NCBI GenBank assembly: GCA_037443265.1
Contig: JBBIOR010000003.1
Coordinates: 30,019-94,018 of the forward strand
Length of the DNA: 64,000 nucleotides
From: Candidatus Fraserbacteria bacterium
GTDB taxonomy: Bacteria; Bipolaricaulota; Bipolaricaulia; RBG-16-55-9
Reading direction: 5' to 3'
Below the pieces are notes generated by a model, which worked only from the letters and a program-made list of their open reading frames with translations, made no database searches and was not told the origin of the DNA. Made by a program: the position numbers and the translations under genes. Below, one piece after another: positions 1-64,000 of this stretch; position 1 is the stretch's first letter; every line of letters starts with the position of its first letter.

Positions 1-609
1 CATCTCATGGAAGGGCCCGCGGGTTCGGGCAATATACTCGAACGTGCCGCGGATCTTCTCCGCGCCCGAGCCGGCCGCTCCATATTCTCGGCTCTCGAAG
101 CGCGCGCCCAGCATGTCATAGAAGAAGATTCGTCCCTGAGTGGCCGTGCGATCATAGGCGCTCACGATGGGCAAAAATCCCCCCAAGCCCTGCAGCGCGC
201 CGGGGAGGCTCTGAGCCAGCACTCGAGAGACTTCCGCGAGCTTTCCCTCTAGGCTCATCTCCTGAAGCTGGCTGCGGGCGTAGTATTTGAACGAGTGCCT
301 CAGGAAACGGGCCGCTTCCGCCGCTGGAGCGTAGGAGCCGGCTACGGCAATGAGTGTGTAATCATCCAGTTTGAGGATCTTCTCGGCCTCGTCGTAGAGG
401 ATGCCCCCCGCTGAGGTGGCCCGCCGATCGGCCACGTTGAGGACTCCCTCGCTGAATTTGAGCGCGATGACGGTGGTGCCCCAAGCGGCTGAGGCCCTTT
501 CCGCTTCCTGCCCCCAGGCGAGGGTCTGTCTTGCCAGCGGCAGAGGAATCCCCGCGCGCTGGAGCAGACGCGAGAAATCCCCCCAAGTCCCATCGTGTTC
601 CGGGCCCAT
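1..609 (-). CDS. prcB: 20S proteasome beta subunit with propeptide (3' end beyond window edge)
   Basis: Not in the ORF track. Hand translation from ATG 609 (alternative GTG 618 overlaps the UBact stop) gives MGPEHDGTWGDFSRLL...AAWG|TTVIALKFSEGVLNVADRRAT...EKILKLDDYTLIAVAGS. This has the Ntn-hydrolase G|TT cleavage site and DRRAT motif. Confidence 0.93.
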   Translation of the reverse strand, partial: MGPEHDGTWGDFSRLLQRAGIPLPLARQTLAWGQEAERASAAWGTTVIALKFSEGVLNVADRRATSAGGILYDEAEKILKLDDYTLIAVAGSYAPAAEAARFLRHSFKYYARSQLQEMSLEGKLAEVSRVLAQSLPGALQGLGGFLPIVSAYDRTATQGRIFFYDMLGARFESREYGAAGSGAEKIRGTFEYIARTRGPFHEM

Positions 610-614
610 GGGGT

Positions 615-794
615 TCACTCTCCGCTGCGCTGGCGATAGCGACGGGCCTGTCTGGGGTCTACGCGCTTCATTCGCTCGAGCAGCTCGCGCGTGTTGGGCC
701 TCTCCACCTCAGGCGCGCGCGGATGGCTCTCTTCGTCCTCATGGGGCTTCGTCCAGGGATCGTCCGTGACCGGCCGGGTCTTGCGCTCGGGCAT
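615..794 (-). CDS. ubact: UBact ubiquitin-like protein (59 aa)
   Basis: MPERKTRP...ELLERMKRVDPRQARRYRQRSGE with the C-terminal R-S-G-E UBact signature. SD GGAGGTG precedes ATG 794. Lies between dop and prcB. Confidence 0.92.
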   Translation of the reverse strand: MPERKTRPVTDDPWTKPHEDEESHPRAPEVERPNTRELLERMKRVDPRQARRYRQRSGE

Positions 795-799
795 TCCGT

Positions 800-2302
800 T
801 CACCTCCTCAGGCGTCGTTCGGAGTCTGCCACCCATTGTATCAAGTCTTCCAGCGTCGCATCATAGGGGACCTCGAGCGTTCCGCCCACGAGATTCTTCA
901 GGTCGAGCTCTACAGTTCTGTTCCGGTGAGTCACCATCACTCGGCTCCAGCTGGCGGATCGCACCTCGAAGCGCTGCACGCACAGCCCGCGCAGGAAGGC
1001 TCGCGTATCCTGGGGTGCTCTTCGCATGGCCTCCTCGATCTCCGCCTCGTGAGTCCAGCGTCGCAGGGCTCCTGCTCTTTCCAGCGCCCGGGAGAGTCCA
1101 CGCTCCGGATCGAGATTGTGATATTCCAGTTCGAGGCTGCATAAGAGATCGAGATCGCCCTTCACCGGGGCCCCTTCGCTCTCAATGAAAGATTCCAAAA
1201 GTTCGCGCTTGGCCACCCAGTCGAGGCGGTCCTTGAGCCGCCGCGGATCGGCCTCAAGATCATCCAGCACGCTCTCCCACTCGCGAAGCACCCAGTCTGT
1301 CTCCTCATCCCGACCGGCGAAGAGCTCTTGGGCCGCCCGTAGATAGGCCCGTTGGATGTCGATGGCCGGAATCGTCCTGCCAGAGATCTGTTCGACCAGC
1401 CAGTGTCGATCTTGATCGTGAGAGATCTGCTTTATCGCCCGCACCGGATCCTTGAGTTCGACGGGTGGGCCGTAACCGGCTTCGAGAGTGGCCAGCACCA
1501 GAGCGGTCGTGCCCATCTTGAGAGCCGTGGCATACTCGCTCAAATTCGCATCTCCACAGATGACGTGCAGGCGACGCCACTTATGGCGATCCGCGTGGGG
1601 CTCATCGCGGGTGTTGATGAGCGGCCTGTGATGGAGCGTATCTATGCCCAAGATCTCATCGAAAAAGTCCGCGCGCTGTGAGAGCTGATAGATGACCCGC
1701 TCTCCCGCGGCTTGCGGGTCGGTGCCTACCTTGCCGGCTCCGGCATAGAGAATACGCGTGACGAGAAAGGGCAGAATCCCGTTCACCAACTGCTCCAGGG
1801 GAATCACGCGCGGCACCAGATAATTCTCATGGCAGCCGTAGCTCATGCCGTGGTAGTCCGTGTTATTTTTATAGACGGACACGGCCCGCCCCGTGCGCTG
1901 CTCATAGCGCTTGGCGCAGGCCCATACGATGCGCTCCCCGGCCCGATCCTGGGCGATGAGATCTTTCAAGCTGTGGCACTCCGGTGTGCTGTACTCTGGA
2001 TGGCCGTGATCGTGATAGAGCCGAGCGCCGTTTGGGAGCACGCGATCCACGTGCTCTTCGTGAGCGGTGCGCGGCCTGGGAGCGTGAGAGATCCTTTCAT
2101 AGCGATCGTCTTTGGGGTTGGTTCTTAGGCGAGGAGCGCGGAAGCCGCGCAGATCTTGCAAGGGGCTCTCGTCACGATAGTCCCAGCGAGGCCCCGCCGG
2201 AAGAAAACTCACAAGCGCTCGGGCCTCCGAAGTGAGATCCCCTATATCCACGCCCTCGATATACAGGCCGTATTCCGTCTCTAACCCGAGCAGGCGATCC
2301 AT
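800..2302 (-). CDS. dop: Dop/PafA2-family deamidase/deconjugase
   Basis: GLETEYG, Dop-loop-like WDYRDESPLQDLRGF, NGARLYHDHGHPEYSTPEC, GCHENY, RDEPHAD, RRLHVICGDAN. Confidence 0.9.
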   Translation of the reverse strand: MDRLLGLETEYGLYIEGVDIGDLTSEARALVSFLPAGPRWDYRDESPLQDLRGFRAPRLRTNPKDDRYERISHAPRPRTAHEEHVDRVLPNGARLYHDHGHPEYSTPECHSLKDLIAQDRAGERIVWACAKRYEQRTGRAVSVYKNNTDYHGMSYGCHENYLVPRVIPLEQLVNGILPFLVTRILYAGAGKVGTDPQAAGERVIYQLSQRADFFDEILGIDTLHHRPLINTRDEPHADRHKWRRLHVICGDANLSEYATALKMGTTALVLATLEAGYGPPVELKDPVRAIKQISHDQDRHWLVEQISGRTIPAIDIQRAYLRAAQELFAGRDEETDWVLREWESVLDDLEADPRRLKDRLDWVAKRELLESFIESEGAPVKGDLDLLCSLELEYHNLDPERGLSRALERAGALRRWTHEAEIEEAMRRAPQDTRAFLRGLCVQRFEVRSASWSRVMVTHRNRTVELDLKNLVGGTLEVPYDATLEDLIQWVADSERRLRR

Positions 2303-2315
2303 GAGCGCAACGTCA

Positions 2316-4007
2316 TCATACCACGGAATCCGTGGAGAGTCTTCGGCTATCAGCCCGAATCGGACGGACCTCCACGACTTCCTCTGGGTCGTAGTCGATG
2401 AGTTTCAGCCAGTCTTCCAGATAGTCCGTCTTGGGGAATATCTCATTTTCTTTATATTCGAGTCGGATCGCCTCTTTCAGGTCTTGGGGGCGGATGCCCT
2501 CGTGCTTGCTAGCCCGCTCGATGCTGCGCTGGATCGCGAAATCTTTGGCGCGCTCTACGGCGGACATGATGAGCGCGCCGCTCACCAGATCGCTCCAGTA
2601 GAGCGTCTCGCGTCGGCCACTCTTTAGCACCACTTCCAGAAACGCCGTCTCAGGGCCACGGCGGAAGAGGTAGTCTGCGGCCTGCTCCACCAGCTCGTCG
2701 CGGGAGGCCTTCACATCCCCATCGTGCTCCCTTATCCAGTCGGGATCGAGGGGGATACGCTCGTTCAGATAGATTCTGAATATATCCGCCGAGGCCCGGC
2801 GATCCGGCCGGCCGATCTTCACTTTTCTATCGATGCGCTCCGGTCTTAAGATGGCCGGATCGATGTAATCCGGGCGGTTGGAGGTGAGCATGACGATGAC
2901 GTTCTCCAGACCCACCAGGCCATCCATCTCCGCGGCGAACTGAGGCACAACCGTGTTGGCAATGTTGAGATATCTTCCGCTGCTGCGCACGCGGAGCAAA
3001 GAGTCCGCTTCGTCGATGAACACAAACACGAGATGGCCCTCTTTGGCCCGCTCACGGGCCGCGGCGAAGATCTCGCGCACCATGCGCTCGGTCTCGCCCA
3101 GCCACATGTTCAACAATTGCGGCCCGTTGATGAACATGAAATACTCGCGCACATCTTTGCCGACGCGCTCCCTATAGGCCTGCGTGAGATTATAGGCCGT
3201 GGCTTTGGCGATGAGCGTCTTGCCGCACCCCGGCGGTCCGTAAAGCAAGATACCCTTCAGCTGCTTCTTGTCAAATCTCTCATAGAGCTCGGGATAGAGC
3301 AGCGGCCGCTCGATCGTGTCCCGAATGAGCCGGATCGCTTCCTCCTGGCCGCCGATCTGGTCCCAAGCGATCTCCGGAATCTTCTCCAAATAATAGCCCC
3401 GCACTTCGGACTTTTGGAAGTGTTCGAGCGCCACGCGCAACGAGGGCTCCAGGCGGACCTCATCTCCGGGCTTGAGGGTGATCTTCTCCAGATCCGACGA
3501 GCGCAGGATGATCCGCCCCGCCAGATGCCCATCGCTCGAGACCCTCAGTCGCCCATCGGGCAGGATCTCTGAGACTTTGACAATGGGACCCTCGGGGTGA
3601 TAGCCCAGATCGCCAATGACCGTAAAAGCCTCATTGACCTTCACGCGGGTGCCGATCTTCAGAGCCTTGGGGTCGAGCTTGGGGTCCACGTTGCAGTAGT
3701 ATTCCGCATCGCCTACGGCCAGATAGGCGATGCCCTCGGCTGGAGAGCCCAGATACGTGCCGATGCGGTTCGCCGGAGCAGTGAGTTTTCTATAGACCTC
3801 TTCAAATTGGGCGATGGCCTGTCGGGCCTCTTGTAGCTGCTGTTCATCGACCCCAAGCTGATAATCCAGAAGCTCTAGTAGCTCTAGGCGGGGATCGCTC
3901 TGGGACGTACGCGCGAGGATCTCAGCTAAGAGGGCGCGGGCCCGGATCTGGGTCTCGAATCTCTTCGGCTCAAACGATCCCTCGTGGGGCTGCTTGCGCC
4001 CGGCCAT
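2316..4007 (-). CDS. arc: Proteasome-associated AAA ATPase (ARC/Mpa)
   Basis: N-terminal coiled coil, OB region, Walker A GPPGCGKT, Walker B FIDEAD, SNRPDYIDPAILRPERID. SD GAGGTG before ATG 4007. Confidence 0.92.
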   Translation of the reverse strand: MAGRKQPHEGSFEPKRFETQIRARALLAEILARTSQSDPRLELLELLDYQLGVDEQQLQEARQAIAQFEEVYRKLTAPANRIGTYLGSPAEGIAYLAVGDAEYYCNVDPKLDPKALKIGTRVKVNEAFTVIGDLGYHPEGPIVKVSEILPDGRLRVSSDGHLAGRIILRSSDLEKITLKPGDEVRLEPSLRVALEHFQKSEVRGYYLEKIPEIAWDQIGGQEEAIRLIRDTIERPLLYPELYERFDKKQLKGILLYGPPGCGKTLIAKATAYNLTQAYRERVGKDVREYFMFINGPQLLNMWLGETERMVREIFAAARERAKEGHLVFVFIDEADSLLRVRSSGRYLNIANTVVPQFAAEMDGLVGLENVIVMLTSNRPDYIDPAILRPERIDRKVKIGRPDRRASADIFRIYLNERIPLDPDWIREHDGDVKASRDELVEQAADYLFRRGPETAFLEVVLKSGRRETLYWSDLVSGALIMSAVERAKDFAIQRSIERASKHEGIRPQDLKEAIRLEYKENEIFPKTDYLEDWLKLIDYDPEEVVEVRPIRADSRRLSTDSVV

Positions 4008-4026
4008 GGTCTCACCTCGAGACTTA

Positions 4027-4055
4027 ACGTTAACGCGAATCCTGCGGGGATGCAA
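4027..4055 (-). promoter_or_regulatory. sigma70-like promoter of the arc-dop-ubact-prcB operon
   Basis: TTGCAT-17 nt-TAACGT on the minus strand, about 20 nt upstream of the arc ATG. Confidence 0.5.
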
Positions 4056-4125
4056 GGGTCACGTGGGATTCGCTTAGGTGACCCTACCGCTTGCTGTGTG
4101 TCTCCGTTCGAGATAAAAAGGAGCC

Positions 4126-5412
4126 ATGGCGCTTCAAAGAGGCTGGATTCTTCTGCTGGTGCTCATGGCGTGGACCCCGGTCCCTGCGCAGGGAGTGTGG
4201 GCGTGGGAGTCCGTCCGGGCGCAGCTGGCACAGAGCCTTCCCCTCATCGGCGTGGATCGAGTCCATCAGCAGTTGGGCATCACGGGCTCCGGTGTGGATG
4301 TCCTTATCATCGATGACTGGACGATCAACGAGGAGGGCCTTGTCCATGGGCAAGCGGTGGCTGAAGCGGTGAGGGCGGTCGCCCCAGGGGCTCGACTCTC
4401 GTTTTGCAAGCTGGACTTTTCAACCACGAAAGAAGGGGATCTCACAAGGTGTTTGACGCAGATGTTGAGAGAGCGCCCGATTCGCGTGGTCAATCTGAGC
4501 TTCGCTGTGGGAGAGAATCTCTTCCGTCAGCCGTGCGCCTGGGTGGATGACGCGTTGGCTCGGGCCATCCGGCAGCTCTCTCGCCTGGGCGTCATCTTTG
4601 TGGCGGCGGCCGGCAACGACGGGATGAAGGGTGCTCTGCGCTACCCGGCGTGTCTGCCTGAAGTGATCTCTGTAGGGGCGACGTATGATCTGGCGGGTCC
4701 GGTCGAGTTTGACACAGATCAAGTCTTCTGTCGGGATCAGGCGGCTGTGGATCAAGTGGCGTGTTACTCGAACGTCGCGGATTATTTGTCTCTGGTGGCA
4801 CCGGGGACCGTGATCAGCACGCCTTCCGCCCGCAACTTTGGAGGTACCTCGGCTGCCGCTCCCCTCGTGAGTGGCATAATTGCCCTCCTGCTCGAGGCAG
4901 ATCCATGGCTCTCGGAGCGGCAAATCCTCAGTAAACTCCGAAGCACCGCAGCCAGAGCGTTCGACCCGGCGACGGATGAAGTCTATCCTCGAGTGGACGC
5001 CTATCGAGCGGTTCGCGCGGCCATCTCGGGCACTTCACGTGAGAGAGTGACGCGATTCGACGCCAACGGCAACGGCGTGCTCGATGACTCTGAGTTCTTC
5101 GCCGCCGTGGACGAGTGGATTGCCCATCAAATCAGCGATGAACTCTTCTTTAGGGTAATGGATGCCTGGGCTACGCAGAGACGGCTTCTGGCCGTGGCAG
5201 ATCGTACGGAGCCTTCGGAGTTAGCAAGGGCTGAAAGGATTCAGCTCTTTGATCTTCAAGGAACGCCCATTGCCCAGCTGCCGGGAACGGCGTGGCAGGC
5301 ACTTCGTCGCTCCTTGCCCACGTTGGCCAACGGGATCTACGTTTACGTGGCGGAGTTCTCGCAGGAGGGACGCAGGACCCAAAAGATGGGCAAGCTCGTG
5401 ATTCTGAAATGA
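4126..5412 (+). CDS. Secreted S8 subtilase with EF-hand-like motif and T9SS-CTD/FlgD-like C-terminus
   Basis: Signal peptide; catalytic motifs IIDD, HG, AAAGND, GTSAAAP; DANGNGVLDDSEF; C-terminal LANGIYVY...GKLVILK. Confidence 0.85.
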   Translation: MALQRGWILLLVLMAWTPVPAQGVWAWESVRAQLAQSLPLIGVDRVHQQLGITGSGVDVLIIDDWTINEEGLVHGQAVAEAVRAVAPGARLSFCKLDFSTTKEGDLTRCLTQMLRERPIRVVNLSFAVGENLFRQPCAWVDDALARAIRQLSRLGVIFVAAAGNDGMKGALRYPACLPEVISVGATYDLAGPVEFDTDQVFCRDQAAVDQVACYSNVADYLSLVAPGTVISTPSARNFGGTSAAAPLVSGIIALLLEADPWLSERQILSKLRSTAARAFDPATDEVYPRVDAYRAVRAAISGTSRERVTRFDANGNGVLDDSEFFAAVDEWIAHQISDELFFRVMDAWATQRRLLAVADRTEPSELARAERIQLFDLQGTPIAQLPGTAWQALRRSLPTLANGIYVYVAEFSQEGRRTQKMGKLVILK

Positions 5413-5416
5413 ACCC

Positions 5417-5492
<76 letters not shown>

Positions 5493-5580
5493 AAGCTCTT
5501 TAATACTACCCTGTCCTAGCCCCCAGGTCAAGCAGCAGTCCTTGTGCTCACGCGCCAGGTCCACTACAATAGCTCAAGAG

Positions 5581-6276
5581 ATGAAGAAGGAACTGGAAGC
5601 CCTCTTAGCTCTTCAAGCGCAAGACAAACGCCTTAGGACTTTGCAGGACCAACTCCAGCGACTCTTCGAACAGCGCCAGCAGCTGCAAGCCACTCTGGAC
5701 GCAGAAGAGCAGATCTTAGCCGAAGAGCGGAGGCGATTGGCTGAGCTCCAACGCCTCAGCTGGGAGAAGACAGCGGAAGTCGATGATCTGGATGTCCAGA
5801 TTCGCAAATACGAGCACCAGCTGGAGGAAGGCCTCCTCAGCTTCAAGGAGATGGAGGCGCTGCGCGAGAAAGTCCAGCACAGCCGTCAGCGCATGGAGCA
5901 GCTGGAAGAGGAGGCCATTCCGCTCTTAGAACGAGTCGAGCAGGAGAGGGCCAAGATGGCCGAGCGCGAGGCGGCCTTTGCCCAGTGGAAGAGCCGCATG
6001 GCCGAGGAAGTCGCCGAAGTGAATCAGCAGTCGGAAGAGCAGCGTCGGAAGATCGAGGAGGAGCAAGCCAAGCGCCGGGAGCTGGCCCAGCACGTCGATG
6101 CGGCCCTTCTGGAGCGCTACGAGCGTCTCCGTGCCGAATATGAAGACCCCCTGGTCGCTGTGCGCGACGGGCGCTGCAACGGTTGCAAGCTTAACTTGAG
6201 CGAGACCACCATCGAGCGCGTCCGCGAGGGGTTAGACCTCGTGACCTGCGAGAACTGCTTGCGCATTCTATATTAG
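5581..6276 (+). CDS. Coiled-coil protein with C4 zinc ribbon (DUF164/CT398 family)
   Basis: Long heptad region, then CNGC...CENCLRILY. Confidence 0.88.
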   Translation: MKKELEALLALQAQDKRLRTLQDQLQRLFEQRQQLQATLDAEEQILAEERRRLAELQRLSWEKTAEVDDLDVQIRKYEHQLEEGLLSFKEMEALREKVQHSRQRMEQLEEEAIPLLERVEQERAKMAEREAAFAQWKSRMAEEVAEVNQQSEEQRRKIEEEQAKRRELAQHVDAALLERYERLRAEYEDPLVAVRDGRCNGCKLNLSETTIERVREGLDLVTCENCLRILY

Positions 6277-6292
6277 TAGCTCTCAGCCTGTG

Positions 6293-7042
6293 ATGTCCCG
6301 TAGGGCATTCTGGGTCATTGGGGGAATGATCTGCTTCGGGCTCTTTAAGGGTCTGGCAGCCGAAGAGCCTCCGCTCCCCCAGCCGATAGGGGAGCTCAAC
6401 GACTACGCGGGCATCCTGGGACAAGAGAGCCGCCAGCAACTCCAACGCAGCATCGATGAGCTGAAGACCCAAGGCGTGAAGGTGTTTTTGCTGATCACTC
6501 TTCTTGATCCCTTCAGCGATCCTGCGCAGCTGGCAGAGAGGATCTGGCAGGCGTGGAAGCTTGCGCCTGAGCGAACGATCCTCATCGTGTTCGTGAGGGA
6601 GGCAGACCAGTGGGCTCTCTGGTGGAAGCTCACGCCGGATCTGGCCTCACAGTTGGACTACTCCTCCACTGGGGAGTATCGGAGCTCTCTGGAGCGGCTC
6701 CTCAAAGAGCGGCGGGTGGGACAGGCTGTTGTGCATTCCATTGAGTCGCTGCGAGGGTGGTTTGCCCCTCCCAAAGCGTCTGAGGAACTTCCGCCCAGAG
6801 CGGGTCCTTCTGCGGGCTCTCCGCTCTTCTGGTACCTGCTGGCAGGAGCAGGCGGAGTGGGGATGATTGCAGGCTTGATCTGGTTCGCTCTCGTCTGGCT
6901 CTGCCCCGAGTGCGGGGGGAGGCTGAGCCGGCGTTCTGCCTGGGCTTTCGGGCCCGGCCGTTGGGCTCGTAGCCGGAGGCGCGAGCGGGTATACTATTGT
7001 GCGCGATGTGGGTATCTCCGCATCCGACGGGGAGAGAGGTAG
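6293..7042 (+). CDS. TPM-domain membrane protein with C-terminal zinc ribbon
   Basis: Signal peptide, LNDYAGIL TPM start, one TM helix, CPECGG...CARCGY. Confidence 0.75.
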   Translation: MSRRAFWVIGGMICFGLFKGLAAEEPPLPQPIGELNDYAGILGQESRQQLQRSIDELKTQGVKVFLLITLLDPFSDPAQLAERIWQAWKLAPERTILIVFVREADQWALWWKLTPDLASQLDYSSTGEYRSSLERLLKERRVGQAVVHSIESLRGWFAPPKASEELPPRAGPSAGSPLFWYLLAGAGGVGMIAGLIWFALVWLCPECGGRLSRRSAWAFGPGRWARSRRRERVYYCARCGYLRIRRGER

Positions 7043-7388
7043 AGGGCCGCGGAAGCGTCAAAGCTTCTGAGGAAAGTCCGGGCTCCACAGGGCAGGCCGC
7101 TCGGTGAGAAGCCGAGAGGGAGCGATCCCTGGGTAAGGCCACAGAGACCAGACCGCCGACGTGTACTTCAGCCGACAGGCCCGAAGCGCACAGGCAAGGG
7201 TGAAAGGGTGGGGTAAGAGCCCACCGCCGGTCCTCGCGAGAGGGCCGTGGCTGGCAGCCCCCCGGCCGGAGCAAGGCCAAATAGGCAGGCGCTTGAGGGT
7301 GGCCCGCCCGAGCCTGTGGGTAGGCCGCTCAGATAGATGGCCCTCGCCCTTCATCAGGGAACAGAACCCGGCTTACGCCTCTCTCCCC
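7029..7388 (+). ncRNA. rnpB: RNase P RNA (bacterial, type A-like)
   Basis: GAGGAAAGTCCGGGCTC near 7069 and ACAGAACCCGGCTTA near 7361. P1 helix GGGGAGAGAGG (7029-7039) pairs with CCTCTCTCCCC (7378-7388). Confidence 0.95.
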
Positions 7389-7554
7389 GGCTTTGCTTTT
7401 CTGCCTGACAGCAACGCTTGGGTGCTCTTTGGGTCTTCGGTCCTCCGGAGCCCTGACTCCCATGCTGTGGCTCCTTGGCCCCTGCCTGCCGCGTCCCGAC
7501 GAGCATCCTAGCACAAAGCGACGGAGGGGACAAATGCCCTCTCTTAAGTTCGGC

Positions 7555-7582
7555 TTGCATCCAGAGCGGGAAGTGCTATAAT
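7555..7582 (+). promoter_or_regulatory. ssrA promoter
   Basis: TTGCAT-16 nt-TATAAT with extended -10 TG. Confidence 0.7.
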
Positions 7583-7947
7583 AGCCTTGCGTTCTTTGAC
7601 AATTGGGGGTGAATGGATTCGACGGGGATGCCGAAGGGCAGGCCGCAGGTGGAGTTGGCCGCTCACTCCTTAATCAGGCGGCAAAGCACGATAAGTGCCA
7701 ACGAATTTGCTTACGCTGCTCCTTCGCTAAACTAACGAAGGAGCCGTTCGCTTGAGCTTCCGCCTGCAGGGCTCAGGACGAACGTCGATGATGCGGGCTG
7801 GCTCTACTCTGCGCCCTCCGGAGTGGAGTGACACCTAGAGGGCTCGGACGCCCAGATCCTGTCTCGTGGGAGCTTAGCGTCTCAAAACAGAGCACGAGAC
7901 TATGCCTGTAGAAGCCGATCGGAGGCATCTCCGGACGCGGGTTCGAT

Positions 7948-8523
7948 CAACTGCGTTATGGCAGTAAGGGTCGTCAAGGCGTTATCTCAAGCTGAGGCAG
8001 CCTATTTAGCTGGGCTTGTGGACGGCGAAGGTACTATCACCTTGACCCACATACATAAAGGAGCTAATAGGCAGCTGTCGGTTTCCATAGCCAACGCACA
8101 AGCTCTAGAGCTACTTCAGCAAATCGCGCCGTACCTCCGAACCTACAAGAGGTTACGCGCTGAGCTGGTGATAGAAAGATACAAAGCCTTGACGCCTAGA
8201 AACGGCAAATACTCCCCCGAGCTTCTGGCTGAACGGGAGAGATTCATAGCAGCTGTCCTTGCCATAACTCCGAAGGTCGCCCTGGGCAGTAATGCTCAGG
8301 TGAACACGGGGCTCACATCGGCGAAACCTGCTTGCCCACAAGGCAATGGCAACGCCGAGGGGTCGGAAGAGGGCTAACCTCAGGCCGGCCCTGTAGAGAC
8401 TTATAGGCCCGCCGAAGCTCAAGCTGGGTGGGTACTAGGAGCACGTCAACGTGCTAAGACGCCCCGCATCCCAGGAGGGATGAAGGCATAGTCCAGCCCA
8501 GTCCGAAAGGATTGGAACCGCTG
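7948..8523 (+). mobile_element. Group I intron (IA-like) in the tmRNA T-loop
   Basis: Exon ends in U and intron ends in G. P2 8281-8300 (GTAA loop), P3 CGGGGC/GCCCCG, P4 TCGGCG/CGCCGA, P7 GACTTA/TAGTC, P7.1, P7.2, P8 CATCCC/GGGATG, P9 with GAAA loop. Confidence 0.93.
7958..8377 (+). CDS. Intron-encoded single-motif LAGLIDADG homing endonuclease, probably internally deleted
   Basis: AAYLAGLVDGEGTITL motif. Starts in the intron P1 loop and reads on into the ribozyme core. Confidence 0.8.
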   Translation: MAVRVVKALSQAEAAYLAGLVDGEGTITLTHIHKGANRQLSVSIANAQALELLQQIAPYLRTYKRLRAELVIERYKALTPRNGKYSPELLAERERFIAAVLAITPKVALGSNAQVNTGLTSAKPACPQGNGNAEGSEEG

Positions 8524-8567
8524 TCCCGCCACCTCCACCAGATGTCGGACGTGAGAAGGATACTGCG

Positions 8568-9926
8568 ATGAAGACACTGAGTTGGGTTCCCATACTAGCT
8601 GTGGGATTTACTTTGGTCTTAAGCACTGCCCATCTCAGTCAGAGTCAAACCTCCCCAGGACCCATACATCTTCTCAGTGTCAAGGCCAGCATCAATCCCA
8701 TCACCAAAGATTATTTGATCAGTCACATTCAGCGTGCCCAACAGGAGGGGGCCTCTCTGGTGATCATCCAGCTGGATACGCCCGGAGGACTCGTCTCCTC
8801 TACCAAAGACATCGTGGATGCCATTCTCAATGCGAGGGTGCCCATTGTAGTCTGGGTCGGTCCGGCGGGTGCCTGGGCGGCCTCCGCCGGGACGTTCATC
8901 ACGATGTCGGCCCATGTGGCCGCGATGGCCCGCGGAGCCACCATCGGAGCGGCCCACCCTGTAAATATTGACGGCTCAGCCCCCAGCAAGGAGCGCCCCC
9001 CAGGGGAGCAGAGCAAAGACCAGCAAGAGCCCTCACAGGGGAGCGGAGATGCCGTCACGGAGAAGGTGACGAATTTTACGGCCGAGTGGGCGCGGGAGAT
9101 CGCCAAAGTCCGTGGCCGCGATCCCGACTGGGCCGAACAAGCTGTCCGCTCCAGTGTGACCGCTGGCTGGGAAGAGGCTCTCAATAAGAAGATCATCGAT
9201 CTGGTGGCGGACAGCAGGGAAGAACTCCTTGAAAAGCTCAACGGCTATGCGCTCCAGGATGGCCGGACGCTCACCACCGAGGGCTTGCCTGTCTTGAACA
9301 TGCCCATGAGCTGGCGCGAGCAGCTCCTCAACTATCTGGCCGATCCCAATCTCGTGTATATTCTTCTGCTCATTGGGATCTATGGCCTCATCTATGAGTT
9401 TTTGAGCCCCACGATCGGGCTCGGGTTCATCATCGGAGGCATCTCACTTCTTCTGGCGTTCTTGGGATTACAAGTCCTCCCCGTCAATCTTGTGGGGCTG
9501 GCCCTCATCTTCTTTGGCGTCCTGCTCATGATCCTAGATATCTTCACGCCGACTCACGGCATCCTGACGACCGGGGGAGTCGTTTCGCTCTTAGTGGGCT
9601 CCTTCACGCTCTTTGAGATTCCCGATCCCGCATGGCAGCTGTCGGTCTGGAACATTCTGGTGACGGTGGGGGCGGTGACGGGGCTCTTCCTCTTCTTCCT
9701 CAGCAAGGGGCTCTTGGCCCAGAGGCGCGTGCCGGTCACAGGCCTGGAGGGCATGATTGGGGCCCTAGGGATCGTCAAGGATGATTTGAACCCCAAAGGC
9801 CGGGTGCTGGTCAAGGGCGAGTACTGGTGGGCTCTTCCTGTGGACGGTCAGCCCATTTCTTCCGGAGCAGAAGTCATCGTCGAGCGGGTGGAGAACGGAC
9901 GACTGCTCGTGCGCCGGCGCTCGTAG
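8568..9926 (+). CDS. nfeD: NfeD-family membrane-bound ClpP-class serine protease
   Basis: LDTPGG, AASAG, IGAAHPV, a TM block, C-terminal OB domain (GRVLVKGEYW). Confidence 0.92.
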   Translation: MKTLSWVPILAVGFTLVLSTAHLSQSQTSPGPIHLLSVKASINPITKDYLISHIQRAQQEGASLVIIQLDTPGGLVSSTKDIVDAILNARVPIVVWVGPAGAWAASAGTFITMSAHVAAMARGATIGAAHPVNIDGSAPSKERPPGEQSKDQQEPSQGSGDAVTEKVTNFTAEWAREIAKVRGRDPDWAEQAVRSSVTAGWEEALNKKIIDLVADSREELLEKLNGYALQDGRTLTTEGLPVLNMPMSWREQLLNYLADPNLVYILLLIGIYGLIYEFLSPTIGLGFIIGGISLLLAFLGLQVLPVNLVGLALIFFGVLLMILDIFTPTHGILTTGGVVSLLVGSFTLFEIPDPAWQLSVWNILVTVGAVTGLFLFFLSKGLLAQRRVPVTGLEGMIGALGIVKDDLNPKGRVLVKGEYWWALPVDGQPISSGAEVIVERVENGRLLVRRRS

Positions 9927-9930
9927 GGCT

Positions 9931-11067
9931 CTACGCTTCAGCGACTCTTTCGGGTCGGATCTCTTCTGGGGCTACGAGCAGGGCGCGCTCGCTCTGCCGG
10001 TCAAAGAGCTGCACTTTCTCGGCGTTGACCACCAGGGGCAGCTCCTCTCCCACAGAGATCTCCAGGCCGGGGTTGAGTCTGGCCACAAGCTCAAAGCTGC
10101 CCAGATTGCCATAGACGATCAGCTCTGAGCCCAGGGGCTCAATGACCCTAACCGTCAGGGTGAGGCGAGGGGAGGGCTTGGCATCAGGTGGCTGTGCCTG
10201 AAGGTGCTCAGGTCGGATGCCCACGATGACCGCGCGCCCGATGTGATCGGAGAGTTGAGCCGCCCGCTCGGAGGGGATCTCAATCTGAAAGCCCTCGCCT
10301 TCGGCCCGTAGGCCGCGGTCGTCCTCGACGAGTCTGGCCTCTAAGAAATTCATCGCTGGGCTGCCGATGAAGCCGGCCACGAACACATTGGCCGGATGAT
10401 CATAGAGCCTCTGAGGGGTATCGACCTGCTGGAGCACGCCGTGATGGAGCACGGCCACCCGCTGGCCGAGCGTCATGGCCTCGACTTGATCATGGGTGAC
10501 GTAGATGGTAGTGGTCTTGAGCTTCCGGTGGAGCTCTTGCAGTTCCGCGCGCATGTGCACGCGCAATTTGGCATCGAGATTGGAGAGCGGCTCGTCAAAT
10601 AGAAAGACTTTGGGCTCGCGGACTATGGCTCGTCCGACGGCCACCCTCTGCCTCTGGCCTCCGGAGAGCTCCTTCGGCTTGTTCTGTAATTTATCCGCGA
10701 TTCCCAGTAGCTCCGCGGCTCTTCTGACCCGCCGATCAATCTCCCGACGGGGCACGCCTCGAAGCCTGAGCCCGAAGGCGATGTTGTCATAGACGTTCAT
10801 GTGGGGATAGAGGGCATAATTCTGGAAGACCATCGCGATATCTCGATCCTTGGGGGCTACGTCGTTCACGAGCGTGCCGTCAATCCAGATCTCGCCGGAG
10901 GTGACCTCTTCCAGGCCGGCGACCATGCGCAAGATGGTGGTCTTGCCGCAGCCGGAGGGCCCCACGAGCACAATAAGCTCTCCATCTTCGATCTCAAGAC
11001 TGACGCGATCGACAGCCAAAAGATCCCCGAAGCGCTTGGTGACGTCCTTGAGCACAACCTTGGCCAT
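9931..11067 (-). CDS. Sugar ABC transporter ATPase (MalK/MsmX/UgpC type)
   Basis: [28 protein letters not shown] tail. Confidence 0.96.
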
Positions 11068-11092
11068 GGCTCCTCCAGAGCAATATATGCGT

Positions 11093-12964
11093 TTAGCCCC
11101 ATTCCGTCAAGAGGACCCTCGCCAGGACGAAGCCGCCTCCGGCGGCCCAGGCTTGAGGCCTACAAGCCCCTTCATAGGGGATGGGGCCTCTCCCCGCCTG
11201 CCGAGGGAAGCCGGCGAAGAGCTCCGGAAGCTGCCCATGGAACGCGCTGGCCGCCTCCAATAAGCCCTCGGCGATCCTTCGGGCCTCCCTGCGGAAGCCC
11301 CACTTAAGGAGCCCCAGCAGGATCAAGGCGTTGTCATGCGGCCAGATGCTGCCGTTATGATAGCTCTTGGGATCGTAGGCCAGGCAAGAGGTGGACATCG
11401 TCCGGACCCCATAGCCGCTGAAGAGCTCCGGGGAGAGCAACCTCTGCACCACGGAGGCGATCTTCTCCTCGGCGATGATGCCCGTCAGCAGCCCGTGACC
11501 CGGGTTGGAGGTGATCGCATCCACGGGCTCCGGTCCCTGGGGCCCTCTGGCCAAGGCCAGAGCGAAATAGCCCTCTTCCTTAAGCCAGAAGGCTTGATTG
11601 AACCGGCGCTTAAGCCTGGTGGCTTCCCGCTCGAGCCGCTCGGCTTCCCTTTCGTCTCCCAGCCGCCTCTTCAGCCGGGCCCCCTCCACGAGTGCCGCAT
11701 AGGCGTACCCCTGGACCTCTACTAGGGCTACGGGTCGGCCGCAGATCGGGCGACCGTCTTGGAAGCAGATGGCATCGCGGGAGTCCTTCCAACCCTGATT
11801 CTCCAGGCCCCCTTCGGCTCTTCTCTGATAGTAGATGAAGCCCTCCCCTTCGCGCAGCGTCCGCTCTATCCAGCCTAAGGCCAAAGCCAGCTTCTGCTCC
11901 ATGAGCTTAAGGAAGGCCCAATCGCCGGACTCTTTTAAGTATTGCCCGAGGAGGAAGACGAACAGGGGGGTGGTATCGACGCTGCCGTAGTAGGGATCGA
12001 AGGGGACTCTTCCCAGGTTGGCCAGCTCGCCCACCCTAAGCTCATGGGGGATCTTGCCCGCTTCGGCGTCGCGGGTGGGATCGTCCTGGGTGGCTTGCAG
12101 CCGGCCCAAGATCGCCAGAGTTCCGCGGGCCAGTTCCGGCAGGAAGGGCAGGATCTCCAGGGCCGTGATGAGGCTATCGCGGCCAAAGAGGGCCACAAAC
12201 CAGGGCCGGCCCGCGGAAGCGATCGGCCCCGGCTTGAAGTGCCACATCAGCGATTCCAAATCCCGCCGGGCCTGCTCGATCAGCTGGGCCAGCCGGGGCT
12301 CTCTTACGGGCGGCAGCCGCCAGGGGAGCGGCTCTGGGTCCTGCTCCTCTTGGAGGAGCTCGAGGGTTTTCACTGGGCGGCGCGGCTCAAACTCGACTGT
12401 GGCCTCGAGGAGCAACGGCAACCTCTCCCCCGGCTCAAGGGCCATCGGCAAGACGAGACAGCAGCCCCTTTCGTCGCCTTGGATGCGCAGGCCGGGACTA
12501 AAGCGGAGCCGGACCTCGCGCCGGATGCCGTCTTGCCCCTCATAACGGAAGAGGAGACCCCCCTCGAGCCTCTCCTGGGTGATCACCCGCCTTAGAGGCT
12601 CTATCCCCCGCACTTCGAAGACGTCCTCGAAGGAAGCCCCAAGTTCCACCTCCAACTCGTCCGAAAGCGGTCGCCCAGCGCGATTCTCCACGAGCAGAGA
12701 GACCCTCAGCTCACGCGCTCCAAGGGCCAGCTCCTTGCGTAAAAAGAGCCCACCGTCGGGGGATGCCACCCCCTCGTAGACGAGCTTGCCCTCTTCCGGC
12801 CGTCTGCTCACTATGACTATCGGGTGATGGCGCAGGCGCACCCGCAGGATGAACAGAACGCGGGTGTCCCAGAAGTAGAGTCCGCTGCCAGAAGAGCTCG
12901 TCCCGTCCAGATCACCCTGGGGGGTGAAGACGGCAAAGAGGCTGCCACGCTGGAGGCTATCCAT
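11093..12964 (-). CDS. Amylo-alpha-1,6-glucosidase / GDE-family hydrolase (cytoplasmic)
   Basis: [48 protein letters not shown]. Confidence 0.9.
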
Positions 12965-13979
12965 CGGGGCTTCGGGTGCTTTGGCGTACGATCAGCTGGG
13001 TGGGCAGGACGCTGCGGATGGGCTCGGAGTCGGGAGACTCCACCTGCCCGATGAGGGCCCGGGCCGCCTCCTGCCCGATCTGGAAGATGGGCTGGCGGAC
13101 TGTGGTCAGGGGCGGGTCGAAGTACTGTGCCCATGGGACATCGTCGAAGCCTATTATTGAGGCTTCTCGTCCGACCTCGAGCCCCAGCTGCTTGAGCGCA
13201 CAGCTGGCCCCAAAGGCCTGCAGGTCGCTGGCGGCCAGCAGGCCGAAGTCGCTCCCTGCCCGCTTGAGGATCTCTTGGGCTGAGGCAAAGCCCGCTTCGA
13301 CCGTGAACGGGCCGTAGACGATCCCGGCCGGGGAAAGGCCCGCCTCCTTAAGGGCCCGCCGGAAGCCCTGCTCGCGGCTCTGCGAGACCCAGTGCTCCTG
13401 GGGCCCATTCACCAGGAAGATCTCCTCATGGCCCAGCTCAATAAGATACTTCGTGGCTTGATAGGCTCCGCTCTCGTTGTCCGAATCGACGAAGCTGACC
13501 GAGGGTGCCTTGGGGTCTTGGCCCACCAGAGCGAAGGGGATCCCGGCCTCCTTAAGCCAGAGGACCCGCTCGTCGCCTACCCGCACATCCAGCACGAGTA
13601 GCCCATCGACGGCCCCGTAGAGCAGCCCGTGGTACACCTCGGAGGAGGAGCGCTCCTCACTAGTAGTGGAGAGGATCAGGCGATAGCTGCGCCTATTGGC
13701 ATATTCTCCCATGCCGCGGATCAGCTCCGCAAAGTACGGCGAAGAGAAGAGATAATCGGCCGTATGGGGGATGATCACGCCCAGGTTGTTCGTCTTCTTG
13801 AGGCTCAGCGAGCGGGCCAGCGCGTGCGGAGTGAAGCCATAGCGCTCGATGATCTGTTGGATTCGGCGGCGGGTCTGCTCGTTCACGTCCCTTTTGCCGT
13901 TGAGCACCCGCGAGACGGTGGCCGTGGATACCCCGGCTAACTCCGCGATCTCCACAATCGTCAGCCTCTGCATGTGCAT
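12957..13979 (-). CDS. LacI-family transcriptional regulator
   Basis: TIVEIAELAGVSTATVSRVLN HTH, IGFDD, PPLTTVRQP. Start reassigned downstream of a TTGAAG-17-TATAAT promoter (14042-14014). Confidence 0.93.
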   Translation of the reverse strand: MHMQRLTIVEIAELAGVSTATVSRVLNGKRDVNEQTRRRIQQIIERYGFTPHALARSLSLKKTNNLGVIIPHTADYLFSSPYFAELIRGMGEYANRRSYRLILSTTSEERSSSEVYHGLLYGAVDGLLVLDVRVGDERVLWLKEAGIPFALVGQDPKAPSVSFVDSDNESGAYQATKYLIELGHEEIFLVNGPQEHWVSQSREQGFRRALKEAGLSPAGIVYGPFTVEAGFASAQEILKRAGSDFGLLAASDLQAFGASCALKQLGLEVGREASIIGFDDVPWAQYFDPPLTTVRQPIFQIGQEAARALIGQVESPDSEPIRSVLPTQLIVRQSTRSPDG

Positions 13980-14038
13980 GAGCCCCCTGTGGAAGCGATT
14001 ACGATTGGGGCGTATTATAGAGCCCTTGATTCCCTCCT

Positions 14039-16189
14039 TCAACCCGCCAGCGGAAGCTCTCGGCTCTCAGAGGGCTCCAGCACGATCTCCCCCTCCGAAA
14101 GCTCCACGATGAGGGGTCCGGGCCCTTCCAGATGGGAGAGGCCTAGCAAAAGAGTCAACCCGCTCCTCCTCAGGCTCAAAGAGAGCTGGTGAGTTCCGAT
14201 TCTAAGTCCTTCAAGGCCCATATGGGTCCACGACGGCGGTAGCTGGGGGGCCAGCCGCAGGCGATCGGGATGCGCGCTCGGCCGAAGGCCCCACAGCCCC
14301 TCGATGAGCCCACGCACGAATATCGCGCCAGACCAGAGCTGCATCAGGTCTCCGCCGTCGGGGATGAGTTCTGAATAAGCCCCGAGCAGCCCCTGCCGGA
14401 GCGTCGCACTTATGTTGCGCAAGAGGCGCAGGCCCATCTCCACTCTTCCGTAGTTGAACTCCGCGAGGGCCAAAATTCCGGTGGGCAGAGTCCAGACCCG
14501 CTCATCCCCTCCTCGGGTGTGCACTAAGCCCCACGGGCTGAGCCACTCTTGCTCGATGCGAGCGAGCGCCCGCCGGCCCTTCTCCGGGTCCGCGATGCCT
14601 ACCTCCATGGGCACGGCCACCGTCCAATGGCCCGAAAGCCGCGGCGTATTATCTATTAAAAGCGAGTCGGCAAAGAGCCCTTCCTCTTCGAGCCACCAGT
14701 CGCGGCCCAGGCCCGCTCGCAGCCGCTGGGCCAGCTCTTGAGCCCGGGCGATCTCTTGGGGCGGGCGAGCTAAGGCCTCGGCCATCTCAGCTAGATCCAA
14801 GAGGGCTCGATAGAGATAGCAGGTGACGTCCAACTTCTCCGGGCCCATGCCCGCTCGCTCGACCATCCCCTCCCCCTCGGGATAGAGATCCCCATCGGCG
14901 TCCCAAAGCCCCAGCAAGAACTCGAAGATCCCCTGCTGCAAGAGGGGATAGATCTCTTCGAGAAAGGTGCGATCTTTGCTCCAGCGGAAGTACTCGAAGC
15001 AGGCCATCACAAACTGGGCCGTCTCGTTGGCGTTGCCTGGATGGACGATCCAGCCGCCGGTGGAGATCTCATGAGGCACGCGTCCGCGCTGCTGCCGGAC
15101 GAAGCGGGCCAGAAGGAGCAGGGCGTCGCGGGCCTCCGGCCACAGCCCCACGGCCATAAGACCCGGCACGGAATAACAGAGATCGTTCCCGAAGAGCTGG
15201 ACGTACTCGGGAACTCCGGCAAATAAATATCTTCCCAGGGTGGGGGGATGGGCGACGAGCGCTTTCAGATTGGCCTTGGCGCACCAGAAGGCCTCTGGCC
15301 AGAGGCCTTCGGAAGAGTGGAATTGTACTCCGCCGAAGACGTATTCCTCGAAGGTCTTGCGCCTTGCGGCGAGGCGCTCTTCGGCCACAGGCAGAAGGGC
15401 GGAGAAGCCTTCTGCGGCGGACTCCGAGGCGCCCTCATGGGCGGCCAGGATGAGGAAGCGCAGGGTCTTTGTCCCATGCGACTCCAGTGTGAGGTCATAT
15501 TCGAGCGTGCCCAGAGCTTCCTCGATGTGGGCGCGCTGCGGCAGAAGCTCGGCTCCGGCAGCTAGGCCGAAGCGCTCGCGCGTGCTGCCCAGCGGGTGGG
15601 CCAACAAGAGCCCCTCTCGTAAGAGCAGCTCGTCTTTGCCGTCGGGCAGCTGCGAGCGCCACGCCGGCCTAAGATCTACAGCCAGCCGCCAGCGCAGCGT
15701 AAGCCTCCTGGGCCGCGGGCTCAGGTTCTCTAGCATGATCTTCAAAAAGAGTGCGGGCTCTTCTTCGAAGACGGCCTCCTCTTTGGTGATGCGAAGAGCG
15801 CGCCGCTCGAACTGCCACCTGGCCCGCAGGAAGTCGTGCTCAAACGAGAGCGCGTCGAGAAGCGCCCAGACTTCCTGATCCTCCTCGACCTCAAAGGAGA
15901 AGCCGTCCAGGAACTTGAGGGGATGGGCCCAGACGCCTCCCATCTCCCCCGGGATGTGCCAGCCGATAGGCGAAGAATCTCCGCCCATCTCGGCGACTTC
16001 ATAAAGCTTGGGCCCCCCTAGGAAGAAGAGGGTCTTCGGATCGCTCATCCTTTCCCAGTGGAGCCGTCCGAGCGACAGCCTCTGCGTCAGGTGCCTTTGT
16101 TCTGGCTGCGAGAGGGAGCCTCCTTTGCGAGACATCCAGGCGGCCGCGGCCGTCAGGCCCAGCCCATATAGAAAATTTCGACGAGTCAT
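14039..16189 (-). CDS. Tat-exported GDE-like six-hairpin glycoside hydrolase
   Basis: MTRRNFLYGLG twin-arginine signal; AGVPEYVQLFGND, GRVPHE, PEGEGMVE. Confidence 0.8.
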   Translation of the reverse strand: MTRRNFLYGLGLTAAAAWMSRKGGSLSQPEQRHLTQRLSLGRLHWERMSDPKTLFFLGGPKLYEVAEMGGDSSPIGWHIPGEMGGVWAHPLKFLDGFSFEVEEDQEVWALLDALSFEHDFLRARWQFERRALRITKEEAVFEEEPALFLKIMLENLSPRPRRLTLRWRLAVDLRPAWRSQLPDGKDELLLREGLLLAHPLGSTRERFGLAAGAELLPQRAHIEEALGTLEYDLTLESHGTKTLRFLILAAHEGASESAAEGFSALLPVAEERLAARRKTFEEYVFGGVQFHSSEGLWPEAFWCAKANLKALVAHPPTLGRYLFAGVPEYVQLFGNDLCYSVPGLMAVGLWPEARDALLLLARFVRQQRGRVPHEISTGGWIVHPGNANETAQFVMACFEYFRWSKDRTFLEEIYPLLQQGIFEFLLGLWDADGDLYPEGEGMVERAGMGPEKLDVTCYLYRALLDLAEMAEALARPPQEIARAQELAQRLRAGLGRDWWLEEEGLFADSLLIDNTPRLSGHWTVAVPMEVGIADPEKGRRALARIEQEWLSPWGLVHTRGGDERVWTLPTGILALAEFNYGRVEMGLRLLRNISATLRQGLLGAYSELIPDGGDLMQLWSGAIFVRGLIEGLWGLRPSAHPDRLRLAPQLPPSWTHMGLEGLRIGTHQLSLSLRRSGLTLLLGLSHLEGPGPLIVELSEGEIVLEPSESRELPLAG

Positions 16190-16206
16190 CGCGCACAGCC
16201 TCCTCT

Positions 16207-17604
16207 TCAACCCCGGATACCGGTGAGTTTGATCCCCTCGATGAAGTAGCGCTGGAAGATGAGGAAGACGACCAGCACGGGGATGGCGGCCATAACCGCC
16301 CCGGCCAAGATGAGATTCCAGTTGGTGCCGGCCTGCGCGCCGTAGTACTGCAAAAGATTCATCAGGCCTATGGGCAGGGTGAACATCTCCTGACTGCGCA
16401 GCACGATCAGCGGCCAGAAGAGCTCGTTCCAGGCGCCGTGGAAGGTGAGGATCGCCAGAGCCCCGAAGGCCGGCAGCGACAAGGGCAAGACGATGCGGGC
16501 ATAGATCTGGAAGGTGCTCGCCCCGTCTATGCGCGCTGCCTCTTCCAGCTCGCGCGGAATGGACTCGAAGAACTGCTTGAGCAGAAAGACGGCGGAGATG
16601 CCTACCAAGCCCGGCAGGAAGACCCCGGCGTAAGTGTTAATGAGCGTCTCGGTCCCAAAGAGTCGGGAGATGCCAAAGAGCCCATCGCGCAGCAAGAGGA
16701 AGTTGGAGATCATCGTCACCTGGCCGGGCACCATCATGGTGAAGATGGAGGACAAAAACAAGAGGTTGCGGCCGGGGAAGCGCAGGCGGGCCAGGGCATA
16801 TCCGGCCAGGCTCGCCAGAGCCAGCGTCAGGATCACCCTGAGGGCGGCGAGGAAGAAGGAGTTGGTCACCCAGCGGGCGAAGAGGGGCTTATCCCCCGGA
16901 CCGCGGTAGGCCGTCCAGACTCTTAGATAGTTCTCGAAGAGGTAGCCGAGCACCCCAGGGGTGATGTCCTGCCAGGTGAGGACCGTCTCGGAGACGCGGG
17001 GGCTGATTAGAGCCGGCCAGAGGGTGGCCCCTGCCAGCTGCCAGCCGGCGGGGACTCGGACGGCCAGGCGGACGCGGTCGTGGAAGAGCCGCCCGGCGTG
17101 GCTGAGCCGGACCTCGTAGACGCGCTCCTGAATGCTGCTCCGCTCCTCCAGTAGGGCGACGGAGGCCTGGATGTCCGGCCGCGGATCGGTGGTCATGCCG
17201 GCGGCCGGGGGCAGGAGCATCACCGTGGGGGCTTCCTCTGGGGCGCGGTTGTTGGCAGCATAAGAGGCCGTGCGGAAGACGAGTGTGAAGCGCACGGTGC
17301 GGCCGGCGGAGAAGCCGCCCAGCCAGCCATCTCCACTGCCCTGGCGCCCCAGCTGCCAGGCCCCCACCCAGTTGTGCGGCCGGAACTTCTGGGGATAGAA
17401 CTCCGGCGGCCAGGTGAGCGCGTCCTCGCGAAACGAGGAGAGGAAGGCATATAGTAGCGGGCCGATCATCACGAGCGCCAAGGCACTCAGCAGGGCGTAT
17501 ATGAGCAGCAGGCGTGTGCGTCGCCGCCTCCTCACCCAGGCCGCACTCACAAGATAGATCCGGCTACGGAAGGGCACCCCTACCGGCTTCTCTCTGCTGC
17601 TCAT
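16207..17604 (-). CDS. Carbohydrate ABC permease (MalG-like) with inserted extracytoplasmic domain
   Basis: EAA motif ELEEAARIDGA. Start MSSREKP overlaps the upstream stop codon. Confidence 0.9.
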   Translation of the reverse strand: MSSREKPVGVPFRSRIYLVSAAWVRRRRRTRLLLIYALLSALALVMIGPLLYAFLSSFREDALTWPPEFYPQKFRPHNWVGAWQLGRQGSGDGWLGGFSAGRTVRFTLVFRTASYAANNRAPEEAPTVMLLPPAAGMTTDPRPDIQASVALLEERSSIQERVYEVRLSHAGRLFHDRVRLAVRVPAGWQLAGATLWPALISPRVSETVLTWQDITPGVLGYLFENYLRVWTAYRGPGDKPLFARWVTNSFFLAALRVILTLALASLAGYALARLRFPGRNLLFLSSIFTMMVPGQVTMISNFLLLRDGLFGISRLFGTETLINTYAGVFLPGLVGISAVFLLKQFFESIPRELEEAARIDGASTFQIYARIVLPLSLPAFGALAILTFHGAWNELFWPLIVLRSQEMFTLPIGLMNLLQYYGAQAGTNWNLILAGAVMAAIPVLVVFLIFQRYFIEGIKLTGIRG

Positions 17605-18695
17605 AACACGCCCTTCTCCGAGATACCGAATCGGCGCTGCAAGAGCACTACCGCCAGGGTGAGGAGCGCCAGGAAGAGGGCCGCGGCTGAGGCCATTCCT
17701 ACCCGTGGCAGGCCCCCGCCCCCAAACATGTTCCAGTAGATGTAGTAAGCGAGCGTGATGATGCTGTCCAGGGGGGCCAGTCCGGCCAGCACGGCCACCT
17801 GATCGAACATCTGGAGGGTGCCAATCAGCCCCAGGGTGATCACCAGAAAGAGCACGGGTCGCAGGGCTGGTACGGTGACGTACCAGAGCTTCTGCCAGGA
17901 TCCGGCCCCGTCCAGCTCCGCCGCTTCGTAGAGCTCCTTGGGGACGTCCTGCAGGCCGGCGAGGAAGATGACCATGAACGTTGGAATCGTCGTCCAGATG
18001 TTGAGAGCCATGATCGACCAGAGGGGCAGGGGCACACCCAAGAACGTCCGCTCGGTGCTCACCCAAGCGATCTCCATAGGCGGCACCGCCCGCGGCCTAA
18101 GCACCCCCAGCTGGTGGAGCCCTATGGTCACCAAGGCTGCCCCCAGCAGGCTGGTGAGCAGCAGGAGGGGATCGAAGAACCGAGTCGGCGCCTTCCAGCG
18201 CCACCGCTCCCAAAGAAGCTGGAGGAGGTGCAAGAGGGCGACCGCACCCGCAAAGACGAGCAGATAGAGAGCATATTGCTGCAGCGCCGTAAGCAGGAAG
18301 TTGGCCACCCCGCGCCGATGGACCAACCAGGCGAAGATCAGCGTAACCACGACGCTGGAGCTTATGCTGGGCACGTAGTAGCCAGCGCGGAAAAGCGTGA
18401 TCCCGCGCAGCTTCTGATTGACCACCACGGCCAAAAGCAGCGCCAGAATCGTCTGGACGCTCGTGACTATGGCGGAGAATACAAGCGTGTGGGAGAGGGC
18501 CAGCAGGAAGCGGCTGTCTTCGAGGAGGTGGTTGAAGTTCTTTAGCCCCACCCAGCTGGGGGGCTTGAAGAGATCATATTCGGTGAAGCTGAAGTATACG
18601 GCGCGGATGAAGGCGTATCCGAAGGCCACAACCAAGGTCCAAAGCAGGGGCAGCAGGAACAGGAAGGCCCAGCCCAGCTCCTCGCGGGTGCGCAT
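17601..18695 (-). CDS. Carbohydrate ABC permease (MalF-like)
   Basis: ELYEAAELDGA EAA motif and multiple TM helices. Confidence 0.92.
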   Translation of the reverse strand: MRTREELGWAFLFLLPLLWTLVVAFGYAFIRAVYFSFTEYDLFKPPSWVGLKNFNHLLEDSRFLLALSHTLVFSAIVTSVQTILALLLAVVVNQKLRGITLFRAGYYVPSISSSVVVTLIFAWLVHRRGVANFLLTALQQYALYLLVFAGAVALLHLLQLLWERWRWKAPTRFFDPLLLLTSLLGAALVTIGLHQLGVLRPRAVPPMEIAWVSTERTFLGVPLPLWSIMALNIWTTIPTFMVIFLAGLQDVPKELYEAAELDGAGSWQKLWYVTVPALRPVLFLVITLGLIGTLQMFDQVAVLAGLAPLDSIITLAYYIYWNMFGGGGLPRVGMASAAALFLALLTLAVVLLQRRFGISEKGVL

Positions 18696-18764
18696 GCAAA
18701 GAGTGTAAGAGCAGAGGAGCCGGCGGACAAGCCGGCCCCCCACTCCTTCTCCTCTTCTTGATCT

Positions 18765-20087
18765 TTACGTGCCGGGACAGACGCCTCTTGGGACGAGCCC
18801 CTTATCGACCAGGAGCTTGTTGAGGTTTAAGGCGGCCTCCTCCATGGCCGCTCGGACGGTGGCCTCCTTGTTGAAGATCTTCGTCAGGGCGGCGCCCAGG
18901 GTGTCGAGGTAGGCCGGCCCACCGACCGCGCCGAAGGTGAAGGGGCGTGTGCCCGGCTGGCCGGTGGCCTCAAAGACCACGCGCGCGCCCGCTTGGAAGG
19001 GGTTCTGCGGGTTGGCCAGGGGAGATTTGGGATCGGCCAGAAGCTCCTTGCGCGGCGGGATGGCCAGCCGCTCCAGCACGAAGAGATTGGCCTCCTTGCT
19101 CACCAGGGCCTCGACCACCTGGAAGGCCGTCTGAGCTCGCGCTGAGGGTAAGCCTGCGGGGATGCCGTAGCCTACGGTGAAGAGGTAGTTGGCCCTCTTG
19201 CCGTCTGGGGTCAGCGGCAGGAAGGCCGCGCCGAAGTCGAGGGTGGGGTTCTCGTTGAGGATGGGGCCGAGCATCCAGCCGCCCTCGTTGACGATGAAGC
19301 CCTTCTCGGCCGTGAAGGCCGCCCCCGGCCAGCCGGCTCCCACGTCCGCCGAGGTCTTGCCAAAGCCAAAGCGATTAGGGATGCTGAAGAACTCAGCTGC
19401 CGTGATGGCTTCCTCCGTCGCGAAGGGGGCGCAGAGCCCGAGCATGAAGGGCATCCCATTCGCGAAGGCAAAAGGCAGGAATCTTACCGGGTCCGGGTTG
19501 AGGTTGATCGCGGCCGTGCCTGCAGGGGCGGCTCGATTTACTGCCTGCGCCTTCTGCAAGAAGTCGAACCAGGTGTCGGTGTTGCTGGGGAAAGCCACGC
19601 CGGCTCGCCGGAAGGCATCCTTGTTGTACCAGATCACTAAGCTGTTGAAGTCCTTGGCGATGGCATAAATTTGCCCATCGAATTCGAAGGCGTCCACCAG
19701 GGGCTCCAGCCATTTATCCCGCAAGTTCGGCCCTAGGTCCGTGGACCGCGCGATGAAGTCGTTAAGAGACTGGAGCCTTCCGGTCGCTGCCACCTCCGGA
19801 GCCCAGAAGACATCGATGTAGTAGATGTCCGCCAGAGCTGCTCCTCCGGCCGCCAGATCATTTAGGACCCGCTGGCGCATGTCCACGGCCTCGGGCTGCC
19901 AGACGACGTTCACACCTGCAGGCAGCTTGCCTATCCGCTGTAGCTCCGTAAGAAGCGCCTGCACTACGGGGGTGTCCCCGCTGAAGCCGACCAGGGTGAT
20001 GCTCGTGGGCTGCTGGCTAGAAGAGGCGGTGCCCAGCCCCAATACCAGAAGCCCGGCCAGTCCCAAGATGAGCCACTTCCTGTACAT
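18765..20087 (-). CDS. Sugar ABC substrate-binding protein
   Basis: Signal peptide, DGQIYAIAKDFNSLVIWYNKD; first gene of the ABC operon. Confidence 0.9.
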   Translation of the reverse strand: MYRKWLILGLAGLLVLGLGTASSSQQPTSITLVGFSGDTPVVQALLTELQRIGKLPAGVNVVWQPEAVDMRQRVLNDLAAGGAALADIYYIDVFWAPEVAATGRLQSLNDFIARSTDLGPNLRDKWLEPLVDAFEFDGQIYAIAKDFNSLVIWYNKDAFRRAGVAFPSNTDTWFDFLQKAQAVNRAAPAGTAAINLNPDPVRFLPFAFANGMPFMLGLCAPFATEEAITAAEFFSIPNRFGFGKTSADVGAGWPGAAFTAEKGFIVNEGGWMLGPILNENPTLDFGAAFLPLTPDGKRANYLFTVGYGIPAGLPSARAQTAFQVVEALVSKEANLFVLERLAIPPRKELLADPKSPLANPQNPFQAGARVVFEATGQPGTRPFTFGAVGGPAYLDTLGAALTKIFNKEATVRAAMEEAALNLNKLLVDKGLVPRGVCPGT

Positions 20088-20168
20088 TTTTGTACCTCCT
20101 TCGGTTCAATCGATTTGTGGGCGAGAAGGGAGCTTGTGAGGCTGGAGGTTCACTCATCCATCCCCTTT

Positions 20169-20215
20169 CGTAATCGATTACGGAGTAAGCTAGCATAAAA
20201 GGCCTCTTCTGTCAA
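20169..20215 (-). promoter_or_regulatory. Promoter plus LacI-type operator for the first sugar ABC operon
   Basis: TTGACA-17-TAGCTT, followed by the perfect palindrome CGTAATCGATTACG (20169-20182). Confidence 0.75.
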
Positions 20216-21177
20216 GATGAGCGAAGAAGCCTCAAGCGCTGCGCGGCCTCCTCGGGCGGGACGGAATTGACATAGAAGCCCGTGCCCCACTCCAGCCCTG
20301 CCAGCTGGCCCAGACGGGGCAAGATCTCAAAGTGCCAGTGATAGCTGTACTCCAGCGTGGGAGCGGGCTTCTTGCGCCCGGAGGGCGGCAACGGCGCCGT
20401 ATGGAGATAGTAATTGTACGCTGTGGAGCGGAGCGCGTGGGCGAGTCGAGCCAGGGTGCGTGGGAGCAGGCAGGCCAGCGAGCTGAGCTCTTCCGCAGAG
20501 ATCATGAGAAAGTCATGGGCGTGTCTTCGGGGCAAGACCCAGCACTCAAAAGGGACGCGCGCGGCATAGGGGGACCAGACGAGAAAGTATCCATCCACAT
20601 CGATGACGCGCTCTTTGAGGGCCAGTTCGCGCTCGATCATCTCGCAATAGGGGCAGCGGCGCCGCGGGCGATAGGATCGCTCAGCCATTTGAAGCTCTTC
20701 TCGGATCAGAGGAGGGATGAGTGGGAATCCCACGAGCTGGGCGTGGGGGTGGGCGCGCGTCGCTCCGGCAGCTCGGCCGTAGTTCTTAAAGAGGGCCAGA
20801 TAGCGCCAACGCCCCTGCTGGGCGAGGGCCTCCAGGCGCGTCTTGTACGCAGATATCACTTGCTGGACGTGATCTTGGGGTAGAGCGGGAAGGTCCTTCC
20901 CATGGGCTGGGGTCTCGATGATGAGCTCATGGGCGTCGCTGATGGGGTATTTATTGGGGATGGCGCGGATCTGCCAGCTGGGGCTGTTGGGCGGACCCTC
21001 CCGGAGGGCCCATGTCTCCGCCGGGGTCTCCTTCTCATGGCCCGGGCAGAAGGGGCAGTCCTCTTCGCTTAAGAGAGGCTCGTGGGCGGGCCAATCCGAG
21101 GGGCGAGCTCCCCGGCCGTGGACTATCAACACCCGGCGCCGTGTGAACGTGTCTACGCGGACCTCCAACATCTCCAT
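20212..21177 (-). CDS. galT: Galactose-1-phosphate uridylyltransferase family (HIT)
   Basis: CPFCPGHE, IPNKYP, GATRAHPHAQ, YHWHFEILPR. Confidence 0.88.
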   Translation of the reverse strand: MEMLEVRVDTFTRRRVLIVHGRGARPSDWPAHEPLLSEEDCPFCPGHEKETPAETWALREGPPNSPSWQIRAIPNKYPISDAHELIIETPAHGKDLPALPQDHVQQVISAYKTRLEALAQQGRWRYLALFKNYGRAAGATRAHPHAQLVGFPLIPPLIREELQMAERSYRPRRRCPYCEMIERELALKERVIDVDGYFLVWSPYAARVPFECWVLPRRHAHDFLMISAEELSSLACLLPRTLARLAHALRSTAYNYYLHTAPLPPSGRKKPAPTLEYSYHWHFEILPRLGQLAGLEWGTGFYVNSVPPEEAAQRLRLLRSS

Positions 21178-21188
21178 AGCTCAAGCTC

Positions 21189-21218
21189 TTGACAACCCAC
21201 TCTTAAATCGATTATACT
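21189..21218 (+). promoter_or_regulatory. Promoter with overlapping AATCGATT operator for the second ABC operon
   Basis: TTGACA-18-TATACT; TAAATCGATTAT overlaps the -10. Confidence 0.65.
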
Positions 21219-21435
21219 GCTCTTGCCGTAATGTGCTACTGCCAAGATCACCCAGCGCAAGACACAAAGGAGGCGAGAATCGGTGCAAATAAGCTGTACA
21301 CCTTCAAGGCCACCTGCCCGCTTGACCTACCGTTATGATCTTCTCTCTTGCCAGCCAAAGATCCCTAGCCTCATAGGGGGTGGGAGATGAAATCAAGTCC
21401 ATCGCTAAATATATAATAATACAGGAGGGATAAAA

Positions 21436-22758
21436 ATGTTCAAGCGGAGTTTACTGTTCCTGCTCATTGCGGCCATGACGGTAGGCGCGTTGTTCTTGTT
21501 CACATCTTCGAATGCGGTGACGGCTGCCCAGGGAGGGCAGGTCGAGATCGTCGTTGTCTGGTCCGGCGGGGAGCTGGATGCCTTCAATCAAGTCATCGCC
21601 CGCTTTGAGCAGAATACGGGCATAGACGCAGTGGTAAACAGTGCTGGCAGGGATCTGCCCTCGGTGCTGGTCAGCCGGGTGGCGGCGGGCAATCCACCCG
21701 ACGTGGCCGCCCTGCCCAACCCGGGGCAGATGGCGGAGTTCGTCCGCCAGGGTGCGCTCGTGGCGCTCGACCCGGCGATCGTGGCGGATCACCCCAAGGC
21801 CTTTGTGGATCTGGGCTCCGTGGACGGGACGCTCTACGGTGTCTTCCTCTCCGCGGATCTTAAGAGCCTGGTGTGGTACAACACGAAGCAATTGGGTCCT
21901 AATGCGGGCCTTCCAAGCTGGGATCAGCTGATGGCCTTCACGGAAGGGCTGGCCGCCCGTGGCCAGACCGCCTGGTGCATCGGCTTGGAGAGCGGAGCAG
22001 CCTCTGGGTGGCCCGGCACGGACTGGGTCGAGGACATTATGCTGCGGACCGCCGGGCCTGAGGCCTACGACCAGTGGGTCAACCACGACATCCCCTGGAC
22101 GGACGCGCGGGTGAAGTACGCCTTCGAGCTCTTCGGCCAGATCGCCCGCAACCCAAAGTTCGTGCTGGGCGGACCACAGGGAGCCTTGAGCACCAACTTC
22201 GGCGAATCGCCCAATGGGCTCTTCACCAGCCCGCCGGGCTGCTATCTTCACCGCCAAGCGACCTTCATTCAGAGCTTCATTCTGAGCGCCAACCCTGGGT
22301 TGCAGCCGAGGGTGGACTTCAACATCTTCCTCTTCCCGCCCATCGACCCGCAGTTCGGCAATCCCTTGCTGGGCGCTGGAGACTTAATTAGCGTCTTTCG
22401 CAACACCCCTCAGGCCCGAGAGCTCATTAAGTTCTTGGCCTCTGCCGAAGCCCAAGAGATCTGGGTCGGCACGCTCAAGAAGCTACCGATTAACACCCGA
22501 GTCAACGTCTCCGTCTTGGCGAACCCGATCGCCGAACGGGCCGCCCAGCTGCTCTTTACGGCAGCAGCCTTCCGCTTCGACGGATCTGATCTGATGCCCG
22601 CAGCGGTGGGCTCCGGCGAGTTCTGGACGGCGGTGCTCGACTACGTCGGCGGCGCGGACGTCTGCAGCGTCCTAAGGCGCCTGGAGGCCGCAGCCGACAG
22701 AGCGTACACCCGCGGCGCAGCGACCAACAACGTGGTGGAGCCGGGGGCCTGCCCATAA
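21436..22758 (+). CDS. Alpha-glucoside-type ABC substrate-binding protein (AglE/GgtB-like)
   Basis: KSLVWYN, WCIGLESGAASGWPGTDWVEDIMLR, RFDGSDLMP. Confidence 0.88.
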   Translation: MFKRSLLFLLIAAMTVGALFLFTSSNAVTAAQGGQVEIVVVWSGGELDAFNQVIARFEQNTGIDAVVNSAGRDLPSVLVSRVAAGNPPDVAALPNPGQMAEFVRQGALVALDPAIVADHPKAFVDLGSVDGTLYGVFLSADLKSLVWYNTKQLGPNAGLPSWDQLMAFTEGLAARGQTAWCIGLESGAASGWPGTDWVEDIMLRTAGPEAYDQWVNHDIPWTDARVKYAFELFGQIARNPKFVLGGPQGALSTNFGESPNGLFTSPPGCYLHRQATFIQSFILSANPGLQPRVDFNIFLFPPIDPQFGNPLLGAGDLISVFRNTPQARELIKFLASAEAQEIWVGTLKKLPINTRVNVSVLANPIAERAAQLLFTAAAFRFDGSDLMPAAVGSGEFWTAVLDYVGGADVCSVLRRLEAAADRAYTRGAATNNVVEPGACP

Positions 22759-22783
22759 CGCGAGGCTCTCACCCATCAAAGAC

Positions 22784-22821
22784 GAGGAAGGAGTGGGGTA
22801 CGGCTTGCCCACTCCTTCCTC
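22784..22821 (+). terminator. Strong stem-loop after the SBP gene (mRNA stabiliser or attenuator)
   Basis: GAGGAAGGAGTGGG ... CCCACTCCTTCCTC inverted repeat. Confidence 0.7.
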
Positions 22822-22851
22822 TCTTGATAGATAGAAAGAGAGCGATTCGCG

Positions 22852-23733
22852 ATGAAGACCCGCGGGCTCATCCCCTGGCTGTATATCGCTCCTGCCCTGC
22901 TCATCTTGAGCTTCTATCTGGTGTATCCGGCGATTGAGACCCTCTATAATAGCTTTTTTAAGTTAAGCAGCTTGCGAGCTCCAGGCCAGTTCGTCGGACT
23001 GGAAAACTATGTTCGCATCTTCCTCCAGCAGGATACTCTTATAGCTTTGCGCAACAACGCCCTCTGGTTCCTCATTGTCACGGCTGTGGCTGTCGGCTTG
23101 GGATTGCTGCTGGCCGTGCTCCTCGATCGGGTGCGCTATGAGTCCTTCGCCAAATCTCTAATATTCATGCCCATGGCCATCTCATTTGTGGGGGCCGGGG
23201 TCATCTGGAAATTCGTCTATGCCTTTCGTCCCGAGATCTATCCCCAAATTGGCGTTTTAAACGCGGCCCGCGTGGCTTGGGGCTCCGATCCCATCGCGTG
23301 GCTCACCCAGAGCCCCTGGATCAACAATCTGGCCCTGATGGCCGTCTTCATCTGGATCTGGACGGGCTATTGCCTGGTCATTCTTTCCGCCGCCTATAAG
23401 GGCATCGATCGGGATCTTTTGGATGCCGCCCGCACAGATGGGGCCAACGAGTGGCAGGTCTTCTGGCATGTCATTCTGCCTACCCTGCGCTCCACCATCG
23501 TGGTGGTGGCCACCACCATGACCGTCTTCACTCTAAAGGTCTTCGACATCGTCTACGTGATGACGAACGGGAATTTTGGCACGGAGGTGCTGGCCAACGC
23601 CATGTACAAAGAGATGTATCTCTTTCAGAGATACGGCTTTGCCAGCGCCATCGCCGTGGTCATCTTTCTGGCCGTGCTGCCGTTCATCGTGATCAACATT
23701 CGCAGATTTCTGGAGCAGGAGGCCGTGCGATGA
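22852..23733 (+). CDS. Sugar ABC permease (AglF-like)
   Basis: PMAISFVGAGVIW, DAARTDGANEW. Confidence 0.92.
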   Translation: MKTRGLIPWLYIAPALLILSFYLVYPAIETLYNSFFKLSSLRAPGQFVGLENYVRIFLQQDTLIALRNNALWFLIVTAVAVGLGLLLAVLLDRVRYESFAKSLIFMPMAISFVGAGVIWKFVYAFRPEIYPQIGVLNAARVAWGSDPIAWLTQSPWINNLALMAVFIWIWTGYCLVILSAAYKGIDRDLLDAARTDGANEWQVFWHVILPTLRSTIVVVATTMTVFTLKVFDIVYVMTNGNFGTEVLANAMYKEMYLFQRYGFASAIAVVIFLAVLPFIVINIRRFLEQEAVR

Positions 23734-24596
23734 GCGCCTACGGAAGGCTGAGGAAGTGCATGGGCAGAATCCCCTTGCATGTGACGGTGCTTCTCATTGT
23801 GGCTCTCTGGCTCATCCCCACCTTGGGGCTCTTGGTGACGTCGTTCCGGCCCTACCCTGAGATCTTAAGTTCCGGCTGGTGGAATGTGCTTCTGCACCCA
23901 GCGGAGTGGACGAAGTTCACCGCCCAAAACTATCTAGAGGTGCTGACCAAGCAGGGACTGGATCGCTCCTTTGTGAACAGTCTCATCATCACCATCCCGT
24001 CGACCTTGATCCCCTTAAGCATCGCGGCCTTTGCGGCGTATGCCTTCGCCTGGATGACCTTCCCTGGGCGGCAGCTATTGCTCATCCTCGTGATTGCTCT
24101 CATCGTCATTCCGCTACAGATGACGTTCATCCCCATTTTGAGGGTCTACAACTGGATGGGATTATCCGGATCATTCTTGGGACTGTGGCTGGCCCATGCA
24201 GGCTACGGCCTGCCCCTGATGATCTATCTTCTGCGCAATTTCTTAGGGGCCTTGCCCAAAGAGCTCTTCGAGTCGGCCTTCATCGACGGGGCCTCGTATT
24301 GGACGGCCTTCTGGAGGATCGCGCTCCCTTTAAGCGTGCCTGCCTTGGCCTCCATCGTGATCTTCCAGTTCTTGTGGGTGTGGAATGACCTCTTGGTAGC
24401 CCTCATCTACGTCGGAGGAAAGCAAGACGTGGCCCCGATCACCTGGCAGCTGGCCCAACTGGTGGGCTCCCGCGGACAGGACTGGCACCTGCTCACGGCA
24501 GGCGCGTTCATCTCTATGATCCTGCCGGTGAGCGTCTTCTTCGCGCTGCAGCGTCACTTCGTGCGCGGCCTCTTGGCCGGCTCCATCAAAGGGTAG
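23730..24596 (+). CDS. Sugar ABC permease (AglG-like)
   Basis: ATG overlaps the upstream TGA; ESAFIDGAS, FQFLWVWNDLL. Confidence 0.92.
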   Translation: MSAYGRLRKCMGRIPLHVTVLLIVALWLIPTLGLLVTSFRPYPEILSSGWWNVLLHPAEWTKFTAQNYLEVLTKQGLDRSFVNSLIITIPSTLIPLSIAAFAAYAFAWMTFPGRQLLLILVIALIVIPLQMTFIPILRVYNWMGLSGSFLGLWLAHAGYGLPLMIYLLRNFLGALPKELFESAFIDGASYWTAFWRIALPLSVPALASIVIFQFLWVWNDLLVALIYVGGKQDVAPITWQLAQLVGSRGQDWHLLTAGAFISMILPVSVFFALQRHFVRGLLAGSIKG

Positions 24597-24658
24597 AAGT
24601 TGCAAAGCACATTCGGTTCTGTGACAATCCTGTGACGGGAAGAGGTGGGTAGAACGCG

Positions 24659-25774
24659 ATGGCTCAACTTTCAGAGTTGGCCGCCTGGCTTGTGCCACTG
24701 GGCCTCTTCTTCGCCATGCTTGTGGCTGGATATCTTGTGCGGGCCGTGCTCTATCGTGGGCTCATGGGTTGGGCCCAAAGAAGCGCCACGCCGCTGGATG
24801 ACCTTATCATCGAGATCACCAAGCTGCCTTCGCTCTTGTGGCTTCTCCTCCTCGCAGCGCTGATCACCCTGCCGATGGTGGAAATCCCTGCAGGGCTCAG
24901 AGAGTTGATCGATAAGCTTCTGGTGGCTCTTTTGATTTTGTCTTTGACTTTGGTGGCCGCGCGTCTTCTGGTGGCCTTTATTCAGCGCTTTTTGAAAGCT
25001 CTCCCTGCAGAAAAAGCTCTGCCCATGACGGGCCTGACCCAGACCCTCACGCAACTCGCCGTGATCCTCATGGGCGTGCTCATCATCTTAAGCACCTTGG
25101 GCATCAATATTACGCCTTTGCTTACGGCTTTGGGCATTGGAGGCCTGGCCGTAGCTTTAGCTCTGCAAGACACTCTCTCCAATCTCTTTGCCGGGTTGCA
25201 TATCTTGCTGGCGCGGCAGATCCAGCCCGGCCAGCGCATCAAGCTCGACTCCGGTGAGGAGGGCTATGTCGCCGACATCGGATGGAGAAACACCACGCTG
25301 CGCGCTCCTCCAAATCATCTGATCATCATCCCTAACGCCAGGCTGGCTCAAAGCATCGTCACGAACTACAATCTACCCGATGACCCTGTCAACATCGTCA
25401 TCCCCGTGGGGGTCAGCTACGACTCCGATCCCGAGCAGGTCGAGCGGGTCCTCAAAGATGAGGCCCTGAAGATGATTCGCGCCTTGCCCGGCTTCATAAG
25501 AGATTTTGAGCCCATTGTGCGCTTCCAATCGTTCGGAGATTTCTCGCTCAATTTTCTGGTGATCCTGAGAGTAGAGAACTTCGACGCGCAATTTGCCGTG
25601 TGGGGAGAGATTCACAAGCGGATCTTCAAACGGCTCAAACAGGAAGGGATTGAGATCCCCTTCCCGGTCCGGACCATCTATCTCAGGGACCAGCAGGCCG
25701 TGCACCTCAACCCTAAGCGGAGCCCCAAGGATAAGCCTCCAAAGAGCCTGGGCACTCTGTATCATAATAAATAA
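24659..25774 (+). CDS. mscS: Small-conductance mechanosensitive channel
   Basis: LGIGGLAVALALQDTLSNLFAG, IPNA, GIEIPFP. Confidence 0.93.
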   Translation: MAQLSELAAWLVPLGLFFAMLVAGYLVRAVLYRGLMGWAQRSATPLDDLIIEITKLPSLLWLLLLAALITLPMVEIPAGLRELIDKLLVALLILSLTLVAARLLVAFIQRFLKALPAEKALPMTGLTQTLTQLAVILMGVLIILSTLGINITPLLTALGIGGLAVALALQDTLSNLFAGLHILLARQIQPGQRIKLDSGEEGYVADIGWRNTTLRAPPNHLIIIPNARLAQSIVTNYNLPDDPVNIVIPVGVSYDSDPEQVERVLKDEALKMIRALPGFIRDFEPIVRFQSFGDFSLNFLVILRVENFDAQFAVWGEIHKRIFKRLKQEGIEIPFPVRTIYLRDQQAVHLNPKRSPKDKPPKSLGTLYHNK

Positions 25775-25805
25775 ATAAGGAGTAAGGGAGGAAGATGGCT
25801 CGTCC

Positions 25806-27062
25806 ATGCAAGCGCAAGTGAACGCTATTAGAAGGCTTTCAGATTACGAAGGGATCGTTGACCCCGAGATCTTGGATGAGGCAGCCCGGCTGGGGAAACG
25901 CCTCCAGGGTCTGACCGTCACCCACATCAACTCCACCCGCCAAGGAGGCGGAGTGGCTGAGCTTCTCAGTAGCCTCATCCCGCTCTTCAACGACCTGGGA
26001 CTGAAGACCAGCTGGCAGGTCATCGAAGGCCCCTCGGAGTTTTTCAAGGTGACCAAGATGTTTCATAATGCGCTTCAAGGCTTGCCGGCGCATGTCACTT
26101 CCGAGATGTTTGAGCTGTATCGGCGCGTCACCCAAGAGAACGCCCGGCGGCTGGACCTGTCGGCGGATGTGGTCTTCGTGCATGACTATCAGCCATTAGC
26201 CCTGGTGGAGCAGCGGGCCAAAGATTCAATCTGGATCTGGCGCTGCCATGTGGATCTATCGCGCTCCATCCCCAAGGTCTGGCTGTCGCGCCCGGAGAAG
26301 AGCGTCTGGGAGATGCTCTCTCCCTATGTGGAGCAGTACGAGGGGGCCATCTTCTCCATGGCGGAGTTTGCGCAGAACCTTCCCATTCCGCAGCACATCA
26401 TCCCGCCGGCGATCGACCCTCTAAGCGAGAAGAACTGCGCATTATCTTCTGAAGAGATCGAGCGCGTCTTATGTCAGCTGGGCATCCCGCGCGATCGGAA
26501 GGTCTTCTTGCAGGTATCCCGCTTCGATCGCTTCAAAGATCCCGTGGGGGTCATTCAAGCGTATCAGATCTTCAAGCGCCGGACGCGGCTTCTGCAGAAG
26601 ACGTGTCTGGTGCTGGCCGGGGGCGGGGCGGATGATGATCCCGAGGGGGCGGAAGTGCTCGCCGAAGTGAGAGCTCGGGCCGCCCGTGACCCCGATATCT
26701 TCATCCTCGAGCGCCCACCTACGTCTCATCACGAGATCAACGCCTTGCAACGGGGAGCGGATATCGTCCTTCAAAAATCGATTCGAGAGGGCTTTGGGCT
26801 CGTCGTCGCAGAAGCTCTCTGGAAGAAGAAGCCTGTGGTGGCCTCGGCGGCGGGGGGCATCAAGCTCCAGATCCTCGATGGACTGACCGGCTTGCTGGCC
26901 AACTCCGTCGAGGAGCTGGCCGATCGCTTGGAATATCTGCTGGAACACCCGAAAGTGGGCGAGCGCCTGGGCCAGACGGGATACAAGCATGTGAAGCAGA
27001 ATTTTCTCATTCCGCGCCAGCTCAGGGATTATCTTCGGGTGCTCGCGGATCGCCTAACCTGA
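25806..27062 (+). CDS. treT: Trehalose synthase TreT-like GT4 glycosyltransferase
   Basis: INSTRQGGGVAE, WRCHVD, VSRFDRFKD, QKSIREGFGL. Confidence 0.85.
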   Translation: MQAQVNAIRRLSDYEGIVDPEILDEAARLGKRLQGLTVTHINSTRQGGGVAELLSSLIPLFNDLGLKTSWQVIEGPSEFFKVTKMFHNALQGLPAHVTSEMFELYRRVTQENARRLDLSADVVFVHDYQPLALVEQRAKDSIWIWRCHVDLSRSIPKVWLSRPEKSVWEMLSPYVEQYEGAIFSMAEFAQNLPIPQHIIPPAIDPLSEKNCALSSEEIERVLCQLGIPRDRKVFLQVSRFDRFKDPVGVIQAYQIFKRRTRLLQKTCLVLAGGGADDDPEGAEVLAEVRARAARDPDIFILERPPTSHHEINALQRGADIVLQKSIREGFGLVVAEALWKKKPVVASAAGGIKLQILDGLTGLLANSVEELADRLEYLLEHPKVGERLGQTGYKHVKQNFLIPRQLRDYLRVLADRLT

Positions 27063-27066
27063 GCTC

Positions 27067-28077
27067 CTACTTTCTTAGGGGAGCGGTCGATTGTCGCACG
27101 ACCAGGGTCGTGTCCAGAATGATCCTGCGGGGTCTTTTGTTGGGCCGTTCGATCCTCTCGAAGAGGAGGCGGGCCGCTATATCTCCCATCTGATAGGGTT
27201 GCTGGGCCACCACCGTCAGCTGAGGAGCAAAGGCCACCGCCCAATCGGGATCGTCGAAGCCCACTACCGAGATCTCTTCCGGGCACCTTCGGTCTTCATC
27301 CCTGAGGCGGTGCAGGAGGCCTAAGGTCATCAGGCTGTTGGTGCTGAAGATGGCTGAGACTCCTTGCTTTAGGAGCTTTCCGGCCGCTTGGTAACCGTCC
27401 TCGATCCGTAAGCCTCCCTCGGCCATCAGACCCTCCTCGAGGCTAATCTTGTGGTCTTTCAGGGCCTGCTCGTATCCGGCCAGACGGTCGGCGATGCTGC
27501 TGATCCTCGAGGGCCCCAAGAGGATGCCGATTCTACGATGGCCCAGCTCGATCAGATGTTGGGTCGCTAGATAGGCCCCGCGGATGTTATCGGAATAGAC
27601 TTGATCCACCGGCAGATCCACGCGGCGATCGATGATCACCAAGGGGAGGCGCTGCTCCACGAGAGGGCGCAGGTTTCTTCCGCCCTCCCGCGTGGGGGCC
27701 ACAATCAGCCCATCCATGCGCCTGGAGAAGAGCAGATCGAGATATTGGGCCTCTTCTTGGGGGTCCTCGTCCGTGCCGCAGAAGACGACGCTATAGCCCC
27801 GCTCGAACGCCTTGTCCTTGACGCCGCGGGCCACTTGAGGAAAGAAGGGATTGATGATATTTGAGATGAGCAGAGCAATAGAGTGGCTTCGGCCGATCCG
27901 CAGGCTGCGGCCCACGAAGTTGGGGCGGTAGCCCAACTGCTCGATGGCCCTGGCTACGCGTTGGCGCAGCTTTTCGCTGACAAAGCGGGTGCCGTTGATG
28001 ACATGGGAGACTGTGGTCACTGAGACCTTGGCTTGCTTGGCCACATCCTTGATCGTGGGCGTGTGTGACCTTCGCAT
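27067..28077 (-). CDS. LacI-family regulator (RbsR/PurR-like)
   Basis: TIKDVAKQAKVSVTTVSHVING HTH; divergent from pfkA. Confidence 0.93.
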   Translation of the reverse strand: MRRSHTPTIKDVAKQAKVSVTTVSHVINGTRFVSEKLRQRVARAIEQLGYRPNFVGRSLRIGRSHSIALLISNIINPFFPQVARGVKDKAFERGYSVVFCGTDEDPQEEAQYLDLLFSRRMDGLIVAPTREGGRNLRPLVEQRLPLVIIDRRVDLPVDQVYSDNIRGAYLATQHLIELGHRRIGILLGPSRISSIADRLAGYEQALKDHKISLEEGLMAEGGLRIEDGYQAAGKLLKQGVSAIFSTNSLMTLGLLHRLRDEDRRCPEEISVVGFDDPDWAVAFAPQLTVVAQQPYQMGDIAARLLFERIERPNKRPRRIILDTTLVVRQSTAPLRK

Positions 28078-28086
28078 GGGCCCTAT

Positions 28087-28203
28087 ATTGTAGGTCGAAA
28101 CCGCCCTCTCTGTCAAGGGAATCCTCAGAGAACCTCTTGACAAAGTCTGGGAACCGTTGTAGCATACGGGTGCTTAAGAAATCGTTTGCGCAAACGTTTA
28201 ACG
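28087..28203. promoter_or_regulatory. Divergent lacI/pfkA promoters with LacI-type operators
   Basis: Minus strand TTGACA-18-TACAAT; plus strand TTGACA-17-TAGCAT. Sites GGAACCGTTGT, GAAATCGTTTGC and GCAAACGTTTA. Confidence 0.65.
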
Positions 28204-28290
28204 GCCGGAAGATCTGGGGATTCCGATGGAGCCGTATCAAGTCCAGGTGGACCTCGGCGCCCTGATAAGAGCGGCGCTCCAGGAGAGGCC

Positions 28291-29280
28291 ATGAGACGCA
28301 TTGGGATCGTGACCAGCGGTGGAGACTCTCCCGGGATGAACGCAGCGATCCGGGCCGTCACACGGCAGGGGATTATGCTTGGCCTGGAGGTCTGGGGCGT
28401 AAGACGTGGGCTCAAGGGGTTGATGGAGTGCGACTTGATTCCCTTAAGCTCACGGGAGGTGGGCGGCATCCTGCAGCGGGGCGGGACGATCTTGGGCACG
28501 GCCCGCGCAGAAGAATTCAAGACTCCCGCGGGCCAGAGGCGTGCCCTAGAGAGCCTTCAACAATATCGCCTGGATGGGCTCGTGATCATCGGTGGCGATG
28601 GATCGCTGCGCGCGGCTAAGGTGCTCGCCGAGCAGGGTGTTCCCACCATCGGCATCCCGGCCAGCATCGACAACGACATCTGGGGCACGGACATGGCCAT
28701 CGGCGTGGACACGGCGCTCAACACCGTGACGGAAGCGATCAACAAACTCAGAGACACCGCCACGTCCCACGAGCGCACCTTCGTCATCGAGACCATGGGG
28801 CGCCACTGTGGCTATCTCGCTCTGATGGCCGGGTTGGCCGGAGGGGCCGAGGCGATCCTCATCCCGGAAGTGCCCTTGGATTTGAAGAGAGTCGTGCAGC
28901 AGGTGCTCAAGGGCTATCAAGCGGGCAAACGACACTCCTTCATCGTCGCCTCCGAGGGAATCCGTGATAAGCTTGCGCTTCGGCCGTTTCAATCTGTGGC
29001 CGAGCACATTGGGGCCTATCTCAGGGAGGAGACCGGGCTCGAGGTGCGGGTGACGGTCTTAGGGCACGTCCAGCGGGGCGGAGCTCCTACGGCGTTTGAT
29101 CGGGTGCTGGCCACGCGCCTGGGTGCGGCCGCGATTGAGCACCTCAAGCAGGGTGAGAGCGGCACGATGATCGCCCTTCAGCGCGGCCAGATCGTAAGCG
29201 TCCCCTTGGCAGCGTGCCTCGACAAGGCGAAAGAGCTGGAGTTGAGTCTGCTTAAGCTCGCTCATACTCTAGCGGGGTAG
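28291..29280 (+). CDS. pfkA: 6-phosphofructokinase
   Basis: TSGGDSPGMN, GGDGS, SIDND, MGR, LGHVQRGG. Confidence 0.95.
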   Translation: MRRIGIVTSGGDSPGMNAAIRAVTRQGIMLGLEVWGVRRGLKGLMECDLIPLSSREVGGILQRGGTILGTARAEEFKTPAGQRRALESLQQYRLDGLVIIGGDGSLRAAKVLAEQGVPTIGIPASIDNDIWGTDMAIGVDTALNTVTEAINKLRDTATSHERTFVIETMGRHCGYLALMAGLAGGAEAILIPEVPLDLKRVVQQVLKGYQAGKRHSFIVASEGIRDKLALRPFQSVAEHIGAYLREETGLEVRVTVLGHVQRGGAPTAFDRVLATRLGAAAIEHLKQGESGTMIALQRGQIVSVPLAACLDKAKELELSLLKLAHTLAG

Positions 29281-29303
29281 GGGTAAGAGAGGAGCACAGG
29301 GTC

Positions 29304-31347
<2,044 letters not shown>

Positions 31348-32193
31348 ATGAGCGAAGATCGCTGGCTCAATCTGGAGGGCCTGCGCGTCCATTATCTGGC
31401 CGCGGGCGAAAAGGGACCTCCGGTGGTGCTATTACACGGCGGCAGCGTCGACTGTGCCCGTCTTTCGTGGGGGCAGGCCATGGGGCCGCTGGCGCAGCGC
31501 TTTCGGGTGTATGCACCCGATTGGCCCGGCTACGGCCAGAGCGATGAGCCAAAGATTCAATATACAACGCAATATTTTGTGGGCTTTCTGGGGCGTCTTC
31601 TGGATGCCCTCTCTCTTGAGAGGGTCAGTCTAGTCGGGCTGTCCATGGGCGGAGCCATCTCGCTGAGCTTTGCGCTTCAATTTCCTGGCCGGGTCGAGAA
31701 GCTCGTCTTGGTGAACAGCTACGGCTTCCAAGATAAGGCCCCGTGGCACAAGCTCTCCTATATTCTCACGCGCTTATCGTTCCTGAGTGAGCCGCTCTTG
31801 AGGCTGCTGGTCAAAAGTCGCACTCTCGTGCAGTGGAGCCTGCGCTGGGTAGCCTCGAACCCCGAGGCCATCTCGGAGGAGTTGTTGAATGAGATTTATG
31901 AGCAGGCCCGCAAAGAGGGAATCCGGAAGGCTTTTGCCTGCTGGGCGAGGAGCGAGCTCTTTTGGGACGGCGTGCATACGAACTTGACGGATCAACTCTC
32001 TCTTCTGAACGTGCCCACGCTGATCGTCCACGGCGGGCGGGATCGAATCGTGCCCGTTTGCTATGCCCGAAGGGCTCATGAGAGAATAAAAGATTCGCGA
32101 TTGTACGTCTTTTCTGACGGCGGGCATTGGACTCCCCGGGAGAAGCCGGAGGAGTTCAATCAGCTCATCATGCAATTTCTGGCGGACTGCTGA
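31348..32193 (+). CDS. Alpha/beta hydrolase
   Basis: LLHGG, PDWPGYG, GLSMGG nucleophile elbow, GHW. Confidence 0.9.
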   Translation: MSEDRWLNLEGLRVHYLAAGEKGPPVVLLHGGSVDCARLSWGQAMGPLAQRFRVYAPDWPGYGQSDEPKIQYTTQYFVGFLGRLLDALSLERVSLVGLSMGGAISLSFALQFPGRVEKLVLVNSYGFQDKAPWHKLSYILTRLSFLSEPLLRLLVKSRTLVQWSLRWVASNPEAISEELLNEIYEQARKEGIRKAFACWARSELFWDGVHTNLTDQLSLLNVPTLIVHGGRDRIVPVCYARRAHERIKDSRLYVFSDGGHWTPREKPEEFNQLIMQFLADC

Positions 32194-32206
32194 GCGGCGC
32201 TCAGAC

Positions 32207-33100
32207 TCAGAGCACGAGGGCCGCAGCGCCCAGCAGTCCCACATCATCGCCAAGTCTCGTGAGACGAATAGGCGTCTCCCAGCGAGAATATTCTCGAAAT
32301 GCCTGAAGCGTCTTCTCCTGCAATTGATTCCAAGACTGCATGACTCCGCCTCCCAGAAAGATCGCCTCGGGATCGAAAATTTCAGACAGATTGGCCAGTC
32401 CGATCCCCAGATAGAAGGCTGCCTCTTCTACGATCTTTTGGCTTGCGCGCTCTCCCTGAGCAGCGCGCTTGAAGACTTCTTCGGCTGAAGCATTCTGAAG
32501 ATGCAAGCGCTCTCTGGCTCTACGGGCGATGGCCGTCCCCGAGCTTAGAGCCTCCCAGCAGCCCCGCTTGCCACACTGGCACAAGGGGCCCTCAGACTGC
32601 AAGATCATGTGCCCCACTTCCCCGGCATTGCCACTTCGGCCACGATGGATCTTCTTGTCTATAACAATGCCGCCTCCTATGCCCGTGCTGATGGTCACAT
32701 AGATGAGATGCTTAAGCTCTGGAGCCTCGAAGCGTGCAATACCCCAAGCGGCCGCGTTGGCATCATTGTCTACAACTACGGGGAGCGCGAGCACCCTCTT
32801 TAGCTCGTTAAGCAACGAAAAGCCCTGCCAGTGGGGCAGATTGGGTGCTCTCCCCACTACGCCCCGGCTTGTGTCCACAGTTCCGGCCAGTGCGCAGCCC
32901 ACACCCAAAAGATCTTGCCATTTGACCCCTTGGGCAGTACAGCAGGCCCGCAGCTCTTGATTGAGCTTCACCAGCAGGACTTGTGGCTCCGGCGGCGTGG
33001 GCAACTCCCGACGCTCAAAGAGATTCCCTGGCCTATCGCAGAGTCCCAGGCGGGTGCGCGTGCTGCCGATATCTATTCCCACCGCCAGCTCTTTGGGCAT
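32207..33100 (-). CDS. ROK-family sugar kinase (glucokinase-like)
   Basis: GIDIG, DNDANAAA, STGIGGG, GEVGH, CQCGKRGCWE. Confidence 0.92.
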   Translation of the reverse strand: MPKELAVGIDIGSTRTRLGLCDRPGNLFERRELPTPPEPQVLLVKLNQELRACCTAQGVKWQDLLGVGCALAGTVDTSRGVVGRAPNLPHWQGFSLLNELKRVLALPVVVDNDANAAAWGIARFEAPELKHLIYVTISTGIGGGIVIDKKIHRGRSGNAGEVGHMILQSEGPLCQCGKRGCWEALSSGTAIARRARERLHLQNASAEEVFKRAAQGERASQKIVEEAAFYLGIGLANLSEIFDPEAIFLGGGVMQSWNQLQEKTLQAFREYSRWETPIRLTRLGDDVGLLGAAALVL

Positions 33101-33102
33101 CT

Positions 33103-34833
33103 TCAGTGCTTGACCACGCAGAAGTCGAGCCCGCGAATCTCCAGCGGACGGCTGTTGTCGGGCGAGTGCACGATCATCCGGCCCTTCTCAAAGTATGGCA
33201 ATGCTTTTTGATAGTGCTTAGGGGCTCCGGCCCGCTCGGCCATCCCCTGCTCCATGCCCAAGAGAACCCTGGTGCTGATCTGCGAGAGCACCGCTTCATT
33301 GACATCTTGAGGGTTCTGGGTGATGAGCACAAGCCCTAATCTATTCTTGCGCCCCTGCTTGGCGGCTGTGACAAACTTTTCGACGATGAGGCGATCCTGC
33401 TGCGTCTTTTCTTGAGTGAGATAGCTATGGGCCTCGTCCACGGCTAATATGACGGGGTATTTTGCGAGGCGCCGGCCCCAAGGGGTCTCGATGGCTTTCG
33501 TCTTGGCATCGGCGATCATCGACATGACGGTGAGCACCACCACGCGCTCGCCCTCCGCACTCAAGTGATTGGTGGGAAAGACGCTCACTCGATCTTCATC
33601 GAAGATGCTCTCATAAAGTTGCGTAATGGGGTTAGCGCCCTGGTCGAAGATGTGGGCAAATTGGGGGAGAAGCACCCGGCGGCGGATGGCTCCTAGCGTG
33701 GCCTCGTGAATGAAGCCGCTCTCCAGATAGGGCCGCATGCGCCCGTCGTCTTCGAGGAAGCGCTTGAAGGCCTTATAGCTCTTCTCTGTAGAGTCTCTAA
33801 AGAAATCTCGGATGAGCCGCTCCAGAGCTGCGTATTGGGCCTCGTTGAGTTCTCCTCCGGCGATGAGATACGGGAAGTCCCTCACAAGCTCAAAGGGAAT
33901 GGTAAAGTCTGTGTGGGCATCGCAGCCGTGATAAGAACAGCCGGCTTCGACGGCCGAAAAGACCGTGAGCTTCTTGCCTACACCTCCTAGTTTGCCGCCG
34001 ACACCCACGAGATTGTTCAACTCCTCTTTGGGGACGCTGGCGATGTGGGGATTATCATCGCGCAGGCCCCAATATTCGTTCTCCGGATCTATGATCACTA
34101 TACAGGGCTTGCGGCGTTCTCCGCCTCGGCGCTCTAGAGTGTACTCTGAGTCCACGATCTGCCTCAGGAAATTCTTTGCGGTGTGGGTCTTGCCTCGCCC
34201 GCTCATGCCCGCGATCAGCACGTGCGTGAAGATGAGCGGATCGCCCGTCTTCTCAGCAGAATTTATCAGATAGTACGGGATCTTGAAGCCGCCCCTAAGC
34301 GTGATGGGCTCGCCGTTTACGGCCACATAGCCCAGGAAGAGTCCGTCTTCAGGCAGATCCAGTCCCAGCACGACCTCCTCTTTGCTGGTCACGCGGCGCA
34401 CGATGGCATTAGGCTTTGGCAGATAGCGCACTTCCGTGGCTCTTCCGGTGGGACTGATCATAGAGAGGGGCTCCAGCTGGGCCAGTTGGATGTATTCTCC
34501 TTCGCCCACTTCGTCGGCGCTGATGAGCACGTGGACTTCACTCATGTCATCAAGGGCATCGCGCTTGCGATACGAGAGTTTTTTGATATACGCGAAGAAT
34601 TTTTCGTCGCGGTAGCCTAAGGGGATGACGACATACTGGCCGACGGCGATGTCATTACGCTTCTCTTCGGGGATGTAGACTTCAACACAGTGCTCTGTAG
34701 TGCTGATGAAGAGCTCTTCGGAGATGGCCACGCGTCCGATCTCCTCGGGCTTGAGCGGCTTAACTTCCGGCTGTGAGGAGATCCGTAGCTGCTGCAACGC
34801 TCGTTCCAGATCAAATTCTTCAGATTTTGTCAT
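33103..34833 (-). CDS. herA: HerA-family helicase/ATPase
   Basis: N-terminal HAS-barrel-like region, GMSGRGKT, AVDEAH, KQGRK, ITQNP. Confidence 0.88.
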   Translation of the reverse strand: MTKSEEFDLERALQQLRISSQPEVKPLKPEEIGRVAISEELFISTTEHCVEVYIPEEKRNDIAVGQYVVIPLGYRDEKFFAYIKKLSYRKRDALDDMSEVHVLISADEVGEGEYIQLAQLEPLSMISPTGRATEVRYLPKPNAIVRRVTSKEEVVLGLDLPEDGLFLGYVAVNGEPITLRGGFKIPYYLINSAEKTGDPLIFTHVLIAGMSGRGKTHTAKNFLRQIVDSEYTLERRGGERRKPCIVIIDPENEYWGLRDDNPHIASVPKEELNNLVGVGGKLGGVGKKLTVFSAVEAGCSYHGCDAHTDFTIPFELVRDFPYLIAGGELNEAQYAALERLIRDFFRDSTEKSYKAFKRFLEDDGRMRPYLESGFIHEATLGAIRRRVLLPQFAHIFDQGANPITQLYESIFDEDRVSVFPTNHLSAEGERVVVLTVMSMIADAKTKAIETPWGRRLAKYPVILAVDEAHSYLTQEKTQQDRLIVEKFVTAAKQGRKNRLGLVLITQNPQDVNEAVLSQISTRVLLGMEQGMAERAGAPKHYQKALPYFEKGRMIVHSPDNSRPLEIRGLDFCVVKH

Positions 34834-34847
34834 CGCGTCTCCACAAG

Positions 34848-36104
34848 CTAAATCAGCTCTCCCCGGCTCTGATTATAACTCAAATCGAGTTCGAGGCCGC
34901 AGGCGCGGATCAAGCTCAGGCTCTCCTCGTCTGTGATGCGCGCCCGGCTGTCCGCCTTGCGAATCGCCGGGGGAACCCCCTTGCCCCGCGCGATCTCTGA
35001 AAGGATCTTCGCGCGCAACTGCTCTGGGTCATGCCTCTCAAAGATGATTCGCGGTGCCTCTATCTTCAAGACCGCCTTCACCCGCGGATCATAAACATAA
35101 AAGAAACAGACATGATAAGCCCGAGCAGCAAGCTTTAGATCAAATGACTTTAAGCGCTTGAAGATGTCAAAGCCGACAGGGGCTTCCCCTTGCCGCTCGG
35201 GGAGCGAGTACTCCTGCTGGACGAACCAGTTGGTAAATCCCAGCGCATCTTTAGGAGTATCGCTCAAGACGGCTTTTATGAATTGCGCGTCGCTCGACCA
35301 GTTCTGAGAGGCGCGATCTAGCGTGAACTCAATGAGCCACGACGTTCCAGGGTTCTTGTTGAGGCTCACGAGCGCAAGTCCACGTTGCGCAAACTCCTCC
35401 ACGACTCGGAGGGGCTGGGCTAGGATCTCGATGGCCGGTGGCCACTCCGTCCAGCGCGTCTCAGAGCTCCAAAGAGAATCGGCCTCATCGCCGGCAAAAT
35501 AGTAATAAAGCCCGATGGGATAGAGATTCCCGTCCAAGATGAAGAGCCCTTGCGAGGGCTGGAGCTCTCCCAGCATGCGCAGGGCGTGATAGGACTCGGC
35601 AGCCCAGCGGGCCAGACCCGTGATGACCCGCTCGACCTCATGTTCCAGATAGCGCCGCAAGATGTGAATCCGCCAGAAATGTATGTACTCATCCCGCGAT
35701 TGCTCCGATCGGGCTCCTCCCAGATCCGTCCTTTGCGAATGGGAGACCAGCGAGAGCGAGCGAAAGGCTTCCAAGGGCAGCTCTTTGAAGCGCACCTCAG
35801 GGTCGCTGGCAAGCAGGGCCTGATAGGCACAGAGCACGGTGCCGTTCTCGAGATATTTCAGCCGTGTGCTTCCGCCGTCGAGAGCGTACACCGGCTCGTA
35901 GTGGTTCAGCTTGCGTGCGGCCAGCTCTAAGAGGCTCTCGTGGCGATGTTCTAATGGAGTCAGGGCTTCGATGGCTCCGCTAAGTTGGAGCTCTTCGAAG
36001 AGCCGGCGGGCTTCCTCGCGATGATCGGGGCTCAGACGCCAGACCTGTTCGCCGAAGAACTTCAGCTGAGCGCGTAGCGTTTGCTTGGCCTCATTTGAGA
36101 GCAT
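34848..36104 (-). CDS. nurA: NurA-family 5'-3' nuclease
   Basis: ALDGG and ILDGNL acidic motifs; lies between rad50 and herA. Confidence 0.82.
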   Translation of the reverse strand: MLSNEAKQTLRAQLKFFGEQVWRLSPDHREEARRLFEELQLSGAIEALTPLEHRHESLLELAARKLNHYEPVYALDGGSTRLKYLENGTVLCAYQALLASDPEVRFKELPLEAFRSLSLVSHSQRTDLGGARSEQSRDEYIHFWRIHILRRYLEHEVERVITGLARWAAESYHALRMLGELQPSQGLFILDGNLYPIGLYYYFAGDEADSLWSSETRWTEWPPAIEILAQPLRVVEEFAQRGLALVSLNKNPGTSWLIEFTLDRASQNWSSDAQFIKAVLSDTPKDALGFTNWFVQQEYSLPERQGEAPVGFDIFKRLKSFDLKLAARAYHVCFFYVYDPRVKAVLKIEAPRIIFERHDPEQLRAKILSEIARGKGVPPAIRKADSRARITDEESLSLIRACGLELDLSYNQSRGELI

Positions 36105-36105
36105 C

Positions 36106-38514
36106 TCATCTCACTCGATAGACCCGACTCGTGTTGTCGGCTGTCTTCTCCGTGCGATATTCATGATCCGCCCCTTCCACAAGTCCCACTTCATGGGAGA
36201 CGACGATCACTTGGCCGATGCGCCTGCCAAGCTCTTCGAGTAGAAATTGCAGGCGATTCACCCGGTCGCGATCCAGATAGATCGTGGGCTCATCGAGGAT
36301 GAGTGGCATACGACTTGCCGCCTGCGAGAGCACTTGGTGGATCGCGGAGCGGAGCGCGATGTTGATGAGCGCCCGCTCGCCGCCGGAAAGCAATTCCGGA
36401 CGGATCGTACTGCCGTTTTTGAGTTCCACGAAGATCTCGTAGTCCTCCGTAATGCGCACCCCGCGATAGCTGGCTCCAGAGTCCATGAGCCCAAAGAGCT
36501 GATTGAAATATAGTTCAATGGCCCTGATGTTCCGCTTGCGCAAGTCCTTCTTGATCGTCTCGTAAAACTCGCGAAGCTGCTCTAATTCTGCTTGGAGCTG
36601 TTCGATCTTTTTGAGTTCCTCCTCCGTCTCGGCTTGCGCCTGTTGGAATCTCTTCAGTTGTTCGAGTTGCTCCTCAATCCGACCGCGCTCTGAAAGCAGG
36701 CTTTCCCGTTCCCTTTCCCGTTCTCCCTTTTGAGCCAGAAGCTGCTGTAGGATCTCTTGCACCTGCTGTGATCTCTCTTGAAGCTGCGGAGCATCGCCTA
36801 GCCTCTGCTCTAGTTCGGCGATCTTGGCCTTGAGGCGGGCGATCTCATCCCGAAGCGCTTCCATGTCCTCCACGATCGACTTCCGTCCGCTTCTCTTCTC
36901 CAGCCCCTGCTCTTTGATTTGAAGGAGCCTTAGGGCTTGTTCTTTGAGTTCTTCGAGCTTGTGGCGTCGGGCTTCGAGGGCCTTAAATTCATCATCCAGC
37001 TTCTGGATGGATCTCTCTCCCTCCTGCTTGAGCGTATGGATTTGAGCCTCCAAGGCCTCCAGCCTCGCGCGCCCAGTTTTGATCTCTAAGGCCAGCTTCT
37101 GGATGGCCATCTCTTTTTCTTTGAGAGTCGGCCGGAAGGTCTCTGCACGCACGGGCTGTTGGCAGAGGGGGCATCTGCCCTGCTGGGCGAGAGAGCACAT
37201 CTCCTCCAGCTCGCGTCGGAGATTCTGCTCTTGCGCCTCTGCCTGCACGATGTTCTTGAGAAGCGATTCTCGCTCTGTGGCCAGCTTTTCGAGTTGTTGA
37301 GTGATTTGAGTCTGTCGCTCTTGGATCTGAATATATAGAGCCTCTTGCCGGCTCTTCGTCTGAGAGAGCTCTTGCGGGAGAACTTCGATCTCCTCCCAGC
37401 GGCCCGCGTCGTTGAATGAGCGAGTGATTTGCTCTTTGGGCAGGTTCAGTTGGGTCAATCCCTTGCCCAGTTGAGTTTCGAGCTGCTTGTAGCGCTGCTT
37501 GAGAGCTTCTAGTTCAGCACCCAGTTGCTGCTCCCTGGTCTCGTGTTGCTTGAGCTGTTTCTCCTTTTGAGAGAGCTCTCTTTGGCGTTCTTCGACCTCG
37601 CGGGTGAGTTCTTCCAGGCGCTGGAGCCTCTCGCGCAAGCCGTGCTGTAATCTCTCAGCCTCGGAGATCTTCTTTTCGAGATTCTTTAATTCTGACTGTT
37701 TTTCTTGGATCTTTTCTTCAATCTCCAGGCGTCGTTTGTCGAGATTCTCAGCTTGGAGAACCTCAATCGCTCGCTTGAGATCCTGATAGCGGTGGCTGAG
37801 CCCATCGAATCGGCGATTGAGGGCCCGTCGGGCCCCTTCGCGTGCGCGTTGGGCATAGCGATCGAGCTTCTCTAATCTCAATAAGCGATCGATCATCCGC
37901 CGGCGCTCTTCTTCTCCAGCACGAATCAAACGATCGATTTCGCCCTGGCGCACGTAGAGGCAATTCGTAAAGTCATCGCGGTTCATGCCGAAGAGCTCTT
38001 CGACGGCAGAAGCGGCGTTCTCGACCCCGACCCATTCAGTCCCATCATCCCGCAGCAAGCGACAGTCTTCCCTTTCGCTCACGACAGAATCACCGCGGCA
38101 ACGCAGGGCCATCTGAGCTGTGTACTGATTTGAGCCGTAGCGGAACTTCAGCTGGACGGAGCCCGCCTCGGCCCCGAGGCGCAAGATGTCGGCCAGCGAG
38201 CGATCCATGGCTGGGCCAGCCTTGCTGCCGTACAGAGCGAAAAAGATGCTCTCCAGGAGCGAAGATTTCCCGCTGCCGTTGGGGCCGGCAATCACCGTGA
38301 TGCCGTCATCGAACGCGATCTCAGCCTGCTCGTAGCACCAAAGATTCTTGATCTCGAGAGAGTCCAGCCGCATGGCTGGAGCTTGAGAGGCGGGCGGAGC
38401 AAGTCTCTTCTTTAGAGGCCGGCTTAGGCGTGGAAGGTCTCGCTCCTCTCCCTCCACGTCTCTCTCGGCTTGGGTGAATAAATCGAGCAGGCTCGGTTCC
38501 TTCTTCTTGGGCAT
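36106..38514 (-). CDS. rad50: Rad50/SbcC SMC-like ATPase with N-terminal extension
   Basis: GPNGSGKS, VRQGEI, zinc hook CPLC, LSGGE, LDEP. Start at 38514 (supported by a promoter) or a later ATG at the MRLDSL motif. Confidence 0.92.
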   Translation of the reverse strand: MPKKKEPSLLDLFTQAERDVEGEERDLPRLSRPLKKRLAPPASQAPAMRLDSLEIKNLWCYEQAEIAFDDGITVIAGPNGSGKSSLLESIFFALYGSKAGPAMDRSLADILRLGAEAGSVQLKFRYGSNQYTAQMALRCRGDSVVSEREDCRLLRDDGTEWVGVENAASAVEELFGMNRDDFTNCLYVRQGEIDRLIRAGEEERRRMIDRLLRLEKLDRYAQRAREGARRALNRRFDGLSHRYQDLKRAIEVLQAENLDKRRLEIEEKIQEKQSELKNLEKKISEAERLQHGLRERLQRLEELTREVEERQRELSQKEKQLKQHETREQQLGAELEALKQRYKQLETQLGKGLTQLNLPKEQITRSFNDAGRWEEIEVLPQELSQTKSRQEALYIQIQERQTQITQQLEKLATERESLLKNIVQAEAQEQNLRRELEEMCSLAQQGRCPLCQQPVRAETFRPTLKEKEMAIQKLALEIKTGRARLEALEAQIHTLKQEGERSIQKLDDEFKALEARRHKLEELKEQALRLLQIKEQGLEKRSGRKSIVEDMEALRDEIARLKAKIAELEQRLGDAPQLQERSQQVQEILQQLLAQKGERERERESLLSERGRIEEQLEQLKRFQQAQAETEEELKKIEQLQAELEQLREFYETIKKDLRKRNIRAIELYFNQLFGLMDSGASYRGVRITEDYEIFVELKNGSTIRPELLSGGERALINIALRSAIHQVLSQAASRMPLILDEPTIYLDRDRVNRLQFLLEELGRRIGQVIVVSHEVGLVEGADHEYRTEKTADNTSRVYRVR

Positions 38515-38568
38515 GATCTCTAAGAGGAGTATAGTGGAACGAGCCGGGGAGGGCAATTGAATTTTGAA

Positions 38569-39600
38569 TTAAGGCTTAGCTTCCAGCAAGCGCGTCACGA
38601 AAGCATCCACGTTGGAGTCGGCGATCTTCGGATCACGAATGATCGCATCGATCTCCAGAAGCGTCTTTGAGCAGTTCCTCTGGGCCAGCCGCTCGGAGAT
38701 GAGCGCATCCAGGTTTCCAAATTCGAGCTGTACGTCAATTCGCTGCTCCTCTTGTGCCTCTCGGCGGTCGATGAGGCGCACGGCCAGCGCTCCTCGCGAG
38801 CGCGCGTGCTCCTCAATCTCTGGGATGCTCAGCCCATCGCGCCCCAGATACACGCAGACGACAGCCCCCTTTAGCTGCTCGCGATGCGCGTCAATACTCC
38901 TGATCGGATCTTCATCTGCGCTGATGTAGAGAAACTTTCTGGTGGGAAGCTCACGGCGATCTAGGCGACCCGTCTCAAGATCGATCAGGCTCACGCCCCG
39001 CGGCTCGCGCTCATCGAGATTCCAGCGCTCCGTGCTCCCCGGATACGTGACGAGCAGCTCTCCCTCGCGCCAGAGCTGATGCTCGTGATAATCCCCCAAG
39101 AGCACATACTGTGCCCCACTCTTCCGTAGATCTTCAAAGCGGAGTTCGCCGTTCCCCACACGATCGAGCAGCTGGTGGCAGACGAGCACTCCCCCCTTAA
39201 GGCGAGGAGGCTTCACTACGCGGCGGCCTGCATAGTCCATCCCATAGAAGCGAATGCCTCCCAGCTCATAGGGCTCTTGATGGAGGTGCACGGCCAGTCC
39301 CAGCTGCGCAAAGAGATCGAGCCATTGGACACCGCGGCGCTGCTCGTGATTGCCTACAACGCCTAGAAACGGAATCCTGGCCTCTTTCAGCTGGAAGAGC
39401 ACCTGAAGGGTATCGTGCAGATCTTCGGCCGTGGGGAAGCGATCATCGAAGAGATCTCCGGAGTGCACCACGGCATCGACTCTTTCGGCCAGCGCGATCT
39501 CCATGGCCCCTCGAAAGGCCCGCGCAAAATCTGTGCGGCGCTCTTCGAGCCCGTACTGGCAGGCCCCAAGGTGCGTGTCCGCCGTATGGAGAACCCTCAT
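38569..39600 (-). CDS. mre11: Mre11/SbcD nuclease
   Basis: HTADTHLG, SGDLFD, GNHE, LGDYH, YPGSTE. Confidence 0.92.
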   Translation of the reverse strand: MRVLHTADTHLGACQYGLEERRTDFARAFRGAMEIALAERVDAVVHSGDLFDDRFPTAEDLHDTLQVLFQLKEARIPFLGVVGNHEQRRGVQWLDLFAQLGLAVHLHQEPYELGGIRFYGMDYAGRRVVKPPRLKGGVLVCHQLLDRVGNGELRFEDLRKSGAQYVLLGDYHEHQLWREGELLVTYPGSTERWNLDEREPRGVSLIDLETGRLDRRELPTRKFLYISADEDPIRSIDAHREQLKGAVVCVYLGRDGLSIPEIEEHARSRGALAVRLIDRREAQEEQRIDVQLEFGNLDALISERLAQRNCSKTLLEIDAIIRDPKIADSNVDAFVTRLLEAKP

Positions 39601-40868
39601 GACAGGGCTTTATCCAGCGACTTCAGCTGCCTCTCCGGCCCAATGACGGTGAGCGTAAACGAATTCTTCCCAAAGAGCTCCTGAGCTACTGTGCGCACGT
39701 CCTCCGGAGTCACCATCTCCAGGTGGGCGATCACATCCTCCAGGGGCATGTGTATGTTGTAGATTTCAGAGATCCCCAGGCGATTCATGCGCGCATGGCT
39801 GCTCTCCAGCCCCAAGAGCAGGTTGCCCTTGAGTTTCTCCTTGGCCAGCTGGATCGTCTCCTCGGGCACGAGTTCTTCTTGGAGTCGCTCGAGCTCTTCC
39901 CGACAGATCTCAAGCGCCTGCGCGGCGTTCTTCGGCTCTGTGCCCAGGTAGATCGTAAAGAGTCCGCTATCGCTGAAGTAGCTGGGGCTGCTGAAGACGA
40001 CATAGGCGAGACCCAGCTCTTCGCGGATTCTCTTGAAGAGCCTTGAACTCATCCCGCCGCCCAGCACCGTGTTTAAAATCTCTAAGGCGTAGCGACGAGG
40101 GTCCGTCTTGGCTATCCCAACGGTTCCCAGGCAGATGTGGGCCTGTTGCAGATCTCGACGTTCTTCTAGATGGAAGCCGCCCTTCTTCTTCGGAGAGGAG
40201 CGCGGCGGCTCTGAGCACTCCGCACTTTCAATCTCTCCCAGCTTGGCCTCCGCTACGCGCAAGAGGTCCTCGGCGGAGACCTCTCCCACCGCGGCTAAGA
40301 AGAGGTGGCGCGCATCATAGAGGGCAAAGTGCTCCAGCAGATCTTCCCGAGAGAGTCGGCTGACTGTCTCTTCCGTGCCGGCAATCGGACGGGCCAAGGG
40401 ATGCTGAGAGTCCCAGAGATGTTGCGTGAATAATTCAAAAATCTTCTCTTGGGGCGTGTCCTCCTGCATGCGGATCTCTTCGAGGATGACCCCTTTCTCC
40501 TTGGTGAGATCCTCCGACTTAAAGAGCGGATTTTTTATCAAATCCGCCAGCACATCGAGCGCGCTCTCCAGATGCTGCGGCAGCACATCGACATAATAGG
40601 CCGTGTACTCTTTGGAAGTCATCGCGTTGATAAAGCCGCCGATGGCATCGATCTCTTCCGAGATTTGGAATGCCGTGCGATGAGTCGTGCCTTTGAAGAC
40701 CATGTGTTCGAGGAGATGGCAGATGCCCGCCTGGGAAGCGGGCTCGTCTCGGCTGCCCAGCCTCACCCAGATGCCCAAAGAGAGCGGACGGCCCGGGCGG
40801 GGCTCAAAGAGCACCTTCACCTCATTCGAGAGCCTGAACTCGTAGCAGCTGGGGTACAGCTCGATCAT
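39597..40868 (-). CDS. M16 (pitrilysin-family) zinc peptidase
   Basis: HLLEH inverted zinc motif, LGGGMSSRLF; usual position downstream of pnp. Confidence 0.93.
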   Translation of the reverse strand: MIELYPSCYEFRLSNEVKVLFEPRPGRPLSLGIWVRLGSRDEPASQAGICHLLEHMVFKGTTHRTAFQISEEIDAIGGFINAMTSKEYTAYYVDVLPQHLESALDVLADLIKNPLFKSEDLTKEKGVILEEIRMQEDTPQEKIFELFTQHLWDSQHPLARPIAGTEETVSRLSREDLLEHFALYDARHLFLAAVGEVSAEDLLRVAEAKLGEIESAECSEPPRSSPKKKGGFHLEERRDLQQAHICLGTVGIAKTDPRRYALEILNTVLGGGMSSRLFKRIREELGLAYVVFSSPSYFSDSGLFTIYLGTEPKNAAQALEICREELERLQEELVPEETIQLAKEKLKGNLLLGLESSHARMNRLGISEIYNIHMPLEDVIAHLEMVTPEDVRTVAQELFGKNSFTLTVIGPERQLKSLDKALS

Positions 40869-40869
40869 C

Positions 40870-43257
40870 TCATTTCTTTCGGCCGTTCGATGGCTCTTCG
40901 CCCGGGCCGACTTTGATGAGCTTGAGCGCATAGCGACCCTTTTCATCAATGCGGATCAACTCCACCGTCACAGGATCTCCGACTTTGACCACGTCCTCGA
41001 CGCGCTGGACGCGCCCTCGGTCCGAGAGGGCCGAGATGTGGATCAGCCCCGACTCTCCTTCGTTGAACTCCACGAAGGCCCCATAGTCGGCGATGCCCTT
41101 CACTCTCCCAAAGTAGCGCTGGCCCACTTGGATGGGCTTCTTCTCGATGTGGCGCTTGAGGTTCACCCGGCCCATCGGGTCGAGTTCTGTGACTTCGACT
41201 TCGATCTCGTCTCCGAGCTTGACGACATCTTCCACGCGCTTGACGTATTTATCCGACAGATCGGAGACGTGGATGAGGCCCAAGACTCCGGGCTTGATCT
41301 CCACAAAGGCCCCGAAGCGCTCAATTCGGACGACTTTGCCGCGGTAGTGATCGCCGACTTGGATCTCTTTAGCGAGTTCTTCAATTTGAGTGCGCGCGGC
41401 TTTGACGGCCTCGGCGTTCTCGCCGGAGATCTTCACCGTGCCGTCGTCTTCGATGTCGATCTCGGTGCCCGTCTCATTGAGGATCTTACGGATGGTCTTA
41501 CCTCCGGGGCCGATGACCGCGCCGATCTTCTCCGGGCTGATCTTGATAATTTCAAGCAATGGCGCGTACTTAGACAGCTGCGGCCGAGGCGCCGGCAGCG
41601 TCTGTTCCATGATCTTTAGAATCTCCAGGCGGGCCCGGCGGGCCTGGGCCATGGCTTGAGCCATAAGCTCTTCCGAGAGGCCGCTCGTCTTCACATCCAG
41701 CTGGAAGGCTGTTAATCCATCGCGCGTGCCAGCCACCTTGAAGTCCATATCGCCAAAGCCGTCCTCGAAGCCGGCGATGTCCGTGAGAATTACAGCCTCG
41801 CCGGCCTCTTCAATGAGGCCCATGGCGATGCCCGCCACCGGCTTTTTGATGGGCACGCCCGCGTCCATCAGGGCCAGCGTCCCGCTGCACACCGAGGCCA
41901 TCGAGCTTGATCCGTTCGACTCGACGATCTCAGATACCACTCGGATGATATATGGGAACTCCTCTTCGCTGGGCAGCACAGGCTGGAGGGCCGTCTCCGC
42001 CAGGTGCCCGTGGCCGATCTCGCGGCGCTTCGGCGGGCCCATCCGACCGGGCTCGCCCACGCTGTAGGGCGGGAAGTTGTAGTGCAGCATGAAGCGCTTT
42101 CGGCCCTCTTCCAGCATAAGATCAATGATCTGTTCATCTTGGCGGGTGGTGCCTAAGGTGCACGTCCCCAAGCTCTGAGTCTCACCGCGGGTAAAGAGCG
42201 CCGAGCCATGTACTCTGGGAAGCACGCCCACTTCGCAGGCGACCGGGCGCAGCTCATCGGCCTTGCGGCCATCCATGCGAATCTTGCGCCTAAGAGTCTC
42301 CTTGCGGACATGCTCTTTGAGCAGCTCTTTGAAGAGCGCTAAGAGCGTCTTTCGGAGAGAGGCCAGCTCGGACTCCTTCATCTCTGGGTTCTGCTCCAGT
42401 CTTCTGGCGAGAAGCTTCTCGATGGCCTCTTCACAGATGGCCTCTGCCCGCGCCTCGCGCTCCAGCTTCCTCAGCGGGCCCCAGAGTTCTTCAAAGCGAT
42501 CCCCGATCAGGGCCGCGAGCTCGGCTTTGAGCTCATCGAGTCCTTCGGCCGGGGAGACCTGAATCTTGGGCTTGGGACTGGGGATCTTCGCCATGAATTC
42601 CCTCTGCAGGCGCACCAGGTGCCGGATCTCCTCATGGGCGATCTTGATGGCCTCAAGCACCCGCTCCTCCGGAATCTCCTTCATCTCGCCCTCGACCATG
42701 GTGACCGCCTGTTCAGTTCCGGCCACTACAATGTCCATGGAGCTCTTCTCGAGCTGCTCGAACGTCGGATTGAGGACGAACCCATCGTCGAGGAGTCCGA
42801 CCCGCACGCCCGCCACCGGACCCAAGAAGGGCACCGAGCTGATCAGGAGGGCCGCGGAGGCCCCCAAAAGCCCTGCAATCTCGGGCGGATGATCTTTGTC
42901 GGCGGAGAGCACGGTCACGACCACATGGACCGTCTCTCTATAGCCGTCGGGGAAGAGCGGGCGGATCGGCCGATCGATCATGCGCGCATGGAGCACGGCC
43001 GCATCCGAGGGCTTGCCCTCCCGCTTGAAAAACCCTCCGGGGATCTTGCCTCCCGCGTAGAATCGCTCTTCGTAATCGACCGTGAGCGGGAAGTAATCCA
43101 GTTCTTCTTCGGCTTCAGAGCGATTGACGGTGGCGAGGATCATCGTCTCGCCGAAGGTCACTACCACAGCCCCATCAGACTGGCGGGCGATCCGGCCCGT
43201 CTCCAGCGTAAAGGGGCCATCGCTGTGTCGAACGATCGAAAGATCTCCCATCTTCAC
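40870..43257 (-). CDS. pnp: Polyribonucleotide nucleotidyltransferase with two S1 domains
   Basis: [35 protein letters not shown] domain, S1 x2. Confidence 0.97.
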
Positions 43258-43283
43258 TACCTCACTCCGTTTCTGAGGGTGAC

Positions 43284-43553
43284 CTAGCCGCGAATCCCGA
43301 GCTGTTCAATCAATTGTTGGTAGCGCGTGGGGTCCTTGCGCCTAAGATACGCCATCAAGCGCTTGCGCCGGCCGACCTTCTGCATGAGCCCCCGCTGCGA
43401 ATGGAAATCATGCTGGTGGGTCTTTAGGTGCTCCGTGAGCCTTTCGATCTCTTTCGTCAGCACGGCGATCTGGACCTCAGGGGACCCCGTGTCCTGCTCT
43501 GTTCGGCGATACGCTCGCATGATCTCGGCCTTCTCTTGCTTCAAAAGAGCCAT
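43284..43553 (-). CDS. rpsO: 30S ribosomal protein S15
   Basis: DTGSPEVQIAVLT...HDFHSQRGL. Confidence 0.98.
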   Translation of the reverse strand: MALLKQEKAEIMRAYRRTEQDTGSPEVQIAVLTKEIERLTEHLKTHQHDFHSQRGLMQKVGRRKRLMAYLRRKDPTRYQQLIEQLGIRG

Positions 43554-44854
43554 TATCTTCTCCTCCCATGTCGCTTCTGAAAGGCATAGACGTGGGCTTT
43601 GGCGGCTTCCTCATCGAACGTCTGGATCTCATGATCCTCCATGACGATCCTCCCATCGATGATGACGGTTCTCACGTCCGCCGCTTGGGCCGAATAGACG
43701 AGGTTCGAGATGACCTCATACTGGGGCACCCAGTGAGGCCGTCCCATATCGAGAATCGCAAGATCCGCTCGCTTGCCCACTTCAATGCGCCCAATCTCGT
43801 TCCAGCCTAAAGCCCAAGCCCCGCGCTCGGTCCCGAGTTTGAGGGCCTCAGGGGCCGCAAGCGCGCTGGCCTCCTCTAGTATACCCTTCTGGAGGAGGGC
43901 TGCCAAGCGAATCTCTTCCAATAGATCCAGATTGTTGTTGGAAGACGCTCCGTCCGTCCCAAGCGCCACGTTCACCCCTGAATCTAAGAGTCTTTTGACC
44001 GGGGCCACGCCCGAGGCCAGTTTGAGGTTGCTCGTCGGATTGTGAACGACGTTCACGTCATGCTCGGCCAGAAGGCGAATGTCGCCATCGGCCAGATGCA
44101 CACAATGGGCCGCCAGCACCGGAGCCTCAAACACACCCAGACTCTCTAGATACGCCACGGGCGTCTTGCCCCATCTCTGAAGGGCCTCCTGCACTTCGCC
44201 CCTCGTCTCCGAAAGGTGCGTGTGAATGATGAGTTGGTGTTGCTGAGCCAGCTCGATCGCGCGCTGCCACACCGCGGGATGGCAGGTGTAGGGCGCATGA
44301 GGGGCCACAGCCGTTCGGATGCGCCCCTCGGCCGTACCGTGATGGCGCTCGACGAACTCTTCCGTGACGCGCAGTTCTTGCGCTAATTTATCACCCAGCT
44401 CCGGAGCGATGATCCCATAGGCCAGAAGCGCCCGTATTCCGCTCTCTTTCACGGCCTGCGCCACGACGTCCATGTGGAAATACATATCGGCAAAACACGT
44501 CGTGCCCGAGCGGATCATCTCCGCAATGCCCAGAAGGGAGGCCCAATAGACGTCCTCGTCTGTGAGTTGGGCCTCCAGTGGCCAGATCTCTTCCGCAAGC
44601 CAGCGCCTGAGCGGAAGGTCATCCGCGTAGCCGCGCATCAGCACCATGGCCAGATGCGTGTGGGCATTGATGAAGCCAGGGATGACCAGCTGATCCTTTC
44701 CGGAGATCACCCGATCGAAGTCCTTCTCGCAAAGCGATGGGGGATCGTCCATGAGCTTGGAGATCACGCCGTCCTCGATCGCGATGGAGAGGTGCTCACG
44801 CACCGGAGGCTCTCCCAAGGTGATGGCCGTGAAATCTTTCAGCAGGATCTTCAT
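43553..44854 (-). CDS. mtaD: 5-methylthioadenosine/SAH deaminase-like amidohydrolase
   Basis: NAHTH, PHAPY, HLSET, AHCVH, LGTDG. Confidence 0.85.
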   Translation of the reverse strand: MKILLKDFTAITLGEPPVREHLSIAIEDGVISKLMDDPPSLCEKDFDRVISGKDQLVIPGFINAHTHLAMVLMRGYADDLPLRRWLAEEIWPLEAQLTDEDVYWASLLGIAEMIRSGTTCFADMYFHMDVVAQAVKESGIRALLAYGIIAPELGDKLAQELRVTEEFVERHHGTAEGRIRTAVAPHAPYTCHPAVWQRAIELAQQHQLIIHTHLSETRGEVQEALQRWGKTPVAYLESLGVFEAPVLAAHCVHLADGDIRLLAEHDVNVVHNPTSNLKLASGVAPVKRLLDSGVNVALGTDGASSNNNLDLLEEIRLAALLQKGILEEASALAAPEALKLGTERGAWALGWNEIGRIEVGKRADLAILDMGRPHWVPQYEVISNLVYSAQAADVRTVIIDGRIVMEDHEIQTFDEEAAKAHVYAFQKRHGRRR

Positions 44855-44950
44855 AGACCCGGCTCCGAGGGGTTCATGTGATGTGAGGCGATTATAGCGA
44901 CTTGATGGGCGATGTTGCAATGCAAAAGCCTTGCGGATACTCTAATCATT

Positions 44951-45958
44951 ATGACGATGACGCAAAGGACGCGCGCGCGGGTGGTCTCTGGTTTCAAGCC
45001 CACCGGGGAACTCCATCTCGGGAACTATTTCGGCACGATCGCCAATGCGCTCAAATTGCAAGAGCGCTACGAGTGCTTCTATTTTATTGCGGATTATCAC
45101 GCGATTACGATCGATTGGGAGCCGGAGGAGCTTCAGCGCAACACGCTGGAGATGGCGCTAGGTCTTCTAGCCTGCGGGATCGATCCGGAGCGTTCCGTGC
45201 TGTTTGTGCAATCTCAGATTCCAGAGCATACGGAGCTCTGCTGGATTTTCAATAATCTTGCGAGTTTTGGGGATCTAATGCGCATGACGCAATTCAAAGA
45301 ATGCCGCGAGGAAGCCGAGAAATCTCAAGAGTTCGTGAGCGTCGGACTCTTTGATTATCCCGCCCTGCAGGCGGCGGACATTCTCATCTATCACGGCGCA
45401 AAAGTGCCCGTAGGGGCGGATCAGCTGCAGCACTTGGAGCTCACGCGGCGTATCGCCCGGCGCTTCAACAGCCGCTTTGGCCCCTACTTTCCTGAGCCGG
45501 AGGGCATCTTAAGCGAAGCTCCTCGGATCATGTCCCCGGCGGATCCTTTGAAGAAAATGAGCAAGAGCTACGGGGAGAAGCACGTCATTCGCCTGACGGA
45601 GCCGGAGGACTCCATCTGGGAGAAGATTAAAACAGCTGTCACAGACCCGGGTCCTCGCGGGGTGGAGATGAGCCCCGGCGTGGCCAATCTCTTTCAGTTG
45701 CTCAAGCTCTCTGCCCCAGCGGACACTTATGAGAAATTCAGATCCGAGTACGATCGGGGCACGCTCCAGTATGAATCATTAAAAAGGGCGCTCTTTGAGC
45801 ATCTGATGGAGGCGCTTGGGCCCATTCGCGCGCGGCGCAAGAAGCTTCGAGAGAGCGATGCGCGCGCGGCCCTTAAGCTGGGGGCCCAGCGGGCGAGCCG
45901 GATCGCCCAGCAGACCCTCCAAGAGGTCAAGCGCCGCATCGGCGTTGGGCCCTTCTGA
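44951..45958 (+). CDS. trpS: Tryptophanyl-tRNA synthetase
   Basis: HLGN, YPALQAADI, VPVGADQ, KMSKS. Confidence 0.96.
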   Translation: MTMTQRTRARVVSGFKPTGELHLGNYFGTIANALKLQERYECFYFIADYHAITIDWEPEELQRNTLEMALGLLACGIDPERSVLFVQSQIPEHTELCWIFNNLASFGDLMRMTQFKECREEAEKSQEFVSVGLFDYPALQAADILIYHGAKVPVGADQLQHLELTRRIARRFNSRFGPYFPEPEGILSEAPRIMSPADPLKKMSKSYGEKHVIRLTEPEDSIWEKIKTAVTDPGPRGVEMSPGVANLFQLLKLSAPADTYEKFRSEYDRGTLQYESLKRALFEHLMEALGPIRARRKKLRESDARAALKLGAQRASRIAQQTLQEVKRRIGVGPF

Positions 45959-46041
45959 AGAGGGTTTTCGTCCTCTTCCGCTCACGTCATTTAACGTTTT
46001 TTAACGATACTGCTGGGCCTCTGCTCTTCTTCGGCCTTAAG

Positions 46042-47601
46042 CTAGGGGCAACTGAGGGGCAGAAGCCTCTTTAGCTGCGCTAGGCTCTCCGGGCGGAAGC
46101 TAGGGAGCACGTTGGGCGGTATGACTTCCACTTGGGCCGACATGATGTCCCGCGGATCGTTCTGGGAAGTGTGCCCCAATCCCAGAAGATGCCCCAGCTC
46201 ATGAGAGGCCACCGTGGCCAAGGCTAGCAGTAATTGAGCGAGCGGCACCCCCCGCAGCCTGAGGAAGCCTCCCAAGAAGACTTGAGCCTGTCCAAAGCGC
46301 ACGAAAAGCGGGGCAACCCCCAAGATCGCCCCGCGACTCTCCGGCTTAAACACGATGGTCGCCTTGGCTCCCCTAGGCGATACGAGCGTGAAGCGGATAT
46401 TGACCCCCTGATACTGCTGCTCCATGATGCTTTTCATCTGCGGCAGGAAGGACTCCATAAGCTCCTTCGGGCTCAGGCCTGTCAAGTCCATGAGCACCGG
46501 CAGGGCGCCCTCTTCCAGCTGGAGGAGGGCAAATTGGCCACAATTGTTCAGCGGTGGGCCAATATCTACCCGCAGAGCTGCCGCGTTGTCTTCTTCGTCT
46601 GGTTCGGGGATGATGGCGGCCACATCGGCTTTGACGCGCAGCCAGTGCTCCCCGCTCTGTGCCTGCCAGCTGGTTTGGAGCTCAATGGTCGCGCCAGCGG
46701 CCAAAGGAGGCACGCTTATAAGCTGCAGCGTCTGGCCATCGGCTTGAAAGGCCACCTGGAAGCCCACAGCCGGTCCGCGGCCGGCGTTGACGATGGTGGC
46801 CTTCAAGCGGACGGTCTGACCCGGCTCGGCTGCCTGAGGCTCCAATACGAGGGCTTGGACCTTAAGATCCGCCCCCGTGGGCTCCTGAGAAGACACATTT
46901 AGAGTGCGAACGAGGATGTTGTTCGCCTCATCGGCTTCGGACACGCTTTGGAAGGGATCTACGACCACGCGCAGGGCTATTTCGCCCGCTTGGGCGAGCC
47001 AGTTGATTTCGGCCGTGCGCTCCTCTCCGCTGGGGAGGCCTCCCGGCAGAAACTGTGTGGCGAGCAATCGGCGTCCGGCGAAGAACTGCACGGCAAAGTT
47101 GCCTCCAGGAACCGCTTGAACACCACCGTTGCGAATGAGGGCCTTAAGCCGGGTGAGCTCGCCGGGTTTGGGAAACTCTGGCTCAAGGCTCAACCGCAAG
47201 ATTTGCAGATCTGCCCCGAAGTTCAGCTCTAGGGCCAAAGTGTTATTGTTCTCATCGGCTTCGGTGATCCGCGGGGGATGGTCTACCAGGAGGCGCACGG
47301 TATGTCGTCCAGGGGTGACCACCCATGGGGCTTCGAGGGTGATCTGCCCCCTGGCGGGCAGCTCGAGCACAAAGCGGGAGAAGAGCGGCTTGTCATCGAG
47401 CTGCAGGAGCACCCAGAAGGCTGCGGCATCCGCCTCGCCGCGGTTGACCACCGTGGCCTCGAAGCGCACAGCAACCCCCGGCTGGGCTTGCGGTGGGGCC
47501 ATCTCCAGGCGCGTGGGAACAAGATCGGGCAGCGGCCCGGGCTCAGCCGGGGCCGCCTGAGTCCAAAGAACCAGAACACTCAGCAAGAGCAGAAGCGTCA
47601 T
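46042..47601 (-). CDS. Secreted protein with three CARDB domains and a zincin metallopeptidase domain
   Basis: Signal peptide, three repeats ending EADENNN/EADEANN/EPDEEDN, HELGHLLGLGH, Met-turn DIM. Confidence 0.85.
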   Translation of the reverse strand: MTLLLLLSVLVLWTQAAPAEPGPLPDLVPTRLEMAPPQAQPGVAVRFEATVVNRGEADAAAFWVLLQLDDKPLFSRFVLELPARGQITLEAPWVVTPGRHTVRLLVDHPPRITEADENNNTLALELNFGADLQILRLSLEPEFPKPGELTRLKALIRNGGVQAVPGGNFAVQFFAGRRLLATQFLPGGLPSGEERTAEINWLAQAGEIALRVVVDPFQSVSEADEANNILVRTLNVSSQEPTGADLKVQALVLEPQAAEPGQTVRLKATIVNAGRGPAVGFQVAFQADGQTLQLISVPPLAAGATIELQTSWQAQSGEHWLRVKADVAAIIPEPDEEDNAAALRVDIGPPLNNCGQFALLQLEEGALPVLMDLTGLSPKELMESFLPQMKSIMEQQYQGVNIRFTLVSPRGAKATIVFKPESRGAILGVAPLFVRFGQAQVFLGGFLRLRGVPLAQLLLALATVASHELGHLLGLGHTSQNDPRDIMSAQVEVIPPNVLPSFRPESLAQLKRLLPLSCP

Positions 47602-48875
47602 GGCCGAATCACCTCTAGGCCCATATAATCTCTTAGGGCTTCCGGAATGATCACGGAGCCGTCGGGTCGTTGATTGTTCTCTAAGAGAGCGATCATCAAG
47701 CGGGAAGTCGCCAGGCCGCTCCCGTTGAGCGTGTGGACGAATTCGGGCTTGGCTTTGGGCGATGGCCTATAGCGAATGTTCCCGCGTCTGGCTTGAAAGT
47801 CTTCACAGTTGCTACAGGAGGAGACTTCGTAGTAGCGCCCCTGGCCGGGCAACCAGACCTCAATGTCAATCGTCTTGGCGGCGGCAAACCCCAAATCCCC
47901 CGTGGGCAGAAGCGCCAAGCGGTAGTGTAAATCGAGCGCTTTCAAGATATCCTCTGCGTCCTCGACCATCTTGTCGAGTTCGGCGTAAGAGTCTTCCGGC
48001 CTCGTAAATTTGAAAAGCTCGACTTTGTTGAATTGATGGAGGCGAATGAGCCCGCGCTCCTCCTCACCCGCCGCTCCGGCCTCCCGACGGAAACAGGCCG
48101 TATACGCGCAGTACTTGAGGGGAAGCTGCTCTGCTTCCAAGATCTCATCCCGATGGAGATTGCACAGCATCACTTCCGCCGTGGGGTTGAGATACAGCTC
48201 GTCCCGCTCCATGAAGTATTGCTCGTCTTTGAATTTGGGCAGATGCGATGACGTATAGAACGTCGTGGGGTTGCCCAGAAAGGGCGGCCAGATGGGCGTA
48301 TAGCCGTTCTCTTCGATCTGATATTTGAACATGAATTGCACCAGCGCCATCTCCAGTTTGGCTCCCAGGCCCTTGTAGAGCGCAAAGCGCGCCCCGGCGA
48401 TCCTGGCCGCGCGCTCAAAATCGAATAAATCGAGGGTCTTTCCCAGCTCGATGTGGGTCTTGCAGGGGAAATCAAACTCGGGCCTCTCTTTGTGCTCTTT
48501 TAGGATGACTTTCGCGCCCTTGTCGTAGCTGATGGGCACAGATTCGTGCGGCAGGTTGGGCAGATGGGAGAGCAGCTGGTGGAGTTCTTCTTCGATCGTG
48601 CCCAGCTGGACGTCTAGGGCTTTGATGCGCTCGGCCATCGCACGCATCTCGAGGATGAGCTCCTGGGCCTGCTCTGCTCGCTTGGCGGCTTTAAGGCGCG
48701 CGATCTGCTCAGAAGCTTGGTTGCGCTGATATTTGAGAGCCTCTACCTCTTGGATCAAGTGGCGGCGGCGCGCATCCAGCTTAAGAAGGGGGGCCAGGCT
48801 CAAGGAGGGGTCGCGCATCTTGAGCTTCTGCTCGATCTGCTGGGGTTGCGCGCGGATGGCTTTTAAGTCAAGCAT
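47598..48875 (-). CDS. serS: Seryl-tRNA synthetase
   Basis: MLDLKAIR, PTAE, FRREAG, EVSSCSN, HTLNGSGLA. Confidence 0.97.
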   Translation of the reverse strand: MLDLKAIRAQPQQIEQKLKMRDPSLSLAPLLKLDARRRHLIQEVEALKYQRNQASEQIARLKAAKRAEQAQELILEMRAMAERIKALDVQLGTIEEELHQLLSHLPNLPHESVPISYDKGAKVILKEHKERPEFDFPCKTHIELGKTLDLFDFERAARIAGARFALYKGLGAKLEMALVQFMFKYQIEENGYTPIWPPFLGNPTTFYTSSHLPKFKDEQYFMERDELYLNPTAEVMLCNLHRDEILEAEQLPLKYCAYTACFRREAGAAGEEERGLIRLHQFNKVELFKFTRPEDSYAELDKMVEDAEDILKALDLHYRLALLPTGDLGFAAAKTIDIEVWLPGQGRYYEVSSCSNCEDFQARRGNIRYRPSPKAKPEFVHTLNGSGLATSRLMIALLENNQRPDGSVIIPEALRDYMGLEVIRP

Positions 48876-48952
48876 GGCACATCCCTTGGGCATTGTAGCC
48901 GCAGGAGCTGCTCCCGGCAAGCCCCTTGCCATCCGCGGACAGATGCCCCAAG

Positions 48953-49321
48953 ATGAAAGTCATGCGGAAATCGCAGCCCTATGGCTTCCGGAAGACCCAC
49001 CGACTCACGAAGGGCTCAGATTTTCAGAGGGTCTATCAAGGGGGAAAGCTCATCAAGAACGAGCACTTTCGCCTCTACGTGCTCCCCAGGGAGGGCGAGT
49101 CCACTCCGCGGCTGGGGCTTTCGGTGTCGAAGAAGATGGGCAAGGCCGTGGTGAGGAACCGCCTGAAGCGCTGGATCCGCGAGTGGTTTCGCACGCGCAA
49201 GGACGAGCTTACGGGGTTGGATATCGTCGTCCAACCCAAGCCGCCTGCGGTGGCCCTGGATCATGAGGCTCTCGAAGAGAGCTTAGAGGGTCTGGTCGTC
49301 TCCCTCAAAGCGCCCGACTGA
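48953..49321 (+). CDS. rnpA: RNase P protein component
   Basis: RLGLSVSKKMGKAVVRNRLKR. Confidence 0.93.
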   Translation: MKVMRKSQPYGFRKTHRLTKGSDFQRVYQGGKLIKNEHFRLYVLPREGESTPRLGLSVSKKMGKAVVRNRLKRWIREWFRTRKDELTGLDIVVQPKPPAVALDHEALEESLEGLVVSLKAPD

Positions 49322-49474
49322 TGCGCCCACCCTCTTGCACCTCTGAGGGGCCTCTGCTATACTCTGGGCGCTTCAATCCATTTCGAAAGATCAGCCCGGA
49401 AGGGTTACCCCTCGGCCTTCTTCGCCACTGGGCATAGCGAATATGGGAGGGCTATCGGGGCAGAAGGAGAACGC

Positions 49475-49960
49475 ATGGAGGACCTGGAAGAGATCATCTT
49501 GACCAAAGAGGGGTACGAGCTCAAGAAGAAGGAGCTCGAGGAGTACCGTCGTATTCTCCATGAGGAGATCCCCAAGCGGCTGAAGGTCGCCAAGGAGCAC
49601 GGGGGTGAGCTTAGGGAGAACAAAGAATTTCTTGACATCCAGGCCGAGAAAGAGTTCTACGAGGCGGAGGTCCGCCGGCTGGAAGAGCTGTTAGATCGAG
49701 CTAAGATCGTCGATGAGGCCGCCATCAGCACGAAGACCGTAGGCATCGGCACCCGCGTCATCCTCAAAGACCTCAAGAAGAACGAGCAGGTGACCTTCCA
49801 TCTGGTGAGCCAGGCCGAGGTGGATCTGGAGGCCAACAAGATCTCTGTGGCCTCGCCTCTGGGGAAGCTCTTGGTGGGGCATAAGAGAGGCGAAGTGATC
49901 GAGATGGAGACCCCTGCCGGCAGAGTGCGCTACAAGATCGTCGGCATCCAGAGGGGATAA
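49475..49960 (+). CDS. greA: Transcription elongation factor GreA
   Basis: LTKEGY, GELRENKEF, ISVASPLG. Promoter TTGCAC-17-TATACT upstream. Confidence 0.9.
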   Translation: MEDLEEIILTKEGYELKKKELEEYRRILHEEIPKRLKVAKEHGGELRENKEFLDIQAEKEFYEAEVRRLEELLDRAKIVDEAAISTKTVGIGTRVILKDLKKNEQVTFHLVSQAEVDLEANKISVASPLGKLLVGHKRGEVIEMETPAGRVRYKIVGIQRG

Positions 49961-51421
49961 ATGTCCGAGAGGCTGCGAGGGGAGCGCTTAAGAAAACGGG
50001 CGGAGCTAAAAGCCCGCGGGATTGATCCCTATCCCCCCAAGTACGCGCGCACCCACCAGGCCGCGCAGCTTCATCAGCAATTCCAAGCTCTGGCAGCCGG
50101 AGCAGAGACTCAGACGCGCGTTCGCGTGGCCGGACGGATTGTGGCTCGCCGAGTCATGGGCGGCGCTGCTTTTTATGATCTGCGTGACCAGAGCGACCGC
50201 CTCCAGCTCCACGCAACCCGAGATCTTTTGGGATCTAAATATAAAATCTTCACAGATCTGGAGATTGGAGATCTTCTAGGCGTCTCGGGAAGGATCTTCC
50301 GCACCAAGCGCGGCGAACTCTCCGTCCATGTCGAGGATTTTCAGATTTTGGCGAAAGCGCTGCGCTCTCTGCCTGAGAAATGGCATGGCCTAGTAGATCT
50401 CGAAACCCGCTATCGCCAGCGGTATCTCGATCTCATCGCCAATGAAGAGTCCCGTCAGACGTTTCTCACCCGCACGAAACTCATCACGGCCATGAGAAGA
50501 TTTTTAGATGAGCAAGGCTTTCTGGAAGTGGAGACACCCATCTTGCAGCCGCTGTACGGCGGGGCCTTCGCCCGGCCTTTTACGACCTTCCACAACGAGC
50601 TCAAGAGGACTTTCTATTTGAGGATCTCCAATGAGCTCTATTTGAAGAGACTCATCATTGGCGGCTTCGAGAAGGTCTACGAGATCGGCAGAGACTTTCG
50701 CAATGAAGGGGTCTCCTCCCAACACAATCCGGAATTCACCATGATGGAGTGCTATCAAGCCTATGCAGACTACAACGACATGATGGCCCTGACCGAACAG
50801 CTGATTCTCTTCATCGCAGGGGAGCTGGAGAAGACCCAGCTCGTCTATCAGGGCCATGAGATCGACCTGACTCCCCCCTGGCCCAGGATGACGCTTCGTG
50901 AGGCCATCCAGCAACACACCGGCATTGACATCGGAGAGCACCCAACACTTGAGGGCTTAAGAAGAGTCATCGCCCAGAAGAAGCTTCATGTGGATGAAAA
51001 ACCCACCTGGGGCCAGCTCGTGGATGAGCTTTTGAGTGAGTACGTCGAGCCCAAGCTCATCCACCCCACGTTTGTGATCGACTATCCCGTGGAGATCTCC
51101 CCTCTGGCCAAGAGGAAGTCAGATCAGCTGGTCGAGCGCTTCGAGGTCTTCATCGGGGGCCTGGAGTTGGGCAACGCCTTCTCGGAGCTCAATGACCCCA
51201 TCGAACAGCGTGAGCGCTTCTTGCAGCAAGAAGAGCGACGCCGCAAGGGAGACGAAGAAGCCCAAGTCCTCGATGAAGATTTCTTGATGGCGATGGAGTA
51301 CGGCATGCCGCCCACCGGTGGGCTGGGCATCGGCATCGACAGACTCACCATGCTCTTTACAGACTCGGCCTCCATTCGCGATGTGATTCTGTTCCCAGCG
51401 CTTCGGCCGAGACCTGATTGA
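49961..51421 (+). CDS. lysS: Lysyl-tRNA synthetase class II
   Basis: RYRQRYLDL, FRNEG, HNPEFT, GMPPTGGLGIGIDR. Confidence 0.97.
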   Translation: MSERLRGERLRKRAELKARGIDPYPPKYARTHQAAQLHQQFQALAAGAETQTRVRVAGRIVARRVMGGAAFYDLRDQSDRLQLHATRDLLGSKYKIFTDLEIGDLLGVSGRIFRTKRGELSVHVEDFQILAKALRSLPEKWHGLVDLETRYRQRYLDLIANEESRQTFLTRTKLITAMRRFLDEQGFLEVETPILQPLYGGAFARPFTTFHNELKRTFYLRISNELYLKRLIIGGFEKVYEIGRDFRNEGVSSQHNPEFTMMECYQAYADYNDMMALTEQLILFIAGELEKTQLVYQGHEIDLTPPWPRMTLREAIQQHTGIDIGEHPTLEGLRRVIAQKKLHVDEKPTWGQLVDELLSEYVEPKLIHPTFVIDYPVEISPLAKRKSDQLVERFEVFIGGLELGNAFSELNDPIEQRERFLQQEERRRKGDEEAQVLDEDFLMAMEYGMPPTGGLGIGIDRLTMLFTDSASIRDVILFPALRPRPD

Positions 51422-51445
51422 GAGATGAGATGAAAGGAGCACTCC

Positions 51446-52609
51446 ATGAGCAAACGGGATGTCGCCGTCATCGGGGTTGGCTATACGAGCTTCAACAGTC
51501 TCACGCCCGAAGTCAATTGGAAGGAGCTGATGTTCGAAGCAGCTCAAAAAGCCTATCAAGACGCGGGCATAGATCCGCGTAAAGACGTAGATAGCTTCAT
51601 CACCTGTGCCGAAGATTTCTGGGAGGGCTTTTCGATCTTCGATGAATTTACGCCCGATCAATTGGGTGCGGTGCTCCGGCCTATGCACACGGTGACGGGC
51701 GATGGGCTCTTGGGCCTGGCTAACGCGTATATGCAAATCAAGACTGGGCTCTTTGACATCGTCGTGGTCGAGGCCCACAGCAAGATCTCAGAGCTTCTCA
51801 CCTACGAGGACGTCGTGCAGCTGGCTTTTGATCCCATCTATGAGGCGCCGCTATCGGGCGATGTTCATCCCTATTATGTAGCGGGCCTGGAGATGCGGGC
51901 ATATCTCGAAGCCACAGGCACCACAGAAGAGCAGTGCGCCGCGGTCGTCGTGCAGCACAAGAGAGCTGCGTTCTTCAACCCCGTGGCTGAATTTGAGGCC
52001 CAGCTGGAGATAGATGACGTCATGGGCTCAGGCTACGCTTTTGATCCCTTAAAGAGATTGGAGATCGCGCCGCGGGCGGACGGCTCGATCGTCTTCGTGC
52101 TGGCGGGGGGCGAGATCGCCCGACGCTTGAGGGGCTGCCCCGTCTATCTCGAAGGGATTGGTTGGTCCTCAGAGTCTCCGTGGATCGCCGCGCGCAGCCC
52201 CTATGCCGAGTATGCCCAGAGGGCGGCTCAGAGGGCCTACGAGATGGCCGGCATCCAAAACCCCAGAAGAGAGATAGACCTCGCGGAGGTCGATGATCAA
52301 TTCGCGTTTAAAGCTCTTCAACATCTGGAAGCTTTGGGACTGGCGCGTCCCGGCGAGGCCGGGCCCCGGATGAGGGAAGGGGCTTTCGGTCCCGAGGGCG
52401 AGATGGCTGTGAACAGAAGCGGGGGCTCCTTGGGCTGCGGGCATTTGCTGGAGGCCTCGGGGCTGGCGCGGGCCCTGGAGATCGTCTTACAGCTACGGGG
52501 GGAGGCTGGAACCCGGCAGATCAAAGACGCCCGGGTGGGCGTGGCCCAATCCTGGCGGGGCGTGCCCCACGGGACGGGAGCCGTGGCCGTCTTCTCACGG
52601 AGGGATTGA
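51446..52609 (+). CDS. Thiolase-fold protein lacking the catalytic Cys (Ltp4-like)
   Basis: SCP2-thiolase-like fold (VAVIGVG, NRSGGSLGCGH). HTVTGDG occupies the position of the Cys motif. Confidence 0.8.
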   Translation: MSKRDVAVIGVGYTSFNSLTPEVNWKELMFEAAQKAYQDAGIDPRKDVDSFITCAEDFWEGFSIFDEFTPDQLGAVLRPMHTVTGDGLLGLANAYMQIKTGLFDIVVVEAHSKISELLTYEDVVQLAFDPIYEAPLSGDVHPYYVAGLEMRAYLEATGTTEEQCAAVVVQHKRAAFFNPVAEFEAQLEIDDVMGSGYAFDPLKRLEIAPRADGSIVFVLAGGEIARRLRGCPVYLEGIGWSSESPWIAARSPYAEYAQRAAQRAYEMAGIQNPRREIDLAEVDDQFAFKALQHLEALGLARPGEAGPRMREGAFGPEGEMAVNRSGGSLGCGHLLEASGLARALEIVLQLRGEAGTRQIKDARVGVAQSWRGVPHGTGAVAVFSRRD

Positions 52610-52611
52610 CC

Positions 52612-53796
52612 ATGGATCTGAGCAAGAGACGCAAAGATGTGGCCATTGTGGGCGCGGGGATGACGCTTTTTTCTCGGCGCCTTCTGGAGACGGGCAAGGA
52701 GATGAGCTTTGAAGCAGCCAAGATGGCCCTCGATCAGGCCGGCCTGTCGCTGCATGACATCGACGCGGTGATTGTGGGCTCGGCCCCGGATGCCTTCGAC
52801 GGAGTTCACAAGAAGGGCGAGTGGCTGCTCGACGGCGCAGGCGGAGTGCACAAGCCCTATATGAGGGTCTTCACAGGAGGAGGCACGGCGGTGTTTGCGC
52901 CCATCGCGGGCTGGTGGCACGTGGCCTCCGGCCTGTTTGAGAGGGTGCTCGTCATCTGCGAAGAGAAGATGAGCAGCTGTCAGCCGCACGCCCAGAGTGC
53001 CTTCGCCCACATCTGGGATCCCATTTTGGACAGGCCCCTTAAGCCCAATCTCGTCTGGATCTTTTCCATGGAGATGCAGCGCTACATGCACAAATACAAC
53101 GTGCGCTATGAGGACATCGCACTGGTGGCCGTCAAGAACAAGAGGAACGCCGTGGGGCACCCGTGCGCTCAGCTGGCCGATCCGGACATCACGCTCGAGG
53201 ATGTGCTCAATTCGGAGCCCATGGCGCTGCCCGTGCGTCGTCTAGATATTAGCCCACCCTCGGATGGGGCTTCCGCCGTCGTGCTGGTGAGTGAAGATGT
53301 GGCCTATGATCTGGTCGATGAGCCCGTCTGGATCGCGGGCGTGGGCTGGTGCATCGATTCCACTATGTGGACGAATCGCGATCTGGCCTTCCCCAAATTT
53401 GTGGCCAAAGCCGCGAAGATGGCCTACGAGATGGCCGGCATTAAAAACCCCAAAGAAGAGATAGACCTCGCGGAGCCCTACGATCCCTTTGATTATAAAG
53501 AGCTGCAGCACCTGGAGGCCTTAGGCTTAGCGGAGCCTGGGGAGGCCGCGATCCTGACCCGCGAGGGCAAAACTCAGCGCGATGGGGAGTTGCCCGTCTG
53601 TCCCAGCGGGGGGCTCTTGGGGGTGGGCAATCCCATTGCGGCCACGCTCGGCATCAAAGTCGGAGAGCTCTTCTGGCAGCTATCGGGTCAGGCCGGGCCG
53701 CGCCAAGTGCCGGGTGACCCGGCCGTGGGCGTGGCACAGGCGTGGGGAGACTTGATGCAATTCAGCAGCGTGATCGTGCTAAGGAGGCATTCGTAA
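52612..53796 (+). CDS. Thiolase-fold protein lacking the catalytic Cys (Ltp3-like)
   Basis: IDAVIVGSAPDAFDG, KPYMRVFTGGGT, PSGGLLGVGNPI. Confidence 0.82.
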   Translation: MDLSKRRKDVAIVGAGMTLFSRRLLETGKEMSFEAAKMALDQAGLSLHDIDAVIVGSAPDAFDGVHKKGEWLLDGAGGVHKPYMRVFTGGGTAVFAPIAGWWHVASGLFERVLVICEEKMSSCQPHAQSAFAHIWDPILDRPLKPNLVWIFSMEMQRYMHKYNVRYEDIALVAVKNKRNAVGHPCAQLADPDITLEDVLNSEPMALPVRRLDISPPSDGASAVVLVSEDVAYDLVDEPVWIAGVGWCIDSTMWTNRDLAFPKFVAKAAKMAYEMAGIKNPKEEIDLAEPYDPFDYKELQHLEALGLAEPGEAAILTREGKTQRDGELPVCPSGGLLGVGNPIAATLGIKVGELFWQLSGQAGPRQVPGDPAVGVAQAWGDLMQFSSVIVLRRHS

Positions 53797-54297
53797 ATGA
53801 TTGAAAAACCCAGGGGCAGGCCGCTTACGGCCGAGCAGATGAAGCAGGTCCCGCACGTGATTGCCCGGCCCAAGGCCCAATACGCCTGGGCAGCTGGCGT
53901 GGCGATGAGTCATTTTTTAGAAGGGCTCAAGCAGGGGAAGATCCTCGGGCGCGGGTGTAAAAGATGCCGCAGGGTGCTCGTGCCCCCCAGGATGTTCTGC
54001 GAGAGGTGCTTCAGAAGCACGGACGGGTGGGTGGAGCTTCCCGGCACTGGGGTCATCGAGACCTTCTCGATTTCATATATAGACACGGATGCCAATCGCA
54101 TCCAGGATCCCATCTTCGTGGGTGTGCTGGCCTTTGATGGCGCACCGCCCCACTGCGGGATCATGCACTATTTTGGAGAAGTGACGGCCGATGAGATTCA
54201 CATCGGGATGCCGGTCGAGCCCGTCTGGAAGCCGGAGGGCGAGCGGGTGGGTGCGATCACAGACATAAAATACTTCCGTCCGCGGCGGGATGCCTAG
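53797..54297 (+). CDS. DUF35 zinc-ribbon/OB-fold protein
   Basis: CKRC...PPRMFCERC followed by an OB fold. Confidence 0.9.
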   Translation: MIEKPRGRPLTAEQMKQVPHVIARPKAQYAWAAGVAMSHFLEGLKQGKILGRGCKRCRRVLVPPRMFCERCFRSTDGWVELPGTGVIETFSISYIDTDANRIQDPIFVGVLAFDGAPPHCGIMHYFGEVTADEIHIGMPVEPVWKPEGERVGAITDIKYFRPRRDA

Positions 54298-54322
54298 CGC
54301 GCCGCAAGCGAGGGTGATCTGC

Positions 54323-54808
54323 ATGACATTCACCGAGAAGCTCCAAAAGACGACGGAGCCCAAGCACTGGCTGGGCGACATGGAGGTCGATCATTTCTGC
54401 TACACGGCGGGGTTGGCGGGCGAGAGATTTTTTATGGCGCTGCGCGATCAGGGAATGATCCTTGGAGCCCGCTGTGCATCCTGCCAGATCACGTATGTGC
54501 CACCACGGGTCTATTGTGAAAGATGCTTCGCCGAGCTGGGTGAGGATTCTCTTGTGGATGTCGGACTGCGCGGAAGAGTCAAGAGCTTTACGGTGGCGCG
54601 GCTTTCTAAGGCCGGACACCCGCTGAAAGAGCCTCAGATTTTCGCCATCATCGAGCTTGGGAAGGGGACGGGCTTCTTGCACAAGCTGGGGGGTCTCTCC
54701 CCTGAAGATGTGAGAGTGGGCTTGGAAGTCGAAGCGGTGTTTCTACCCAAAGGCCAGCGCCAGGGCCGCATCACGGACATCGAGCACTTTCGACCGGTAG
54801 CCCGCTAA
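54323..54808 (+). CDS. DUF35 zinc-ribbon/OB-fold protein
   Basis: CASC...PPRVYCERC followed by an OB fold. Confidence 0.9.
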   Translation: MTFTEKLQKTTEPKHWLGDMEVDHFCYTAGLAGERFFMALRDQGMILGARCASCQITYVPPRVYCERCFAELGEDSLVDVGLRGRVKSFTVARLSKAGHPLKEPQIFAIIELGKGTGFLHKLGGLSPEDVRVGLEVEAVFLPKGQRQGRITDIEHFRPVAR

Positions 54809-54969
54809 GGCTTGTTGAAAAGCTTAAGCGATTGTCAGCCCAGTCTCCCTTTCAGTTACAATGGGAGATTATGGACACGACCGTCTGCGAGCTTACAGAA
54901 CTTCTGCCGTGCTCCGGGGTAGAATGGCAGCTCGTGGGCGAGACTGTGAGATCGGCCAAAGGAGGAGCC

Positions 54970-57561
54970 ATGAATAGCATAGGAGGTCGGAGGATCGGGA
55001 TCTTTGGGGTCAGCCTGCTAGTGCTCCTTGGGGTGTGGGCGGGGGCAGAGGCAGAGGCACAACCCGGCTCCGGGACCGGGGTCAGAACCTTGCAAGAGCT
55101 CATGCCGAAGGGCCCTCTGTCGCCCCAGGAGTTCCCTCATGCTCAGATGGTGGATCGGCTGCTGGCCCTCAAGGCCGGTGGGGATCGAGTCCGAGTCATC
55201 ATTGAGATGTCCCCGCAGGCAGACGGCCTTAAGCTTCTCGAGCAGCTGCAGGGTCTTGGGGCAGAGGTGGAGCTCACCTATGAGAGCTGGATTCAGGCCT
55301 TCATCCCCACCCAGGAACTTCTGACTCTGCGCCAGATGCCGGGAGTCGAGTACGTCCGGCTGCCGGTATCTCCGATGATGGATCAAGGCCCCATCGTCAG
55401 TGAAGGCGCTCTGGTCGTGGGTACCCCCTCCTGGCAGCAGGCGGGCTGGACCGGCCGAGGGGTCAAAGTGGGGCTCATAGATCCCGGTGGGTTCCGAGAC
55501 TATGAGCGCCTCTTAGGCCGGGAGCTTCCGCCGCGCGAGCGAGTGGTGGCGCGCTCCTTCAGAAGCGATGGGCTGATGTACAACCCCGATATCTCCCGTA
55601 GTGGGCAAGTCCACGGCACGGCGACGGCCGAGATCGTCCATGACATTGCCCCGGAAGCCCAGCTCTATCTTGTGATGTTCAGCACGGATCTTGAGTTTCG
55701 TCGCGCCATCGATTGGCTGATCGCGGAGAGGGTCGATGTGATCAACACGTCTTTGGGCATCTTCTCAGGCTGTTTCAGAAGCGACGGTGGGATGTTCGAA
55801 CCCCAATTCAAAAAGGCCCGACAGAGTGGGGTCACCTGGGTGACGGCTTCCGGCAACGAGGCGGACGTCCACTGGCAAGGGGACTGGTCCGATCCCGAAG
55901 GGAACAACCTGCTCAATTTTAGTGGCAGCGACGAGGGCAACACGCTGGATGTGCGCCTGGTTGAATTTCAATATCCCGATGGCCGACGCGTGGCAACTTC
56001 GATCGTCGATGTGCTGTTCGCTTGGGATGCGCCCTGCACCGGGGCCTCCGATGATTATGAGGTGATCGTGCTGCGCGAGGACGGAAAGCCCCTGGCCCCC
56101 TGGAGCGGAGAGCAGGGCCAGATCAGCGATTGGGTCTGGAGGCCCGGAGTCCCCATCAAGGAGACTTTTGCCAGTGAGGACTTTGAGGTGAGCCGCGTGG
56201 GCGAGATCGTGAAGTATCATCTGGCGATCCGCAAGAAGCGCTCCAGTGCACCTGATGCCCGCTCCTCCATGCTCATCGGCTGCCCCTGCTCTAGGATCGA
56301 GTACCTCAAGCCTGAGGGGAGCGTCTTCATCACCGAGCCGTCCATTTCGCCCAATGTGATTACCGTAGGAGCCGTCCATCATTCTGGGCGATGCTCCCGC
56401 AGCCTGTGTCCCGATGGGAAGCTGCTCGTCTACTCTAGCCAAGGGCCCACGCGGGATGGTCGCATCAAGCCGGATCTCACGGCCCCCTCCCACGTCTCCA
56501 CCAGCAGCTATGGCCGCTGGACCGGTGATAGCTCAAGCCAGAACCCGGGCTTCACCGGGACCTCCGCGGCCGCCCCGCACGCAGCTGGAGCGGCCGCCCT
56601 CGTCAAGCAGGCCTTCCCCGAGTACACCCCGGAGCAGATCCAGCAGTTCCTTGAAAGAGGGGCGGAGGACCTGGGAGATGCTGGCAAAGACAATCGCTAC
56701 GGGGCGGGCATTCTCTTCCTGGGCCAGCCTCCCGCCCGTGCGCCCACGATCACGGGCATTTCCCCCTCCAGCGGGCGGCAGGGGAGCACCATCCAAGCCA
56801 CAATCTCCGGGACGAACCTGAGCGGAGCCACCAGCGTCAGCTTCAGCGGCGCAGGAGTTACAGCCGTCCTTGGCACAGGCGGCTCGAATACGGCGCTGCC
56901 GATCACCCTCACGATTGCGGCCGATGCCCCTCCCGGAGCGCGCACGTTTTCCGTGACGACCCCTGCGGGGGTGGCCGAGAGTGGCCGTGTGACTTTCACC
57001 GTGCTGGAAGCCCTGCGCCTCGAGGTCGAGCCTCTCAGCTTAAAGTTTCAGGCCACAGTCGGAGAGGGCGATCCTCCTTCCCAGACGATGAGCCTCACCA
57101 GCTCAGGGGAGGGGACGCTCTCGTGGCGGGCAGAAGCCTCCGTCCCATGGATTCTTTTGAGTGCCTCAGAAGGGACAGCCCCTGCCGAGATCGAAGTCTC
57201 AGTCTCGCTGGCTGGGCTGTCTGCCGGGACGCATGAGGGCCGGATCACCCTCCAAGCCGAGGGGGCCATAAATAGCCCGCTGGTCGTGCCCGTGACCCTT
57301 GAGCTTTTAGCTACGCCGGGGGAGCTATTGGCTCTAAAGTTTAAGTGGCTAGAGTTTGTGGAGCCCGACGATTGGCAGCGGCAGCTGCGCGAAGGCTGTG
57401 TGGTCTACACGAACGTCAGTGGCGAGAAGAGTCTCGTGCGCGTGACGCTTGTGGATGAGGCCGTGCGCGCGTTTGAGATCCCGGCGGGCAATGAAGTCCT
57501 CGTCTGCGGGGACGTGGTGCATATCGATACCCGGACTCGTCCGCCGCAGCCTCAACAGTAA
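54970..57561 (+). CDS. Secreted multidomain S8 peptidase (prodomain, catalytic domain with insert, IPT/TIG-like, BACON-like, C-terminal domain)
   Basis: SD GGAGG, signal peptide, GLID, HGTA, ASGNE, KPDL, GTSAAAPH. Confidence 0.88.
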   Translation: MNSIGGRRIGIFGVSLLVLLGVWAGAEAEAQPGSGTGVRTLQELMPKGPLSPQEFPHAQMVDRLLALKAGGDRVRVIIEMSPQADGLKLLEQLQGLGAEVELTYESWIQAFIPTQELLTLRQMPGVEYVRLPVSPMMDQGPIVSEGALVVGTPSWQQAGWTGRGVKVGLIDPGGFRDYERLLGRELPPRERVVARSFRSDGLMYNPDISRSGQVHGTATAEIVHDIAPEAQLYLVMFSTDLEFRRAIDWLIAERVDVINTSLGIFSGCFRSDGGMFEPQFKKARQSGVTWVTASGNEADVHWQGDWSDPEGNNLLNFSGSDEGNTLDVRLVEFQYPDGRRVATSIVDVLFAWDAPCTGASDDYEVIVLREDGKPLAPWSGEQGQISDWVWRPGVPIKETFASEDFEVSRVGEIVKYHLAIRKKRSSAPDARSSMLIGCPCSRIEYLKPEGSVFITEPSISPNVITVGAVHHSGRCSRSLCPDGKLLVYSSQGPTRDGRIKPDLTAPSHVSTSSYGRWTGDSSSQNPGFTGTSAAAPHAAGAAALVKQAFPEYTPEQIQQFLERGAEDLGDAGKDNRYGAGILFLGQPPARAPTITGISPSSGRQGSTIQATISGTNLSGATSVSFSGAGVTAVLGTGGSNTALPITLTIAADAPPGARTFSVTTPAGVAESGRVTFTVLEALRLEVEPLSLKFQATVGEGDPPSQTMSLTSSGEGTLSWRAEASVPWILLSASEGTAPAEIEVSVSLAGLSAGTHEGRITLQAEGAINSPLVVPVTLELLATPGELLALKFKWLEFVEPDDWQRQLREGCVVYTNVSGEKSLVRVTLVDEAVRAFEIPAGNEVLVCGDVVHIDTRTRPPQPQQ

Positions 57562-57604
57562 CAGAACAGTAAGAGTAAGAGTGAGTAGGAGCTGGGGTGA
57601 GCGG

Positions 57605-58564
57605 ATGACCCGAGCGGCTCCGGCGCGCCCTCTGATAGAAGAGCTACTGCATGGTAACCCCAGAGCTCTCGCTCGCCTGATCAGCTGGATAGAAGACCGC
57701 GAGCCCGGTTGGGAAAGGATCATTGACGAGATCCATCCTCACACGGGTCGGGCGTATCGTCTGGGCATCACTGGGCCACCGGGGGCAGGCAAGAGCACTC
57801 TGGTCGATAGGCTCGTTCCACTCTTCCGTCAAGAGGGACGACGAGTTGGGATTCTGGCCTGTGATCCGACGAGTCCCTTCTCCGGGGGGGCCGTGTTGGG
57901 GGATCGCGTTCGCATGCACTCTCTGCGGGATGACGAGGGAGTCTTCATTCGAAGCTTAGCGACGCGGGGGAGCCTGGGGGGGCTCTCGGAGGTCGCCCAC
58001 GAGGCCGCCTGGTTATTAGAGGCGGCGGGCTACGAGCTCATTCTCTTGGAGACGATCGGCGTCGGCCAAGTCGAAGTAGATATTCTAGAGGCGGCCGACA
58101 CGATCGTCTTGGTCGTTGTGCCCCAATCGGGGGATGCCATTCAAGCCCTGAAGGCGGGGTTGATGGAGATTGCCGATGTCTTTGTGGTGAACAAAGCCGA
58201 TCAAGGGGAAGCGGATCTGGCCGTGCAGGCACTCCATCTGGCCCTGCGACCGGGGCCGGGGGGAGCGTCCGGTGTGTGGATTCCGCCCATCCTCAAGACC
58301 GTGGCCTCCCGGGGAGAGGGGCTCGATCTGCTGAAAGAGGCACTCGATCGTCATCGAGAGTTCTTGGGGGAGGAAGGGCTGAAAAAGCGCAGGCAGGCTC
58401 GACTGCAAGCGTTTATTCAGAGGGTCGTCGAGGAGGAACTGAAAAGAGAACTTTGGGATGAGCGCGGGCAAGCATGGCTAAATAAGCAAATTGAAGAGAT
58501 CTTTCAGGGGAAGAGTGGGCCGTTCCGCGCGGCGCAGGAGATTCGCCGGCGGCTGAGCACATAA
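57605..58564 (+). CDS. meaB: MeaB/ArgK-family GTPase (B12 mutase chaperone)
   Basis: GPPGAGKST, DPTSPFSGGAVLGDRVRM, ETIGVGQ, NKAD. Confidence 0.93.
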   Translation: MTRAAPARPLIEELLHGNPRALARLISWIEDREPGWERIIDEIHPHTGRAYRLGITGPPGAGKSTLVDRLVPLFRQEGRRVGILACDPTSPFSGGAVLGDRVRMHSLRDDEGVFIRSLATRGSLGGLSEVAHEAAWLLEAAGYELILLETIGVGQVEVDILEAADTIVLVVVPQSGDAIQALKAGLMEIADVFVVNKADQGEADLAVQALHLALRPGPGGASGVWIPPILKTVASRGEGLDLLKEALDRHREFLGEEGLKKRRQARLQAFIQRVVEEELKRELWDERGQAWLNKQIEEIFQGKSGPFRAAQEIRRRLST

Positions 58565-58640
58565 AAAAGCCGCGCGCGGTCTTGGGAGCGCTACGTGTCG
58601 ATGGATGAGGTCTTTCGTAGAGCTAGACCGCGGCGCGGCC
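58563..58640 (-). terminator. Long hairpin with a minus-strand U-tract between convergent meaB and thiI
   Basis: GCCGCGC-GCGGTCT ... AGACCGC-G-GCGCGGC stem next to an A6 run. Confidence 0.55.
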
Positions 58641-58673
58641 GACTCTACTTACCCGCAAAAGAGGCCCCTCGTT

Positions 58674-60164
58674 TCACTCAAAAAGAGCCGAAGTGGGTAG
58701 CAGTTCGGGAGGCACGAGATCTTTCTCCACCGCGTAGCGCATCAGGTTCTTCAGTCCGCCCTTGAAATGGAACGCCCGATAGCCCGCCTTTCTCATGAGC
58801 TCCGCCAGATGCGCACTCTTGAGCCCCAGTTCACAGTAGAGCACATATGTGCGAGTTCGATCCAGCGTGCGATAGTCTTCAAGAGCTTTGAAGAAGTCGA
58901 GAGAAAGGGCGCCCGGATAATGCCACGTGCGATAGGAGGCGGGCGAGCGCAGATCGAGGACCACCGCTCCTTGGGGGATCTCTTCGATCTCAATCCCTGG
59001 TGAGGAGAACGCTTGAGCCTTAAGGGTCCTCAAATCGAAGACGCTTCGATGGGCCACGGCTTGCTCGAGCATCCCAAGATCTAGCCTCTCTTCTTCCGCT
59101 AAGACGGCCTTGAGCGAGGCGCGAGTGGCCGGATGGCGGGCCACGATCGCACAATATTCAGCCACGGCTGCGGAGAGCTCATACGTGCCGATTCGGCGCG
59201 CCTGGGCAATGATCTCTTCTTTGTTGTAGCCTAGAAGGGGCCTCAGGACAGGCAGCCGCGCCACTTGCGAGATGACGTGGAGATTTTGAAGCGTCTGAGA
59301 AGAGACTTGGCCTATGGCTTCTCCGGTGACGATGCCCAAGCTATGAGTCTCTTGGGCCACTTGTTCGGCCGCCCGATACATGAGTCGTTTAAGAAGGATC
59401 TGCCAGTAGCGGGGCTGGGTCCTCTCTTGCAGCTCTTTCATCAGGGGCTGGAAGTCGATGGCGTGCAGCCGGGGCCGATCGCCGTAGCTCCATTGATCAG
59501 AGAGGATTTTCAACACGTGTAGGACGCCCTGCTGGTGGGCCACACCTCCCAGATTGCAGAAGAGATAATCGAGGGCGACTCCGCGCTTGAGCATGAGCCA
59601 GGCGGCCACGGCCGAATCAAAGCCTCCGGAGATCAGTACCACGGCACGCCCCTCGACTCCCAAGGGCAACCCACCCGGCCCGGCCACTTGCTCTGTGAAG
59701 AAATACGCCTGCCCATCTCGCACCTCGACATGCACCGTCACTTCCGGGTCCTCGAGATCGACCTTCAGGGCCTGAGGAAGGAGCGCCGCTCCCAGCTGGC
59801 GCTCGATCTCCTGAGCACTGAAGCCCTGGGTTTTTGCTCCGGTACGTCGCGCCCGCACGGCAAAGCGCCTGCCCTGCACGCGCTCTTGGAAGAGCTTTTG
59901 GCCGGCCCGGACGATCTCTGGCAGCTGTCCGCCGGGGTACCGCTCCACCGCCGAGATGGATTGAATGCCAAAGACGCGCGGCAACACCTCCAAGGCCGCG
60001 GGGCTGGATGTTTCCACAAAGAAGCGGCTCCAGTCCCGCTTGAGCTCAAAAGAAAGCCCTTCGAGGGCGTCCGCGATGTTGCGGGCCAAGCGATCTAAGA
60101 AGCGCAGGCGGGTGCGCTTAGCCTTGGTGCTGATCTCGCCGGAGAAGCGAATCAAGATGAGCAT
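58674..60164 (-). CDS. thiI: tRNA 4-thiouridine synthase with rhodanese domain
   Basis: THUMP domain, PP-loop SGGFDS, GQVSSQT, rhodanese YCELGLKS. Confidence 0.94.
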   Translation of the reverse strand: MLILIRFSGEISTKAKRTRLRFLDRLARNIADALEGLSFELKRDWSRFFVETSSPAALEVLPRVFGIQSISAVERYPGGQLPEIVRAGQKLFQERVQGRRFAVRARRTGAKTQGFSAQEIERQLGAALLPQALKVDLEDPEVTVHVEVRDGQAYFFTEQVAGPGGLPLGVEGRAVVLISGGFDSAVAAWLMLKRGVALDYLFCNLGGVAHQQGVLHVLKILSDQWSYGDRPRLHAIDFQPLMKELQERTQPRYWQILLKRLMYRAAEQVAQETHSLGIVTGEAIGQVSSQTLQNLHVISQVARLPVLRPLLGYNKEEIIAQARRIGTYELSAAVAEYCAIVARHPATRASLKAVLAEEERLDLGMLEQAVAHRSVFDLRTLKAQAFSSPGIEIEEIPQGAVVLDLRSPASYRTWHYPGALSLDFFKALEDYRTLDRTRTYVLYCELGLKSAHLAELMRKAGYRAFHFKGGLKNLMRYAVEKDLVPPELLPTSALFE

Positions 60165-60325
60165 ATAGGCGCATTGTAACGGGCCGTTTGCTGGGGTTGC
60201 AAGCCTCGAAATGCCTACTCATCCCGCTTGCAGCTGGGCGCGAAACCCTCTATCATGGCCCTGCGGAGTGCCACAGCGGCCATTGACCGGGCGGAAGCCG
60301 TCCCAGACCAGAAAGGAGCATTCTT

Positions 60326-61480
60326 GTGTTCTCGCGCCGTGATTTAGAAGAACTCTTTGGACTAGAGGAGAATCCCGTCTTGAGCGTCTATCTCCACACG
60401 GATCCAGCTCAGGATCCGAAGGGATCGTATCGCATCTGGCTGAAAGACGCGCTCAAGGCTCTGGAGGGGAAGGTTGATGCTCGCGAGCAGAAGAGATTTC
60501 GTGAGGCCTCGGAGCGGTTGAGTGTCCAAGTGAGAGAGCTTCGGCCTCAGGGCAAATCCTGGGTGGCCTTTGTTGGGAATGGCGTGCAGAGGAGCTATGA
60601 TCTTAGGGTCCCCGTGGAGAATGAAGTCCACTGGGGCAGGCCGCAGCTCACCCAGATCGAGTGGCTCTTGGAGGAGTATCGCCCTTACGGCGTGGTGTTA
60701 GCCGATTCGGAACAGCTGCGCTTCTTCATCGTGGCCATGAATGAGATCCATGAAGTAGATGATCGGGCGCTGGAGCTGGACACAACCGGCTGGAGGCGCA
60801 AGGAGCTCTCTGGGCCGTCTCAGCTCCGCGGAGGTGTAGTCCGCGGGTCCGTGCGAGGCGGCAATGAGCGGGATGCGTATGCCGAGCGCGTCAAAGTCCA
60901 GACCGAGCGCTTCTGGAAGGAAGCCTCAGCAGTCCTGCGCCAGCTCAGGGAACTCCACCAGGCGGAGGAAGTGGTGCTGGGAGGCCCCAAGGCCGTGCGC
61001 GAGCGCTTTCTACAAGCGTTGGGGGCTGAGGCCCATCGGGTGATCGCCCAGGGTTCCTTGTCTTTGGAGTCCACACCGGCGGAGATTCTCGAAGAGAGTT
61101 TGAAGCTGATCCAGGCCCACGAGCGGGGGAGGGAGGAGCGCATTGTCGAAGAACTCTTGCGGCGAGCTTCCACGAGCGATCGGGCCGGGGTGGGGCTGGC
61201 GGCGACGCTGCGGGCTCTGCAAGAGGGTCGAGTGGAGTGCGTCATCGTCTATCGTCGTGCGGAAGCGACCTTGAATGAGTGCGCCGCTTGTGGGTATATC
61301 TTTGAGAAGGGGCAGGTGCAGTGCCCGAACTGCTCCTCCCCACAGCTTAAGGAAACCTCGCTTCGTGCGGTATTGCCGGTGCTATGCCGCCGCTATGGAG
61401 CGGAGCTGGAGATCGTACGCCGGCCCGCGGCGGAGGCACTCCTCCCACACGATAGCCTCGGAGCCCTCTGGAGATATTGA
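60326..61480 (+). CDS. Bacterial aeRF1-like (baeRF) protein with zinc ribbon
   Basis: VLSVYL N-terminus, YGVVLAD, VLGGP, L7Ae-like C-domain with CAAC/CPNC, terminal GALWRY. Confidence 0.8.
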   Translation: MFSRRDLEELFGLEENPVLSVYLHTDPAQDPKGSYRIWLKDALKALEGKVDAREQKRFREASERLSVQVRELRPQGKSWVAFVGNGVQRSYDLRVPVENEVHWGRPQLTQIEWLLEEYRPYGVVLADSEQLRFFIVAMNEIHEVDDRALELDTTGWRRKELSGPSQLRGGVVRGSVRGGNERDAYAERVKVQTERFWKEASAVLRQLRELHQAEEVVLGGPKAVRERFLQALGAEAHRVIAQGSLSLESTPAEILEESLKLIQAHERGREERIVEELLRRASTSDRAGVGLAATLRALQEGRVECVIVYRRAEATLNECAACGYIFEKGQVQCPNCSSPQLKETSLRAVLPVLCRRYGAELEIVRRPAAEALLPHDSLGALWRY

Positions 61481-61561
61481 AAGAGAGCCTGCCGGAGCCG
61501 GAAGGGGCTTCACTTCCGGCTCCAAACAGGGATGGGATTGCGGGGGTGAGAGCACACCCCA

Positions 61562-61771
61562 TCATGGCTTGTAGAATTTGGTGCCGGGGGCCTTAAAGCC
61601 GGCCTTGCTGTGCGTCCCGTCGCAGAGGGGCTTGTTCTGCGAGCCGCCGCAGCGACAGAGCGCCACCCAGGGCTTGTCGATGAGCTGCTCCTTGCCCTGG
61701 GCGTCAACGAACTTCAGCGGCCCTTTGATGAGATTCGGCCCATTCTCTTTCGATTCAATGAGGGGCTCCAT
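61562..61771 (-). CDS. CDGSH iron-sulfur domain protein
   Basis: NGP...ALCRCGGSQNKPLCDGTH. Confidence 0.92.
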   Translation of the reverse strand: MEPLIESKENGPNLIKGPLKFVDAQGKEQLIDKPWVALCRCGGSQNKPLCDGTHSKAGFKAPGTKFYKP

Positions 61772-61940
61772 CGTCCTCACCCCCTCTTAATTAGTGAGTG
61801 GCTCTGTTGGATGATATGGCGCATGTGCTTCAGCCAGAAAGCAACTACTATAATAGCAGCTGGAGCTGATGCGGTCAAGGCCACGCGCCCGGATGGCGGC
61901 GTCCAAGTCAGGCCGCTAGAATAGAAGTCCGAATCGACCG

Positions 61941-62012
61941 GGGCGCATAGCTCAGCGGCAGAGCGTCCGCCTTACACGCGGAAGGTCCCAGGTTCAAATC
62001 CTGGTGCGCCCA
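61941..62012 (+). tRNA. tRNA-Val(TAC), CCA not encoded
   Basis: GGGCGCA/TGCGCCC acceptor stem, anticodon loop CTTACAC, GGTTCAAATCC. Confidence 0.95.
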
Positions 62013-62058
62013 CCCCCTTGCAAGCCCTTTGCGCGATGTGATAGAATGAGCCCGCCAC

Positions 62059-62132
62059 GGGGGTGTAGTGTAGCGGCCTAACACGCTGCCCTGTCAAGGC
62101 AGAGAGCGCGGGTTCAAATCCCGTCATCCCCG
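62059..62132 (+). tRNA. tRNA-Asp(GTC), CCA not encoded
   Basis: GGGGGTG/CATCCCC acceptor stem, anticodon loop CTGTCAA. Confidence 0.95.
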
Positions 62133-62155
62133 CCCATAAATCTCAAGCGGAGCCT

Positions 62156-62228
62156 GCCCAGGTAGCTCAGCTGGTAGAGCACAGGACTGAAAATCCTGGT
62201 GTCGACGGTTCGAGTCCGTCCCTGGGCA
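62156..62228 (+). tRNA. tRNA-Phe(GAA), CCA not encoded
   Basis: GCCCAGG/CCTGGGC acceptor stem, anticodon loop CTGAAAA. Confidence 0.95.
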
Positions 62229-62422
62229 CCCATTCCCCTTATCTTCCATCGGTGACGAACTTCCCTAGAAGCTCACTTCATGGCTCACACAGGACAGAGA
62301 GCCGATCTCCTCCGGCTGCGATTTGGGGCTTTGCCCAATCCCATCCCATCGCGTTTTTGCTCCCCAACCGAAAACGCTTTTCCCATCGGCCTTCTGTCCC
62401 CCCAGCGAGCGCGACCCCCCTA

Positions 62423-62452
62423 TTGACATCCCTCCCCCTCCCTTGTTATCCT
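62423..62452 (+). promoter_or_regulatory. dnaA promoter
   Basis: TTGACA-18-TATCCT with extended -10 TG. Confidence 0.6.
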
Positions 62453-62578
62453 GGGCCCACTTGAAAGACGAGCCGGGACCGTACACCACTTGCGGGCGCT
62501 CTTTCAAGCCCACCATCCTCGATCGGAAGAGGGCAAAAGGGGGCACGGTAGGGTGACACACTCCTCAAAGGAGCGATC

Positions 62579-63652
62579 ATGACCGTCGCACGCATCGACA
62601 GCGAACGAGATCTGTCGGCTCTCAAGACAGAGTACACGTTTGAGCGCTTCATCCGAGGGGACGGGAACCTGCTGGCCTGTTCGGCCTGCCAGGCGGTGGC
62701 CGAATCCCCAGGCAAAGCCTATAACCCGCTCTTTCTCTATGGGAAAGTCGGACTGGGCAAGACGCATCTCTTACACGCCATCGGCAATGAGATCTTAAAA
62801 ACCCAGCCCTGGCTGCGTGTCATCTACATCACATCGGAACGATTTGCCATTGAGCTGGTGCACGCCATCCGCGAGAACCGCACCGACCGCTTCCGCCGCA
62901 CGTATCGAGGGGTCGATCTACTCCTCATCGACGATGTGCATTTCCTCAAGGACAAAGAGGGCACCCAAGAGGAGCTCTTCCACACCTTCAACGAGCTCTA
63001 TGAGCATCGCAAGCAGATTGTGCTTTCCAGCGACCGGCCTCCTGAGGAGCTCTCCCAAATGCAAGAGCGGCTGGTCTCCCGCTTCCGCTGGGGCCTGGTC
63101 GCGGACATCCAGCCGCCGAATTTTGAGACGCGGCTGGCGATTCTAAGAGCTAAGGCCAAGGAGAGCGGACTCGACATCGAGGATGATCTCTTATCGCTGA
63201 TTGCCAAACGGGTCACCTCCAGCGTGCGCGCGCTGGAAGGAGCGCTCATCCGGGCCACCGCCTACGCGGAGCTTCAGGGCCAGAGGCTCACGGCGGAGCT
63301 GGTGGACGCCATCCTGCCTGAGGAGCCACCAAGCGAGCTGCCTTTAGATATCGAGACGATCAAGGCCGAAGTCGCCCGCCGCTACGAGGTGACTGTGGAG
63401 CAGCTCGAAGGAGAAAGGCGCGATAAGAGAATTGCCCAGGCCCGTCATGTGGCGATCTACCTTTCCAGGGAATTGACGAATAGTTCATTTCCCACCATTG
63501 GAAGAGCCTTCGGCCAGCGGGATCACACCACCGTGATGCATGCCTATCGTAAGGTCATGGAGCTGCTCAAGGAGGCCCCACTCTTTCGCAGCGAAATCGA
63601 AGAACTCAAAGAGTCCCTGCAAGCCCGCGGGCCATCTAGCCGAGCAAGATGA
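62579..63652 (+). CDS. dnaA: Chromosomal replication initiator DnaA (domains III-IV only)
   Basis: YTFERF, YNPLFLYGKVGLGKTHL, IDDVHF, RLVSRF, domain IV RDHTTVMHA. SD AAGGAG before the ATG. Confidence 0.93.
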   Translation: MTVARIDSERDLSALKTEYTFERFIRGDGNLLACSACQAVAESPGKAYNPLFLYGKVGLGKTHLLHAIGNEILKTQPWLRVIYITSERFAIELVHAIRENRTDRFRRTYRGVDLLLIDDVHFLKDKEGTQEELFHTFNELYEHRKQIVLSSDRPPEELSQMQERLVSRFRWGLVADIQPPNFETRLAILRAKAKESGLDIEDDLLSLIAKRVTSSVRALEGALIRATAYAELQGQRLTAELVDAILPEEPPSELPLDIETIKAEVARRYEVTVEQLEGERRDKRIAQARHVAIYLSRELTNSSFPTIGRAFGQRDHTTVMHAYRKVMELLKEAPLFRSEIEELKESLQARGPSSRAR

Positions 63653-64000
63653 GCTGATCCCCACAGCCTAGGAGTCTCTTCCAGCGTAGGCTTCCTCCTT
63701 GGCGTTCTTTCAGCTTGTGGGCTAAGGGTCGCCCGTCGATGCGCAGGAGTGAGGTCTGTTCCAGCGCCCGGACCATCGATCTGCCCTTGGCCAGCTTGCA
63801 CGTGCTCCCAGATTGGCGACTCCCCCTTGAGCGTATTCACCCGTTCGACCTCCTGGTCTGAAAGCTCTCTATCCAAACTTACGCCACCCCCTCCTAGTGC
63901 CCAACTCTCAGCGTTCCAGGGCGAGGCCGGATGGAGCACCACAGCCGGTGATGGAGATCACAAAGATCCGACGCAATCGGGATTTTACGGTTACCCGGAT

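Follow-up and report, generated by a model that had tools for sequence, protein, structure and literature searches.

The tmRNA gene in the 64,000-nucleotide stretch of Candidatus Fraserbacteria DNA that was analysed (hereafter the window) is split in its T-loop by a 576-nt insert which, by all sequence-level hallmarks and by covariation, is supported as a group I intron of the IA-like type. We hold with high confidence a reading in which this IA-like intron at T-loop position 7 would splice out of the transcript, carries the remains of a homing endonuclease gene (HEG) and is probably immobile by itself. It is a member of a known and widespread family at T-loop position 7 of bacterial tmRNA genes, and as an intron it is of modest interest. 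The part most worth following is the two locations of its endonuclease: the family is mostly encoded beside tmRNA genes, and it is found inside the intron only in the lineage of the window.

The interrupted tmRNA gene and the fold of its insert

With its insert the gene measures 936 nt, and it is made up as follows.

7605-7947, + strand: tmRNA exon 1, with the acceptor 5′ strand GGGGGUG (7605-7611), the tag reading frame, the pseudoknots and the 5′ half of the T-arm up to U7947 (Rfam RF00023, 131.7 bits at 7612-7949, and direct sequence reading)
7697-7735, + strand: tag reading frame GCC...TAA, encoding ANEFAYAAPSLN
7948-8523, + strand: group I intron, 576 nt, at T-loop internucleotide position 7 (between U6 and U7)
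8524-8540, + strand: tmRNA exon 2, consisting of U, the T-stem 3′ strand CCCGC, the acceptor 3′ strand CACCUCC, and ACCA

The first-pass annotation had the tmRNA break off at 7947 and resume at 8524, and these coordinates are exact to the base: the 5′ half of the T-arm, ...GGACGCGGGTTCGAT, stops at 7947, and TCCCGCCACCTCCACCA, which constitutes 8524-8540, is found uninterrupted in intron-less relatives. The RF00023 match is without the 3′ T-arm and acceptor part, which comprises the 15 consensus positions immediately preceding the terminal A. By direct reading, joining 7947 to 8524 restores the T-arm GCGGG/UUCGAUU/CCCGC and brings together a 7-bp acceptor stem (7605-7611 with 8530-8536), which includes G3.U70 and is followed by ACCA. 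Numbered after the Figure 2 legend of PMC11915505, the insertion point is position 7, with GGGUUCGAU running directly into UCCCGC and the T-loop re-formed on joining.

Among the relatives whose tag frame our script located (n=6: L005, L006, L010, L012, L014 and L015) the tag ending ...AAPSLN is common to all. Their tags, ANELAYAAPSLN, ANQYAVAAPSLN and ADNLAFAAPSLN among them, do not end in ...LAA, which is the common ending of tmRNA tags. On the same strand, 214 nt upstream of the tmRNA gene, lies a gene for RNase P RNA of bacterial class A (7031-7390, 214.9 bits), which overlaps the 3′ end of the ORF at 6290-7042 by 12 nt; two housekeeping RNA genes thus stand in tandem. A promoter scan returned no sites, and the sole terminator-like site lies inside the next ORF.

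Such introns were said in the first-pass annotation to be missed by routine annotation, and this one is a case in point. Aragorn reports neither a tmRNA nor a tRNA in 6000-10500, and the Rfam tmRNA model, which had been proposed as a check, matches exon 1 and stops at the intron. With Aragorn silent and the Rfam match truncated at its 3′ end, routine annotation would miss or mis-call the gene. The Rfam group I model, RF00028, has no match at E≤10 in 7900-8600, and its best match genome-wide sits elsewhere, at 12.5 bits; taken to the letter, this is the lack of a match to group I covariance models that was to speak against the intron. The miss is uninformative, since the 12 seeds of RF00028 include no bacterial sequence (preprint 10.1101/2020.01.27.920355). 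Rfam cannot accommodate the dedicated tmRNA_intron covariance model, against which known members reach 225 bits or more (PMC11915505).

Our structure model was derived from an ORF-less copy of 273 nt in a related genome (L011). Transferred to the window, it has the following elements, for which the coordinates of P5, J5/4 and P8 were read by hand from the fold of the window core.

7944-7948, + strand: P1 5′ strand, exon CGAU and the first intron base C, with the splice site after U7947
7949-8274, + strand: P1 loop (L1), 326 nt, housing the inserted ORF
8275-8279, + strand: P1 3′ strand, the guide GGUCG (P1 pairing and covariation alignment)
8281-8300, + strand: P2 hairpin CCUGGGC/GCUCAGG, 7 of 7 pairs compensatory
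8307-8312, + strand: P3 5′ strand CGGGGC, partner 8461-8466, 100% paired
8318-8391, + strand: P4-P6 domain (fold and covariation), comprising P4 (8318-8323/8353-8358), the A-rich J4/5 AAA (8324-8326), P5 (8327-8328/8348-8349), P5a (8332-8336/8342-8346), P6 (8360-8366/8385-8391) and P6a (8369-8372/8378-8381)
8392-8403, + strand: J6/7 and P7 5′ strand, the classical R element UGUAGAGACUUA, U8402 bulged
8408-8432, + strand: P7.1 hairpin CCCGCC...GGUGGG, 5 of 6 pairs compensatory
8440-8455, + strand: P7.2 hairpin AGCACG UCAA CGUGCU, 4 of 5 counted pairs compensatory
8461-8466, + strand: P3 3′ strand GCCCCG, closing the P3/P7 pseudoknot
8467-8482, + strand: P8 hairpin CAUCCC AGGA GGGAUG
8483-8493, + strand: J8/7 AAGGCA and P7 3′ strand UAGUC, the classical S element, invariant
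8498-8515, + strand: P9 hairpin with GAAA tetraloop, 6 of 7 pairs compensatory
8523, + strand: omega G, the intron terminus, ...CUG/UCCC being nearly invariant in the 78-sequence alignment

The boundaries obey the rule that had been claimed for them, the 576-nt insert being preceded by U7947 and ending in G8523. Likewise, the guide sequence (IGS) GTCG is found where it had been placed, at 8276-8279, and pairs with exon CGAU (C7944-G8279, G7945-C8278, A7946-U8277 and the wobble U7947.G8276), with C7948-G8275 as a further pair. In our alignment of 78 sequences, the splice-site U.G pair is kept in all 72 that contain the exon, and in two of them, both with the T-loop TTCAAT, an exon G-to-A change is accompanied by C-to-U in the IGS. 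A point against the intron reading is that P1 of the window has only 5 bp and closes across a loop of 326 nt; from the splice site to the IGS G that faces U-1 there are 328 nt, vs 9 nt in the ORF-less L011.

The P2-P9 core with P7.1 and P7.2 that had been described for the insert is present in all its parts and has covariation behind it. The MFE fold of the ORF-less copy recovers every nested helix (z -6.86, with 0 of 200 shuffles as good), and that of the window core has the same helices (z -4.25). The alignment combines 7 Bipolaricaulota cores with 71 compact copies from other phyla (72 distinct rows minus a duplicate of L011). Expressed as percentages of paired cells, which are inflated because the sequences are related and the structure was derived from one of them, agreement with the model is 99.2% of 473 cells in the 7 Bipolaricaulota cores, vs 31-43% in slid controls, and 96.8% of 5115 cells in the 78 copies from several phyla, vs 30-44%. 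The robust part is the compensatory counts set against slid controls: 11 pairs vs 0-2 in the 7 cores and, in the 78 copies, 545 cells vs 22-83, with 34 of 66 pairs compensatory and none of 500 shuffles reaching the observed value. It is this covariation that establishes the fold. One P3 pair changes from G-C to A-U in 30 sequences, and P7 and J8/7 are invariant in all 78; in group I introns the A-rich J4/5, J8/7 and P7 carry out the chemistry. Also to be counted against the intron is an A-C mismatch in P5 of the window, at a pair that is G-C in most Bipolaricaulota copies.

The insert thus has the U.G pair in P1, the omega G, the core of P3-P7 pseudoknot, P4-P6, P8 and P9, and the conserved joining regions that define membership of group I. 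The IA-like label given to it at the outset agrees with the finding of P7.1 and P7.2 between P7 and the 3′ strand of P3, and is kept here at that level, IA1, IA2 and IA3 not being distinguished; P7.1 and P7.2 are among the class-defining features (PMC3984707).

Distribution of the intron and its published class

Forty-one related genomes were searched at the DNA level, followed by pattern extraction. Intron-less alleles in relatives, which the first-pass annotation had suggested looking for, are seen directly: the T-loop is uninterrupted in 6 genomes of the window's own family (L005, L006, L010, L012, L014 and L016) as well as in 6 genomes of other families (L015 and L018-L022). The same insert is found at the same base in 6 genomes of one genus in another family, with intron sizes of 710 nt (L004), 466 nt (L007), 531 nt (L008), 545 nt (L009) and 273 nt (L011), the sixth (L013) being truncated where its contig ends; L017 has a partial copy that is diverged. 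The interrupted genes of relatives come to 6 complete and 2 contig-cut ones, and together with the copies in other genomes described below this recurrence at one site goes far beyond chance. The contig-cut copy L013 (end of contig C75 of genome G028) has its counterpart in L146 (end of contig C37 of the same genome), the assembly breaking inside the intron and the last 38 nt lying on another contig. A BLAST survey of the phylum, which took in 184 species genomes, some of them incomplete, found the intron in 7; these are the genome of the window and 6 of the 14 species of the other-family genus, with none of the 8 other genomes of the window's family among them.

Beyond the phylum, a 20-mer spanning J8/7 and the P7 3′ strand was scanned over species-level genomes and gave at least 119 loci, 80 of which were fetched. 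As many as 74 of these 80 are complete tmRNA genes with the intron at the same site. The other six include four (L030, L086, L091 and L101) that are without a tmRNA 3′ exon and represent chance or other matches, one contig-cut copy (L032) and one remnant (L096). Among the fetched loci, all copies from outside Bipolaricaulota have 261-341 nt. Judging by the records, most hosts belong to Gamma- and Betaproteobacteria, and Nitrospirae, Bacillota and Bipolaricaulota are represented too. Compared with the other Bipolaricaulota copies, the window core has an identity of 80-84%; with the 71 from elsewhere it has 64-77% (median 71%). The remnant, in a Burkholderiales MAG (L096, ~400-1265), lies ~190 nt behind an intact intron-less tmRNA gene. 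Its intron part, truncated at the 5′ end, reaches from the guide as far as the omega G and is followed by another 3′ exon; the whole has the look of a leftover displaced behind a gene since restored.

All this fits a class already described. The catalogue in PMC11915505 distinguishes standard, permuted and intron forms of tmRNA genes and counts 883 unique intron-form sequences, in 21 phyla, out of 97,179 tmRNA sequences; its introns are all in the T-loop, mostly at position 7 and in a minority at sites 2, 3 and 8, and their boundaries follow the rule of U at -1 and omega G. The appraisal of the insert as the most striking hidden structure of the window therefore has to be tempered, the same T-loop position being already catalogued in a set of 883 unique sequences. 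With these introns the window's shares the host gene, the U6/U7 site, the -1 U.G pair in P1, the omega G and P7.1, and the two groups are alike in the occasional presence of LAGLIDADG HEGs and in size (261-341 nt for the compact copies vs a founding average of 293 bp in PMC11915505). They differ in where the HEG is found. HEGs occur in 36 of the 883; among the 23 founding cases they follow P9 in 4 and lie in the P7.1 region in 19, whereas the ORF of the window is in the P1 loop, which is not among these two HEG positions of the 2025 catalogue (PMC11915505). They differ also in length: the text of PMC11915505 gives 700 bp as a limit that no tmRNA intron exceeds, and the intron of the window has 576 nt, that of L004 (G012:C21) 710 nt. 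As 710 nt exceeds the stated 700 bp, the L004 lineage may be outside the published set; Bipolaricaulota is not named in the main text of PMC11915505.

The experimental anchor of the class for self-splicing is the 287-nt intron of the C. botulinum tmRNA gene, likewise of group I, which is listed among those previously shown to self-splice (PMC2729099). The clostridial intron is without an ORF, whereas that of the window carries one. We take it to be of subgroup IA3. A further paper, PMC13153191, was set aside because it deals with a 23S rRNA intron.

Proposed splicing and rival readings of the insert

By analogy with its intron family, folding of the transcript would bring exon CGAU (7944-7947) into pairing with GUCG (8276-8279) across the P1 loop. 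Bound in P7, an external guanosine would then attack after U7947, and the freed exon end would attack after G8523, joining ...GGGUUCGAU to UCCCGCCACCUCCACCA with ...GGGUUCGAUUCCCGCC... as the ligated junction. The product would regain the T-arm and the acceptor stem that are needed for alanylation and SmpB binding. In the genome (1.69 Mb, 88% complete) a single tmRNA match exceeds the cutoff, the others being tRNA-sized and sub-threshold, and the SmpB gene is intact, with 152 aa and no stops. Because of this single tmRNA and intact SmpB, it is plausible that trans-translation relies here on splicing, as the first-pass annotation had proposed, and the tmRNA gene is complete and probably functional. 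Since the HEG is short of 38 internal residues and no longer has its Shine-Dalgarno sequence, the intron would probably no longer be mobile by itself, and its retention would come from the fact that it must still splice.

The same gene could be viewed as a tmRNA pseudogene with a splicing-dead relic in it, trans-translation being lost or else served from the unassembled 12% of the genome. None of the sequencing runs listed as containing this stretch is recorded as RNA, the intron combines a large decayed insert in P1 with a P1 of 5 bp and one mismatch in P5, and at 88% completeness a second tmRNA gene is possible. However, every core helix is intact in the window copy, which even has a lineage-specific compensation in P2 (A-U to G-C) and a P5a that differs in sequence and is still paired; no change has occurred in J8/7, P7, the omega G or the U.G pair, and SmpB is intact, the tag frame conserved and no second tmRNA found over cutoff. 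We therefore consider a relic very improbable. A still more different view takes the insert for some other disruption of the gene, by an insertion sequence, by the end of a genomic island or by an assembly chimera. It can draw on the missing Rfam group I match and on the fact that tmRNA genes are known as island integration sites (PMC11915505). Against it, the boundaries after U and after G restore the T-loop precisely, the pseudoknotted fold is backed by covariation, many assemblies that are independent of each other have the element at this very base, and the insert is without an integrase or transposase ORF. We give this view next to no chance: short of wet-lab proof of splicing, covariation together with recurrence at the same site rules it out.

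The LAGLIDADG gene inside and beside the intron

The insert contains an open reading frame that was overlooked in the first reading of the sequence.

7958-8377, + strand: decayed LAGLIDADG homing-endonuclease ORF, 139 aa (ORF list, Pfam and alignments)

It begins 10 nt into the intron and fills the P1 loop, and its last ~35 codons run through P2-P6a to a UAA stop (8375-8377) in the P6a loop. There is a single LAGLIDADG motif, YLAGLVDGEG, with the acidic residue kept. Single-motif (homodimer-type) LAGLIDADG endonucleases are exemplified by I-CreI, I-MsoI and I-CvuI. The family resembles such I-CreI-type enzymes in its one motif and in having full-length relatives of ~140-160 aa that pass PF14528, as do, with 26.8 and 26.6 bits, the ORFs of L004 (178 aa) and L013, both full-length. 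It differs from them in that the match of full-length relatives to solved LAGLIDADG structures is weak (best E 0.024) and in that the window copy is short by 38 residues. With 17.4 bits against PF14528, below the cutoff of 22.5, and an incomplete fold, the window ORF falls outside what Pfam would accept as LAGLIDADG. The 38 residues are consecutive and internal, are missing by comparison with the closest full-length relative (P0007), and fall in the block to which the Pfam LAGLIDADG models align in full-length relatives. Where relatives have GAGG, five bases ahead of the ATG, the window has TGCG. In L007, L008 and L009 the ORF carries other frameshifts or deletions, and L011 is without it. Judging from the aligned copies, the sister series follows the course that homing endonuclease genes usually take in decay, and the 139-aa ORF is probably inactive.

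A working protein, be it a homing endonuclease or a splicing helper (maturase), is what the 139 open codons and the in-frame nature of the deletion might argue for, as might the persistence of the motif region and the C-terminal helical part (identity to P0007 is 58% overall and much higher outside the gap). Yet the loss of 38 residues lies within the Pfam LAGLIDADG block, the score is under the Pfam cutoff, the Shine-Dalgarno sequence of relatives is gone, and of the sister copies three (L007, L008 and L009) carry other damage and one (L011) is ORF-less, so that we regard a functional ORF as very unlikely. With its HEG read as decayed, the intron illustrates well the phase of decay in the homing cycle, its close relatives spanning full-length, deleted, frameshifted and ORF-less copies, with intron-less alleles in sister genomes.

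Relatives of the endonuclease are numerous, 1631 proteins out of 1720 candidates being matched at E≤0.001, and 80 metagenome loci encoding them were fetched. In none of the 80 is the gene inside the intron. The Rfam tmRNA match ends 340-470 nt upstream of the ORF in all 20 loci that were scanned, and the gene order is tmRNA 5′ exon, a compact intron of the same family as the window's, 3′ exon, a hairpin and then the endonuclease gene. When the context of the 80 loci was sorted by intron profile search, an intron-bearing tmRNA gene was found directly upstream on the same strand in 66 (at 44-220 nt, median 86) and adjacent on the other strand in 2, i.e. 68 adjacent in all. In 7 loci the upstream sequence was too short to classify, including L190, which has an intron-less tmRNA with the T-loop TTCAACT. 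The remaining 5 had no intron match: L163 stands behind an intron-less tmRNA-like end (TTCGATG), L173 behind a tmRNA 3′ end, and 3 elsewhere. The T-loops of L190 (~150-320) and L163 (~840-950) differ from the usual TTCGATT and may be naturally resistant variants of the target.

The genome loci show the same association from the side of the intron. An endonuclease gene or fragment lies 38-289 nt downstream in 31 of 75 loci with the intron; in 19 of the 31 the alignment extends to 120 aa or more, and in 3 the gene has the opposite orientation. Of 56 tblastn matches, 25 with negative gaps, to the tail of P0007, were the intron core read as protein, and these were discarded. In 6 of the 80 metagenome loci (L170, L171, L184, L189, L212 and L214) an intron-less 3′ fragment of T-arm and acceptor follows 23-113 nt past the endonuclease stop, so that the endonuclease gene is bracketed by two tmRNA 3′ ends; these trailing fragments may be the footprint of a cassette insertion.

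In a quick ML tree of 102 rows, the P1-loop copies form one clade (SH-aLRT 98) among free-standing ones. The tree takes in rows with at least 125 aligned residues and no stops, leaves out L024, L044 and L061, and is rooted at the midpoint; its label 'free' covers all metagenome rows, including 12 with unknown or different context, and the row L032, labelled free-standing, is the same record as L013.

An arrangement of this kind is known from phages. In collaborative homing, described for two phage systems, a free-standing endonuclease and an ORF-less intron share the same target (PMC3984707). The relatives from other phyla are similar, in that their HEG is free-standing and adjoins a gene split by an ORF-less intron. 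In the lineage of the window, by contrast with a phage collaborative pair, the same endonuclease family is inside the intron, so that a HEG outside the intron and beside the intron-bearing gene is found in the other-phyla relatives and not in the window. Furthermore, the phage systems involve protein genes, whereas here we have bacterial chromosomes, an RNA gene and a LAGLIDADG enzyme.

The arrangement in relatives suggests that an intron captured a neighbouring endonuclease. In the fuller scenario, the free-standing family would reside downstream (40-220 nt) of tmRNA genes that bear the intron, as in Proteobacteria, Nitrospirota and others, and a single capture of such a tmRNA-adjacent LAGLIDADG gene by the intron of a Bipolaricaulota ancestor would leave both stages of homing on record, with the trailing fragments as footprints. 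We put this forward tentatively, as a proposal whose chances fall a little short of even. Our literature search, for which many subscription journals were beyond reach, turned up no account of a tmRNA-associated LAGLIDADG gene, whether free-standing or in a P1 loop. If the scenario is true, these loci would be a natural chromosomal record of a route to mobile introns by collaborative homing and then endonuclease invasion and, if confirmed, they would offer a testable bacterial system for the association between introns and endonucleases.
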